From the human T2T-CHM13v2.0 reference genome, Homo sapiens: a DNA stretch of 64,000 nt. Under the pieces are notes generated by a model. The model was not told the origin of the DNA. It worked only from the letters and a program-made list of their open reading frames with translations, and ran no database searches. The stretch lies in assembly GCF_009914755.1 (NCBI RefSeq), contig NC_060928.1; one strand, given 5' to 3'. Made by a program: the position numbers and the translations under genes. The first letter of the stretch is position 1; each line of letters begins with the position of its first letter. Positions 1 to 64,000 of this stretch are shown here, one piece after another.

Positions 1-199
1 CTTTCTATTCTTTCAGTGGATCATTTGAACTTCCACCATGAATATTTCCTTTAGCCAAGTCCAAAACCAGAAATAGTATTTTACCATCACTTTCAAACAA
101 TTCACCTTATCTTAGAAGATTTTAACTTCATCACCCATCTTAATGTAATTTTTGTTTAATCTTTTTCTTCAAGAGTTCCTTTTGTTTCTTATCCTCATG

Positions 200-1225
200 G
201 ACATATTTTATTATCATACTTATTAATGTTGCCATTATGATTAGTGTGGCAACATTCTTATTGTTTTAATGAACATTTTCCTGACTACTAGTGAAAGGAA
301 ACATATTTTCATGTTTCTTCCTCATCCAGATTCCTTCCGTGAATTCCTCATCAATTATTTTTTAGTTTTCCAATTCTTTTTGGGTAATATAATTTATTTA
401 TTTACCAAAGCTACAAATCAGTTTTAAATTTTATGCTTTACAAATGTCTTAGTTTAAATTGCTGGCTCAATTTTTACTTTATAGATGTTATTTCAAGATC
501 TAGAATTTTCATTTTTATGTAATAAGGTTCATTAAGAAAAAATATTAATTAAGAACATTCTTACTGTTTGTATATCTGAATCTTATTTAAGAAATCCTTC
601 CATTCATCTAAGTTCATAACACAATTCTCTCATCTTTTATTCCAAAAGTTTTAAAGTTTTCTTTTTAAACTTCATTCTTTAATCTGTCTGGAATTTATGT
701 TTATGCTTAATGTGAGGTGAGGATCAAGTTAATTTGGTTCTCCATATGAGTAACTGTAGTCCCAGCAGATTTATTTACGAGTTCACCTGTTTCTCCCTTA
801 ATGCTTTCCCTCAAAGTTCTATGAACAGAGGCTTTTGTTTCCTCTTCCTCTATTCTATTCCGTTGCTCTATTTTCCAGTCACATTGTCATTTTCACCGTG
901 GGTGCGTATGTGTGACACTTTACACAAAATCTTGATATTTGAAAGGGATATACCCTCCCCATCCATTTTCCTTTTTAAAAAATAAAATCTACAATCATTT
1001 TGTAAAGTACCACAGAAGTATTATGCAATTTAAATTAAAATTGAGTTTACTGGCTAAACCGGACAGGATGGATATAATTTCAAAAATAGGAACATGATCT
1101 ATCTCAACATTTATTTAAGAATATATTAAAGTCTTTCAATAAAGGTTTCTACTTTTAATAAATTTTACATTTTTGTTGTTAGGTTTATTTCTAGCTAATT
1201 ATGAACTTCTGTTGCTATTGAAAAT
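200..1225 (-). mobile_element. Degenerate L1M(E)-type LINE fragment
   Basis: T-rich antisense L1 ORF2/3'-like wording; boundaries approximate. Confidence 0.45.
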
Positions 1226-1232
1226 ACCTTGG

Positions 1233-1845
<613 letters not shown>

Positions 1846-2299
1846 CTTAAATGTAATTTTAAAGATTACATTTTTTGTCTATTTCTGTTGTGTAAGACTC
1901 AATATGATCACTAATTTTAACACTTTCTATCTAGATTTTTTTTTATGGATAATTGTAACAACTGTTAATATTTTGCTATTGTTCCATTTTTATTATTTTA
2001 TATTCATTTCTTATTGCATTTATTAGGATATCTTTATGACATTAATTTGTCTGATTTGTTGACATTGATAGTGATATCACTAATTTTTCATCACTGAATA
2101 CAATGTCTGCTGTGGTCTTTGTAATATATGTATATTAGTTGGAATGAAATAAAATTGCTTTAAGAAAAAAAATCAAACAACAAACCATCTCTAAAACCTA
2201 GCACTACCAATGTGAAAGGTCCTTGTTGATGGAGAAGCTCTGCTCCACCCAGTCTTTCAGAAACTAGGGTTGTCCCATCCTGTTCCACAATACCCTGTG

Positions 2300-2628
2300 T
2301 TTGAGGTCTTTAACCATTTCGTGAATCCCTTCGGCCATCTGGTGAAGCTATGGCTCTGCCTCAGAATAATGCTTTAAAGTAAGTGCGTAAAATAAAATGT
2401 ATGTCATTTTAAAGACAACTAATTATAATTGCAAAGCAGTTTCAATACTGTACAGTTTCAAACACTTCTTCTTATGTAGATTTTAGTTTACCTTCATTAT
2501 TGAAGGAAATGCTAAATTGCAGTTAAACACTTCTAATATTAAAACTACAATTTTCCTCTCACAGATCCAAAATTCTATCCACAGAATTTTGGGTTCTCAT
2601 GAGCCCCAGGTTAAGAATGCCTACTCAA
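2300..2628. mobile_element. Old hAT-Charlie-type DNA transposon relic
   Basis: ctggtgaagctatgg...ccccaggttaagaatgcct wording recalled from Charlie MITEs; family not certain. Confidence 0.4.
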
Positions 2629-2754
2629 GGCATTGTAAATATTGTCATAGCTTCATAGCTTAATCTATATTCAGGCAAAGACAGCCTGTGACAGGCACAA
2701 CCAGTGTATCAATGCCCAAGGAGAAGATGAAACATATCACTTCTGGTCACACTC

Positions 2755-2811
2755 TGTATTAGTCAGTGTTATCCAGAGAAACAGAATAGGAGATAAATAT
2801 AGCTATATATA

Positions 2812-2847
<36 letters not shown>

Positions 2848-3175
2848 TGATATATATAGATACATATGATATAGATATATATAAATATATATGATATAGA
2901 TATATAGATATATATGATATAGATATATCTGTTGAATCTATCTATATCTATCTATCTAGATAGATAGGTAGATATATCTAACAGAATAGGATATATATAT
3001 ATATCTTCCAAAATCACATCAAACAATTCTTATAATAAATCAATATATATATACTATAATGTATTAGAGTTATTTCTAGCTAATTTTGAACTTTTGTTGC
3101 TATTAAATCTCATGAACCAATTTGTACAATAAATCATTATATATGTAATGATATATAGATATATATAATAAATCA
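2755..3175. mobile_element. Scrambled MLT2 (ERVL) LTR end fragments with (GA)n/(TA)n/(TATC)n microsatellite
   Basis: TGTATTAGTCAGTGTTATCCAGAGAAACAGAA terminus; opposite-orientation MLT2 pieces at about 3005-3050 and about 3108-3175. Confidence 0.65.
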
Positions 3176-3381
<206 letters not shown>

Positions 3382-3637
3382 TACTATATATAGAGATATA
3401 TAGTATCTATCTATCTATCTATCTAGTAACTCATTATAAGAACCAGTTAGTCATGATTCCCTTATTGTATGTATGACTGCATATAATTGTATCTCAGACT
3501 ATAGGCCCTATGCTTCCAATTCTTGTATTAGAAAAAAGGTTTTTATTATGAAATATAAGAATTAAACCTACATTTCTATACAGTCCTTTTCATTTAAAAT
3601 AATTGTTTTAAATTCATTATCCTTAATTTTACATCAG

Positions 3638-3711
3638 GTGATAGATTAAAAGAAAAATATTATCGTAGCCTATCAAGAGTTATTTAGTGATAGGATTATA
3701 TTAACCTTCCA
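3638..3711 (+). pseudogene. Tentative exon, F-box start (DRLKEKYYRSLSRVI***DYINLP)
   Basis: ttttacatcag|GTGAT...CTTCCA|gttagc. Ends in LP like an F-box start. Three consecutive stops, and needs one extra G to join the next exon. Confidence 0.4.
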
Positions 3712-4157
3712 GTTAGCTAATATCCAGTTTCCTTAGCTAGCTTTTACCTAGTTTTTAATTTACAATAGTACGGTATGAGAATATATTTTCTTTTAAGTAT
3801 AAAAATAGACAGGATTATTACATAATTCATAATCACATATGTTCCTACATTATCCGTAAAGTTGATATTAAAATATCTTTGGAAAATATTCTGGAAAAAT
3901 CAATACTTTGAAACTTTTTTTTTAACATTTTGAATTTTTAAAAGTAAGTTAGCTGTACTAATTCCTACTTGTTTTCCTCACAGCATTTCAGAGAATTTTC
4001 AACATATTAAATGTCACAAAATGAATGAAAGTTCCAAATCTCAATTTTAAGGCTGACATTGTCCATTCCCTGTGAAGTTTTTCAGTCTCTAAATAATTCA
4101 TCTATCATACATAGTGTTTTCACTCGACACCCTTCCTTTCGAAATAATTCTCTTGAG

Positions 4158-4358
4158 CTGCACCTCCAAATAGGGTAGACACTGAACACATGTGGCTAAA
4201 TTTAAAGTTAAACTAAAGTGAAATAAGCTTAAGTTCCTTAGCCACACTAGCCACATTTTAAGGTGCTCAATTGCCCTATGTGGCAAGTGGCTACCGTATT
4301 GTGCAGTGTAGAAGAACATTTCTATTATTGCTGAAAGTTCTATTGGGCAGTTCTGTAG
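4158..4358. mobile_element. MER3-type hAT MITE
   Basis: cacactagccacattt...gtggctaccgtattg...aaagttctattgggcag. Confidence 0.75.
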
Positions 4359-4547
4359 AGAAGAGATTCTTTTATTAGAATTTCATCCATGTGTTCTATT
4401 AGAACTATAACATTGACAGTTACAGAAACCATCCATGAGATAAACAAATTATGAAAATACACAATTTTATCAGCAGCATTATTTTTATAACACTTTTTAT
4501 CAGGAAAGTAGCAGACTAAATATGAAGTGTGTTTTTCATTTCCTCAG

Positions 4548-4580
4548 TGATAGCCTTGCATCATTTAATTCCAGTTTTAG
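4548..4580 (+). pseudogene. Exon, 33 nt, phase 1-1 ((V)IALHHLIPVL), F-box helix 1
   Basis: gtttttcatttcctcag|TG...TTTTAG|gtaaga. Confidence 0.55.
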
Positions 4581-5639
4581 GTAAGATACTCTTTTTTCAA
4601 ATCCAAATAATTTAATCTATTTTCTTTATTTTTATGTTAACCCAGAGTTTATTAATTTTAAGACATTGATTAAGTGTTGTACATATTTGTGGAAGAAATG
4701 ATTTATTCTAAGTTATATCCTATGGCAACAATTAACTATTCATTTATGAAAAATAAAAGCAAGAAAAATAAAGAAATAACTTCACAGTTTCTTCAAATGC
4801 TTATGTTGCACGTAGTAGGGAAGAGTTTGGACATGGATTACTATTTCATGGTTTAATGAACTTTCGTCTTAGCTAAATGTGAAGAATAATCCTTTTCCTG
4901 TTAGTTGTATTTCTTTCTATTTAGTTGATTTTTCCCTACTTAGGAAATCATTCTTTCTTCTAGTTTTCCCCACTTCTTTGATGAAAGAATTGATTTCCTT
5001 TCTTTTTTCTTATCGTGACAGATACCTGGCTAAAATAAAGAAAAAAGAAAAAAAAGTAAGCCTGAAGAAAACAAACATGTATTTCTGTGCTAATTTTATT
5101 CATATCCTTTGGATATTAGAAGCCCCACTGTGGCACATTACCTAATTGCATTTTAGCGTCTGGAGCTGTGCATAAACTGTAAATCTATATGACCGTTGTT
5201 TATTCTACTATCACACGTGCAGGCATCAGACACGACATTTGGATAGCTGAATGCCAGGAAATTATAGGCGCTTTCTCTCAGAAGGAAACATGGCAAAATA
5301 AATATGTAAATAAATAAACAAATCAAACATGGCATTGAATTCAGCTGCCTAGTACTGCTAATTGTACACAATCCAGGTATTAATACAATATGAAAAATAA
5401 TAAACTACTTAAAAAATTCATGTTTTTACTATGCTTAGTTTAATTATGAATTAACAGATTAGTAAATGTTCTTTACTCAAACTCAACAATTGCATTCTAG
5501 TTTAAAGAAATATTAAGAATTTATATGGAAATATAGCAATAAATAATTGCAGCATCGTTTATAATTTGAAAAAAAAATAGAAAGACTTAATATAAAATGT
5601 AAATGATTAAACAAATATATCCGCAGATGGGAAGATTTT

Positions 5640-5890
5640 AAAAACTTCTTGCCAAATCAATCTATCAATTCAATGAAATTTCAATAAAAATTGTCCCGTG
5701 ATTTTTTCATAGAAGCTGACAAACAAATGTAAGATTCATATGAGAAGAGAGGATAAAGGATCCAAAGGGTCAATTTACTTTTAAAGAAGTAGTGTAAACA
5801 GAGGGTTTGTTCAAAAATAAAAATATCAGGATTTTTTTTTAATCTACATTGTTTATGATAATGTGGTATTGGTGCAAAATAATGGAATAC
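5640..5890 (+). mobile_element. Old L1 ORF2 fragment
   Basis: aaatcaatctatcaattcaatgaaatt...gtggtattggtgcaaa. Confidence 0.55.
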
Positions 5891-5964
5891 CTCTCGGACT
5901 CGTGCAGGAGGTGACCCTCATGAGTGTGTTCGTGTTAAAAACACATGTACAGAAAAATATTTAA

Positions 5965-6264
5965 GGCCGGACAGAGTGGCTCATGCCTGTAATTCCAGCA
6001 TTTTGGAAGGCCGAGGTGGGAGGATTTGCTTGAGTCCAGGAGTTCAAGACCAGTCTGGGCAACATAGACCCATTTCTACAAAAAAAAAATTTAAAAAAAA
6101 TTAGCTCAGGAATCCTGGTGCGCCCCTGTAGTCCCAGCTACTCTGGAGCCTGAGGTGGGAGGACTGCTTGAGCTTGGGAGATCAAGGTTGCAGTGAGCCA
6201 TGATTGCACCACTGCGCTCTAGCATGAGAAACACCGTGAGACCCTGTCTCAAAAAAAAAAAAAA
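5965..6264 (+). mobile_element. AluJ
   Basis: Full dimer with A tail. Confidence 0.93.
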
Positions 6265-6861
6265 ATTAACATTTACAAACCACTCAGTGGTTATCTAGTT
6301 ATATATGGAGTTGCTAACAAATTTCATTTTCTTCTTTTTGTTCATCTGTAATTTCTATTGTTAAACAGTGTGTTTGTATTGCTTTATAATTTAAAACAAA
6401 TTATTTTGTTTATTGATTCTTTTAGTCCAAAGCTTTACTTTCTGGGGACATTAGCATATAAAAGTTGTTATTTTACATGCAATGAATTCCTTCATATGAA
6501 TCCCAGAAATACACATTCTTTTATTTTCTTATCCCTGAAAGTCATAGCTGATGTGGCTGATTTATAGCATAATCATTCAGCTCTCTCTAGGTTCAATTAG
6601 TAATCTCAGATGAAAATTTCAAAAGCATTTTGTTCTCTAAAGCAAAATAAATGTCAAAAGAACCGTTAAACCTCAAAAAGAACTGGTAACAAAGTAAGTT
6701 TCACCTAGTTAGTTACATGTTAAGACTGCAGTGGATTTTGCTTACTTAGAAGAGAATCAAATGTCATTTTGGGCTGAAGTTTGCCAATTTACTAAAAGCC
6801 ATTGTGCATATTCTCGAAGAATGAGTGTTCCCCTCATTTATGACTTAAGTCATGGTTGTCA

Positions 6862-7333
6862 TGCAGCGGGATAATTAAGGAATCAGAGAGACCGAGGGGT
6901 TGAGGAGGAATTATTTAATTATTTACCTGCACCGACCCAATCGGATTAACATCCAAAGGACTGAGTCAAGCTACCTTTTAACCATTTTGTGGGGCGGGGG
7001 GAGATTTGTGCAGGGGGAAGCGTATTACAGAAGCGAGAAAGAAAGACAGTTATTCAATTAAGACGTGCATTACATTATTTCTTACTTTTTAAGGAACAAC
7101 ATGTTTTATGACTTGAGATTATCTGTCTAGTGACCTTGCAGCTGCACAGCTAGAGAAACAGGGTCTTCACAATGCCTGGGAAAGGGAGAGATAAGGCTCA
7201 CTAGCCACAGAAAAACAGACAGTCAATTTTTAAAGGACTTCAGCTCTTTCTCTTCCTCAGGCATAGTTAGTTTTCTTACATACAACTGAGTTTTTGCTTA
7301 CAGATTTTTAAATTTCTTTTAATTCTTGTTCCA
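6862..7333 (-). mobile_element. ERV1-class solo LTR (LTR15-like, family uncertain)
   Basis: 472 bp, TG...CA ends, perfect 4-bp TSD GTCA (6858-6861 / 7334-7337). Confidence 0.8.
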
Positions 7334-8559
7334 GTCACAATGATCCTAGAGTCTAGGAGGGGCAAAGTGGGCCCTGTGAAGACGAGGCTGTGCCCACTGA
7401 GGCTGTGGGACTCTCTACAGGCCACGTCTGCAGGCCAAAGGAGAGAGGGCCGATTATAGCAGGTGACCACAATTCACGTGGACCACGTCAGGAGAGAAAA
7501 CACAGCTGGGTCAGGAAAAGAGAATGGTGGGCAGGAAGGGCAAATATAATGAAGACAACACATCAGAGCCAAAGATATCATAAAGGTTAAAGAAACTCTT
7601 GTAAAAAAAATATAAGAAACTATTATAGGATAAGGGAAGACGCCATTGGGGCAAGAGAACCAGGCTTTGAATCTCTCCCATCTACAAATAATTTGTCTTT
7701 GGACAATTTATGATTTTATTTTTTAAGTTTCAGTACCCATTAAGATAACATATCCATTTTTAAGTTTTATTGATTACCTGGAAAATAGTCATCGCTTCGT
7801 AGATAATAGCTCTCATTATAGTTGTAAAAGAAACACATGGGGGACCCAGCAAAGGAAGTTTTTTTATTTTTTATTTTTATGGAGCAATCTCTAATGAACT
7901 CTGCAGATGCCTGTTGCTGTCTAGAGTGATGAGCTCCTACTGGACAATTTTATTATTCAAATAAGGCAAACACTATCAGAAAGTCCATAGAAAAAGGAGT
8001 TTGTAAGTGGGTTGTAAGTGAAATAGTTATAATTTATATTAAATTCCATGGGTCCTTTAGAGATTTATAAATAATAATTTATGTAATATGATATAGGAAA
8101 ATGGAAGAAATCTAGTCATATTACAGTTATAATAAGCCAAGCACTGTTTAGTCGGACACTATATACACATTCATATCTACTGAATATATATCTACTGAAT
8201 ATATATATATATATTTAGTAGAAACTTTGTACTTCTTTTTGAATAATTCAGCTAATATTTCCTAAATGTCTATCATCTGCAATACTTTATTGACTGCCAC
8301 TTATTTTGAATAAAATAAAGTCCCTGACCATTGCCATGCACATTGACTAAAGTAATTGCTAAAATATTTCCTTCAGAAGTGATTGGACCATGACAGCTTT
8401 CAAATGACTAAGAAAAGCTTCATTTAGGTTTGTACTCTTAGCTTAAAAAATGAATGAATGGGAAGTGATATGTGAATTCAGTTCAAGATTTAAACATCTT
8501 TTAGCATAAAATACAAAAATAATATTTTTCTGTTTTAAATAAATACATATGTATTTTTG

Positions 8560-8611
8560 TATGTGTGTGTGTGTGTGTGTATGTGTGTGTTGGGGGTGTG
8601 TCTGTGTGTGT
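8560..8611. repeat. (TG)n microsatellite, interrupted
   Basis: Direct. Confidence 0.9.
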
Positions 8612-8741
8612 ATACAGCATTTATTTAGTAGAGGAAAATGTTGCTATTAAACACTCAGGGATAATGCAATTTCAAACATTCTGCAGTTGACAATGGGCTT
8701 CCTTACCCACTCTGTTCTCAAATATAGGCAGGCTTAAGTTA

Positions 8742-9146
<405 letters not shown>

Positions 9147-9745
9147 TCATTCTGAGCCTCCACAATTCCCCATTCAGCAAGAGCATCAAGCTCTCTGCAC
9201 TGATTGCATTTAAGCTCACAAATTTCAATCTTGCCTTTTGCTTGATTGTATTTTTGAATCAAAAGTATAATAAAAAGTAACTGTATTTATTAAGTTATGG
9301 AGGAGTTGTACAGTGAATACAAAAGCCATTTTGTTTCATGTAGTCTAAAATATGATTAAAAAGACTTGTACAGAATATGAAATGTATACATATATGCAGA
9401 TGGTCTAATTTTCCACTTCATTTCAACTTTGCCTTTTTATTACTTCTTAGGTTTTTCTTTTCACTTATATGCCACACAAATTAATGTAAAACTGCCACAA
9501 ATTTGTTTTTTGTTTTTTAATACAATTCTGTTTTTATTCACCCTTCATCTTTTTGCTCTAGTCATTTTGTTTAACAACTAAGAAAAATAGAAACAACAAG
9601 CACCCTTTTTCCCAGTACTAATTTCAAATACCCATCTCTCAACTTGGACAAGGGTTTTCCCATTCCCGATTATCTTCTTTGCTTCTTGGACATACTGCAT
9701 ACTAAATGTTCCAGAACAAATAGTGCACTTCTTACATTCTTGCTC

Positions 9746-10270
9746 TCTGATAGTTAATTTTTAATGTAAGCTTGATTGGGCCAAAGGGTGCCCAGATATT
9801 TTGTCAAACATTATTCTGGAAGTGTTTTTGAGGGTATTTTTGGATGAGATGAACATTTGAATCAGTAGACTGAGTACTGTAGATAGCCCTCCCTAATGTG
9901 GCTAGGCTGCATCCAGTCCGTTGAAGACCTGAATAAAACAAAATGATTGACCAGGAAGAGAAAAGGGGAAAATCCTCCTTTATGACAGCTTTAGCTGAAC
10001 ATTGATCTTTTTCCAGTCTTTTGCCTGGGACTGAAACATGAGTTCTTGTTGGGTCTCAAGCCTGCTGGCTTTCACACTGAAAATTATACCATTTACTCCC
10101 CTGGTCCCCGACCTTCAGACTCAGACTGGAACTACACATTGGCTCTTCTGGGTCTTCAGCTTTGCTGACTGTAGACCTTGTGGCTTCTCAGCCTCCATAA
10201 TCATGTGAACCAATTTCTTATCATTACATATATATGTGTGTGTATGTACATGCACACGCATATGCACACA
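9746..10270 (+). mobile_element. MLT2 (ERVL) solo LTR
   Basis: tgatagttaattttt...gggtgcccagata...cagcctccataatcatgtgaaccaatt. Confidence 0.85.
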
Positions 10271-10796
10271 CCTATGAATGCTGGGAAACATCATGAACAC
10301 ACACTTTATGGAATAGGTGGGCTTTAGTTGATGGGTAATGGGAGTATTTGGGGAGTACAATACTAATATTTATTGAGAGTCTATAATGTACTAGGCTTTG
10401 AATTCAGGACTCCTTTTGCAAATAGCAGAAACCAATGCTGATTTACTGAAACATAATTTATTGGAAGACTTTAAAATAGGTGAGATACAAGGTCAAGCAG
10501 GTGGCTGAGACTACCACCAAGGTAATGCCACAGGAACATTGGCTTTAAGTGGAATTAACATTGCTTCCAGTCAATGAATTGCACCAATAAAAGGCTGCTG
10601 GCACCACAGTTGGATGCTGGGCATCATCATGCAAAATAGATACCACTCTGCCACAGTGAACTCTAAAGCCTTTCTAAATTCTTCTTTCTTAGTGGGAAGG
10701 TCACCTGCATCTAGATGCAAGGTCTAGGAAAGCAGCATCTGATTGATAAGGATTATGTAAATTGCCATGCCATAATAATAATAATAATAATAATAA

Positions 10797-11081
10797 TTTT
10801 TTTCTGAGACTGTGTCTCACTCTTTAGCCCAGGCTGAAGTGAAGTGGTGCGATCTCAGCTCATTGCAACCTCCACCCTGTGGGTTCAAGTGATTGTCCTG
10901 CCTCAGCCTCCTGAGTAGCTGGGATTACAGGCACGCACCACTATGTCTGGCTAATTTTTTGTGTCTTTTGTAGAGATGGGGTTTCACCATGTTGGCCAGG
11001 CTTGTCTTGAACTCCTGACCTCAGGTGATCTACCTGCCTCAGCCTCCCAAAGTGCTAGGATTACAGGTGTGAGCCACCGCC
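10797..11081 (-). mobile_element. AluS with adjacent (AAT)n
   Basis: Antisense dimer; (AAT)n at 10772-10797. Confidence 0.92.
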
Positions 11082-12765
11082 TCATATTCTTTTTCAAATC
11101 TCAGTCCCTAAAAAGAGAAGAAGCATTTCAGATGCTAAGGAGCAAAAGCATGACCAAACCAAAATTTATCTACCATGCTGACTTTAATGATGTTTTAGAA
11201 ATGAATCCTCAGAACAAATATTAAAAGTACATATTATTACATACATATCACACACGATAGGCTGAGACTTTAATAAAATTACTTTCCAAAATTCATTAAA
11301 AAATGACAAAACTGTGGTTCAAATACTGGATCTTATTTTACTGTGTTGCAAAAAACCCCTCAAATTTCAGTATTAGTATTTATTCTTCAGATTTTAACCA
11401 AATATTTGCTTCAAATGTGTGTGCTTCTGGATATAATTAAAGGTGCACTTCTGGATATAATTATCCTGAGTATTTTTTGGCGTGCCACACCCACTCAATT
11501 TTGTGTTTTATCTTACCTAGATAATTATAGCTCAACAAAGCCAATGAAATGGAAAAAAGAAACATCTGGGCACGTAGAAATGGTTAGTAAATGTTTAATT
11601 TACACAGATTCAGCATGAAATGATCAGAAAACATAGATTATTGTTTAAAAAACCTCTTCGACTATTGCACTCACTTTTACTGGTCTTAGTTATTTATCCA
11701 TGTTTAGGATTTTCAATGTTCACAGTTGCCATCAACTTATCCTACTTTCATTTTCATATTTGCATTGATTTAAAAAGGTAATATTTTAAAGTTAAAACTA
11801 CTCTACTTAGACTTTCCTAATCTTTTTCATTCAGTTAAGAAATTAGAATATTCCAAACTTTGCAAAAAATTGAATGTCTTCTCATTTCATAAATTACAAA
11901 GAGAATTGTGATACAACATTTCATTTGATTCACAATAAAGTCTTCAGTTCTACAGAGGAGACAGTTTCTTTCTGAGAGCATAACTGTTTTGCCCCACGTC
12001 ACATAGTATCAACCCAGGTTTTTAGCTGTCCTGCCCCACACTGCATTTTGAGGTAATGGATGCATGATCATGTCTCCATAATTTAAGTGAAAAACCAAAG
12101 ATTATAGCCATTGCAGGTGGCTGTCCCATTTAATACCTATATTAAAATAACATTTCATAGAATGTGAAGATAGTTGTGACACAGTGAAGAAAATATGTAG
12201 TTAACTACAGCTGAGACATTAGCTATTTAAAATTGTGCATGAAGGAAGCCAGGAAACAGTGATTTTTTCTTTTTTCCTTTTCTTTCCCCCGTCCCCAACT
12301 ACATAAGATGTTACACACAAGTTAATAAGAGTTGCTGGTACAAATTTCAGAATGAAAAAATTGATGGGAATCGAAGTAGCTTTTAAAAGGGAAAGGCAAG
12401 AAGGGTTTGGCTAAGTGTGGGGGAGAAATGGATGAAGAAAATCGTGTTTTCAAGTTCTTTCTTAGGAGAATAGTAACTTCTTAGCCAGTCCCTGCACTAT
12501 ACAATATTTAGGAACCTATTATTTTCCTGCAACCTTTATCTTTCTTTTGTTAAGGTAACCAAAAATGCAGAGAAAGCTGCAATAATAATAGAACTAGATT
12601 CTTAATGTAATTTGATCAAGTAGTCTCATTTCTAATAGTAAAAATTTATTACATTTATAAAGCATCACATTGTAGAGAGAACAATGGTTTCCTGGCACTA
12701 TCTTATTTATACTTATATTGTTTTCATTAATGTATGAACAAAATATTATAAACCATACCCTTTAG

Positions 12766-12818
12766 TGACATTATAAATATCAAATAAAGTCTGGCTTATT
12801 TTACCTGTGCAAGATCAG
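12766..12818 (+). pseudogene. Exon, 53 nt (DIINIK*SLAYFTCARS), F-box second half
   Basis: ccctttag|TGAC...ATCAG|gtaagt. Ends in phase 1; the 5' phase is mismatched and there is one stop. Confidence 0.5.
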
Positions 12819-14328
12819 GTAAGTATCTAGGTAACAAAAAACAGGTATTATCGATTTTCATCTGAAGACATGTCTTTAAAAATTATTGACTATAATGGAA
12901 TACAGTTAATCAATTGGAGAATAAGTAGTATACTAAAAGCAATATAAAAGACATATTTTTCCTTGAAAAATCAAATAGAATCCAGAGCCAATTTTGCCAG
13001 GTATTATTTATTCAGGCTTCATTTCTTTTAGCCTGAGTACAAGAAAAATTGTTAAATACAAAAAAATTATTGTTTCTTGTATTTTAATCTGTCATTTGTT
13101 TTCTCTTAGAACATTAAGGTCCACATGTGATGAAGGAATAAATAATAATTTATATTGATCACATGAATTCTATAATCCATATCTTCTGACAGAATTGCTA
13201 CATAGAATTTTATATTCTTATTACTATCTTAAAATTGTCTCAATTTAAATTCACATACCAGTGCTTTTGCCAAAAACATGAGGTATTTCCCCATGTTCTT
13301 CTTCTACTATGGGGTTCTATCAATCATATATAAATGAAAATAGAATGAATAGAAGAAGCTTGTAAATGTAATTAATGGATTAAGTTTTATGACAAATAAT
13401 TGTGTAGATGAATAAATCTCAGTAACTAAAACATCATGGATTCAGAAAAATCGCTTTAGAACCTGTATGTTTTTATAGAGCTCTATTTAGTTAATTTGAA
13501 ATATTACTGAAAATTATGAAGCAAGAAAACAAAAAGCCAAAGTTCTTAAGAGAAGTTTAAAGAATAACCTGGCCAATGCCCAAGGTAGCAATTCTTATGA
13601 CAGATTTTAGGCTACACCAAGACATATTTTCCCATCCCCTGAATAAACCTACCTTTGCACAGGGTTGAAGTATATGGGCACAGTGTCAAGATGAACAAAG
13701 GCACATTTTAAAAGTTAGATATTTATGGTTATAGTTGTTGTAGTTTAGAAATCCTGTATCTGAAAATGGATTAGAAAAGGGGTATTTTTGGTGGAAGGCA
13801 TAAATTTAAAAGAAAATTACTTAACTTTCATTTATATCGTGAAATAGAAAAAGATGACTTCCACGATTTGTGTTAAAATTATATTTTGTTAATTTGTAGT
13901 GAAGCATATATAGAACTCCATTTTCTTTTGATCAGCTGTTGGAGATAATGCAAATGTAATTAACTAGCCTATGGTGAACTTCATTTTTCAATTTCATTAA
14001 AGGTCAGAAGTTATCTAAATCCTTTTAAACAATTGAAAAGAAATTAAATAAAAAACTGACACTTACTGAGACAAAGTTTAAAAGAAAGACCCAAGACTTC
14101 ACTTGAATCTGCTGAGAAACTTTGGTGGAAGTGATTTCTGAGAAGGTCAGAAGCAGGAAGTAAGCTCACCCACTATAAGTAGTAGGAAAGAAGAAATGGG
14201 GGTGAGGAAAGGTGTATGAGCCTATTTTCTTTTCATAAAGTTATCCTAAAAGTGACCCAACAATGAAGGCAGTTGTTATCTGGCCTGTGCTAAGGAGTAC
14301 ACAGTGATTTCACTTCCTCCAGTGTCCC

Positions 14329-14690
14329 TGTATTAGTCTGTTTTCACGTGGCTGATAAAGACATGCCTGAGACTGGGCAATTTACAAAAGAAGTTTAATG
14401 GATTCACAGTTCCACGTGGCTGGGGAGGCCTCACAATCATGGCGGAAAGCAAAAAGGAGCAAGTCACACTTTACGTGGATGGTGGCATGCAAAAAGAGAG
14501 AGCTTGTGCAGGGAAACTCCTATTTTCAAACCATCAGATCTCATGAGACCCATTCACTATCATGAGAACAGCACAGGAAAGACCTGCCCCATGATTCAAC
14601 CATCTCCCACTGGGTCCCTTCCACAGCATATGGGAATTATGGGAGCTACAAGATGAGATTTGGGTGGGGACACAGAACCAAACCATATCA
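14329..14690 (-). mobile_element. THE1B-type MaLR solo LTR
   Basis: TGTATTAGTC...CCAAACCATATCA, 362 bp. Confidence 0.92.
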
Positions 14691-14807
14691 GTCAAATTTT
14701 AAAAAGTAGGGGAAGAAAAGGGAGGGCTGTGTCCTTACTATGGACAGACAAATAGTTGTACCATCCTGATGATTTTACTGTGTAAGGTGGAGCAATGTGG
14801 CTGGAAC

Positions 14808-15230
14808 AACTCAAATGTCAATCAAGAGGATAACCAAAATATGGTATATACATACAGAAAATCAATCAAAAAAGGGAATGAAATTCTGAGCCATTTTACA
14901 ACATGATGAACCTTGAAAAAATTATGCTAAGTAAAATAAACCGAATGCAAAAGACATAATGTATGATTTTGCTTATATGAGGTTTCTAAATTAGGCAAAT
15001 TTATGAGAGGCAAAAGTATACTAGAGTTTACCACGGGCTGGAGAGAAGGGGATATGAGAAGCTATTGTTTAATAGGTACCTAATTTCTGTTTGACATGAT
15101 GAAAAATTCTAGAAATGAATAGCAGTAAAGGCTGTACAACACTTTGAATGTACTTAATGCCACTAAGTGGTACATTAAAAAATGGTAAAAATGGCAAAAT
15201 TTATGTATATGTTTTTACCACAGTAAAAAA
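14808..15230 (+). mobile_element. L1MB/L1MC 3' end
   Basis: atggtatatacatac...tgtacttaatgccact...ttttaccaca plus A tail. Confidence 0.75.
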
Positions 15231-16273
15231 AATTCTAGAGGGAATAAAGAGAACAGTGTAGAGTAGTTGTAGAAAACTAATTTTTATCTAAAATTAAGAA
15301 CACTTTAGAATTCTACTATCTCCAGTAAATCAAAATATTTAATTTGTTTCCTTTACAATGTGTGAATTAGGAATGGAAATTTAATAAGTGTCAGTCTCTA
15401 ATATAATATCTTATCAGTATGTGTAAATGTTTCAAGTTTAAATAATTTCCTCACAAAAAATAGCTACCAAAGAACTGCCCTTTAGCAATTGCAAACTTGA
15501 CCACATGAACCTTTGAAAGTTTATTTCCAAGCTTCTCCCACTGTTCAATATGAACTTCTGCCTACATTTCAGGATTTGAGACAGAGAGTACTTGAATTTA
15601 TTGGGAGTCAATTGGTATTATTTCATTATGTAGGAGGCCAGGTAGGATGTATAGAGATTAAAAAATGGGTTATGAGACACTATGAAATCCTATCTTTTCT
15701 TGACCCTTGACATAGAAAGAGAATTTGCTTGGAAAGTAGAGTTTCAGTGGACAACTTAATAGCATTGGGTTAGAAATTAACAGGTCTATCAATATCTGGT
15801 ATCTTATTAGGTTATTTATTTGTTTTTTAGCTTTATCCTAATGCCAAGTGAACCTCAGGATACTTGTTACATTTACCTACATTTTTATTTTGTTTTTGAT
15901 TCACAGTACTTGGCATCTGTTGATATCTGAACATTACAATTCCTTTTATTTTTATTACTTTGGGTTTTGCTTTGAATCAAAAAGCATTATGTTCCTGGAT
16001 TAATAGTTTAATACATTTCACCAATTTGAAAGATTTTAATGAAAAGTAACGGTAACCTTGAAGGCTTTTCAGAATTTTAATATTTAATCATGGAAAGACT
16101 TGTACTGAAAACAACTCCCTTAAGGAATTTACTATTCAACAACTCAGGTCTAGTGAATCATGCCATTGTAAACAGTTTTGTTTTGTTTCTTTGAATTGTA
16201 TTCTCTTACCAATTCCTTCATTTCTCAACATTTTATCAGAAGAAAAATATATATCCTACTATCTTTTCTTCAG

Positions 16274-16328
16274 TAGAACAGCATATAGCAAATATTTTCA
16301 CACAGAAAAAAAGCAGCTCATTTTGAAG
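16274..16328 (+). pseudogene. Exon, 55 nt ((V)EQHIANIFTQKK/AAHFE), +1 frameshift in an A7 run
   Basis: tcttttcttcag|TAGAAC...TTGAAG|gtaaga. Removing one A gives a 54-nt phase 1-1 open exon. Confidence 0.65.
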
Positions 16329-16889
16329 GTAAGAAACTTATTTTATGAGAGTTGTCAGTTTAAATAAAAAAATTATCTTAGTCAACTAAATTGCTTTTAG
16401 GTTGAATAGACAATCTATAATCACGTGGTTATTTGAAACTAAACATCCTTAAGTAATTTTTCCAATCACTTTGAAGACTCTGGTAGAGTTTACTAAAGGA
16501 TTTCTCTAGTAATATGTATATTCAAAGGTTTTAAAAATAATGTTCATTAAAGTCACTTATAAAACTTTTAACTTTGCTTGTGAATTTCCATTTTATTTAA
16601 AGATAAAAAGAAGACATTCAGAAAACTTTCATTGCAATACAAGGATCAGATTAATAAAATGGGGATGCTGAAATTCAAATAATTTTCAAATAATTTCTGT
16701 TCTTTAACTTTCCTAGAGTTTTCCAGGTAGATTTTTTAAATGTTTTCCATGTGGTTGTTGGTTATTAGTTTTTTGTTTGTTTGTTTGTTTGTTTTTTAAC
16801 TCTACAACTTTTCAAATATTCTTCTGGAAGAAGTTCTTTTGGTCTATAAGTTCAAGACAAACAAGCTGTCTGAGAGCCTCACCATTTTC

Positions 16890-17671
16890 AAATCAACCCT
16901 CTGGTGCTGTTGTTGCTGCTTCTTCACTCCCATTGTTCAGTGAGCAGGAGGGAATATTACAGTTCTTTGACCCTTTCCACAAGCAGCTCGGTGAGTGGGA
17001 CCATTACACCATTACAGCTCCTTCACTCCTGCTTTTCAGTGAGTTCCAGGTTCTTGTCCCATGACTAAGAAGAATAAGCAACGTGGACACAGGAGAGTGA
17101 GTAACACAGGGATTTATTAAGGGACAGAAAAGCTCTCAGCAGCAAGAGGGGACCAGAAGGAGGGTTGCTGACTCTGGTACTAAGTTTGGTGTTTTTATGG
17201 ACTAGGAATAAGGAGTGCACTGAGTGGTCTGCAGGCCATTTTGGAAAAAGCACCATTCAGAAAGAGACATGATAACATAAAGCTCCAATTAGAGGCAGAA
17301 GTGAAGGCTTGGCCCACAACCAATCAGGAGCTAGAATGATGTTTCAATTTATGTAAATGAAGATTTGGCCCCCTTCCAATCACAGAAAGATAGGTATATG
17401 CAAAACAGGTGAAAGGTAAGAGCCAATCAGGTGGAAGCACACAAAATGGGACAAAGGTGTGCCAAGGGGAGAGAAAAATGCTCAAAAAAGGAGTGGAATT
17501 TTTTCATTTGGGCTCACAGGGTGGGAGTTTACACTTAGGAACACAGGCTTTTGCTTATCTTGGGCCTGCAGCTTGATTCTCAGGCTGTTCTTGAAGGAGT
17601 TCTACTGAGGACCCGCTCTAACTGCCTGTCTGCCTGCCTGCCTGCCTGATTTCTTCCTTCCTCCTCTCTCA
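16890..17671 (-). mobile_element. ERV1 solo LTR (MER61-like)
   Basis: Minus strand starts TGAGAGAGGAGGAAGGAAGAAA...GGCAGTTAGAGCGGGTCCTC; left boundary approximate. Confidence 0.7.
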
Positions 17672-18339
17672 CTATTACTATTGATTAATTCTGTGGGGAG
17701 TTTCTTCGAAGTTTGTACCTTTTCTGGTGAGGTGTATGAACTCTGCATCAAGATCTTAAAATCAGATTTTAAGCTTGATGCTATGTAGAAATAGCAGTCT
17801 CCAAAAGTCTCCAAATCCTGCAGTATAAATCTGGTCTCAAAATTTAGGCCTAACTATGAGGAATCACACAAATATGGTCTGCATATCATAGTTACAATTG
17901 TCAGTCTAAAATGAGTCAGCTTTGTCCTATGAAACTTGACTTACATTCAGAGGTTGTGATAGGTACATTACATCTTTTGGATTTTAGCTTCTTAAAGACA
18001 AAAAACCAGTATATTTTGAATCCCTTTACCCTTCTACCATCACCAACTACCCCAGCCTAGCTCAGATCTTTGTATTGAGTAGATGATTTAACACATGAAG
18101 AATGAATGAGTGGATTTATAATACTGCATAGTGCCTTCCATGTATGTCTCATTGGAGGCAGAATAATATAGAGTATATGACATATGCAAGAGCTGGAAGA
18201 CACATTGTCATATATTTTATACAGGCACAAAACTATTTCTTTTGATCAGTGTAGTTACTGTTACCTATTTATATTGTATTTGAGTATTTTAGCTAGGATA
18301 TATACTGTAATCTCTAGTTTTACAGAGTAATCATTGGTG

Positions 18340-18361
18340 CCCCCCCCCCGCCCCCCCCCCC
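18340..18361. repeat. C10-G-C11 homopolymer tract
   Basis: Direct. Confidence 0.95.
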
Positions 18362-19276
18362 TTTTTCTTACAAAAGAGGAAACAAAGTGTCCATGAGGTC
18401 TTGAGCTTTGAGACCTTAAATAATTAATGTATCCTATTTTGGCCTCAATTTTCTAATCTGTTGAATAAACAGATGAAGGCCAAATAATAGTTAAGGTTCA
18501 TTCTGGGTCAGAGACTCTCCTTTTAATGCATTTTTTGTAACAATTTTATTGAGATATAATTCACCTGCCATAAAATTGGCTCAAAGTGCACAATTTAGTG
18601 ATTTTTAATATAGTCACAGAATTTTGCAACCATCACTACTATCTAATTCCATAACATATCTATCACCCTATTATCAGTCATACCTCATTCTTCTCCCGCC
18701 TCATCATTTGGCAAACAACAGCCTAGTTTTGGTCTCTATGAATTTACTTTTTCTAGATATTTAATAAATTTTGAATGATGCAGTATGTGGTATTTTGTGA
18801 CTGACTTCTTTCATTTAGCATAATGTTTTCAGCACTCAGCCATATTGTAATGTGCATCATTACTTCATCTATTTTACTACCAAATACATTTTTAGTTACG
18901 TATTCATCCACTTATGAATATTTTGGGTGTTTTCACATTTTGGCCACTATAAATAATTTTGCTATGAACAGTTGTATACAATAGTCATGGAAAATATATT
19001 TTAATTTCTTTTGAGTATATATCTAGAATTGGAATTGCTGGGTCACATGGGAACTTTAACATTTTGAAGAGCTATTTGTTTTTTAAAGTGGCTGTACTGT
19101 TTATGTGCCCATTTGTAATAAATAAGGGTTCTTTTTTTCATCACATCCTCACTAACATTTGTTGTATCATCTATCTTAGTCTATTTCAGCCATTTTTCTG
19201 CATATGAAATAATATTTTGTTGTTTTGATTTATATTTGCTTAATGCTATGTTAATGAGCATCATTTGGTGTATTAA

Positions 19277-19654
<378 letters not shown>

Positions 19655-20556
19655 TAGGATATTTGTCTTTTAGTTGCTGAATTGCAAAAAACTTCTTTAT
19701 ATATTGTGGATACAATATTAGACATAGTCTTCTACTAGACATAGGATTTGCAAATACTTTCTCCCATTCTATGGGAGACCTTTTCAATTCTTGATGGTGT
19801 CCTTTGCAATAAAAAAGCATTTAATTTTCATGAAGTAAATTTACTTTTTCTTTTGTTACTTGTGTTTTTTGGAGTCATATATGATAAACTATTGCCTAAT
19901 TCAGCATTACAAAGATTTACTCATATTTTTTCCCCTGTGGGTTTTATCATTTTAGCTTTTAAACTTAGGTCTGATACTTTTTGAATTAAAATTTGAATAT
20001 ATCTTGAAGTAGGGGTTCAACTTTATCTTCTTTCAGTCTATAACAAGCTTTCCAGTACCATTTGTTGAGTAGACTATTATTTCACTATTGAGGTATATCG
20101 GCACCTTTATTGAAAATCAATTGACCACTACTTTCAGGGTTGGTTTCTGGACTTTTACTTCTATTTCCTTTATCTATTTGTCTATTCTTATACCAGTACC
20201 ATGCTGTCCTGGTTACTATAGCTTTGTAGTAAGTTTTGAAATTAGGAAATGTAAGTCCTAAAACTTTATTTTTTTTTTCAAGGTTTGCTTTGGCTATCCT
20301 GAATCCTTTGCATTTCCATATGAGTTTTGGTATCATCTTGGCAATTTCTGCAAAAACGAAGAAGCTGGAATTTTGGTAGGGATTGCATTAAAGCTGTAGA
20401 ACAATTTGGAAAGTATTGTAGTAATAATTAGTCTTCTGATGCATGAACATAGGATATCTTTCCAATTATTTAGATCTCCTTTATTTTCCTTCAAAATGCT
20501 TTACATTTTTTTCAGTGAACAACTTTTACACTTTTTTCATTATATTTATTTCTAAA

Positions 20557-21790
20557 TGACACAGGTTCAGTGCCACTTTGCCAGCTGGAAATCTTTGTGG
20601 CCAGCAGCACCTCTGCCTGGGCTTCGCTCGGCTTTGGGTTCATGGCTGTGCTCACTCTGCCCACTTGGCCCAGCAGGCTGCAATCAGTTGACACTACTGG
20701 CCTGGATCCTACACCTACACAGGGACTCCTCACTCTCAGTTCATGGCTGAATCTGGTGTGCTCTGGGTGGTTTTCACTGTGTTCCCTGGCCTCTGGACGA
20801 GGGGGACATGGCAGAATCTGAAAACTTGAAGATGCCAGCAGCCACGAAGCCCCAAAGGATGTTACAAAGCTCATCTGGGGATTTCAAAGTTTGAGCCCAC
20901 AGGAAGCATTACAGTTTGTTCATTCCTGCTGTCTGCACACTTTGGCAAATGAGGACCACAGCTTGTTTGGTCATGCTGCCCCACTCCGGCCTGTGGCTCC
21001 TGGCTGGTCTGGTCTGGTCTGGTCCCACTGCTGCAGCTTCCCATTATGTGAGGTGGAGGGCGGAATGGTTACAGTGTTGTAGCTCCTTTCTCACTTTCCG
21101 TTTGGTGGGTTCTGGGTTCTTGTCCCATGTCCAAGAGGAATGAGGTTACATGGACATCAGAGAGTGAGCAAGACAGGGAAGAATTTTTTTGAGCAAGAGA
21201 AAAGCTCTTGACAATGAGAGGGGACCTGAAATAGGTAGACCTCTTTGTGAGCGAGGGCACAAAAGTGGGTAGTCGAATGTGTGGCTGAGTCTGGGTTTTT
21301 TGTTTGTTTTGAGATGGGGTCTTGCTCTGTCGCCCAGACTGGAGTGCAATGGCACCGTCTTGGCTCACTGCAACCTCTGCCTCAGTTTCCCAAGTAGCAC
21401 CACCACAACTGGCTAATTTTTGTATTTTTGGTAGAGACTGGATTTCACCATGTTGGCCAGGCTGGTCTCAAACTCCTGACCACAGGTGATTCACCTTCCT
21501 TGGCCTCCCAAAGTGCTGGGATTACAGGTGTGAGCCACTGTGACTGGCCAAGTCTGGGATTTTATGGGCTCAGAATGTGGGAATGCATGCTGATTGGTCC
21601 ATGGGAAGGCCTGGAAAAAGCACCATTCAATTGGCTAGAAGGCATCAAGGAAGTTCTCACTCCCATTGTGGACTCCCCAGAACTGGCAACTCAGTTTTCA
21701 GGTTTTAAGTTGTCTTCGGTTTGAAGATCAGGTTTCACTGGGGACCCCTCCCTGTCTGCCTAGCAATTTTTCTGCCTCCTGCCACTATCA
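20557..21790 (-). mobile_element. ERV1 solo LTR (LTR27/LTR28/MER52 group) inserted in L1
   Basis: TGACACAGG...GCCACTATCA ends; L1 sequence resumes on both sides. Confidence 0.8.
21296..21549 (-). mobile_element. AluS with internal deletions, nested in the LTR
   Basis: TSD agtctggg.tttt; right arm shortened. Confidence 0.9.
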
Positions 21791-24700
21791 CAAGTATTTT
21801 ATTCTTTTAATACTATTATAAATAAGAGCTTCATAATTTAATTTTTCAACTGTTTGTTGCCAGTGTATAAAAATAAAAGTAATTATGTATATTGACCTTG
21901 TGTCCTTCATTTTTACTGAATTCATTTCTTAGTTTTAGTTGTATTAAATGAATTCCTTAGGATATTCTATATATAAGATTACGCCACCTACAAATAAAGA
22001 TATTTTTAATTCTTCCTTTCCAATATGAATGTCCTTTATTTCTTTTCTTTCCTTTCTTTTTTTCCCCCCACGTGCCTTGGCTAAAACTTCTATTATAATG
22101 TTTAATAGATGTAGCAAGAGATGATATTCATGTCTTATTTCTTAGGAGAAAATCATTCAGTTCTTCATCATGAAGTATGATACTAGTTGTCGGTTTTTTA
22201 TTGATCCCTTTATCAAACTGAGGAAATTCCATTATATTGCTAGTTTATTGTGTGTTTATATCTTACAAGGATGTTGAATTTGTTAAATGTTATTTCTGTC
22301 TTTTGAGATGACCACGTGTATTTTTTCTCCATTCTATTAATATAATGTGTTCCATTTATAGAATGTTGGATGTTAAACAAATGTTACACTCCTGGGATAA
22401 ATCTCAATTAGTCACAGTTTACAAAACTTTTTTATGCTGCTGGATTCAATTTGTTAGTATTTATTAAGGATTTTTGCATCTATGTTAATAAAGCGTATTT
22501 GTCTGTAATTTTTTTATCTTATGATATCTTTGTTTTAGTATCAGGGTAATATTAGCTTCATGGAATGAGTTGTAAAGTGTTATTTTTCTTCTATTTATTG
22601 GAAGATCTGTGACTTATTAGTGTTAATTCTTATGTAAATATTTGGAAGAATTTACCAGTGGAGGCACCTACCTTTTGACTTTTGTGTGAAAAGTTTTAAA
22701 ATTACAAATTCAATTGTTTTACTTGTGGGTTTATTAGGACTTTCTAATTCTTCTTGAGTCAGTTTTAGTAGTTTGTTTCTCTTTAGGAATTTGTCCAATG
22801 CATCTAGGTTTTCTGACTTGTTACATACAATTGTTCACAATATTTTCTTATAATCCCTTTTATTTCTTTGGCATCAATCCCCCTATCATTTCTGATCATA
22901 ATAATTTGCATCTTGTCTCTTTTTTATTGGTTAGTCTAGCTGACCAAGTTTGTTAACTTTGTTAATCTTTTCAAAGAAGCAACACATGACTTTGTGGATT
23001 TTCTTTGTCATTTTCATATTTCTATTTTATTTATTTCAGCTCTAATCTTTATTATTTCTCTCCTTTTGTTTTCTTTGGGCTTAGTTTGTTCTTCTTTTGT
23101 AGAGCTTAATCTAACCTTTCTTAGGTAGAAGTTTAGATTATTGATTAAAGTCTTTTTTTTAATATTGGCATTTAGTGTTCAAAATTTTTCTTGAAGAACT
23201 GCTTATCTGTATCTCATAAGTTTGGTATTTTGACTTTTTGTTTTAATTCTGATCAAAGTTTTCTTTTCTTGATTACCTTGTGATTTATTCTCCAACCCAT
23301 TGGTTATTCAGAAGTGTGTTGTTTAATTGCCACATATTTGTGAATTGTCCAAATGCTCCAAATTTCCTTCTGATATTAATTTCTAATTTTATTCACCATG
23401 ATCAGAGAAACAATCTGCATAATTTCAACCCCTTTAATTTAATTTAACTCAGGCTTATCTTATGGCCTAACATACAGTATATATGGCAGAATGTAGAATG
23501 TCTATACATGTACTCTTGAAAGGAATGTGTGCTCCATTGGTTTTGGATGGACTACGAAGTCCATTATGTCTAGTTGGTATATAGTGTTATTCAAATCTAT
23601 TTTATTGTGGATGGTTAACCTAGTTGTTATGTCCATTATTGAAAGTGTGATATTGTGTTCTCCAAATATTATTGTTGTATTTTTCTCTTTCAATTCTGTC
23701 ATTTTTTGTTTCATGTAGTTGAAGCTCTACTGTTAGGGTGATCCATATATATGTTTATAATTGCAATGTCTTTCCGATGGATTTCCTCTTTATTATTACA
23801 AAATGTCTCACTTTGTCTGTAGTAGCTGTTTTATTTTTTAACATTTATTTTGTTTGATAATGGTATGGCCATTCTACCTCTCTTTGGGTTACTGATTTCA
23901 TGGCATATCTTTATTCCATCCTTTTATTTTCAAGTTATTTCTGTTTTTTTTTAATTAAATATGTGTCTTTTGTTGAAAATATATAGTTGAGCTACGGTTT
24001 TATTTTAACCATTCTTCCAGTGCCTGTCTTTCAATTAGATTGTTTTATTCAGCTTTGGTTCATATAATTACTCATAAGTTCGGATTAAAGTTGCATTTTG
24101 CTTTCTGTATGCCTTGTGTCATTTTTCCCTTTTTTATTATAACACTTTTTGTATTAATTTGATATTTTCTTATGTATTATTATAATCTTCTTGTTTTTCT
24201 TTTACTGTATTCTTTTGAGTTACCCTTTTAGTGGTTTCCCTGGGGATTATAATTTACATCTTAATTTAAAGTGATCTAATCTAGATTAATACCTATTTAG
24301 TTTTAATAGTATAAAATACTTTGCTCAAATATAACTTCATTTGTTTCCCCTCACTGTGCTAGTATTGTCACATAAATTATACGTTTATATAAGTCCATCA
24401 ACACAGTTTTATGATAATTGCCTTATGAAGTTGTCTTTTGTTTAGATAGAAAAGAGTTATAAAGTAAAAAAAACTGATAACAAATTTCATGTAGTATACT
24501 TACAATATGGGTATTATTATTGTTGCTATTTATTTTTACTACCTTTGCCAATATTATTTATTTGTTCATGTGTCTTTAAGTCTGTTTCTAGTGTCCTTTT
24601 ATTTCTACCGGAAGAAATCTCTTTTAATATAGCACGTGGGGCTGTCTGTTAGTAAAGAATTCTATATTGTTGCTTATTTGAGAGTATATCCATTTACTTT

Positions 24701-25599
24701 TCATTTTCAGAGGATGGTGTTCCTGGATGTAGAATTTTGGTTTGCCATTCCATTTATTTCAACACCTTGAATGTTATCCCACTGATACCTCATTTCAATT
24801 GATTCTGGTGAGAAGTCAGTTGTTGTTAGTCTTATTGAAGCTCACTTGACAGCCGATTTTACACCATAACATTGTTAATTTTATTCAGTTTAAATCTGTA
24901 AAATTTTATTGCCAGTAAAAGGTTTAAACCAAAGTGTTTGAGAGTATTTTTAATACAAATTCTAATTAGGATATAAGATATATTTTTTATTGCACTCACT
25001 TTGAATCACTGGTTTTTAAAACAAATTCACATAAGTAATAGATCCATGCTGTTCTCTGTCTGTATTATACAACTTTTAAACATAAACTGAAATAATTTAA
25101 TGAGAGGTAATACATTTCACATGAACTGGAAAACGAGTATTTATGAGACTTGAACATAATTTGTAGTGTAATACACAGCTTTCTTGGATAAATAAACCCT
25201 AGTAAAGCTTCATTCTCTACCTACCAAGCTTTACTTTTCTGCCCACTAAGGGGTACCATGGCTTTGATTGCCATGGTCTTTTGGGGCTTGCCATATTCAT
25301 GAATCTTACTAGTACATTATTTCAAAAGGTTGTTGAATGAAGATTTTGTAATGACATTAAATAACATTATGTAATCTGTAGAATATTTTGAATATAGCCA
25401 AATTAAAAATAGTGGACAATGATGGTAACTTCTAACTTTATCTCTTGGAAAGTCTTACCTGTGGCTGAGGAAACTGCCTTTAATATGGTTCTCTCTGGAG
25501 CCTCCTGCATATGTCAGCCTCATTCAATGATCTTCAACTATACTCCACTGTCATCCATGTTAGTAGTTATTTTGGAGCAAAAAGTGTATTTTATTCCTC

Positions 25600-25788
25600 T
25601 TGGACACTTACTTATTCTTTCTTGGCTTAAATATCTTTTTTATAAAGTATGACATATGAGTATTTTGAGAATTAAATGAGATCATACATATAAAACATTT
25701 AATACATTGCTTGTTATAAATATAATAAATATATATTGTGTTTATTATAACATTTATTGAATGTTTATTATATGCCAGTTTATGCTAA
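25600..25788 (+). repeat. Local duplication copy 1 (MIR-derived), second copy at about 27000-27214
   Basis: Long shared blocks, e.g. atgagatcatacata, aatacattgcttgtt, aaatataataaatatatat, gtgtttattataacatttatt. Confidence 0.85.
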
Positions 25789-26126
25789 GCCCTTTATACA
25801 TAAACACATACTCCTATGCTACTTCCATTATTATTAGAGTGTTGCTATGGCACTATCTATACCTGGATACTTCAGGTACACTGGCTGCTTCACAGGACCA
25901 TGCAATGCTGGTATTGGGAATTTCTTTTCTAATTTACTCCACAATGTAAATTGCAATGACCTCTTACCTAATAAGTTTTTCCTTTTTTCTATTTATCTGA
26001 TCTTCTAAATTCTAGGATAGAGACAAAACAATTTTTACTACAGAGTCTTGATTTTCATAGGAAAAAGCAGATTCCAGAAATACTTGTTGGGAAATGACGA
26101 CATTCTTAAACCTTTACATTACCTTC

Positions 26127-26500
26127 TGCTATAGTTTGGATGTGACCCTTAAAAGTTCATGTATTGGAAATATAATTACTATTGTAACAGTATTAAGAGG
26201 TGGGGCCTTTAACACATTATTAGATGATGAGGGCTCTGCCCTCATGAATGGATTAATGCTGATATTTTGAGATCCCAGAATGGGATCCTGATTAAAAAGA
26301 TGAGTTTGTTTCTTTATCTGTCTCACATGCTTACTTGCCCTTCTTTCACAGTACAAGGCAGCAAGAAAGCCCTGACCAGATGCAGCTCCTAAATCTTGGA
26401 CTTCCTGGCCTCTAGAACTGTGAGCCAAATAAACCTCTTTTCTCTATAAATTACCCAATCTGTGGTATTGTGTTACAGCAGTAGAAAACAGACAAAGACA
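26127..26500 (+). mobile_element. MST/MLT1A-type MaLR solo LTR
   Basis: TGCTATAGTTTGGATG...AACAGACAAAGACA. Confidence 0.88.
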
Positions 26501-26999
26501 TCATCTCAATTAATGTACATAAATGCATAACCTGTCTTGCAAAAAGGGAAGTGGAATGCCCAAAAGGTAAATTAATTTGCTCAAAATTACACAACTAAGT
26601 GGTAAAAGAAGCATTTGTAGAAGGTTGTGTTTAGTTCTGAAGCTTCCAGTCTTCCTAGAACTTGGAGGAATTGTGTAGGGCTCATTCCTGCTGTTCATGT
26701 CCCCACCTGGCACATATATTTAATGACTACAAGGTTTGGTTTTTCTTAATGCCATATCTCTAGTGCCTAGGACAGTGCCTGACACATGGTAGGCAGTCAA
26801 AATGTGGATTGATAAATAAGCACCAATGATAAATTTAATGTTTTCCTTTTACCTTTAAATTCAACTTTATGGAATAATAGCCATCACACACACAGAATGT
26901 TTATTCACAAGTTGTTGTCACAAGTCATTAAATCTCTACTTTTTGCCCCAGCTTCAATAGAACAATGTCTTAGTTTTCCCTGGTAATGTTAGTATAATC

Positions 27000-27214
27000 T
27001 TGAACATTTTATTTATTTTTTCTGGGCTTAAAATATCTCATATAAAGTATGATTTATATGAGTACTGTGAGAATTATATGAGATCATACATAGAAAACAT
27101 GAAATACATTGCTTGTTGTAAATATAATAAATATATATGGTGTTTATTATAACATTTATTAAATGTTTATTATAACATGTATTAAATGTTTATTATATGC
27201 CAGATGATGCTAAG
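27000..27214 (+). repeat. Local duplication copy 2
   Basis: See 25600-25788; carries an extra internal tandem unit. Confidence 0.85.
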
Positions 27215-29386
27215 GGCAGCAAGAAGGCCCTTAAGTGATCCTGGTTAGTGATTCTTTAAATTTTGTCTCATTTTAAGAATGAGGACAATTAAACACCCTC
27301 ACTAAGCAAGATCTTTTCTTCATACAATCAATAAAAAATGATTATAAAGTTGCAAATGGGTTGTTTTACACTGCCTAATAGAGAAACTCACTTCTAAATG
27401 ATTGCCTTTTGTTATTTAGTCTCATGGCAGATACAAAGTAAACTGATATATGAATGAATACAAAATAATGTAAATCAAGAACCTTCATAATTACTTGTAA
27501 ATAGCAGATTTGTCCTTTTTGTGGGAACACCAAGGACCTAACCATCACATTCAAAAAGGACACATGGGTGCTACATTGATTGGAATGGAAAAAGCTAGGA
27601 AATTACTGTGTACGAGAGATCTTGTAGGAAAGCAGTTACTATAGCAACTGCAGCCTCATAGACTGTATTAGATGATAGAACTTCTTTCAGCATAATTACA
27701 CAGTCTTTTGATGTGCATCCTTCCCTGGGACATACCAAACCCATGTAACATGGCTATACAAAGAAAATTATCTTAATTGGAAAGGACACCCCTCTTTAAT
27801 ATATGCTGATTGAAGTTTTAGTATCAGTATTCTCTGTGAAATTGTCTTTGTAGTTACCCTTTCAGAGATGTTTGGTTAATACATTTCATGTAAAGTCTAA
27901 ATATAGGCATCCTTGTGATATGAATACAAATAAAAGAAGAGAGAATATAAATGTGCAGCATGCTATTTATACAGGATCATATAATTATTACCCTTGGCTA
28001 TCCAAATAAATTAAACTTTGCTACAACTGCTAATTGAATTGGTATTAAGCTCATTTTTTTCTTTCTATTTTGAGCTTTCCTTAGAGATATTTAAATTCAT
28101 AGCTTTAATTGCAGAAGGGGTACAGAGATCTTCCCCTAATTAGGTTATTAATAGTAAATTTGACTATTTTAAGACAAATGCTAAAGTGTACCTTTATATC
28201 TGATCATTTTCATTTTTAAGAAGAAAGAGATTCTATTTTTACAGGGAGAATGAACTTTTAAAATCACAGCTTCTAGTCAGCAGGTGCACATTACTGTATC
28301 CATAAATGACTGTCTGTGGACCATAACCTTATAATTATTCTGCTGAAAGACATTTCTGTCACTTGCTAACAACAGAATGGGTCAAGAGCACATCTCACTT
28401 TGGTGTTTGTGCCTTCTGACATCTTGCAGTATGGTTTGCAGACAGAAGGAGCTTTCACAGAGCTGTGAAGTGTTCCTTGTGTAGTATAACCCAACTGAGA
28501 AAAAAATCTCAGATCTGATTTAGGGACCTGATGTTTTAACCCCTGCCCTGCCATAGATAATAACATTAAATAAGCCACTTATTACATTCATAATTTAAAA
28601 CTGATACTTAGATGTCTATTTTCTCTTCTCTAACTGGGTGGCATGTGCTATAAAATGAGATTTAGCCTCATAAAATAGATTTTCTATTAAATTTAAAGTT
28701 TACATTAACTTAAATATTATTAATGTATTCTCTTAGTGTGGATTATTATAAGAACCCCAAGAGGAATCCTATAACTCTCAACTCTTTAAAGTAGTAAAAA
28801 ATTAAGTTCAGCATCATTTTCGCAGGCTCATCCCAGCAAAAAAAAAAAAAAAAAAATATGGTGGGTGATTTTGCAAACAGTAAGGAAAATGACAGTAGCA
28901 CTATCCTAAGAAAGTGTGATTAAATGTAAACGTTCCAAGTCCTGTAAACAACTGTGTTTCATCTCTACCCCCTAACAGCTTACTGGAATGAAAAGTAAAA
29001 CCAGCATAAAGCCAGAGATAAAAGGGAGCTGCCTTGAACTCCATTCAGTCCTGTATCCCGATCTCCTGCAATACTCTGTCCTTCCTCTACCCATGGAAAG
29101 AAGATGTGTAGAAGATAAAAGAGATGTGTAGAGTTTATACACATCTAGTTTTGCCTCTATTCTGTGAGCCTGTAGCATCAAATTTTAATTTGCTCAATAC
29201 TGATCTACATGCCCCTCACTGAAGCTGCATCCATGTTTTCTTGCCCTTATGGGAATAGCCCAGAGGCCGGCAGGTGGCTCATGAAGGGTTGCAGATGTGC
29301 TTCGGTATTTTTTAAACGTGTGCTCTATTCACTGCCTGATTTCTTTTTTGATTATGAACCATCTGTAATTTTCAATCTGTTCTCAG

Positions 29387-29458
29387 GATTTTGCTTTACA
29401 TGTTATTCGGCTATAGCAGGACTATTGTTCGTAATTCTCCATATGTGACAAACAAGGG
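29387..29458 (+). pseudogene. Exon, 72 nt, phase 1-1 ((G)FCFTCYSAIAGLLFVILHM*QTR)
   Basis: tctgttctcag|GATTT...CAAGGG|gtgagt. Single TGA at 29446-29448, consistent with CGA decay. Confidence 0.65.
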
Positions 29459-30105
29459 GTGAGTTAAGACTTTTTGATATCTCACCCTAAATGCTTATAA
29501 TGGCAAACCTGTTTATACAGCAAGAAAGAATATAATTTCTGGAGCCCAGTCGGCCTCCCGATCCCACAGCCTGGAAAACCACCACCCACTTGAAATGATC
29601 TTCTCAACATTTTAAATTTATTTTCCTAACTCTTCTTTGGAAACCAAAGGGATACAATGCAAGTAAGTATGTCCATACTGACAAGGGGAACAGAAATTCC
29701 AAAATTGTTTTGTTTAATTCTAGAGACAGGGGTGGAAATAGAAAAGCAGAAGTTACCCTTCATCTTTTATTTCCTCCCACAGTTGCCTCTCTTCTTCCTC
29801 ATTGATATCCTGACATCTTTCCAACCCCCAAACCAGGAATGTGGGTGTGGGTTCCTCCTGGACCTTGTCCTCTCATCTCTCCAACACTATGTAAAGCAAC
29901 ATGACCTGTGCAGAACAACTCTTTCATTACCCTCAAATCCATCACCAACTCTCCATTATTTTAAAGTGCAAATCAAATCAGGTTACATTTTTGCTCAAAC
30001 TTCCTAATCATTCTATCAATCTTTGTCATTCTCAAGAGGATATTTAAATTCCTTAGCTCAAATAAACCATGTGCTTTATCTATTGTCAACCAATGAAGAT
30101 GTAGC

Positions 30106-30106
<1 letters not shown>

Positions 30107-30139
<33 letters not shown>
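30107..30139. repeat. (CA)n microsatellite within L2 relics (about 29760-30570)
   Basis: Microsatellite direct; flanks end in the gaatgaatgaa L2 tail motif. Confidence 0.85.
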
Positions 30140-30143
<4 letters not shown>

Positions 30144-31802
30144 GGCATAGAAATACATAAACAAATATAAGTATATAAATACAGATATATGGATAGATAG
30201 ATTTAATTTTTTTTTCTCTATGATTCTGCACATACAGACCATTTAAAATCCTTCTTTCCATACTCACTGATCCTTACAGAGCCAGCTCAGGTATAACAAA
30301 TGTCTGTTCCTCTTAGTCTTCCTTGACAAGGAGACAAGGGATTAGGTTCCTCAGCTCTTGGTTTCTTCTTTTTAATTCTCAGAGCACCCTGTGCCTATTT
30401 GCCTAACACTTCTTACTCTGTAGTGTAATCAAAGGTTTTTGCTTTCTGTCTCTCTTTGTATATGTGACTTCACTGAAAGCAAGGCCTATGCCTAGTTGCT
30501 TTCTCTGTCTCAGGATATAGCTTTGTTTGGCTCATACTAATAATCCCATTAATGTAACCAGAATGAATGAATTATTAACTAAACAGGGCACTAGTGTTTT
30601 GGTTATCAACTTCTTCATTCTAATACATTAATGTCATTTGAATAATAATAAACCATTCTGGTATTTTTACAACCATTTGGAGCTACTCTCTCTCCTCCTT
30701 TAATTTCTGTTTTAAAGATCTGTTGAAGCAAATCTTGTTTGGCACTGAGCTATTCATCTTCCTGTATTTTTTTCTTCTTGCCTGTAAATTCTAGGCTGAG
30801 TTAGAATGACTAGTTGCAATGGGCATCCCACTTAACACACACAGAAGGAGACATCATCCATCATCAAATAGAAAAAAAAAAAAAAACATGTAGACCTGTT
30901 TTACTTACTCTCTTGCAATGGACTCAAGGCCAAAGAGAGGGATTCCTCACTGCTATACAAGTCTTACTGCAGCAAAAGTCTCTATACTTTCCAAGTAATA
31001 GCTCCTGAAGCCCATACTTATATTCAAGTAGAAGATACTTCTACATATCAGATACTTGTTAACTTTTCTATTATTTAGAAGTCTGATAAGCTTATCATAG
31101 CAAACATGTGCACCTTTGACTCTGTCTTCTCCCATCATTTTTTCTCTTTGCCCACCTTACTCCAGACACTAGAGTCGTTTTACTCGTTCCTCAAATATAA
31201 GAAATTCGTTCCACTTTAGAGCCTTAACAATCATTTTCTCAATTCATGGATTTCTTTTTTCTATGAATTTTTATGGCTGGTTTCTTTCTGTCTTCCAGGT
31301 TTTTACTTAAATCAATGCACATAGAAAGCCCTTCTCTGATAATTCAAACTTAATGTGCCATCTGATCACTCTATATCATCCTTTCAAAAAATGTTCATAA
31401 CATTTACTATCATTCAATGCTTTCTAATTTACTTTTTTATTGATTGCTTCCTTCCCAGCGATAAAATTCAGGCTCCAGGAGGGTAGGAAACCATTGTTTA
31501 CATTTGAATGAGGACCTGGTTATAATGTGTGTTTAATAAGTATTGTCAAATTAGGAAATATGCTATCTTCGGAAATCATTTTATTCTTGTTGTTATGGAA
31601 TCCGTGTCATTTACTTGTCTAGGACAAAATGGAACAGAGGGTCCTGAAAGAAAGATGAGAATTCAAACAAGTACCAAATTTCTAGGACAAATCCGCACTC
31701 TGTAATGTTGACAGAACAGATAAGAGAAGTGGACAAAGATGGGTGAACTAGGGGGGTATGAGTAGGGATTGGATGTAAGCTTTCTGTTTCCTGATCTTGG
31801 GC

Positions 31803-32218
31803 TGACATGGTTTGGTTGTTTGTCACCAACAAATCTCATGTTGAAATGTGACCCCCAGTGTTAGAGGTGGCGCATGGTGGGAAGTGCTTGGATTATGGGA
31901 GTGGATCCCTCATGAATGGCTTGCTGTCACCCTGGTGGTAATAAGTTCTTGCTCTGTTAGTTTACATGATAACTGATTGTTAAAAAGAGCCTGGCACCTT
32001 CTCCTCTCTCTTGTTCCTTTGCTCTCCAGGTGACACACTGGCTTCCCTTGCCTTCTGCCATGAGTAAAAGCTTCCTGAGTTCTCACCAGAAGCCAAGAAG
32101 ATGCCAGTGCCATGATTCTTGTAAAGCCTGCAGAACTCTGGGCCAAATAAACCTCTTTTCTTTATAAATTACCCAGCCTCAGGTATTCCTTTATTGCAAT
32201 GCAAAATAAACTAATACA
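31803..32218 (+). mobile_element. MSTA/MSTB solo LTR
   Basis: TGACATGGTTTGG...AAACTAATACA. Confidence 0.9.
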
Positions 32219-32609
32219 TAGACATAGTTACCCACTGTGCAATTTGCGACCTTGGGGTTAAATACTTTTTAAATATGGTAGCAATAGTAAGTACAGTTCC
32301 ATGATTATTAGACCACTTGATATATGGAGTAACCCTAGTTTGGGAAATAATTTCCTTCAAACTGGGAGATTTAGCCATATTTGTCACTGCTGCTGCTTTG
32401 ATCTTTATTGTTACTTAACTTTTCATTGATGGTAAGGCTCCCAAGAGGCTGTGAGTTTACTGAAGACAGGTTAAGACTGTGCCTGACTCATACAGAATTC
32501 TTACTAAATTTTCACATAGTAAGGGCTCAGTCAGCCTCTTTTTCAACTGCATTAATTTAAAAGTATCTTCCTTTTACTGTCACCTATGTAGTAATCCTGC
32601 CAATATGTT

Positions 32610-33180
32610 TAACTTGAATGTCTTACTGAATAAACAATCAGAAGTGTCCAAATTGTGAGGAATTCTGCAAAACTGCTACCCTATACTCTTCAAAAAATAT
32701 CAATATTATGAAAAGCAAAAAGAAAATGAACACTGCTGTACATTAAAGAGATATCAAATCTAAATTTAATCAATGGATAATCCTAGATTGATTGGGTGGT
32801 TGATTGAAAGAAAAAGCCATAAAGGTTATTATTTGCACAATTAGGGAAATTTGAATAGAGAAAGTAGTATATTAGGAAACAGTGTCATATTTATGTTAAA
32901 TTTCCTGAGTATGATAGTTGTATTACCTTTTATTAAGAAAAATGTCCTCATTCTTAGGACATACATGCAAAATATATAGGGGTAAAATTGCACGTATGAT
33001 TATGTCTTTCAATGACTTAACAGCTTAATTTATGGCTACCTAAAGAGAGAGAGAGAGATTGAGAGACAGATAATGTACCAATTGCTAAAATGTGATGAAT
33101 TTTAGTGAATATCATGGATGTTTGTTGTACCATTCTTGCAAAATTTCTACAATTGAGTATTATTTAAAATAAAAATAGAA
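32610..33180 (+). mobile_element. L1MC/L1ME 3' region
   Basis: atgttaaatttcctga...gtaccattcttgcaaaatttct...aaaataaaa. Confidence 0.6.
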
Positions 33181-33885
33181 GTTTGATTAGAAAAGTAAAT
33201 AAATGTAAAAAAATTAAATGAAATTGTGTCTTGAAGATTTTATTTCTATGTGTACCTTGTTTCTTTTTGGAAGAGACAAAAGTCTTCAAGAAAAAAGAAA
33301 TTCGCTGTATTTTGTAAGCTGACGTTTCAATAGTTTGAAAGTCACCTCCTCCAAATAGTAAATTTAAACCAGTATTTGATATCTTGATTATTTAAAAATA
33401 TTTTGAAATATGAAGGAATGTCTCCAATTTAGCAATAGAACAAGAAAAGTTCTGTTTCTTAAGAATCCATGGGATACACTTACGGGATTAAAATTTTATT
33501 ATGAATATAACACATAAGGAATCGATTATATTTAAAATAACTATATTATGCAGCTTTTCCTTTAGCAAAGGAGATTTGCCTACTGATTAAAGGCCATTGA
33601 GATTACTAGATTTAGATTCATATTAAATGTTTCCATTTAACATGTATAAACATTAACCAGATTTCCTGAAGATTCACTTAACATAATTTAAAATTTAAAT
33701 ATCCATTCAATTAAAGTATTGTTATCTCAGTGTTTTAGGTTTCTAGAAAGATACATTTTAAATAGGGATGCCGTTTGTATACATCTGTTTCTTAATATAA
33801 ATTCCTTAAATAATGGCATACAGACTGATGAGTTGTTTCAGTTTTGAGAAGGCCAACTCTTGGAAAGCACGTATTAAAGGACATA

Positions 33886-34476
<591 letters not shown>

Positions 34477-35144
34477 TTATGTCTGGTGATTCATCTTGAA
34501 GTTAGTATTATTTTAATTATTGGCTTTAAATTTAGCAGAAATGTAATGCAATTAATGAATGAAATTAAACAGGAAATATAAACATTGATATAGATATTTA
34601 CTTGTAAAATATGAATATATTTTCAAAATAATTGATTATACAGCATTGAGAATATATCCAACAGAAAATAGCACTTTCATGAGGATGCTCTGGTCGAAGC
34701 ATTCAGTTTGTCTATTGTCTGATTTGTCTATTCACCCAGTCTTTATTGAATGCCTCCTACATTCCAGGAAAATTAAAAGTTCTAGGATAAAGCAGAGTAT
34801 AGAAAGGATACAATCCCAGCATTATAGGTGATTAAACAAATACATATATTAAATTAAAAATATGTTAACTGGTGATAACTGTTAATGAAGGGAAGGGAAG
34901 GGAACAAAAAAGATGCATAGGAAGTGCCTGTGTGGGTGTGGAGGATGAGGAGGGTGGTCACTTTTAAATAAGGTTATTAAGTAAGGCCTCATGAAGAAAA
35001 TCACATTTCAACCAAAACCTGAAGGTGATAAGAATGTGAGCCTTCAGGATATTGGGACGACCATTCTAGCCAGCAGAACAGCAGATACAAAGGTCCTGTG
35101 GTAGAAGCCTGCTTGCTATATTAGAGGGAAGCTGAGGAGGCTAG

Positions 35145-35508
35145 TGTATTAGTCCATTTTCATACTGCTATGAAGAAATACCCAAGAATGGGTAATTTAT
35201 AAAGAAAAAGAGGTTTAATGGACTCATGGTTCCACATGGCTGGGGAGGCCTCACAATCATGGCAGAAGGCAAGGGAGGAGCAAAGTCATGACTTACATGG
35301 CGGCAGGCAAGAGAGCATGAGCAGGGGAACTGCTCCTTATAAAACTATCAGGTCTCATGAGACTTATTTACTATGATGAGAACAACATGGGAAAAACCCA
35401 CCTCCGTGATCCAATTACTTCCCACTGCATCCCTCCCACAACACATGGGGATTATGGGAGCTACAACTGAAGATGAGATTTGGGTGGGGACACAGTTAGA
35501 TCATATCA
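35145..35508 (-). mobile_element. THE1C-type solo LTR in an L2 relic
   Basis: TGTATTAGTC...CATATCA, perfect 5-bp TSD GCTAG. Confidence 0.92.
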
Positions 35509-36333
35509 GCTAGTGAGCACAGAGCCCAGTGAACCATACAGAGAAAAAGGATATGGTGTCAGGGAGGTAGTTGGATGGCATAGGGCAAGGAGGTTGGACA
35601 ACTCAGACCTTAGAGATGCTGTGAGGAATCTGGCTTTTAAGGCTTATCTAAGTTCTCAACTTATGTACAAAATTGATTACCATGTCTTCTCATTATCTTA
35701 ATGTCCTCATCTTAGAAAGGAAGTGACATTAATATAGGAAACTATGGATATCGAATAATGAGTGAAGAACAAAATTATTCATAATTAATTTAAATAGGTT
35801 CAATTTTTATATTGATGAATATTTTTATGGATACTTAATCTGAAAGCAATATCTATGTTTCAGTGTAAATTAAATTACAATATTATTTTTTAAAGGTATC
35901 CATTTATCCCTCTGAAATTATTTCTAATAATTAACATGGATTTTTGTGCCAAGAAGCCTGGGTGAGATCTTGTAGCTATGGTGTGCTTAGGAATTTCAAT
36001 GTACAAAGAATCATATATGTGAAAATAGCCACATATGTGTGGCTAATGCTTTCAGGATTTTTAAAGTGAAATTTAAAGTGGAACGACTGAAATTAAAGAT
36101 GAAAACTGTCTATAAAACTTACTACATTTAAATAGGTAATATGCATAATACTTAAAGTATGCTTTGATGTGGTCACCATGAATCACTGCAAATATAAGAT
36201 GTAAATAAATAATAATATATCTAATATTAATTAACTAATTAAATATATTAATTAATATAACTAATAATACATTTATAATAAAAGGCAATCCATTCAGAAA
36301 GTTCAAGAATACAAATATATAAACAAATACAGT

Positions 36334-36712
36334 TCATATGGTTTGGATGTTTGTCCCCTTCAAATCTCTTGCTGAAACATAACCCCAGTGTTGGAGGTAT
36401 GGCCTGCTAGGAGGTGATTAGCTTATGGGGGTGGAACCCTCATGAATGGTTTAGCACTATCCCCTTGTTTAAAAGTGTGTGGCACCTCCCCTCTCTCTGT
36501 GACTATCTCTCTTGGCATGAGACACATTTGCTCTCACTTTGCCTTTCACTACGATTAGAAGCTTCCTGAGGTCCTCCTAGAAACAGATGCTTGCACCATG
36601 TTTCTTGTACAGCCTGCAGAACCGTGAGCCAAGCAAACTTCTCTATAAATAACCTATTTATTTATAGTAATGTAGCTATTTATTTATAGTAATGTAAGAA
36701 TGGTCTAACAAC
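36334..36712 (+). mobile_element. MSTB-type solo LTR
   Basis: atatggtttggatgtttgtcccc...cagcctgcagaaccgtgagccaa. Confidence 0.85.
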
Positions 36713-36744
36713 AGTGAAAAATCTCTCACCTTTCCTATTACCCC

Positions 36745-37109
36745 TGTATTAGTCTGTTCTCACGCTGCTGATAAAGACATACACAAGACTGGGTAATTTA
36801 TAAAGAAACAGAGGTTTAATGGACTCAGGGTTCCATGTGGCTGGGGAGGCCTCACAATCATGGCAGAAGACGAGGGAAGAACAAAGGCATGTCTTACATG
36901 GCATCAGGCAAAGAGAGAGCTTGTGCAGGGGAACTCCTCCTTATAAAACCATCAGATCTCATGAGACTTATTCACTGTCCCTAGAACAGACAGGAAAGAC
37001 CCACCCCCATGACTCAACTACCTCCCACTGGGTCCCTCCCATGACATGTGGGAATTGCGGGAGCTACAGTCAAGATGAGATTTTGGTGAGGACACAGCCA
37101 AACCTAGCA
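36745..37109 (-). mobile_element. THE1B/C-type solo LTR
   Basis: TGTATTAGTCTGTTCTCACGCTGCTGATAAAG...CAGCCAAACC. Confidence 0.9.
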
Positions 37110-37817
37110 CCCACATATCCAACTTTCAAACTGGTTGCCACTTTAACTACATGGAAAACACTCTTTTAGTGTCTAGCGATCCTTTCCAGAGTTTATGCAG
37201 TTGTGTCATCTCTCTTTTTCACATTGTTCATCATTTGTCTTTTTTACTTAAAATTTATCTTTGCAAAAATTCCATGTCAGTACATGAATTACTTTTTTTA
37301 AAAGACTGCATAGCAATTTGTGATTTAGTCTCCTATTAATGAGCATTTATATTATTTCCAGTGTTTTGCTAGTTACTACACTTTTAGTTCAATGTATAAT
37401 ATTCTACAATTGTCATTTCACAAATATACAAGTATATTGTAGTTTAAACTCCAGAAATGGAAGTTCTGTGCATGTATATGAATATTTATATGTATACATA
37501 TGTATTTGTATATTGATAAACTTTATCAAATTAACCTCAATAGAAGTTCAGCTAATTTATTCCAGAAATGTATGAGAATACTGGCTTTTTTATGGCTAAC
37601 CAACAGTGATCAATTTTTGTATTTTGTCAATAGAAGAAAAATGCAATTTCAGTGTATTCTTTACTCTCCTCTTATCATGGATAAAGTTGAACATCTTGTC
37701 ATATGATTAAAAGCCATTGTATTTTTTTTCATGTGAATGCCAGTTTATAATGTTTTCCTAACTTTTTTTACTTTTTCTTATTACTAATTTTTAGGCATTC
37801 TTTAAATTTTAGAATAA

Positions 37818-38246
<429 letters not shown>

Positions 38247-38976
38247 TGTTTGGTGTTTTCGTTTTCATTTAGATGATATTATCTAGATTATAAGTCATAT
38301 TTAGTAACTACTACTGTACACAAGGTTATAAGTCAGTTATTATTTACATTTAAATCTTTAATTCATGTGGAGTTTATTCTGATGCACTGTGGGAGGTATG
38401 GTTCCAGTTTCATTGTTTTCCAAATGCCAGTCCAGTTGTCCCAAATAGTCGTTTATTGAAAAGCCAACATCTCTTAATAATTTGAGATTAACTGATTGCC
38501 ATATTCCAAATTCTACCTTGTTTTTGGGTCTATTTCCATCCTTTGTAATTTTTTTCAATTGGTCTGTCTTTCCAGAAATGCATCAGAAGTACCGTACACT
38601 GATGCTTGGTTTTGATCATTTAAAATATACATTGTTGTCTGCTACAGATAATATTCCTCTTCTTTTTCACATTTTAAAAACTATTCTTGCTTACTTTCTT
38701 TTCACATGAACTGTAGAATTAATTTGCTCAGTGTTAAGAAATTTTTATCGGTATTTTAATTGGAATCAAATTAAAATTTTGCATACATTGAGAGACTTGA
38801 TATCAATGTGAGGTTGAATGCTCGTGATTGCTGAACAGTCCTTCTATTCTTTTTGGGATTTGTTTGTTTTGGTTCTGATTAAATTTTATATCTAAGTTTT
38901 TCCCCACATAGTTTTTGCAGATTCAAGTTAATTTTCATGTATGTTCTTTTGCGCATCTTCTCATCTAAAGAAGTAA

Positions 38977-39322
<346 letters not shown>

Positions 39323-40337
39323 GTAAAGACATAATTTCTAAAGGCAGATATTTATATGAACATCAATAATGTTCATGCACTGCTACTTTACTGGATTTTC
39401 TTATTGTTTTAATAGCTTTTCCACAATTACTTGAAGATTTCTGGGGATTCAGCCATATTCTGCTAACGGTGATAATTTTGCCTATTTTTTCCAATATTTA
39501 TACCTCAAATTATTTTTATCCTCTAATATCCAAGTATATCTGAGTATACATTTCCAAAATTGGAATAGCTTAGACAAAGCATTTATGCATATGTTTTTAA
39601 TAATTGCTCACAATGCCAATATAATATTTCATAATTAAGGTATAAGGGGCATCCTTATAGAATTGAAAATAATTTAAAGTGCTATATAGTTATATATATG
39701 TCTATATTATATATCTCGTTAAGGAAGTAACCATTCTGTTTTATCATATTGGGTATTTTTTTAACAATTATCAATATTTTTAGTTATTTCAGATGACTTG
39801 AACATGTATTGAAATGATCAGTTGAATTTCTTATCTACTGAAAATGAATTCTAAGTTTTAAATGTTAAATAATTTTGCACCATTTTTAAATAAACAACCT
39901 TGATTATAACATGTTAAAAGACGTGTGAGGATTATTTTTGTAAATTTGCTTTAGGAATCTTGCATGGATATTTTAGGACAATTTGACCTATATTTTATGT
40001 GTATGTATTAATATTTGTGTGTATATGCATTTATGTGGTCTTTGCAGGTATTGGTGCTGAAATTATACTAACCAGGTAAAAAGAATGTGAATGTCATCAT
40101 TTGAGTTTGCATGTGTGATCTGCACTAATATAAGTGTTTTTAGGATTATCTGACTTTAAGAGCTTTTGCAGAATTGCCCTGTACTACGATAATCTAGACA
40201 AGGTGTTTTTAGGCAATGGAGGCAAATTGTTTAATTTTGTTTACCTTTTATGGGGAAATCAGTCTCCTATTTAGATTTGTCTCTTTTCAAGTAAACTTTG
40301 AACATTCTTAGATAATTGGATAGTTTATACAGGTCTT

Positions 40338-40362
40338 CGTGTGTGTGTGTGTGTGTGTGTGT
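40338..40362. repeat. (GT)n microsatellite
   Basis: Direct. Confidence 0.92.
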
Positions 40363-43300
40363 CTGTGTTGGTATATAGACACAAATATATATAGTATATA
40401 TATTTGATTACTAAATATATACTAGATTAGATTAGTAGTTTGCCAATGGCATTTTTTATTTTTTATTATTGTTTATTAATTCTGTTTTTCTTTTCTAATA
40501 CATGTATTCTAATATTCTTATAATATTTATAGTTTATTTATAGTTATAATTTTATAAATACTTTCCCTTTTGCTTTCTTTTAGTTTATTTTGTTGGCCTT
40601 TTACTAGCTTTTTGAGTTGCTTATTAAAAGAAATTGTGCTCATGTTTTAAATTTCTATAAATATGTAAAGTCATGAACTTTTCAATTAAAGTACTATTTT
40701 AGTTATATCTCAAAGGGTTTGATATTTTCATTATTGTTATATTCTAATATTTTGCTTTACATTTTCTCTTTCACCCAAGATTGGTTTAAGAAAGAGTTTT
40801 TAAACTTGTTGGTGGATGAGGCATTTCTTTTTATAATTTTGTCAATGGTTTTTGTTCCATTGCATTTTGATTTGGAGTATTTTCTGTGCTATTTTCAATT
40901 TCTTTTTGGATTTATTTAGGATGTTTCTGTGGCCAATTATGGAGTCAATTTTCATGAGATTCTTGTGACATTGCAGATTTAGGTTTTGTTTTGTCATCAG
41001 ACTAAAACTATTTCTCAATATGAAAATTAAGTTATCTATATTTATTACTACAAATCATATTTAGTCTGACTTTTAAATTATTTTCTTTTCTCCTTATGGT
41101 TATTAATTTTGCTTTGTAGTCTATTTCGTTGCTCTGTGTTTTTTGTGTGTATGTGTTTTCTTTTATCTTGAAATGTTTTGATTCTTTTTTGAAAGGTTTT
41201 GATTCTTTTTATTATTGTTCTTAATAATTATACCTTTCCTCATATTATCAAGTTTTTAAAGATAATCTCTAGCAGTTCCCAACTATGAACAATATTAAAA
41301 TAGCATATTTCCTTTTCATCCTTTCTCTTCCTCTCTCTATTACCACCCAATTGTGGTAAATAATACCACCTCTCAGTGTTTTTGTTCTATTCCACTGCTG
41401 TGTTCGTTTTGGGGCTTAAATTACATTAATGTTGGGTTTCTTTTGCCTGTCTTTTACATATTTGATTCTCTTTCTAAAGATTCTCTTTTCCATTTCTTCT
41501 TGTTATTCTTATTTCTAGACTCAATGCCCTTTAGTGTGATTTTTTTTTTTACAAAATGTATTCTGCTTTGTGTTCTTGTAGTATCAACTTTCTTCTTGTT
41601 AGAATTTTTTCAATATTTTTTTCTTGAGACCACCTGCTCACATTTCATCTCCTCCTGTTATCTTGACATAAATTTCTGAAGTTCCTGTGTTTCTGATCAG
41701 TGATTTTCTTTAATAAAGGTGATTAATTCATTAAGATGTTTTAATACATAGCAAAATATTTGGCTGTAGTATTTTAACTCTTCCGTGGCAATATTTTTTC
41801 AGTAAGTGTTCATCAATTGCTAATTTTTCTGCTTCTTCCAGTTTTTCCCCCTTTGGTATATTTTTTGAATGGTACATGAGATGATACTTTTAAATTCATC
41901 AATAGATGCATTTCTATTGATGCACCAGGACCAGCCACCAGGAAGGGAATCCCATGGCAAGTGTGGGGCCGGTATAGCCATCCAAGCTTCACAGTCTAAA
42001 GGTGGACTTTCAACTGCTGTCAGCTTCCTAGGGAAGTGGCTCTTGGTATCTCTCCATACAGCCTAATTTGCCTTTTTGAATAAAAGCTGTGTCTCGAAGA
42101 CTTCATCCAGTCCTTCTGACCCAGTTGTTCCTCCCCTCATTGTTGCAAAGAATAGCTATGACTCAGTCCTGTAGGACAAACCATTCGCTTGCAAGAAATG
42201 AATATTTTCCTTGCACGTACTGAGATCTGCTAACTTGAGCTACTGTCCACATTATTTTTTCTTTGTTTTTTCCAGTCCCTTCTGTTCCATCTTACCTGTT
42301 TTTACAAACTTTCCCATATATGTTTAAGTTTGAAAATTGTTACTTCTCTTAGTTTTGCTGAGTTTGTGGCTTCAAAATACATATTTCTCTCTATTTTTAA
42401 ACAAATTCTAGGAGAAGAAGTAAAAAGAGACATGTTGTATATGAAGCCTTCTTATATTGACTTTAAACACAGTTCTTCTGGTTAGAATTCCTGTAAGATT
42501 TGTATTTTAATTTTATTAAAATCATCCTCACATTTTCTTAAAATTAAAAAATATAATTTTTTGTTTACCATGGGATTCTGTTTTGAGAAGAAGAAAATTA
42601 CTTGTTTTGAATAAAACTTCATATGTGCTCCTGGCTCTTACCATTTCTAAATATGTGCTGACAGAAATGTGTCATATCAAGGTAAACATTTATGAGAATA
42701 TAAAATTACTTGCCCTGGGCCACAAAATAATGATCTGAATTTAGTAGCTGTCAACATTACCAATACAAGATTAGAATAAGCTCTCTGACAACCTGATGCA
42801 TGCCTTCTTGGGAATATGGGTATTAATTAGCTTCAAATTCCATCTCAACTTCATCTGAAGGACCAATGTCTATTCTCTAATTTTCATGCTTGGAAAAGGC
42901 AAATTTCAAATTATTACATATAATATTGAAGAGAATATATACTTTCTTAACTGGAAGAATGATTTTTCATAGACTTTATTGTAACAAAGTTCCCTAATTC
43001 TTAATCATTAGCAGATTATAGGTCCCTATTATTATAATTTGACACATTTAGGTTTCTGAATTAATAATCCTGATTTCTTCCACACCAGCAAACTTCAAAG
43101 AATGCCCTCTACTTAGGCCTCAAAAACAAACAAAAAACTAGGGAAGGAGAATTAATAGTTATCAACTGTGCTGGTACCTGAGCAGGTGCTTCACATGTAT
43201 TAGTTCATTGAATTAACCCAAAGACTCTGCCACATCTGCGTGATTCCTGTCATTCTGTACATGAGGAAACGTGGGCAGTAAGAAATCGGGTAAAGATTCC

Positions 43301-43562
43301 AGAATATTAATACCAGAAAATAAAGAGCAGTGTCTCACTCAGGCTTTTCTGCTCCAAAGTCTGTTCACTTACTAACACACCAGATGGATCTCAAACAGGT
43401 TTCAGTGTTTTATGTAGGAGGAGATGAGACTTATTTTTAAATTATTTCAATTTCTCTAGGGTGAATCAATATTTATTCCAAACATTAATTACACCCTTGC
43501 CTCTTTTATTTACAATAAACTTTTCTTCTTTTTAGAGAATTAAGTGAGAGAATGAAATCCCA

Positions 43563-43618
43563 ACACACACACACATATATATATACACACACATATATAT
43601 TTGTGTGTGTGCTTGCAC

Positions 43619-43658
<40 letters not shown>

Positions 43659-43664
43659 GCATGC
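43563..43664. repeat. Compound (CA)n/(TA)n/(TG)n microsatellite
   Basis: Direct. Confidence 0.92.
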
Positions 43665-43807
43665 CTCAGAGTACTGAAAAATTAGGCATTGTTCCCTGTT
43701 GGCTTTAAGGTTTGTTTTTTTTTTCAATTGGTCTAAAAATAATCATAGAAAAGAGCAGTGTGCTATATTACCTACATTTTCTCTATTTGTCTTTCTTTTT
43801 TGCAAAG

Positions 43808-43878
43808 TGATTATCAAGTTTGCCATGAGAAAATTCCAGATCCTCCTGTATTATGGACTTGAGGAAAATGTGAAAACA
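43808..43878 (+). pseudogene. Exon, 71 nt, phase 1-0 ((V)IIKFAMRKFQILLYYGLEENVKT)
   Basis: Long pyrimidine tract ...tttttgcaaag|TGATT...AAAACA|gtaagt; open frame. Confidence 0.7.
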
Positions 43879-44031
43879 GTAAGTTGATTATACTTATTAA
43901 TGAGATAGCATTTCTCAAGTAACTTGTTATTTTTGGAAATCCACCAGTAAGAATGTCTAGAGACTGGGATATTAGTATTCACTAATACTAACTGTGCCAC
44001 AGCTGTGGCTGGATGAGTAATCAAACAATCT

Positions 44032-44198
44032 GTATTTGAAATGTTCCCAACACAAAGAAATGATAAATGTTTGAGGTCATAAATATCCAAATTACCCTGA
44101 TTTGATCACTACACATTGTATGCTTGTATCAAAATATCACATGTACCCCATAAATATGTACAACTATTATATACTCATAAAAATTAAAAATAAAAAAG
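44032..44198 (+). mobile_element. 5'-truncated L1MA 3' tail
   Basis: ttcccaacacaaagaaatgataaatgtttgagg...catgtaccccataaatatgtac plus A tail. Confidence 0.88.
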
Positions 44199-44832
44199 CA
44201 TTCTGCCCAGATCTCTCAACATTATGTTATTTCTTTAAAAATTTACTAACAGAATGAGAAGTGAAGAAAAGTAAACTCAAGTCTCACTGAAATAAGTCAC
44301 CTGTGCTCTGTCTAGTGAACGTCTGTGTCCTCTGCATCCTCACTGTTCTCTGACCCCTGTCCTTGCTCTGCATTAAAAGGACAAGGAAAATGTCAAAGAG
44401 TGTTCAGCAGAAATTTTTGTGTGTTTGCCCAAAGGTGGTAAATGTGAGAGCAGCTCTAGGTTCCTGAGTCCTGTAGGCAGATATCCTTGGATTGAGAAAA
44501 TTAAGAAATGGTGCTCTAAGTTGGAACATTTAGACATAATTAATTAGTTCTACTGCAGTCTGAGATCATCTTAGAAATATGCTTTGGTACTCATTTTGAA
44601 TTCAAGAACTCTCAAATTTCTTGTTTTCAGTAGTAAAAAAATTACACCGTGATACAAAAGTTTACATATTCTAAAAGGACAATATGGTAGCCACTGAATA
44701 TTATCTCTAAGACACAAATCATCAGCTGCAAAAGCATAGACTTAATGACTTAAAACCATCTTGATTGAGGCTTGAAAAGCCACTTAAAATATTATGCAGC
44801 TTAAACACCATCAAAACCATTTATGTCTACAG

Positions 44833-44985
44833 CTGTACTACAATTATGTTTAAGGCATTCCTTGTAACGGAGACAGCAACTCATCAGCAGAGGAGAATGT
44901 TCAGAGAAACTATCTAAATGTGCCAGCAAAAACATCTGTTCAACTCACAAATTTATGTGAGATAATTCAGCTGTATGGAATTAAA
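44833..44985 (+). pseudogene. Exon, 153 nt, phase 0-0 (LYYNYV*GIPCNG...QRNY...QLTNLCEIIQLYGIK)
   Basis: tgtctacag|CTG...ATTAAA|gtaagt. 51 codons with one TAA (44851-44853). Confidence 0.7.
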
Positions 44986-45497
44986 GTAAGTTTTCATTAC
45001 TATACCCTATCAAACTGTAAAATGGATTATATCATGACATATAGATATGTCTTATTGAAGTAAGCATGGAGACTTGTTTTTTAATTCAAAATTATATTTA
45101 AATATATCATTTCAGTCTTTCAATAATTAGAAGACAGTTTATAAACATCTTAGTGGGTTTACCTTTAAACTGAACACTGTTTTAGTTTAATAATAGGTTT
45201 TTGCACAGTAAAAGATAGGATACCTTAGAAGTGTTGGCTAAAAAAAGATTTCTGACCAAGTATGCACTCAGTCCTCTGTACTCTCTGTTTTAGACAAAAG
45301 AAAGATGAATGCACTGCAATACCATGTTTGTATTTTTTTCTACTATAGACAAACAAATTAAGGGTTAAGCTCATTTCATTCTCGGTGGTTAAAGATATAT
45401 TTGGCAAGAGATATCTCTGTTGTACAATGAAACTAAAACAAATGAATATTTTAAGACTTATAAGAAATTATCCATTTAAAACATTTTTTTTCTCCAG

Positions 45498-45523
45498 TAG
45501 AAAATAGTAGAGCCTTCCAATGG
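45498..45523 (+). pseudogene. Micro-exon, 26 nt (ENSRAFQW in the frame ending in phase 0)
   Basis: tttttttctccag|TAG...CAATGG|gtaagt. One nt short of a symmetric length. Confidence 0.5.
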
Positions 45524-45613
45524 GTAAGTCATGTTATCTCTATCCTTGATCTGGACTAAGGAAATAATTTGGTCTTCAATCTAGATGGTTGACATTCTAA
45601 TTTAGGCACTTGA

Positions 45614-45705
45614 AACAATTATGATGGTCCATTTCCTTTTAATACTGTTGGTTTCCTGCAACAATTATGATGGTCCATTTCCTTTTAATACTGTTGGTTT
45701 CCTGC
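45614..45705 (+). repeat. Perfect 46-bp tandem duplication
   Basis: aacaattatgatggtccatttccttttaatactgttggtttcctgc x2 (45614-45659, 45660-45705). Confidence 0.97.
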
Positions 45706-47399
45706 TGTCAAGTAACAATTATTCAATTATTCATTTTCCATGTTTATCTTATAAAATCATCTTACCATTTATCAAATCCCTTTTTTTCTTTTTAAATAAT
45801 GGAGACAACTTAGGAATTTAGAGAATCACAAAAGACCACATTCCTGGTGAAAACCACTGGAATACTGTCTCCAAGAGTGTTGCATTTTGGCTCATTGTAT
45901 TTTTCATTCAGTGAAAGAACTATTTTTTTAAAAGGAGGACTTTGTGATGGTTCTGAAGTGAAGCCCATGCAGTTTACCAAAAGTGATAGGTAGCAAAATC
46001 ATGAGTTAGGGTAAAACAAAATTCAAAAAACATTTACCCTAAAATGAGGCCTTGAAGGGGCAGGCATAATGTGAAATATGAATTTTATTCAGCAGCCATG
46101 GGTCTTAGATCATAACTTTGTACTAAGGTGAATCTAATATCATTTTTATGAAATTATTGTACATATATTTAGAACATCCTGATAGAAGTATTAAAAAAAA
46201 CATAAAAGAAATCAAAGGTGACTCCAGAGTTGTGACTTTTGAAAATTAGTCCTGCCTCAAATGCAGAAGGAAAGTCCGGATTTGTACCCTAAATATGCTG
46301 GGTATCCCTCTGAGAAACCCATGACTATGTCTAACCCAGACTTTTCCCTGGAAACTGATGAGGAGACACAAAAGCAAAGTGGATGTACATTGCACACTGA
46401 ATGGTGCTGGGGCCAGAGTGGCATTATAGAACCAGAAATGTTGATGAAAAAGAGTGGCTGTCAGAAGAAAGAAACAAGAATGAAGTGATGAGATTAAAAA
46501 AAAAGATCAAGAGATGAGAGAGAGAAAGCCAGAGAGAAAGAGAGAATGAGAATGGAGGGTGGAGAGAGAGAGAGAGAGAGAATGTAAATGAGCAGTCCTA
46601 TGATTTCTGACAATATTCTGTGTCTTGGTTTCAGTCCAACTATTGCTCTTGTCCTTGAATTCCATGAGATAGTAATAAATTCTCTAAGAAGATTCCTTTT
46701 CTTGCACAAGTTGTAGGGACTTTGTAGACATAGAATTTCTAAATAAGACACTATGATTTACTTATGTTTATGCTAACTTTCGCATTTTCTGTAATAGACA
46801 ATTATATTATTCTGTATATTTTGATAGTGGCTTAGTTAACATTCATGCAGCACAGCTTACACTTAAGAACCAGGAGTTTGAACTATGCCTTAAGACACCA
46901 AGAATCATGATGTAATAATCCTTTGTATATATTGTCAAGGGTTTTATACTGAAGACTTTTTTTTAGAGTGTTTGCTTGCTTATTTCTTGTTCTATTTTAA
47001 AAGAATTTGAATAGAGTTGGATTACCAGGTATATCTAAATTAAGCCAGCATTCAATCAGCTATTACTGTCTTCTTATATTAATAAGAAAAATAAAACGAT
47101 ATAGTGGTAAAGGGTTGGGACAGCGAAAATTTTTGGGGGTGATATGGAGAGATAATGGGTGATGTTTCTCAGGGCTGCTTCGAGCGGGATTAGGGGCAGC
47201 GTGGGAACCTAAAGTGGGAGCGATTAAGCTGAAGGAAGATTTTGTGGTAAGGGGTGATATTGTGGGGTTGTTAGAAGAAACATTTGTCATTTAGAATTAT
47301 TGGTGATGGCCTGGATACAGTTTTGTATGAATTGAAAAACCAAACGGAATAAGAGAAGGAGAAAAACAGATATTAAAGGACTAAGAATTGGGAGGACCT

Positions 47400-49807
47400 A
47401 GGACATCTAATTAGAGAATGCCTAAGGAGGTTCAGCATAGCCTTGCCAGCAATGATTATTTATTTACTTTAAGAGTTAAGAGTGGCGGTTTGGGGATAGT
47501 ACCAGGAGATATCAGCTGTGATGGCTTGGAGAAACAGTGTAAACTGGCAGTGTAAACAAGAGCAGGGCATGTATGAGTAGTTGAGAACGGTGAATAGGAG
47601 TATGACTAGACAGAAGATAGTAGGGATGACAAGTTTTTTGGGGCACAGTCTAAGTTGGTCTGGTGTCTGGAATGAGACTAGGGCCTAATAAAAAGGAGTG
47701 TCTATACAGGAGCTTAAATGGGCTGTATCTTGTAGCACTCCGAGGACAGGCCTGAATTCTGATAAGCGAAAGTGGTAAAAGTATTGTCCAGTCCTTTTTA
47801 AGTTGGTGGCTGAGCTTGGTGAGGTGTGTTTTTAATAGAATATTAGTCTGTCACTGAATACTAAGAGCCTGAAAAAATGCTTGGCTGATTTGACTAATAA
47901 AGGCTGGTCTGTTATCAGACTGTATATTGGTGGGAAGGCTAAACTGAGGAATTAAGTCTGGCAGAAGGGAATGACAAGGCTAAACTGGAGAGTTATGTCT
48001 GACAGAAGGGAAGAAATGACTGCAGTGGCCTTCTCAGACCCTGTAGGAAAGGACTCTACTTATCCAGTGAAAGTGTCTACCTAGACTAAGAGGTATTTTA
48101 GTTATCTTACTCCGGGTATGTTGAGTAAAGCTAATTTGCCAGTCCTGTGTGGGGGCAAATCCTTGAGCTTGATGTGTAGGGAAGGGAGGGGGCCTGAATA
48201 ATCCCTGAGGAGTAGTAGAATAGCAGATGGAACACTGAGAAGTGATTTCTTTGAGGATAGATTTCCATGATGGAAAGGAAATGAGAGGTTCTAAGAGGCG
48301 GGCTAGTGGCTTGTACTATAGCATAGCCTGCCTTTGCTGGTGTGTGGTGATTAGGCCTGGTGGAACCGCCATCAATAAACTAAGTGTGATCAGGGTGAGA
48401 AACAGGGAAGAAGGAAATGTGGGGAAATGGGATGAATGTCAGGTGGATCAGAGAGATGCAGTCATGAAGGTCAGGTGTGGTATCAGGAATAATGTGGGAG
48501 GCCGGACTGAAGTCCGGGGCAGGAACAATGGTAATTGTGGACACTTAACAAAGAGTGAGTACAGCTGAAGGAGCCGGGGAGCAGACAGTATATGCATCAG
48601 GTGTGAGTAAGAAAATAGATTTTGGAATTTATGAGAGCTGTAGAGAGTGAGTTGAGCATAGTTTGTGATTTTTAGGGCCTCTAAAAGTATTAAAGCAGTG
48701 GCAGCCGCTGCGGGCAGACATGAGGGCTAGGCTAAAACAGTAAGGTCAAGTTGTTTGGACAGAAAGGCTACAGGGTGTGGTCCTGGCTCTTGTGTAAGAA
48801 TTCTGACAACACTAACCATGCCTAGGAAGGAAAGGAGTTGTTGTTTTGTAAGTGATTGAGGTTTGGGAGATTAACTGGACATGATCAGCAGGGACAGCAC
48901 GTGTGTTTTTATGAGGTATGCCAAGATAGGTAACAGATGAGGATGAAATTTGGGCTTAACTGAAGTAATGGGAGCTATCTGTGAAGACTTGCGACAGTAC
49001 AGCCCAGGTAATTTGCTGAGCCTAATGGGTGTCAGGGTCAGTCTAAGTGAAAGCAAAGAGAGGCTGGGACGAGGAGTGCAGGGGAATAGTGAAAAAAGCA
49101 TCTTTAAGATCGAGAACAGAATAGTAAGTTGTGAAAGAAGGTATTGAGGACAAAAGAGTGTACGGGTTGGGCACCACAGGGTGGATAGGCAAAACAATTT
49201 GGTTGATAAAGTGCAGATCCTAAACTAATCTGTAAGACTTGTCTGGTTTTTGGACAGGTAAAATGGGGGAATTGTAAGGAGAGTTTGTAGGTTTTAGAAG
49301 CCCATGCTGTAGCAGGCGAGTGATAACAGGCTTTAATCTTTTTAAAGCATGCTGTGGGATAGGATATTGGCATTGAGTGGGGTAAGGGTGATTAGGTTTT
49401 AATGGGATGGTAATGGGCTGTGATCGGTTGCCAGGGAAGGAGTAGAGATGTCCTATACTTGTGGGTTAAGGTTGGGGGATACGAGAGGAAGACACGAAGG
49501 AGGCTTTGGGTTGGGGAGAAGGGTGGCAATGAGATGCGGCTGTAGTCCAGGAATAGTCAGGGAAGCAGATAATTTTGTTAAAATATCTCAGCCTAATAAG
49601 GGAACTGGGCAGGTAGGGATAACTAAAAAAGAGTGCATAAGAGTGTTGTCCAAGTTGGCACCAGAGTGGGGGAGTTTTCAGGGGTTTAGAAGCCTGGCAG
49701 TCAATACCCACAACAGTTATGGAGGCAAGGGAAACAGGCCCTTGAAAAGAAGGTAATGTGGAGTGGGTAGCCTCCGTATTGACTAAGGGGACGGACTTAC
49801 CTTCCAC
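47400..49807 (-). pseudogene. pol: HERV-H pro/pol remnants, fragmented
   Basis: VNTEATHSTL degenerate protease site; short broken ORFs only; left boundary approximate. Confidence 0.8.
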
Positions 49808-49887
49808 TGTGAGAGTTACCTGAAGCTCGGCGTCCGTGATGGTCTACGGAGCTTCCGAGGTGATCAGGCAGCGTCAGTCTTCAGCTG

Positions 49888-50214
49888 CTAAGCAGAGAAG
49901 GAGTCAGTCAGAGAGCCTTGGGCCAGAGTTCCAGGGTCTCTGGGAGTGGCTGCCAGGTGAGTTGAACAGTCTGATTTCCAGTGGGGTCCTGCACAGATGG
50001 GACACGGCTTAGGAGGAATCCTGGGCTGCAGGCATTCCTTGGCCTGGTGGTCAGATTTCTGGCACTTGTAGCAAGCTCCTGCGGGAGGAGGTTCTGGAGG
50101 AACACCTGGCCACTGCGGTTCAGGCGTTTGGAAGTTCTTGTGTGCTGGAGAAGTGGCTGGGGTTTGTCTCACAGTGGAGGCAAGGAATTGCAACTGTTTT
50201 CTATTATTGTACAC
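49888..50214 (-). pseudogene. gag: HERV-H gag nucleocapsid remnant
   Basis: Two CCHC knuckles, CYKCQKSDHQAKEC and CPICAGPHWKSDC. Confidence 0.92.
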
Positions 50215-51176
50215 CTTGAAGGAGAGGTTAATTAAATCCTGTTGTGGGGTTTGAGGGCCAGAATTTAATTTTTGGAGTTTTATTTAATGTCGGGAGCAGA
50301 TTGGGTAATAAAATGTATTTTGAGAATAAGACGGCCTTTTGACCTTTTAGGGTCTAGGGCTGTAAAGTGTCTCAGGGTTGCTGCCAAACAAGTCATGAAC
50401 TGGGCTGGATTTTTATATTTGATGAAAAAGAGCCTAAACGCTATCTGATTTGGGATAAAGAAAAAGGAGCATTAACCTTGACTATGCCTTTAGCTCCAGC
50501 CACCTTTTTAAGAGTAAATTGCTGGGCAGGTGGGGGAGGGCTAGTCACGGAATGAAACTGTAAGCCAGACCCGGTGTGAGGAGGGGAGGTAATAAAAGGA
50601 TTATAGGGTGGAGGAGCAGAGGCTGAGGAAGAATTGGGAACTAGCTCGGCCTGGCGAGGAGCAGCCTGGGAGGAGGGGAGAGGTCAGATGGGTCTGTAGA
50701 AAAGGAAGATTAGAAAGACTCAGCGACACTTGGGGTTGGGACTGAGGGGACAGGCGGGAGGGAAAGAAGGAAGATTTGGGACGAGTTGCACTGGGCACAG
50801 AGACTAGGGAGGGACCGATATGTAAAAGAATGCCTGGACGTCAGGCACCTCAGACTGTTTGCCCATTTTATGACAAGAATTATTTAGATCTTGCAGGATG
50901 GAAAAATTGAAAGTGCCGTTTTCTGGCTATTTGGAACTACTGTCGAGTTTGTATTGGGGTCAAGTGGCATTGCAGAAGAAAATAAGGCACTTAGGTTTTA
51001 GGTCAGGTGTGAATTGAAGAGGTTTTAAGTTTTTGAGAACACAGGCCAAAGGAGAAGAAGGAGGAATGGAGGGTGGAAGTTTGCCTATAGTGAAGGAAGC
51101 AAGCCCAGAGAAAAGAGAGAGTAGAGACATGGAGGGAAGGGGTTCGGGGGTTCTTACCTTCTAGAAAAGCGGGAAA

Positions 51177-51440
51177 GGGGTTGGGGCATGGATATAAGGG
51201 ATTGGGGCGCAGAGATAAGAGGTCGGGACGTGGAAACAAGGGATGGGGCGCAGAGATAAGAGGTCGGGGCATGGAAATAAGGGATCGGGGTGCAGAGATA
51301 AGAGGTTGGGGCACAGAAATAAGGGATTGGGGTGCAGAGATAAGAGGTCAGGGTGCAAAAATAAGGGATTGGGGCACAGAGATATAAGAGGTTGGGGCAC
51401 GGAAATAAGGGATTGGGGCACAGAGAAACAAGGTTGGGGT
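51177..51440. repeat. About 12 x 21-bp G-rich tandem repeat in the HERV-H leader
   Basis: Alternating ggattggggyrcagagataag / aggtyggggcayggaaataag units. Confidence 0.9.
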
Positions 51441-51883
51441 ACTTACCCCTCCTCTGGAAAAGCAGGACTTGCCGCTAAGAGTGAAGGAGAAGGGTTTGGG
51501 GGTTTCTTGCCCCCCGGAAAGGTAGAGAAGGGGTAGAGACATGGAGAGAAGGGGTTGGGGTACTTGCCCCTTCCCCAGAAAAGCGAGACTTGCCGCTAAG
51601 GGTGAAGGACAAAGGCAGGCGTCCCTGTGTGGTCTGACACCTCTGAAACATGGTTGAATAATCAGAGAGGCATCCCTGCAATAATTAAACACCAAGGGAA
51701 GGCTGCCTTCCCTAGTCCGTGACCGACACCGGAGTTTTGGGTCCACAGATAAAACGTGTCTCCTTTGTCTCTACCAGAAAATGAAAGGAATTGAAATTAA
51801 GAGAAGGGAGAGATTGAAGAGTGGAAAGGAGAAAGTGGTTGAGGGACAGTGAGAGAGGTTGGAGAAGAGAGTACGAAGAGGTC

Positions 51884-51892
51884 GCTTACCTG
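51884..51892 (-). promoter_or_regulatory. HERV-H major splice donor
   Basis: AATCAG|GTAAGC about 150 nt downstream of the LTR. Confidence 0.8.
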
Positions 51893-52015
51893 ATTTAAAA
51901 TTGGTGAGATGTTCCTTGGGCTGGTGGGTCTGAGGACCTGAGATCGTAGGTGGATCTTTTTCATGGAGCAAAGAGCAGGAGGACAGGGGATTGATCTCCC
52001 AAGGGAGGTCCCCCG

Positions 52016-52033
52016 ATCTGAGTCACGGCACCG
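52016..52033 (-). other. Primer-binding site, tRNA-His type
   Basis: CGGTGCCGTGACTCAGAT, two mismatches to TGGTGCCGTGACTCGGAT. Confidence 0.9.
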
Positions 52034-52035
52034 AA

Positions 52036-52442
52036 TTTCATGCGCGTCCCTGTGAAGAGACAACCTAACAGGCTTTGTGTGAGCAATAAAGCTTTTAATC
52101 ACCTGGGTGCAGGTGGGCTGAGTCCGAAAAGAGAGTCAGCGAAGGGAGATGGGGTTGGGCCGTTTTATAGGATTTGGGTAGGTAAAGGAAAATTACAGTC
52201 AAAGGGGGGTTGTTCTCTGGCAGGCAGAGTGGGGGTCACAAGGTGCTCAGTAGGGGAGCTTTTGAGCCAGGATGAGGCAGGATAAGGAACTTCACAAGAC
52301 AATGTCATCAGTTAAGGCAGGAACAGGCCATTTTCACTTTTGTGGTGGAATGTCATCAGTTAAGGCAGGAACTGGCCATCTGGTTGTGTATGTGCAGGCC
52401 GCAGGGGATATGATGGCTTAGCTTGGGCTCAGAGGCCTGACA
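52036..52442 (-). promoter_or_regulatory. LTR7 (5' LTR, 407 bp)
   Basis: TGTCAGGCCTCTGAGCCCAAGCTAAGCC...GCGCATGAAA; two CCTGCCTTAACTGATGACATT repeats, TATAAAA box, ATTAAA poly(A) signal. Confidence 0.96.
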
Positions 52443-53049
52443 ATTACCATATGTAAACATTGGTCTCAACACTAAGCATACAAGAATACACAGAAGGCAA
52501 TTTATGATCTAGTTTGGGATCTAGGATATACACATCAGACATTGCCCATTGTAGGGAGCAACTGGCAAATGAATTATATAAATAATGAGGTTGGAGAAGG
52601 AAGATATCATTTTCAGTACCCATGGTGAAGAAAACTTTTATTTGTTAAAAACGATATCGTGCAGTAAATGTTTATTGAACACTATCCATAGCCAGGACAG
52701 GTTCTGACACTAGGAATACCAAAATCAAATAACACAATGTTATTAAGACCCAAAAACATTATAGAACTAAACAAATATAATGCAATGTGCTAAATGTTAT
52801 CATTAAGGCATTAATATTGTACTTCGGGGGTTCAAAAGAGAGTTTCTACTCTTCCAGAGAAGTAAGGAATGGTGTTGAAGCACAGCTGTATTTTTGGTGG
52901 ATTAGGAAGAAGTAGTAAGAGTACATCAGGCAAAATAGGCATAAAAAATAGGTTGTTCTCAGCAAAAGAAGGATTCATGTGCTTGGGTTTTCAGCAGGCT
53001 GAGTAGGGCGGGGCAAGGTGTTTTAAAATGCAAGTTTTATTATTATTAT

Positions 53050-53765
53050 TCGGGTATGATGAAGCCAACAGATCAAGACATGGTTGTCACTGAAAAGTGA
53101 GTTTGTTACACAAGAGGAAGGAGCGCATCATGCCACACATTGCAACACAGGGAGCCGCCAGCAGGGGTGAGGAGGCAGAAGGAGTTGGGGGTTGGGGGAA
53201 TGTGAGCAACAGCCTTTATTTTTATTTTTTCTTTTGTGGGAAGGAATGAGCAAGGCAGATGCTATGGTTTGAATGTGTGAAAAAAGCATGTATTGGGAAC
53301 TTAATTCCCAATCCAACAGTGTTGAGAGATGGAATCTAATGTGAGGTGTGTAGGTCATGAGGGCTCTACCCTCATGAACGTATTAATGACAATTTTAAAA
53401 GGGCTCGAGGCTACAGATTCAATCTCTTTCTTGCTCTCTGTTGCTCTTTCACCTTCCACCATAGGATAATGCACTGCAAAGGCCTTTGCTGGATGCTGGT
53501 GCCATGCTATTGGATATCCCAGCCTCCAGAACTGTGAGCCAAATAATGTTTGTTTGTTTTCTTTTAAGTTATCTAGTCTCAGGCATTCTGTTGTAGCAGC
53601 ACAAAACAGACAAAGACGACAGGATAAGCAGGCTAAGTAGGTTTAGAAACGGTTAGTGTAAATAATTTCTGTGAGCTCTGAGATTTAGGGACTGACTCTA
53701 GTTGTCTGATGCCTGGTTCTGGGATGATTCGGTCAGGGAGATAGTGACCCAGGAGTTTAAGAACT
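53050..53765. mobile_element. MER21-like LTR with nested MST LTR (53260-53620, +)
   Basis: gatgaagccaacagatcaag...gcaggctaagtaggtttag; nested TGCTATGGTTTGAATG...AACAGACAAAGAC. Confidence 0.7.
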
Positions 53766-55879
53766 TGGCCTCACCTCAGATGGAGGAGGGGAAGTAGTAG
53801 TAGCAGCGTGCTGAATCTAGCCAAGGAGCTGGGGGAATTGCTGGATTGCCCTAGAAACGCCGCCAATTCTTTTCTTTTGCATGATGATACATGTTTCCTG
53901 GAACTCGTTAATCCCTGCCTGTTCTTCCTCACCCTGATACTACATGTTCTGTTAACTAAGGCAGGAAGTGGGAGGGCCAACTTGTCTCCTATGGTTTGCT
54001 CTGATATGTCTCCTCATCCCTTAATCTCCTTAAAAAGACACTCATGTACTTAAGATAAAATATATAGGTTAAATATCCTGTGTGATTCCAGCTCCATATG
54101 GAAAGTGCAAAACTTGTATTGCTTTCTCCTTTAATATACAAATGCCACCCAAGTAGTTACTGAATTTCAGGGAAGGGGCTTGGAGATCTGTTTATTTTGG
54201 AGCTAACAAATAGTAAAAGAGCACTTTCAGGAATTTTTCCTTAAGGGCAAATTTACTTCAGGTTTAATAAAACATATTAATTGGACATCAAGCAAAAAGA
54301 TGAAGTGTGTACATTTCCGTCAAATACTCATGGACCCCTTGTTACATTGTGAGCTTTGACACGTGCTTTTCTTAAAAGCGTCTTTCAGCCCAGGGTCTTT
54401 AATCACTTCACAGTTATTGTGACCTTGCAGGTGTACTTATTATCTCTCTTTTGCATCTAGAAAACCTGAGACCCAAGGGTTTCTTCCCTGGAGCTGCGCT
54501 AATTTTTCATCTATAAAAATAACTAGTATTTACTGATACTTTACATTCTTTCTGTTTAAAGAAACCACGAATTATAGGGGTTTGTCTATCACTTTTAAAT
54601 CCAAAATTTACGGTTCTTATTTTCAATTTTCAGGTAGTATCATCATTATGAGGTGATTGTTAAAAATGTGTATGAAAAGGGCTTCTAAATTTTAAAAAAG
54701 TATGTGTTTATTCCTACTGAATGTACCATATTTTTAAATGCATTTTATATCCCAATATATTGGAGGACAATTGATTTCAATACCAAACAAATACGTTTTA
54801 TTAATTATTATAGCACATTTACCATGTTTATTTAAATATTCCCTCCTCACCTATTTTGAGAATATACATCCAAAATATTTTTTATGTTTTCCTGTATATA
54901 TTTCCGACCCACCCAAGCTCTGAGGGAGCATCTGCAGCTGTTGGAAGAAGATGTTAAGGATGGACCACAGAATGAGGACATTTTAATGGAATTTAATAGC
55001 TGAATAGCAGGCACATTCTTAGGCGAACGTTTTTCCTAATGCCTCGGCATCCAGCTGCTTTCCTTAGCCCTCAGTTGGTGAATATGAAAGTGAGTGCTAC
55101 TGCTAACATCTTACTTAGATTCTTCTCCCCATCTCCCTTTGTTTCTTCCCTCTCAAATGTCTTGAACTGTGATCAGATGCTATATTCGGTGTGTTGCAAA
55201 CTAAGTGCCACTCAGCTAATTCACTCAAAGGCTGCCACAGTGTCCCCTGTGCTGGTGGACACTAATCCCATAAAGTGGGTCTGTGGCACTTGTATCTCCT
55301 TGTGAAACTAACCTGAGACTAAAAAATAAAGTTAAATTCTAAATGTTAATATATAATGGGAATATAAAAACAGTAAAGGAATTATAAAATTCACTACGGT
55401 CTATAATAATTGCATGATTTTTCTAGATAAAAGCAATTACCAATATTGAGTCAAGAGAGGCAGCATTATTTTAGATGATATGGCCATCTACTTAAAAACT
55501 TAGAAGAATCTACTGAAAAACCATTGAAATTAATAAGAGGGCTCAGTAATACAAGATCAACATTAAAAAATGACTTTTTCCTGTACCCGTAATGACCAAA
55601 TAAGCAGCATGGAGACAGTTTTTATTCATATAGAAAATTAGCTTGCAATGTCACTTTTACACACATGCACAAAAATTCTAAGTTGACTACATAGTCAAAT
55701 AACATATAAAATAATAAAAATAATCAGAAGAAAACATAGAGAAATACTTTATTAAAATTACAGTAAGAATGTTTTCTAGCATATTTATAACCAGGAAAAG
55801 AGCATGGTGAGATAATGACAATTACTCTAATATTTGCTTGAGGAAGATTTTAGTTTTTCCATATCTTCTTCTGCTGCAG

Positions 55880-55901
55880 CTTCAAGTTCGACCCTTGAAA
55901 G
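55880..55901 (+). pseudogene. Micro-exon, 22 nt, phase 0-1 (LQVRPLK)
   Basis: tcttcttctgctgcag|CTT...GAAAG|gtgagt. Joins 57166 in frame. Confidence 0.55.
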
Positions 55902-57165
55902 GTGAGTCAAAAAGAAAAACAAGAAAAGATCAACCTAAGGCTCAGCTTCAGAAAGCAAGTGGTATATAGAATATTATCTTTCACTATTTATCTTACATGC
56001 AAGCACAGAAACATTTTGCCAACAGTAAGATATAAGTGGTAGGTTCTATCAAGAGAAAGTTCCATTTGTGTATTTTCTTGGCAGAAATTTATATACCAGT
56101 GGATACCAGAGGAGTAAATCTATTTTTAAAGTTCTAGTTTGCTTTTTGACAACTTCAAATAAAATTTCATCAACACAGGTTTGACCACATGAAATTCCAG
56201 TCTGAAAATGACCATTAAGATTACAGTCGTTTATCCTTCTTAGGTAACTAATACCTGCTGTTTTTGACCAAAAGTGGGAACAAAAGATGAGCTTCCATAT
56301 CCCTTGTATAATTTTGGAGCTCTTTATTTGTTTCTTTTGCCATGAGGAATTATTGGTCACTAGTCATCCCAAATACAACCTTCTACTTCAAATATAACCT
56401 CAAACTATGATAAAATACTTTTACCTCAAGGTGGAGCTGTTATATTTTCAGAAGAGAAAAAGACTCAACACCTTGGTCTTGTTCTAGAATTTTGTTACAA
56501 TCCTGAGGAAATGTTATTTTTAATAAGAAATGACAGAAAAAATGACCATTCCTTTTCTTCTCTCTCTTTTTCTAGAAGACAGTAATTAATGTTAAAGTTA
56601 CAAAAGAACACTGACCCACAGGATCATTGTGTGTGATGACATTGTCTGTTCATTCTGGCACAGGCTGTTTTGAGCATATTTGGCATGGAGCTTCTTTTGT
56701 GCAGCTGTATACAGACTATGCAAACATGGATAGAAAGGCATCAAAACCATAACTTGCCTTTGTCAGAGCTTCTAAAAACATGACACTTTACGAACCAAGT
56801 TTTGTTTCTGTGTTCTCTGTTGACCTAATTAGGGATATTCTAGACAATTACGGCAGCTTTCCAAGTAGATGTTATCCTGGATATATTCAATTCTAATATA
56901 GTTTTATGTCCTTTTAAAAAACTTACCAGAGCCAATTGTATCAGTAAATATCAGCAGTATCTGAGGTAAAGTTTAGCTGAATGAAATAAGAGCATAATAA
57001 AGCTTAATTCATCTGGTTCTTTTTTAAAACAATTCTGAGAATAAAGAAAGTCTTTAAGGGGCATTTATATCCTTGTTATATTTATTTTGAACTATTGAAA
57101 AAATGTAACTTCTACTCTAAAGGTGTGAATACCACACAAAATATTTCTTTGCATTTATTTTGCAG

Positions 57166-57255
57166 CTATTTTTAGCTGATGGAGAAGTCTCATTGAAGAA
57201 CTTTCAGGGGCTTGGATCACAGAGAATATTCTCTTTTTAAATGAGGACTTCATAG
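57166..57255 (+). pseudogene. Exon, 90 nt, phase 1-1 ((A)IFS*WRSLIEELSGAWITENILFLNEDFI)
   Basis: tttattttgcag|CT...CATAG|gtttct (weak donor). One TGA at 57177-57179. Confidence 0.65.
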
Positions 57256-57514
57256 GTTTCTCCCTGCCCGCACTATTTTTTTGATTGATAGAGAAAAAAT
57301 CTTAACCTATAGGATTTTGCAAATCGTAAAAAGCTACATATAGAGTCACTATCACACTGCAGTAGAAATTATGCATTCTATAGCATGGATGGTGACAGCC
57401 ATAAATATGACAATTAATATGCCTAATATATTGTCATAAAATGCTACAAAATTGTGGAAAATAATAAAAAATTAAAAATTAAAAAGTGGCATTTATTGAA
57501 GATAGTGTACTATT

Positions 57515-57829
57515 GTTTTTATTTATTTTACTTATTGATTTATTTTTTGAGACAGAGTCTTGCTCTGTCACTCAGGCTTGAGTACAGTGGTGCAATCTCA
57601 GCTCATTGAAGCCTGCATTTCCGGGGCTCAAGCGATCCTCCTGCCTCAGCCTCCTGAGTAGCTGGAACTACATGTGTGCACCACCACTCCCAACTAATTT
57701 TTTGTATTTTTAGTAGAGATGGTGTTTCACCATGTTGGCCAGGCTGGTCCTGAACTACTGACCTCAGGTGATCCGCCCCCCTCGGCCTCCCAAAGTGCTG
57801 GGATTACAGGCACAAGCCACCGCATCTGC
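57515..57829 (-). mobile_element. Alu (S/J-like)
   Basis: Antisense dimer; TSD ga(t/c)agtgta(c/t)tatt. Confidence 0.92.
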
Positions 57830-58621
57830 TGACAGTGTATTATTAAAAACAAGAAATCTTAGGTACTTTGTGACACATCATAAATTTATAATACAAACAC
57901 AATGTTCATGTTTTTGAAAAATAGGTAGATTTTAAAATGTGGTTTCATAATGCTTTGATGTCAGAGCTTCCCAGTATGTCCTGATGGGAGCGGAGTGAGA
58001 TAAAGGAGGAACAGAGCTTCTCATTTTCTCTCAGCTGCCTGATCCTAGTCTTTTCCAGAATTTCCAAATAAAACATGTTTGCTCCAAAATTAAGTCCAAA
58101 TGTAACTTGATATACAAGTTATCCTTATAATCACTATACTTTTGTTCTATTTTGATTATTAAGTGAGTGATTTTTAAATCGACTTGGATTTCAATACCTA
58201 TTTTGCTAATGAGATTATTCTGTTTTTAGTAGTGTCGAATTATCTTCACAAGAACAAAATATCTGAATCAAATTATAGAAATAAAGGCCAAAATATTGCA
58301 CTGCTACTGACTTCAGGGTTGCTGAATCACTTGTAACAATGAATGTGATATTTTTATCAAAAGGTTCATGGGCAAACCCCAACAATCCCCTGGCAAAGTC
58401 TCAAGATGTCTTTAGTTTAAAAAAAAGTAAGAGGTCTATCATTAGATGCCACAGAACATGAAATCTCACCGAAAAGCAATGAATTTATTGTTTAAAAGAA
58501 TATTCTGCCACTTGGCTTTTTACAAAGAATAGATACACTTTTAAATTCTAAAAATGTTAGAGAACTTTGCTATTCCATACCAAATCATTCTAAGATTGTT
58601 CCTTTGTAGTCTTTGCTATAT

Positions 58622-59155
<534 letters not shown>

Positions 59156-59300
59156 ACACTCCATTATGAGAGTACTTCAGTGCTCTGTCTCCTCAACTCT
59201 ACTCTTCTCCACACTCAACATCAACACATGCTAAAAAGATTTCTTTTCTGGGATATTAGACTTCAGATCTTGCTGATTTAAATAAATCTCACATTTTCAG

Positions 59301-59369
59301 GAATACAACCTGAGCATTATTCAAATAAATTGTATATTTGGAAGTGACAGTTCTAAGAAAATACTGCTG
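59301..59369 (+). pseudogene. Exon, 69 nt ((G)IQPEHYSNKLYI/FGSDSSKKILL), frameshifted
   Basis: cacattttcag|GAA...CTGCTG|gtgagt. Confidence 0.6.
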
Positions 59370-59478
59370 GTGAGTACTGTCTCTTCTATATAGTGAATTC
59401 CTCACTAATCCCAGATTTAAAGCTGATTTATTTCAAAATAAAATGAGTAGTATTTCTTTGTTGTTTTTCATTCTGCAG

Positions 59479-59677
59479 ATGTAAAGACTTATCCAAATCC
59501 CCAGTCAATGGGTTTCTATTTTAAATGACTTCTGATTGAATTACTTACCCTTTTAACTATCCACAGGTGCTCATGAAGAAACCTTTAACCTATAACTAAA
59601 CTAAACATGTGTCATCTAGACATTCCTGAGAGCAGTAGCTTTTTTGGAGGCATTTCTCCTCAGGAGTTCTAATTCAG
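59479..59677 (+). pseudogene. Exon, about 199 nt (CKDLSKSPVNGFLF*MTSD*ITYPFNYPQ/AHEETFNL*LN*TCVI*TFLRAVAFLEAFLLRSSNS)
   Basis: tgtttttcattctgcag|A...ATTCAG|gtaggg. Near-gapless correspondence to remembered FBXO47 WQEMIEEPTDEFSLKGLADAIKLLYD...ADDVISLVDELSVV; five stops and a frameshift. Confidence 0.55.
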
Positions 59678-60519
59678 GTAGGGGCCATTTCACTGTCAGT
59701 CAAAGTGATATTAGACCTGAACACATTCCAGAACAGTAGTGATTATGGCTGATGGAAGTAGACACTTTTGAAATATTCTCACTTGTCAAATCAATTAAGA
59801 AAAGTTTTGGAATCTTATTGCTTAGCCATTTTAATTCAGATAAAAACTTTTGAAAAAGCTAACAGTAAAGTTTCTATAAGACTTTGAAAAAAATCATCTC
59901 TAATTCCTATGCTGGTTGATTATAGTTAAAATAAAGGCTTTGATTTAGAGTTGAATCTACTAGCACCTTTCTTCTGAGGCATTGTTATTAATTAGCCAAT
60001 AATTTGCTAATTGACCTAAGCCAATTGGCTTGCCAGTCACATTTTAAAAATAAAGATTCTATATATTTAAATAGTAATAGTAATGATAATATATTGAGTA
60101 TTTATTATATGTCATAGCATATATTAAGTGCTGTTCCAAATATTGTATACATAAATGAGTTATATATATTATATATATATAATGTGTATATACACACACA
60201 CACACACACACGCACACACAAACTCATTTGTCACTGAAATGACACTGAGATACATATAATAACATTAGTTGCATTTTACAAATAGGAAGCTGAGCCACAG
60301 GGAATTTAAGCTGCTTATTTATGGCCTCAGAGATAGTAAGTGACAGCAGCAGAAGCCAAATTCAGGCAGTCAGCTAAAATCTGAGTTTGGATGCTGGTTC
60401 TTCAATTGACACTCTTTAAAGTAGAATTTTTCAAACCATTCTGTGCATACCAATTGCATTTTAAGATGTAAATTCTAATTCAGTAGATCAGGCATAGGAC
60501 TTCAGAATATACAATTCTG

Positions 60520-60860
60520 ATTTTTTAGTTTTGAAAAATAATGGTGTATATTTAAAGTGTACAACTTGATTTGATATAGGTATGCATTGTGAAATAATGA
60601 CTATAATCAAGCTAATTAACATATTCATTGCCTTACATATTTACCATGTTTTTGATGTAGTGAGCACACTTAGAATCTATTATCTTAGCAAATTTCAAGT
60701 ATACAAACTGTTTTATTATCTATAGATGTTATCTATAGAGAGATGATTATTCTCAAAGTCTTATAGAAACTTCAGTATTAGCATTTTCAAAAAGCTATAC
60801 ATTCTATTAGATCTCCAAGTTTATTCATCTTACATAATGGAAAGTTTGTACTTCTTTCCC
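60520..60860 (-). mobile_element. L1MA/MB 3' end
   Basis: gtatatttaaagtgtacaac...aatcaagctaattaacata...cttagcaaatttcaagtatac. Confidence 0.8.
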
Positions 60861-61015
60861 AGGTGATGTCAATGCTGCCATTCAGGGACTCAAACTTTGA
60901 GGAGCAATTCAGATTAACAAAAATAAAAAAACTAATACAAACTTGGAATTTGTATTGCTGGGGTTTTTTAGATCCCAAAGGGCTCTCAATCTGTGTTCCA
61001 TTTATACTTTTAAAG

Positions 61016-61185
61016 CAGAGGTCCTCAGGATTTTTCTGTAAAGTGCCAGATAGTAAATGTTCAGGTTGGCAGGACATACAGTCTTGGTAATAATCTGAAG
61101 TAGTTATATTGCAATGAAACTTTACTTACAAAAATAGTCAGGGGCTGGATTTGGTCCACTGGCTGTAGTTTGTCAACCTCAGTTA
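61016..61185. mobile_element. MER58A-type MITE
   Basis: tttttctgtaaag.gccagatagtaaat...gctgtagtttgtcaacc. Confidence 0.8.
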
Positions 61186-61604
61186 TAAAGCACATAAGAG
61201 AAAGCTTATTTAAAAGTGCATTTTGAATATAGTGTTCTCAAAATACCAAAAATGTCAAATTATTTGTCAGAGACCATTTGGTCAGTATATGACTCATTTT
61301 TCAGAACCAGTTCAAATCCTACTTTTTCTGGGAAGTCTGACTAATTAGCACTTAATCTAAATACATGCTTAGCTTCATGTACACTTCCCACAGGAGTCAA
61401 AATTAATAAGTACCTTAAAATATAGTAGATATAAATTTAAAAATAAAAACAAATTATGTCTAAGTTGGGAGATCAAGTGTCAGATATTAGGTAGCATTTT
61501 TAGGTTAATCATGAAGCCTGGACAAAATTTGACAGGTTTAATAAAGAAATTCAAAGGGGGAAGAAACAGACGAAACCAAATGTATGTATGTTTATAAAGT
61601 TAGA

Positions 61605-63530
61605 GACTTCTGGTTTCTGGTCAAGCACCTAAGGAGTTTAGAAGTCTTCACTCAGTCCTAGCAAAAGATAAAAAGCTGAACAAACTAAAACATTAAAAAC
61701 TCTTCTTAGCTCCATCAGACAAGTGGGGTCTCAGGACAAATCTACTGCCCCAACAATTGGAGAGATAGGTGCATACAGAGAATCACAGCTTACTGGAGTA
61801 GAAATCCATTAGTAGAAACCTTCATAGCAACAGTGCTGGGTTAGAAAAATCTGAACAGTAGTTGATGGATAGCTGGAGGCTCAGAATGTACAAGTCTGAG
61901 AGTTAAAAACTCTAGGGGGACCCTCAGACTCTTACAACTTTTATTTCCAGGAATTCTACCAGATCCTAACAGTGAATACTGGAGAAAAATCCCCTCATGC
62001 CTCTGGCAAGGGAAGGGGAATAGGAAACATTTTGAAACACACCAGAGAATTCTCTTCTTCTTAATTAGGCCTACCCTCAAAAGAAACTAATTAACCAGAA
62101 CCTAACCTGCTGGGATTATATCAGAGCTTAATCTACCTAAGGGTAGGGAAATACCCAACTGTAGCCCATCTAGTCATTTTGTCTCACCTAATGTGGGGAG
62201 TAGGGAGACTGAGAAAAGTCTGCAGTCCAGAGGCATGGGATTACCGTAAGACTGAGATGTAATAGTAGGACTATACATCACTTCCTGTCCACTCCCTTCT
62301 TACCACTTTATTACTATAAGCCTGTTTATAGAAGTTTCTTTTACCTGGCACAACACATCTACCTTTCAACAAGGTGTAATAAGAAAATTAACAAGAAACA
62401 CTGAAAGGCAAAAGAACTGTTTGAAGCGACCTGACAATCATCAGAGCAATATTCAGATATGGCAGGAATGTTGGAATTATCAGACCAGGAATTTAAAAAA
62501 AAAAAACAACTTAAACTATGATTAAAATGCTAAGAATAGAACACAATGTGCAAGAACTGTGGCATAACTATAAATAGATGTAACTTATACATAATGATAA
62601 TGCTGGAAAGAGAAGAAGGAGAGATAGGAGCTAAAGCAATATGGACGCAAAAATTACAAATTCCCTAAATTAATGTCAGACACCAAACTACAGATCCAGA
62701 AATCTCAGAAAATACCAAGAAGAATAAATGCCAAAAAAGTACATCTAGGCATTTATCATATAAAAACTTAGAAAATCAAAGCTGAAAAAAAATCTTGGGA
62801 GAAACCAGAGGAAAAGAACAGTTCACCTATAGAGGAGCAGAGAACTACAACTGACTTCTCCTGAGAAACAAGGAAGCAAGCAAGCTTGCTGCATAGCAAG
62901 AAGAGAGTGGGATAAAATATTTTAAGTGTTAAGAGATAAAACCCACCAACTTAAAACTCTGCACCTTGTGAGGTTATTCTTCAAAAGTAAAGGAGCAATA
63001 AGGATTTCCTCAGAAAAATAAAAATTAAGGGATTTTTTTTCATTAGTAAACCTGCCTTGCAAAAGAAGTTCTTCATAGGGAAAAAATTATGTAGGTCAGA
63101 AATTCAGATCAACATAAATAAAGGAAGAGCACCAGAAAATGCATAAGTAAAGGTAAAATACTAACTTTTCTTTTCCTTAGTTGATCTAACAGAAAACAAT
63201 AATAATAATAGCAATAGTGTATTCAATTATGTACACATATATGTGTGTATATATATATATACATACACATATATATGCATGCTTATGCATATGTGAAATG
63301 AATGTAACAATACTATAAGGACAGAAGGGAGAAGCTAGTAATATTTTGTTATTATAAGGTACTTGGCTTACCTACGTGGTGATATGGTGTTATTTGAAAG
63401 CAGGTTTGGATTAATTGTAAATTTATGTTGCAAAATTCTAAGGTAACAACTAAAAAAGTACAAAGAAAAAAAGTATAATTAACATGCTAAGAAATGAGAG
63501 AAAATAAAATCAGAAAATATTCAAACTGTA
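61605..63530 (+). mobile_element. Old L1M 5' region / ORF1 remnant
   Basis: ccaaactacagatccagaaatctcagaaaataccaag...ttattcttcaaaagtaaagg (ORF1-like). Confidence 0.75.
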
Positions 63531-63539
63531 AAATATATA

Positions 63540-64000
63540 ATGTGATCTAATTTGTCCATTTTTACTATGGTTGGCTGTGGTTTTGAGGTCTTATTCAAGA
63601 AATCCTTCCCCACACCAATATCCTGAAATGGTTCCCCGATGTTTCATAGTTTCAGGTATTAGATGTAAGTCTTTAATTCATTTTGATTTTATTTTTGTGT
63701 AAGGTGAGATAGCAGTCTAGTTTCATTCTCCAGCATATAGATATCCAGTTTTCCCCGAGCTATTTGTTGAATAAACTGTCCTTTCTCCAATGCATGTTTT
63801 TAATACCTCGGTCAAAAGTGAGTTGAATGAAAATGTGTGGATTTATTTCTGAGTTCTCTATTCTGTTCTATTGGTCTATGTGTCTGTATGCCAGTACTAC
63901 AATGTTTCGATTGCTATAACTTTGTAGTATAATTTGAAGTTTAGTAATGTGATGACTTCAGCTTTGTTCTTTTAGCTCAGGGTTGCCTTAGCTATTCAGG
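63540..64000 (-). mobile_element. Antisense L1 (L1PB/L1MA) ORF2 3' part, runs off the window
   Basis: atatccagttttcccc...ttctattggtctatgtgtct...tttgtagtataatttgaagt. Confidence 0.88.

What the first reader, a model, noticed from the sequence alone, without database searches (positions are those of the whole stretch)
47062..52447. HERV-H with one LTR but a perfect TSD: apparent integration of a one-LTR cDNA using a cryptic att site at the PPT
Seen in sequence: the element reads ATTAC|TGTCTTCTTATATTAATAAG...GAGGCCTGACA|ATTAC. The 3' LTR is entirely absent, the viral strand ends at ...ATAAGAAGACA in the polypurine tract, and the ends form a TGTC/GACA inverted repeat with a 5-bp TSD. From memory, HERV-H normally continues ...AAGACA-GGAA-TGTCAGG into the 3' LTR, and integrase removes 2 nt after a terminal CA at each end. 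Inference: the structure equals a one-LTR genome opened at the PPT/U3 junction with 2 nt trimmed from each end (GG and AA). It would then be a product of failed strand displacement or a one-LTR circle, not a later deletion, which would usually remove the TSD or leave LTR remnants. Caveat: the last TSD base (C, 47066) also matches the viral consensus, so only 4 bases are independent evidence.
Basis: partly seen in the sequence, partly recalled or inferred. Interest (0 to 1): 0.75.

Follow-up and report, generated by a model that had tools for sequence, protein, structure and literature searches.

The report
One-LTR HERV-H insertions ending at the polypurine tract
This HERV-H copy was inserted with only one LTR, its other end sitting in the polypurine tract, and at least eight other copies in the same genome have the same structure, so it is a recurrent integration product rather than a later deletion.

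Summary
On the minus strand, window 47067-52442 holds a 5,376-bp HERV-H: 5' LTR, His-type primer binding site, and an internal region that stops at ...AAGACA in the polypurine tract (PPT). There is no 3' LTR. ATTAC flanks both ends (47062-47066 and 52443-52447).

The structure recurs. An exact-motif census of the same genome found 10 copies that have a 5' LTR and stop at the PPT.
- Eight end at the same AAGACA with a perfect 5-bp target-site duplication (TSD), a different one at each locus.
- One ends 4 nt later, at ...GGAA, with a perfect 5-bp TSD.
- One has no TSD.

Two targets lie inside repeats (an Alu and an L1-like repeat). Other copies of those repeats show the flanks overlapping by exactly 5 nt, which serves as a built-in empty site.

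For comparison:
- 347 copies carry the same motif followed by the normal LTR junction.
- Normal proviruses have 5-bp TSDs (4 of 5 tested) and end in ...GAAA, not CA (22 of 22).
- The mirror class, starting at the primer binding site with no 5' LTR, was not found (0 of 22 flagged, against 394 normal).
- The one-LTR copies are scattered on a tree, so they are independent events.

Best reading: integrase inserted a one-LTR reverse-transcription product, using the CA that lies 2 nt before the plus-strand origin. Whether that product was linear or a circle is unresolved. Nine searches of the held paper library found no description of this class.

The parts
47062..47066 (.). Target-site duplication, copy next to the PPT end (ATTAC on +, GTAAT in viral sense)
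   Evidence: identical to 52443-52447.
47067..47085 (-). 3' terminus of the element: the polypurine-tract end, viral sense ...TTATTAATATAAGAAGACA. The last CA serves as the surrogate viral end.
   Evidence: The same 19-mer is followed by GGAAYGTCAGG (LTR start) in 347 other copies.
47067..52015 (-). HERV-H internal region of the common, roughly 5-kb deleted form, complete up to the PPT
   Evidence: sequence; collinear at 88-95% identity with four other copies; last 300 nt 94-96% identical to 39 other copies.
52016..52033 (-). Primer binding site of the His-tRNA type (name recalled), preceded by TT at 52034-52035
   Evidence: The pattern GAAATT plus PBS occurs in 394 copies; this copy differs from that pattern at two positions.
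52036..52442 (-). Complete 5' LTR (407 nt), starting TGTCAGG and ending ...GCGCATGAAA
   Evidence: It is the only LTR of this family in the window.
52443..52447 (.). Target-site duplication, copy next to the 5' LTR (ATTAC on +)

Best explanation
This is a primary insertion product. A HERV-H reverse transcript carrying only one LTR was inserted by the viral integrase in a normal concerted reaction, which made the 5-bp duplication. The left end was the ordinary U3 end (provirus starts TGTCAGG). The right end was not U5 but the polypurine tract. In two-LTR copies the sequence reads ...AAGACA-GG|AA-TGTCAGG. By analogy with other retroviruses, plus-strand DNA starts at AA, two bases before the proviral TG. 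A DNA end, or an integrase cut, at that plus-strand origin therefore presents ...GACA followed by two bases, which is the form of a retroviral end before 3' processing. Its last four bases, GACA, match the transferred strand of the U3 end (...CCTGACA). Integrase joined that CA to the target. Shown here: the structure, its recurrence at single-base precision, the family-typical 5-bp TSDs, intact host DNA, independent origins, and the absence of the mirror-image class. Inferred: the 2-nt trimming, and the precursor. The precursor was either (a) a linear molecule in which the displaced minus-strand LTR was never copied and was lost, or (b) a one-LTR circle or nicked circle cut by integrase at the PPT/U3 junction, whose GACA-4 nt-TGTC layout resembles an LTR-LTR circle junction. 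About 2% of HERV-H copies with this exact PPT motif belong to the class.
For: (1) Structure at this locus. (2) Recurrence. Exact-motif scans, with chance hits removed (8 of 11 fetched were not HERV-H), gave 10 copies with a 5' LTR and no 3' LTR. Eight end at AAGACA, with TSDs GTAAT, GTGTT, GTCAG, GTTGC, TGGAC, CTGAT, ATAGC and GGAAC. One ends at AAGACAGGAA with TSD CTTAC. One has no TSD. (3) Ordinary HERV-H also makes 5-bp TSDs: 4 of 5 two-LTR copies tested. (4) Built-in empty sites. The flanks of the C9 copy overlap by exactly 5 nt on 3 Alu copies in the window. The flanks of the C16 copy overlap by exactly 5 nt on 2 of 3 shared L1-like copies. (5) Independence: on a tree of 61 copies, the 9 one-LTR rows need 9 changes, and the sister of this copy is a normal two-LTR copy with support 100/99. 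(6) Asymmetry: 0 of 22 flagged hits start at the PBS without a 5' LTR, against 394 normal copies. (7) Background from papers. HIV-1 integrase cleaves the LTR-LTR junction palindrome internally (PMC1905944, abstract read). Part of the one-LTR circles arise during reverse transcription (PMC3766001, passages).
Against: No orthologous empty site was available for this locus (flanks unique; no other primate genome held). One of the 10 copies (C19:30.96 Mb) has no TSD, and it also has internal deletions. One copy ends 4 nt later, after AA rather than CA, so the rule is not absolute. The TSD starts with GT in 4 of 8 one-LTR copies against 2 of 22 normal 3' flanks (Fisher p = 0.03), which the model does not explain. 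For four copies only the two ends were read, not the middle. No enzyme activity was tested. The census needs an exact 16- to 19-nt motif, so the frequency is approximate.
Confidence: 0.82

Rival explanations
1. Ordinary two-LTR proviruses at each locus later lost exactly GGAA plus the 3' LTR by deletion, leaving the TSD untouched.
For: Deletions are common in old proviruses. One PPT-terminated copy (C19) has no TSD and has internal deletions, so it may be such a case.
Against: It would need the same two break points, at single-base precision, in 8 independent loci, with no homology between ...AAGACA|GG and the LTR end ...GAAA| to drive it. No mirror-image loss of the 5' LTR was found. No LTR remnant lies in the window or in the 0.9-2 kb flanks of the four fully fetched copies.
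Confidence: 0.04
2. Insertion without integrase, at least at the PPT end: the PPT end was joined by host repair or annealing through microhomology, as in the integrase-independent Tf1 pathway.
For: The first TSD base is G, the same as the next viral base, in 5 of 8 copies, and GT is over-represented. Tf1 lacking integrase inserts at sites with homology to its PPT and PBS (PMC11042837, passages).
Against: Nine of 10 copies have an exact 5-bp duplication, the length typical of the family, with host sequence intact. Repair-mediated joining of one end usually brings deletions or TSDs of variable length (recalled, not checked here). Three TSDs start with T, C or A.
Confidence: 0.07
3. Copies of one founder spread by segmental duplication or by re-mobilisation of a one-LTR master; or an assembly artefact; or a chance match.
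For: None specific.
Against: Flanks and TSDs differ at every locus. The copies are scattered among two-LTR copies on the tree. An element without a 3' LTR cannot supply the 3' R and U3 needed to rebuild a 5' LTR (established retroviral replication). The chance P is about 1e-26.
Confidence: 0.01
4. A processed pseudogene of a HERV-H transcript made by LINE-1.
For: Known for other HERV families (recalled).
Against: The element starts at the first base of U3, not at R. It has no poly(A) tail, and its TSD is 5 bp.
Confidence: 0.01

Closest known systems
Canonical HERV-H provirus (LTR7-type LTR, internal region, LTR)
   Same: Same 5' LTR start (TGTCAGG), primer binding site, internal region, PPT and 5-bp TSD.
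   Different: The 3' LTR and the four bases before it are absent. The right terminus is ...GACA instead of the family's normal ...GAAA.
Integrase use of aberrant or internal viral ends in experimental retroviruses (RSV and HIV end or PPT mutants; recalled, not read here)
   Same: One normal end plus a surrogate end chosen next to a CA, with a TSD of normal length.
   Different: Those are small end changes in engineered or drug-selected viruses. Here a whole LTR is missing, the site is the natural PPT, and the events are germ-line fossils recurring at about 2% of copies.
Integrase cleavage of the LTR-LTR junction of two-LTR circles (PMC1905944, abstract; PMC1180852 and PMC4372172, search listing only)
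   Same: An internal site with inverted viral termini four bases apart is cut so that a circle becomes an integration substrate. The PPT/U3 junction GACA-GGAA-TGTC has that layout.
   Different: The substrate here would be a one-LTR circle and a pseudo-junction. Nothing in the sequence tells a circle from a linear precursor.
Solo LTRs and truncated proviruses formed after integration
   Same: Also lack part of the provirus.
   Different: Solo LTRs keep an LTR between the TSDs and lose the interior. Random truncations lose a TSD or host DNA. Here the interior is complete and both TSD copies are intact.
Integrase-independent Tf1 insertion via PBS/PPT homology (PMC11042837, passages)
   Same: The PPT end of the cDNA takes part in the choice of joint.
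   Different: Those insertions keep both LTRs or form tandems, and they depend on homology. Here there is one LTR and a standard TSD.

Membership tests
HERV-H provirus | LTR of the family at the 5' end, starting TG | tested here: met
   407-nt LTR at 52036-52442, collinear with the LTRs of other copies.
HERV-H provirus | His-type primer binding site and homologous internal region up to the PPT | tested here: met
   The PBS differs at two positions from the pattern found in 394 copies. The tRNA name is recalled.
HERV-H provirus | 3' LTR following GGAA after the PPT | tested here: not met
   host DNA follows AAGACA, and there is no second LTR in the window.
HERV-H provirus | 5-bp target-site duplication | tested here: met
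   for this copy; for 4 of 5 normal copies.
Post-integration truncation or deletion | Break points differ between loci; a TSD or host DNA is lost | tested here: not met
   identical break point in 8 loci, TSDs intact, host repeats continuous.
LINE-1-made processed HERV pseudogene | Starts in R, ends in poly(A), long variable TSD | tested here: not met
Integrase-mediated insertion through a surrogate viral end | Terminal CA at the joint and a TSD of the length typical of the virus | tested here: met
   (8 copies; a ninth ends in AA, like the natural U5 end seen).
Integrase-mediated insertion through a surrogate viral end | Dependence on integrase activity and on a defined DNA precursor | not testable with these tools
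   No biochemical or cell assay was possible. Which precursor was used, circle or linear, stays open.

The most novel reading that the evidence does not exclude
In HERV-H the PPT/U3 boundary acts as a second attachment site, because a CA sits exactly two bases before the plus-strand origin and mirrors the U3 terminus. One-LTR circles or nicked-circle reverse-transcription intermediates are normally regarded as dead ends. In this virus, integrase could open them there and insert them. The human genome would then hold a fossil record of circular retroviral DNA serving as an integration substrate in the germ line, at a rate of about one in fifty fixed insertions.
Probability: 0.3. Interest if true: 0.85.

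Novelty: new variant of a known kind. Interest (0 to 1): 0.72.

Why it matters
The finding defines a distinct, recurrent class of endogenous retrovirus insertion: 5' LTR plus a full interior, ending at the PPT, with a TSD. Annotation would otherwise file these copies as damaged proviruses.

Each copy preserves an abortive or alternative end of reverse transcription and shows how loosely an extinct integrase read its DNA ends. The natural U5 end of this family is AA, and the surrogate end is a canonical CA.

It gives a testable rule: the class should appear only in retroviruses with a CA two bases before the plus-strand origin.

There are practical consequences. These copies cannot be dated by LTR divergence. 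They cannot collapse to solo LTRs. Because they lack the 3' LTR polyadenylation region, transcripts from their LTR should run into host DNA, which matters for LTR7-driven non-coding RNAs.

Tried and rejected
- Empty site for this locus: both 300-nt flanks are unique in the genome, so there is no paralogous empty site. No other primate genome was available.
I then fetched short windows around the expected ends. As a result the middle of four one-LTR copies was not read, and later searches returned coordinates only.
- The 16-mer scans brought chance hits, as their reversed-pattern controls predicted. Eight of the 11 fetched were not HERV-H and were dropped.
- Three apparent candidates were ordinary two-LTR copies: two have Alu insertions in the PPT and one has a small insertion.
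- Ten or more hits reading ...AAGACAGGAATAGGCC are an internal repeat of the motif in longer copies, not 3' ends.
- A scan allowing one mismatch in the motif found no further members, but its sensitivity for such copies is only about 40%.
- The apparent GGAA end of the C5:22.2 Mb copy turned out to be a host TSD (GGAAC) that mimics the viral bases.
- The idea that all joints read ACA-GT was partly an ascertainment effect of the first pattern. A weak excess of GT remains.
- Literature: searches, plus passages of PMC6629862 and PMC4724089, gave no description of this class. Subscription-journal papers on RTVL-H/HERV-H structure are not in the library and were not seen.
Full report
**1. The observation**

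Read on the minus strand, the element starts at 52442 with TGTCAGGCCTCTGAG. It carries a 407-nt LTR that ends ...GCGCATGAAA at 52036. TT and an 18-nt His-type primer binding site (52033-52016) follow. About 4.9 kb of internal HERV-H sequence then runs to ...TTATTAATATAAGAAGACA, ending at 47067.

The pentamer ATTAC (+ strand) lies directly outside both ends, at 47062-47066 and 52443-52447. The finding's span therefore includes both copies of the duplication, and the element proper is 47067-52442 (5,376 bp). No other piece of this LTR or of the internal region occurs in the 64-kb window.

**2. What is missing**

The window's genome can be searched. The last 300 nt of the element match at least 39 other copies at 94-96% identity (1,155 first-look candidates, 40 scored, one of them the window's own copy).

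Of the 29 other top loci (30 were read, one being the window's own), 25 have an LTR start directly after AAGACA, reading GGAA(T/C)GTCA... in 24 of them. Three had no LTR there, and one did not match the motif. Genome-wide, the exact 19-mer followed by GGAAYGTCAGG occurs 347 times. This copy therefore lacks exactly GGAA plus the whole 3' LTR.

**3. The structure recurs**

I scanned for the PPT-end motif followed by anything other than the LTR start.
- Chance hits were removed: 8 of the 11 fetched were not HERV-H, in line with the reversed-pattern controls.
- Two copies with Alu insertions in the PPT and one with a small insertion were removed, because the LTR follows in all three.
- That left ten copies with a 5' LTR, an internal region running up to the PPT, and no 3' LTR.

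Both ends of each were read.

| Locus | Element ends at | Target-site duplication (viral sense) |
|---|---|---|
| This copy | AAGACA | GTAAT |
| C4:155.14 Mb | AAGACA | GTGTT |
| C9:118.97 Mb | AAGACA | GTCAG |
| C3:57.35 Mb | AAGACA | GTTGC |
| C5:96.67 Mb | AAGACA | TGGAC |
| C16:53.64 Mb | AAGACA | CTGAT |
| C23:112.50 Mb | AAGACA | ATAGC |
| C5:22.21 Mb | AAGACA | GGAAC |
| C7:147.42 Mb | AAGACAGGAA | CTTAC |
| C19:30.96 Mb | AAGACA | none (also has internal deletions) |

Element lengths are 5.3-5.8 kb, and 4.1 kb for C19. For four copies (C5:96.67, C16, C23, C5:22.21) only the ends were read. Nine perfect 5-bp matches out of ten cannot be chance.

**4. Controls**

- **Normal TSD length.** Ordinary two-LTR copies also have 5-bp duplications, in 4 of 5 tested. 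The fifth had none.
- **Normal right end.** The normal proviral right end is ...GCATGAAA in 22 of 22 copies where an LTR end was found. The family's natural U5 terminus is therefore AA and not the usual CA.
- **Alu target.** The C9 copy sits in an Alu. Its two flanks align to three Alu copies of the window with exactly five bases of overlap.
- **L1-like target.** The C16 copy sits in an L1-like repeat. On three repeat copies hit by both flanks, the overlap is exactly five bases in two and is off by seven bases in the third.
- These two loci act as built-in empty sites. They show a true 5-bp duplication with no host DNA lost, and they show that the first duplicated base is host and not viral.
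- **Independence.** On a tree of the last 1.2 kb of 61 copies, the nine one-LTR rows need nine changes (shuffled mean 8.5). This copy's sister is a normal two-LTR copy, with support 100/99. The bootstrap had not fully settled, and the sample is biased toward copies close to this one.
- **Mirror class.** Elements starting at the primer binding site with no 5' LTR were sought with a pattern that flags about three quarters of random upstream sequences. All 22 flagged hits were LTR-end variants, against 394 normal copies.

**5. Mechanism**

A later deletion would have to hit the same two phosphodiester bonds in eight loci without any homology to guide it, and would have to spare the duplication each time. 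LINE-1 retrotransposition does not fit either, because the element starts at the first base of U3, has no poly(A) tail and has a 5-bp duplication.

An element without a 3' LTR cannot itself give rise to a copy with a rebuilt 5' LTR. Each copy must therefore be a fresh by-product of a normal parent, which agrees with the tree.

The duplication length points to the family's own integrase. In normal copies the junction reads ...AAGACA-GG|AA-TGTCAGG. By the general rule that two bases are lost from each end of linear retroviral DNA (established knowledge, not tested here), plus-strand DNA starts at AA. A DNA end at that origin would be ...GACAGG, that is, a CA followed by two bases. Its last four bases, GACA, are those of the transferred strand of the U3 end (...CCTGACA).

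The element ends exactly at that CA. I read this as the mark of 3' processing and strand transfer at a DNA end, or an integrase cut, located at the plus-strand origin.

Two precursors fit equally well.
- **Linear molecule.** The displaced minus-strand LTR was never copied and was lost.
- **One-LTR circle or nicked circle.** Integrase opened it at the PPT/U3 junction, whose GACA-4 nt-TGTC layout resembles an LTR-LTR junction.

Two published results bear on the circle route. HIV-1 integrase can cut such a junction internally (PMC1905944, abstract). Some one-LTR circles arise during reverse transcription (PMC3766001, passages).

The C7 copy ends four bases later, after AA. It resembles the natural ...GAAA U5 end and shows some play in the choice of end.

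**6. What is not explained**

- The duplication begins with GT in 4 of 8 one-LTR copies, against 2 of 22 normal 3' flanks (Fisher p = 0.03). The first search pattern required a G, but the later patterns covered all bases, so this is not purely ascertainment. It could be a target preference of an asymmetric complex, or a trace of microhomology with the viral GG.
- The integrase-independent, homology-guided route known for Tf1 (PMC11042837, passages) is a rival for that reason. It does not predict exact 5-bp duplications.

**7. Frequency and novelty**

With the exact motif there are 10 one-LTR copies, 9 of them with a duplication. Against these stand 347 copies with the exact normal junction, plus a few dozen with point-mutated junctions. 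That is roughly 2%. The figure is approximate, because the census needs an exact 16- to 19-nt motif.

Nine full-text searches found no description of PPT-terminated one-LTR HERV-H insertions with duplications. Neither did passages of two HERV-H/HERV classification papers. Older subscription papers on this family are outside the library.

Integrase using surrogate ends is known from experimental systems (recalled). I therefore rate this a new variant of a known kind. It is interesting because it is natural, recurrent and precise, and because it makes a prediction for other retroviruses.

**8. This locus**

The terminal branch of this copy is 0.019 substitutions per site. At a recalled neutral rate of 1-2 x 10^-9 per site per year, this suggests an age of no more than roughly 10-20 million years. 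That is a rough inference only.

Noticed in passing
Loci L002-L030 (3' LTR ends); window 52036-52039: HERV-H proviruses end in ...GCATGAAA before the host flank in 22 of 22 copies. The natural U5 terminus is therefore AA rather than the near-universal CA, while the U3 side has the usual TG.
   Followed up: partly
e.g. L065:943-1032; G000 C2:117565853, C3:58635081, C11:37722511, C18:74525669 and others: At least ten longer copies hold a second, internal copy of the PPT-end motif, followed by GGAATAGGCC... instead of the LTR. This looks like env-region sequence. Two direct repeats of about 25 nt, one inside and one at the 3' end, could have mediated the common loss of the env region.
   Followed up: no
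L042 (C11:70.23 Mb) and L076 (C5:98.94 Mb): Two independent Alu insertions landed within a base or two of each other inside the PPT. Each has a poly(A) tail and the LTR resumes after it, which suggests the A-rich PPT is a favoured LINE-1 endonuclease target.
   Followed up: partly
TSDs of the eight AAGACA-ended copies: The duplication starts with GT in 4 of 8 and with G in 5 of 8, against GT in 2 of 22 normal 3' flanks (p = 0.03). Unexplained.
   Followed up: partly
L002/L085 (C4:135.44 Mb): A normal two-LTR copy whose flanks (TAATC and ATGGT) show no duplication. It may be a product of recombination between proviruses.
   Followed up: no
L067/L091 (C19:30.96 Mb): A copy that ends at the same AAGACA but has no duplication (GAGGG against CGACT), has internal deletions and sits on a long branch. 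It may be a true deletion, or a rearranged member of the class.
   Followed up: partly
window 49542-50043 and 55731 onward: The hub's table places a RefSeq enhancer inside the element's interior, and a predicted lncRNA on the same strand ends 3.3 kb upstream of the 5' LTR. Lacking a 3' LTR, this element has no terminator of its own, so LTR-driven transcripts would run into host DNA left of 47062. Not examined.
   Followed up: no
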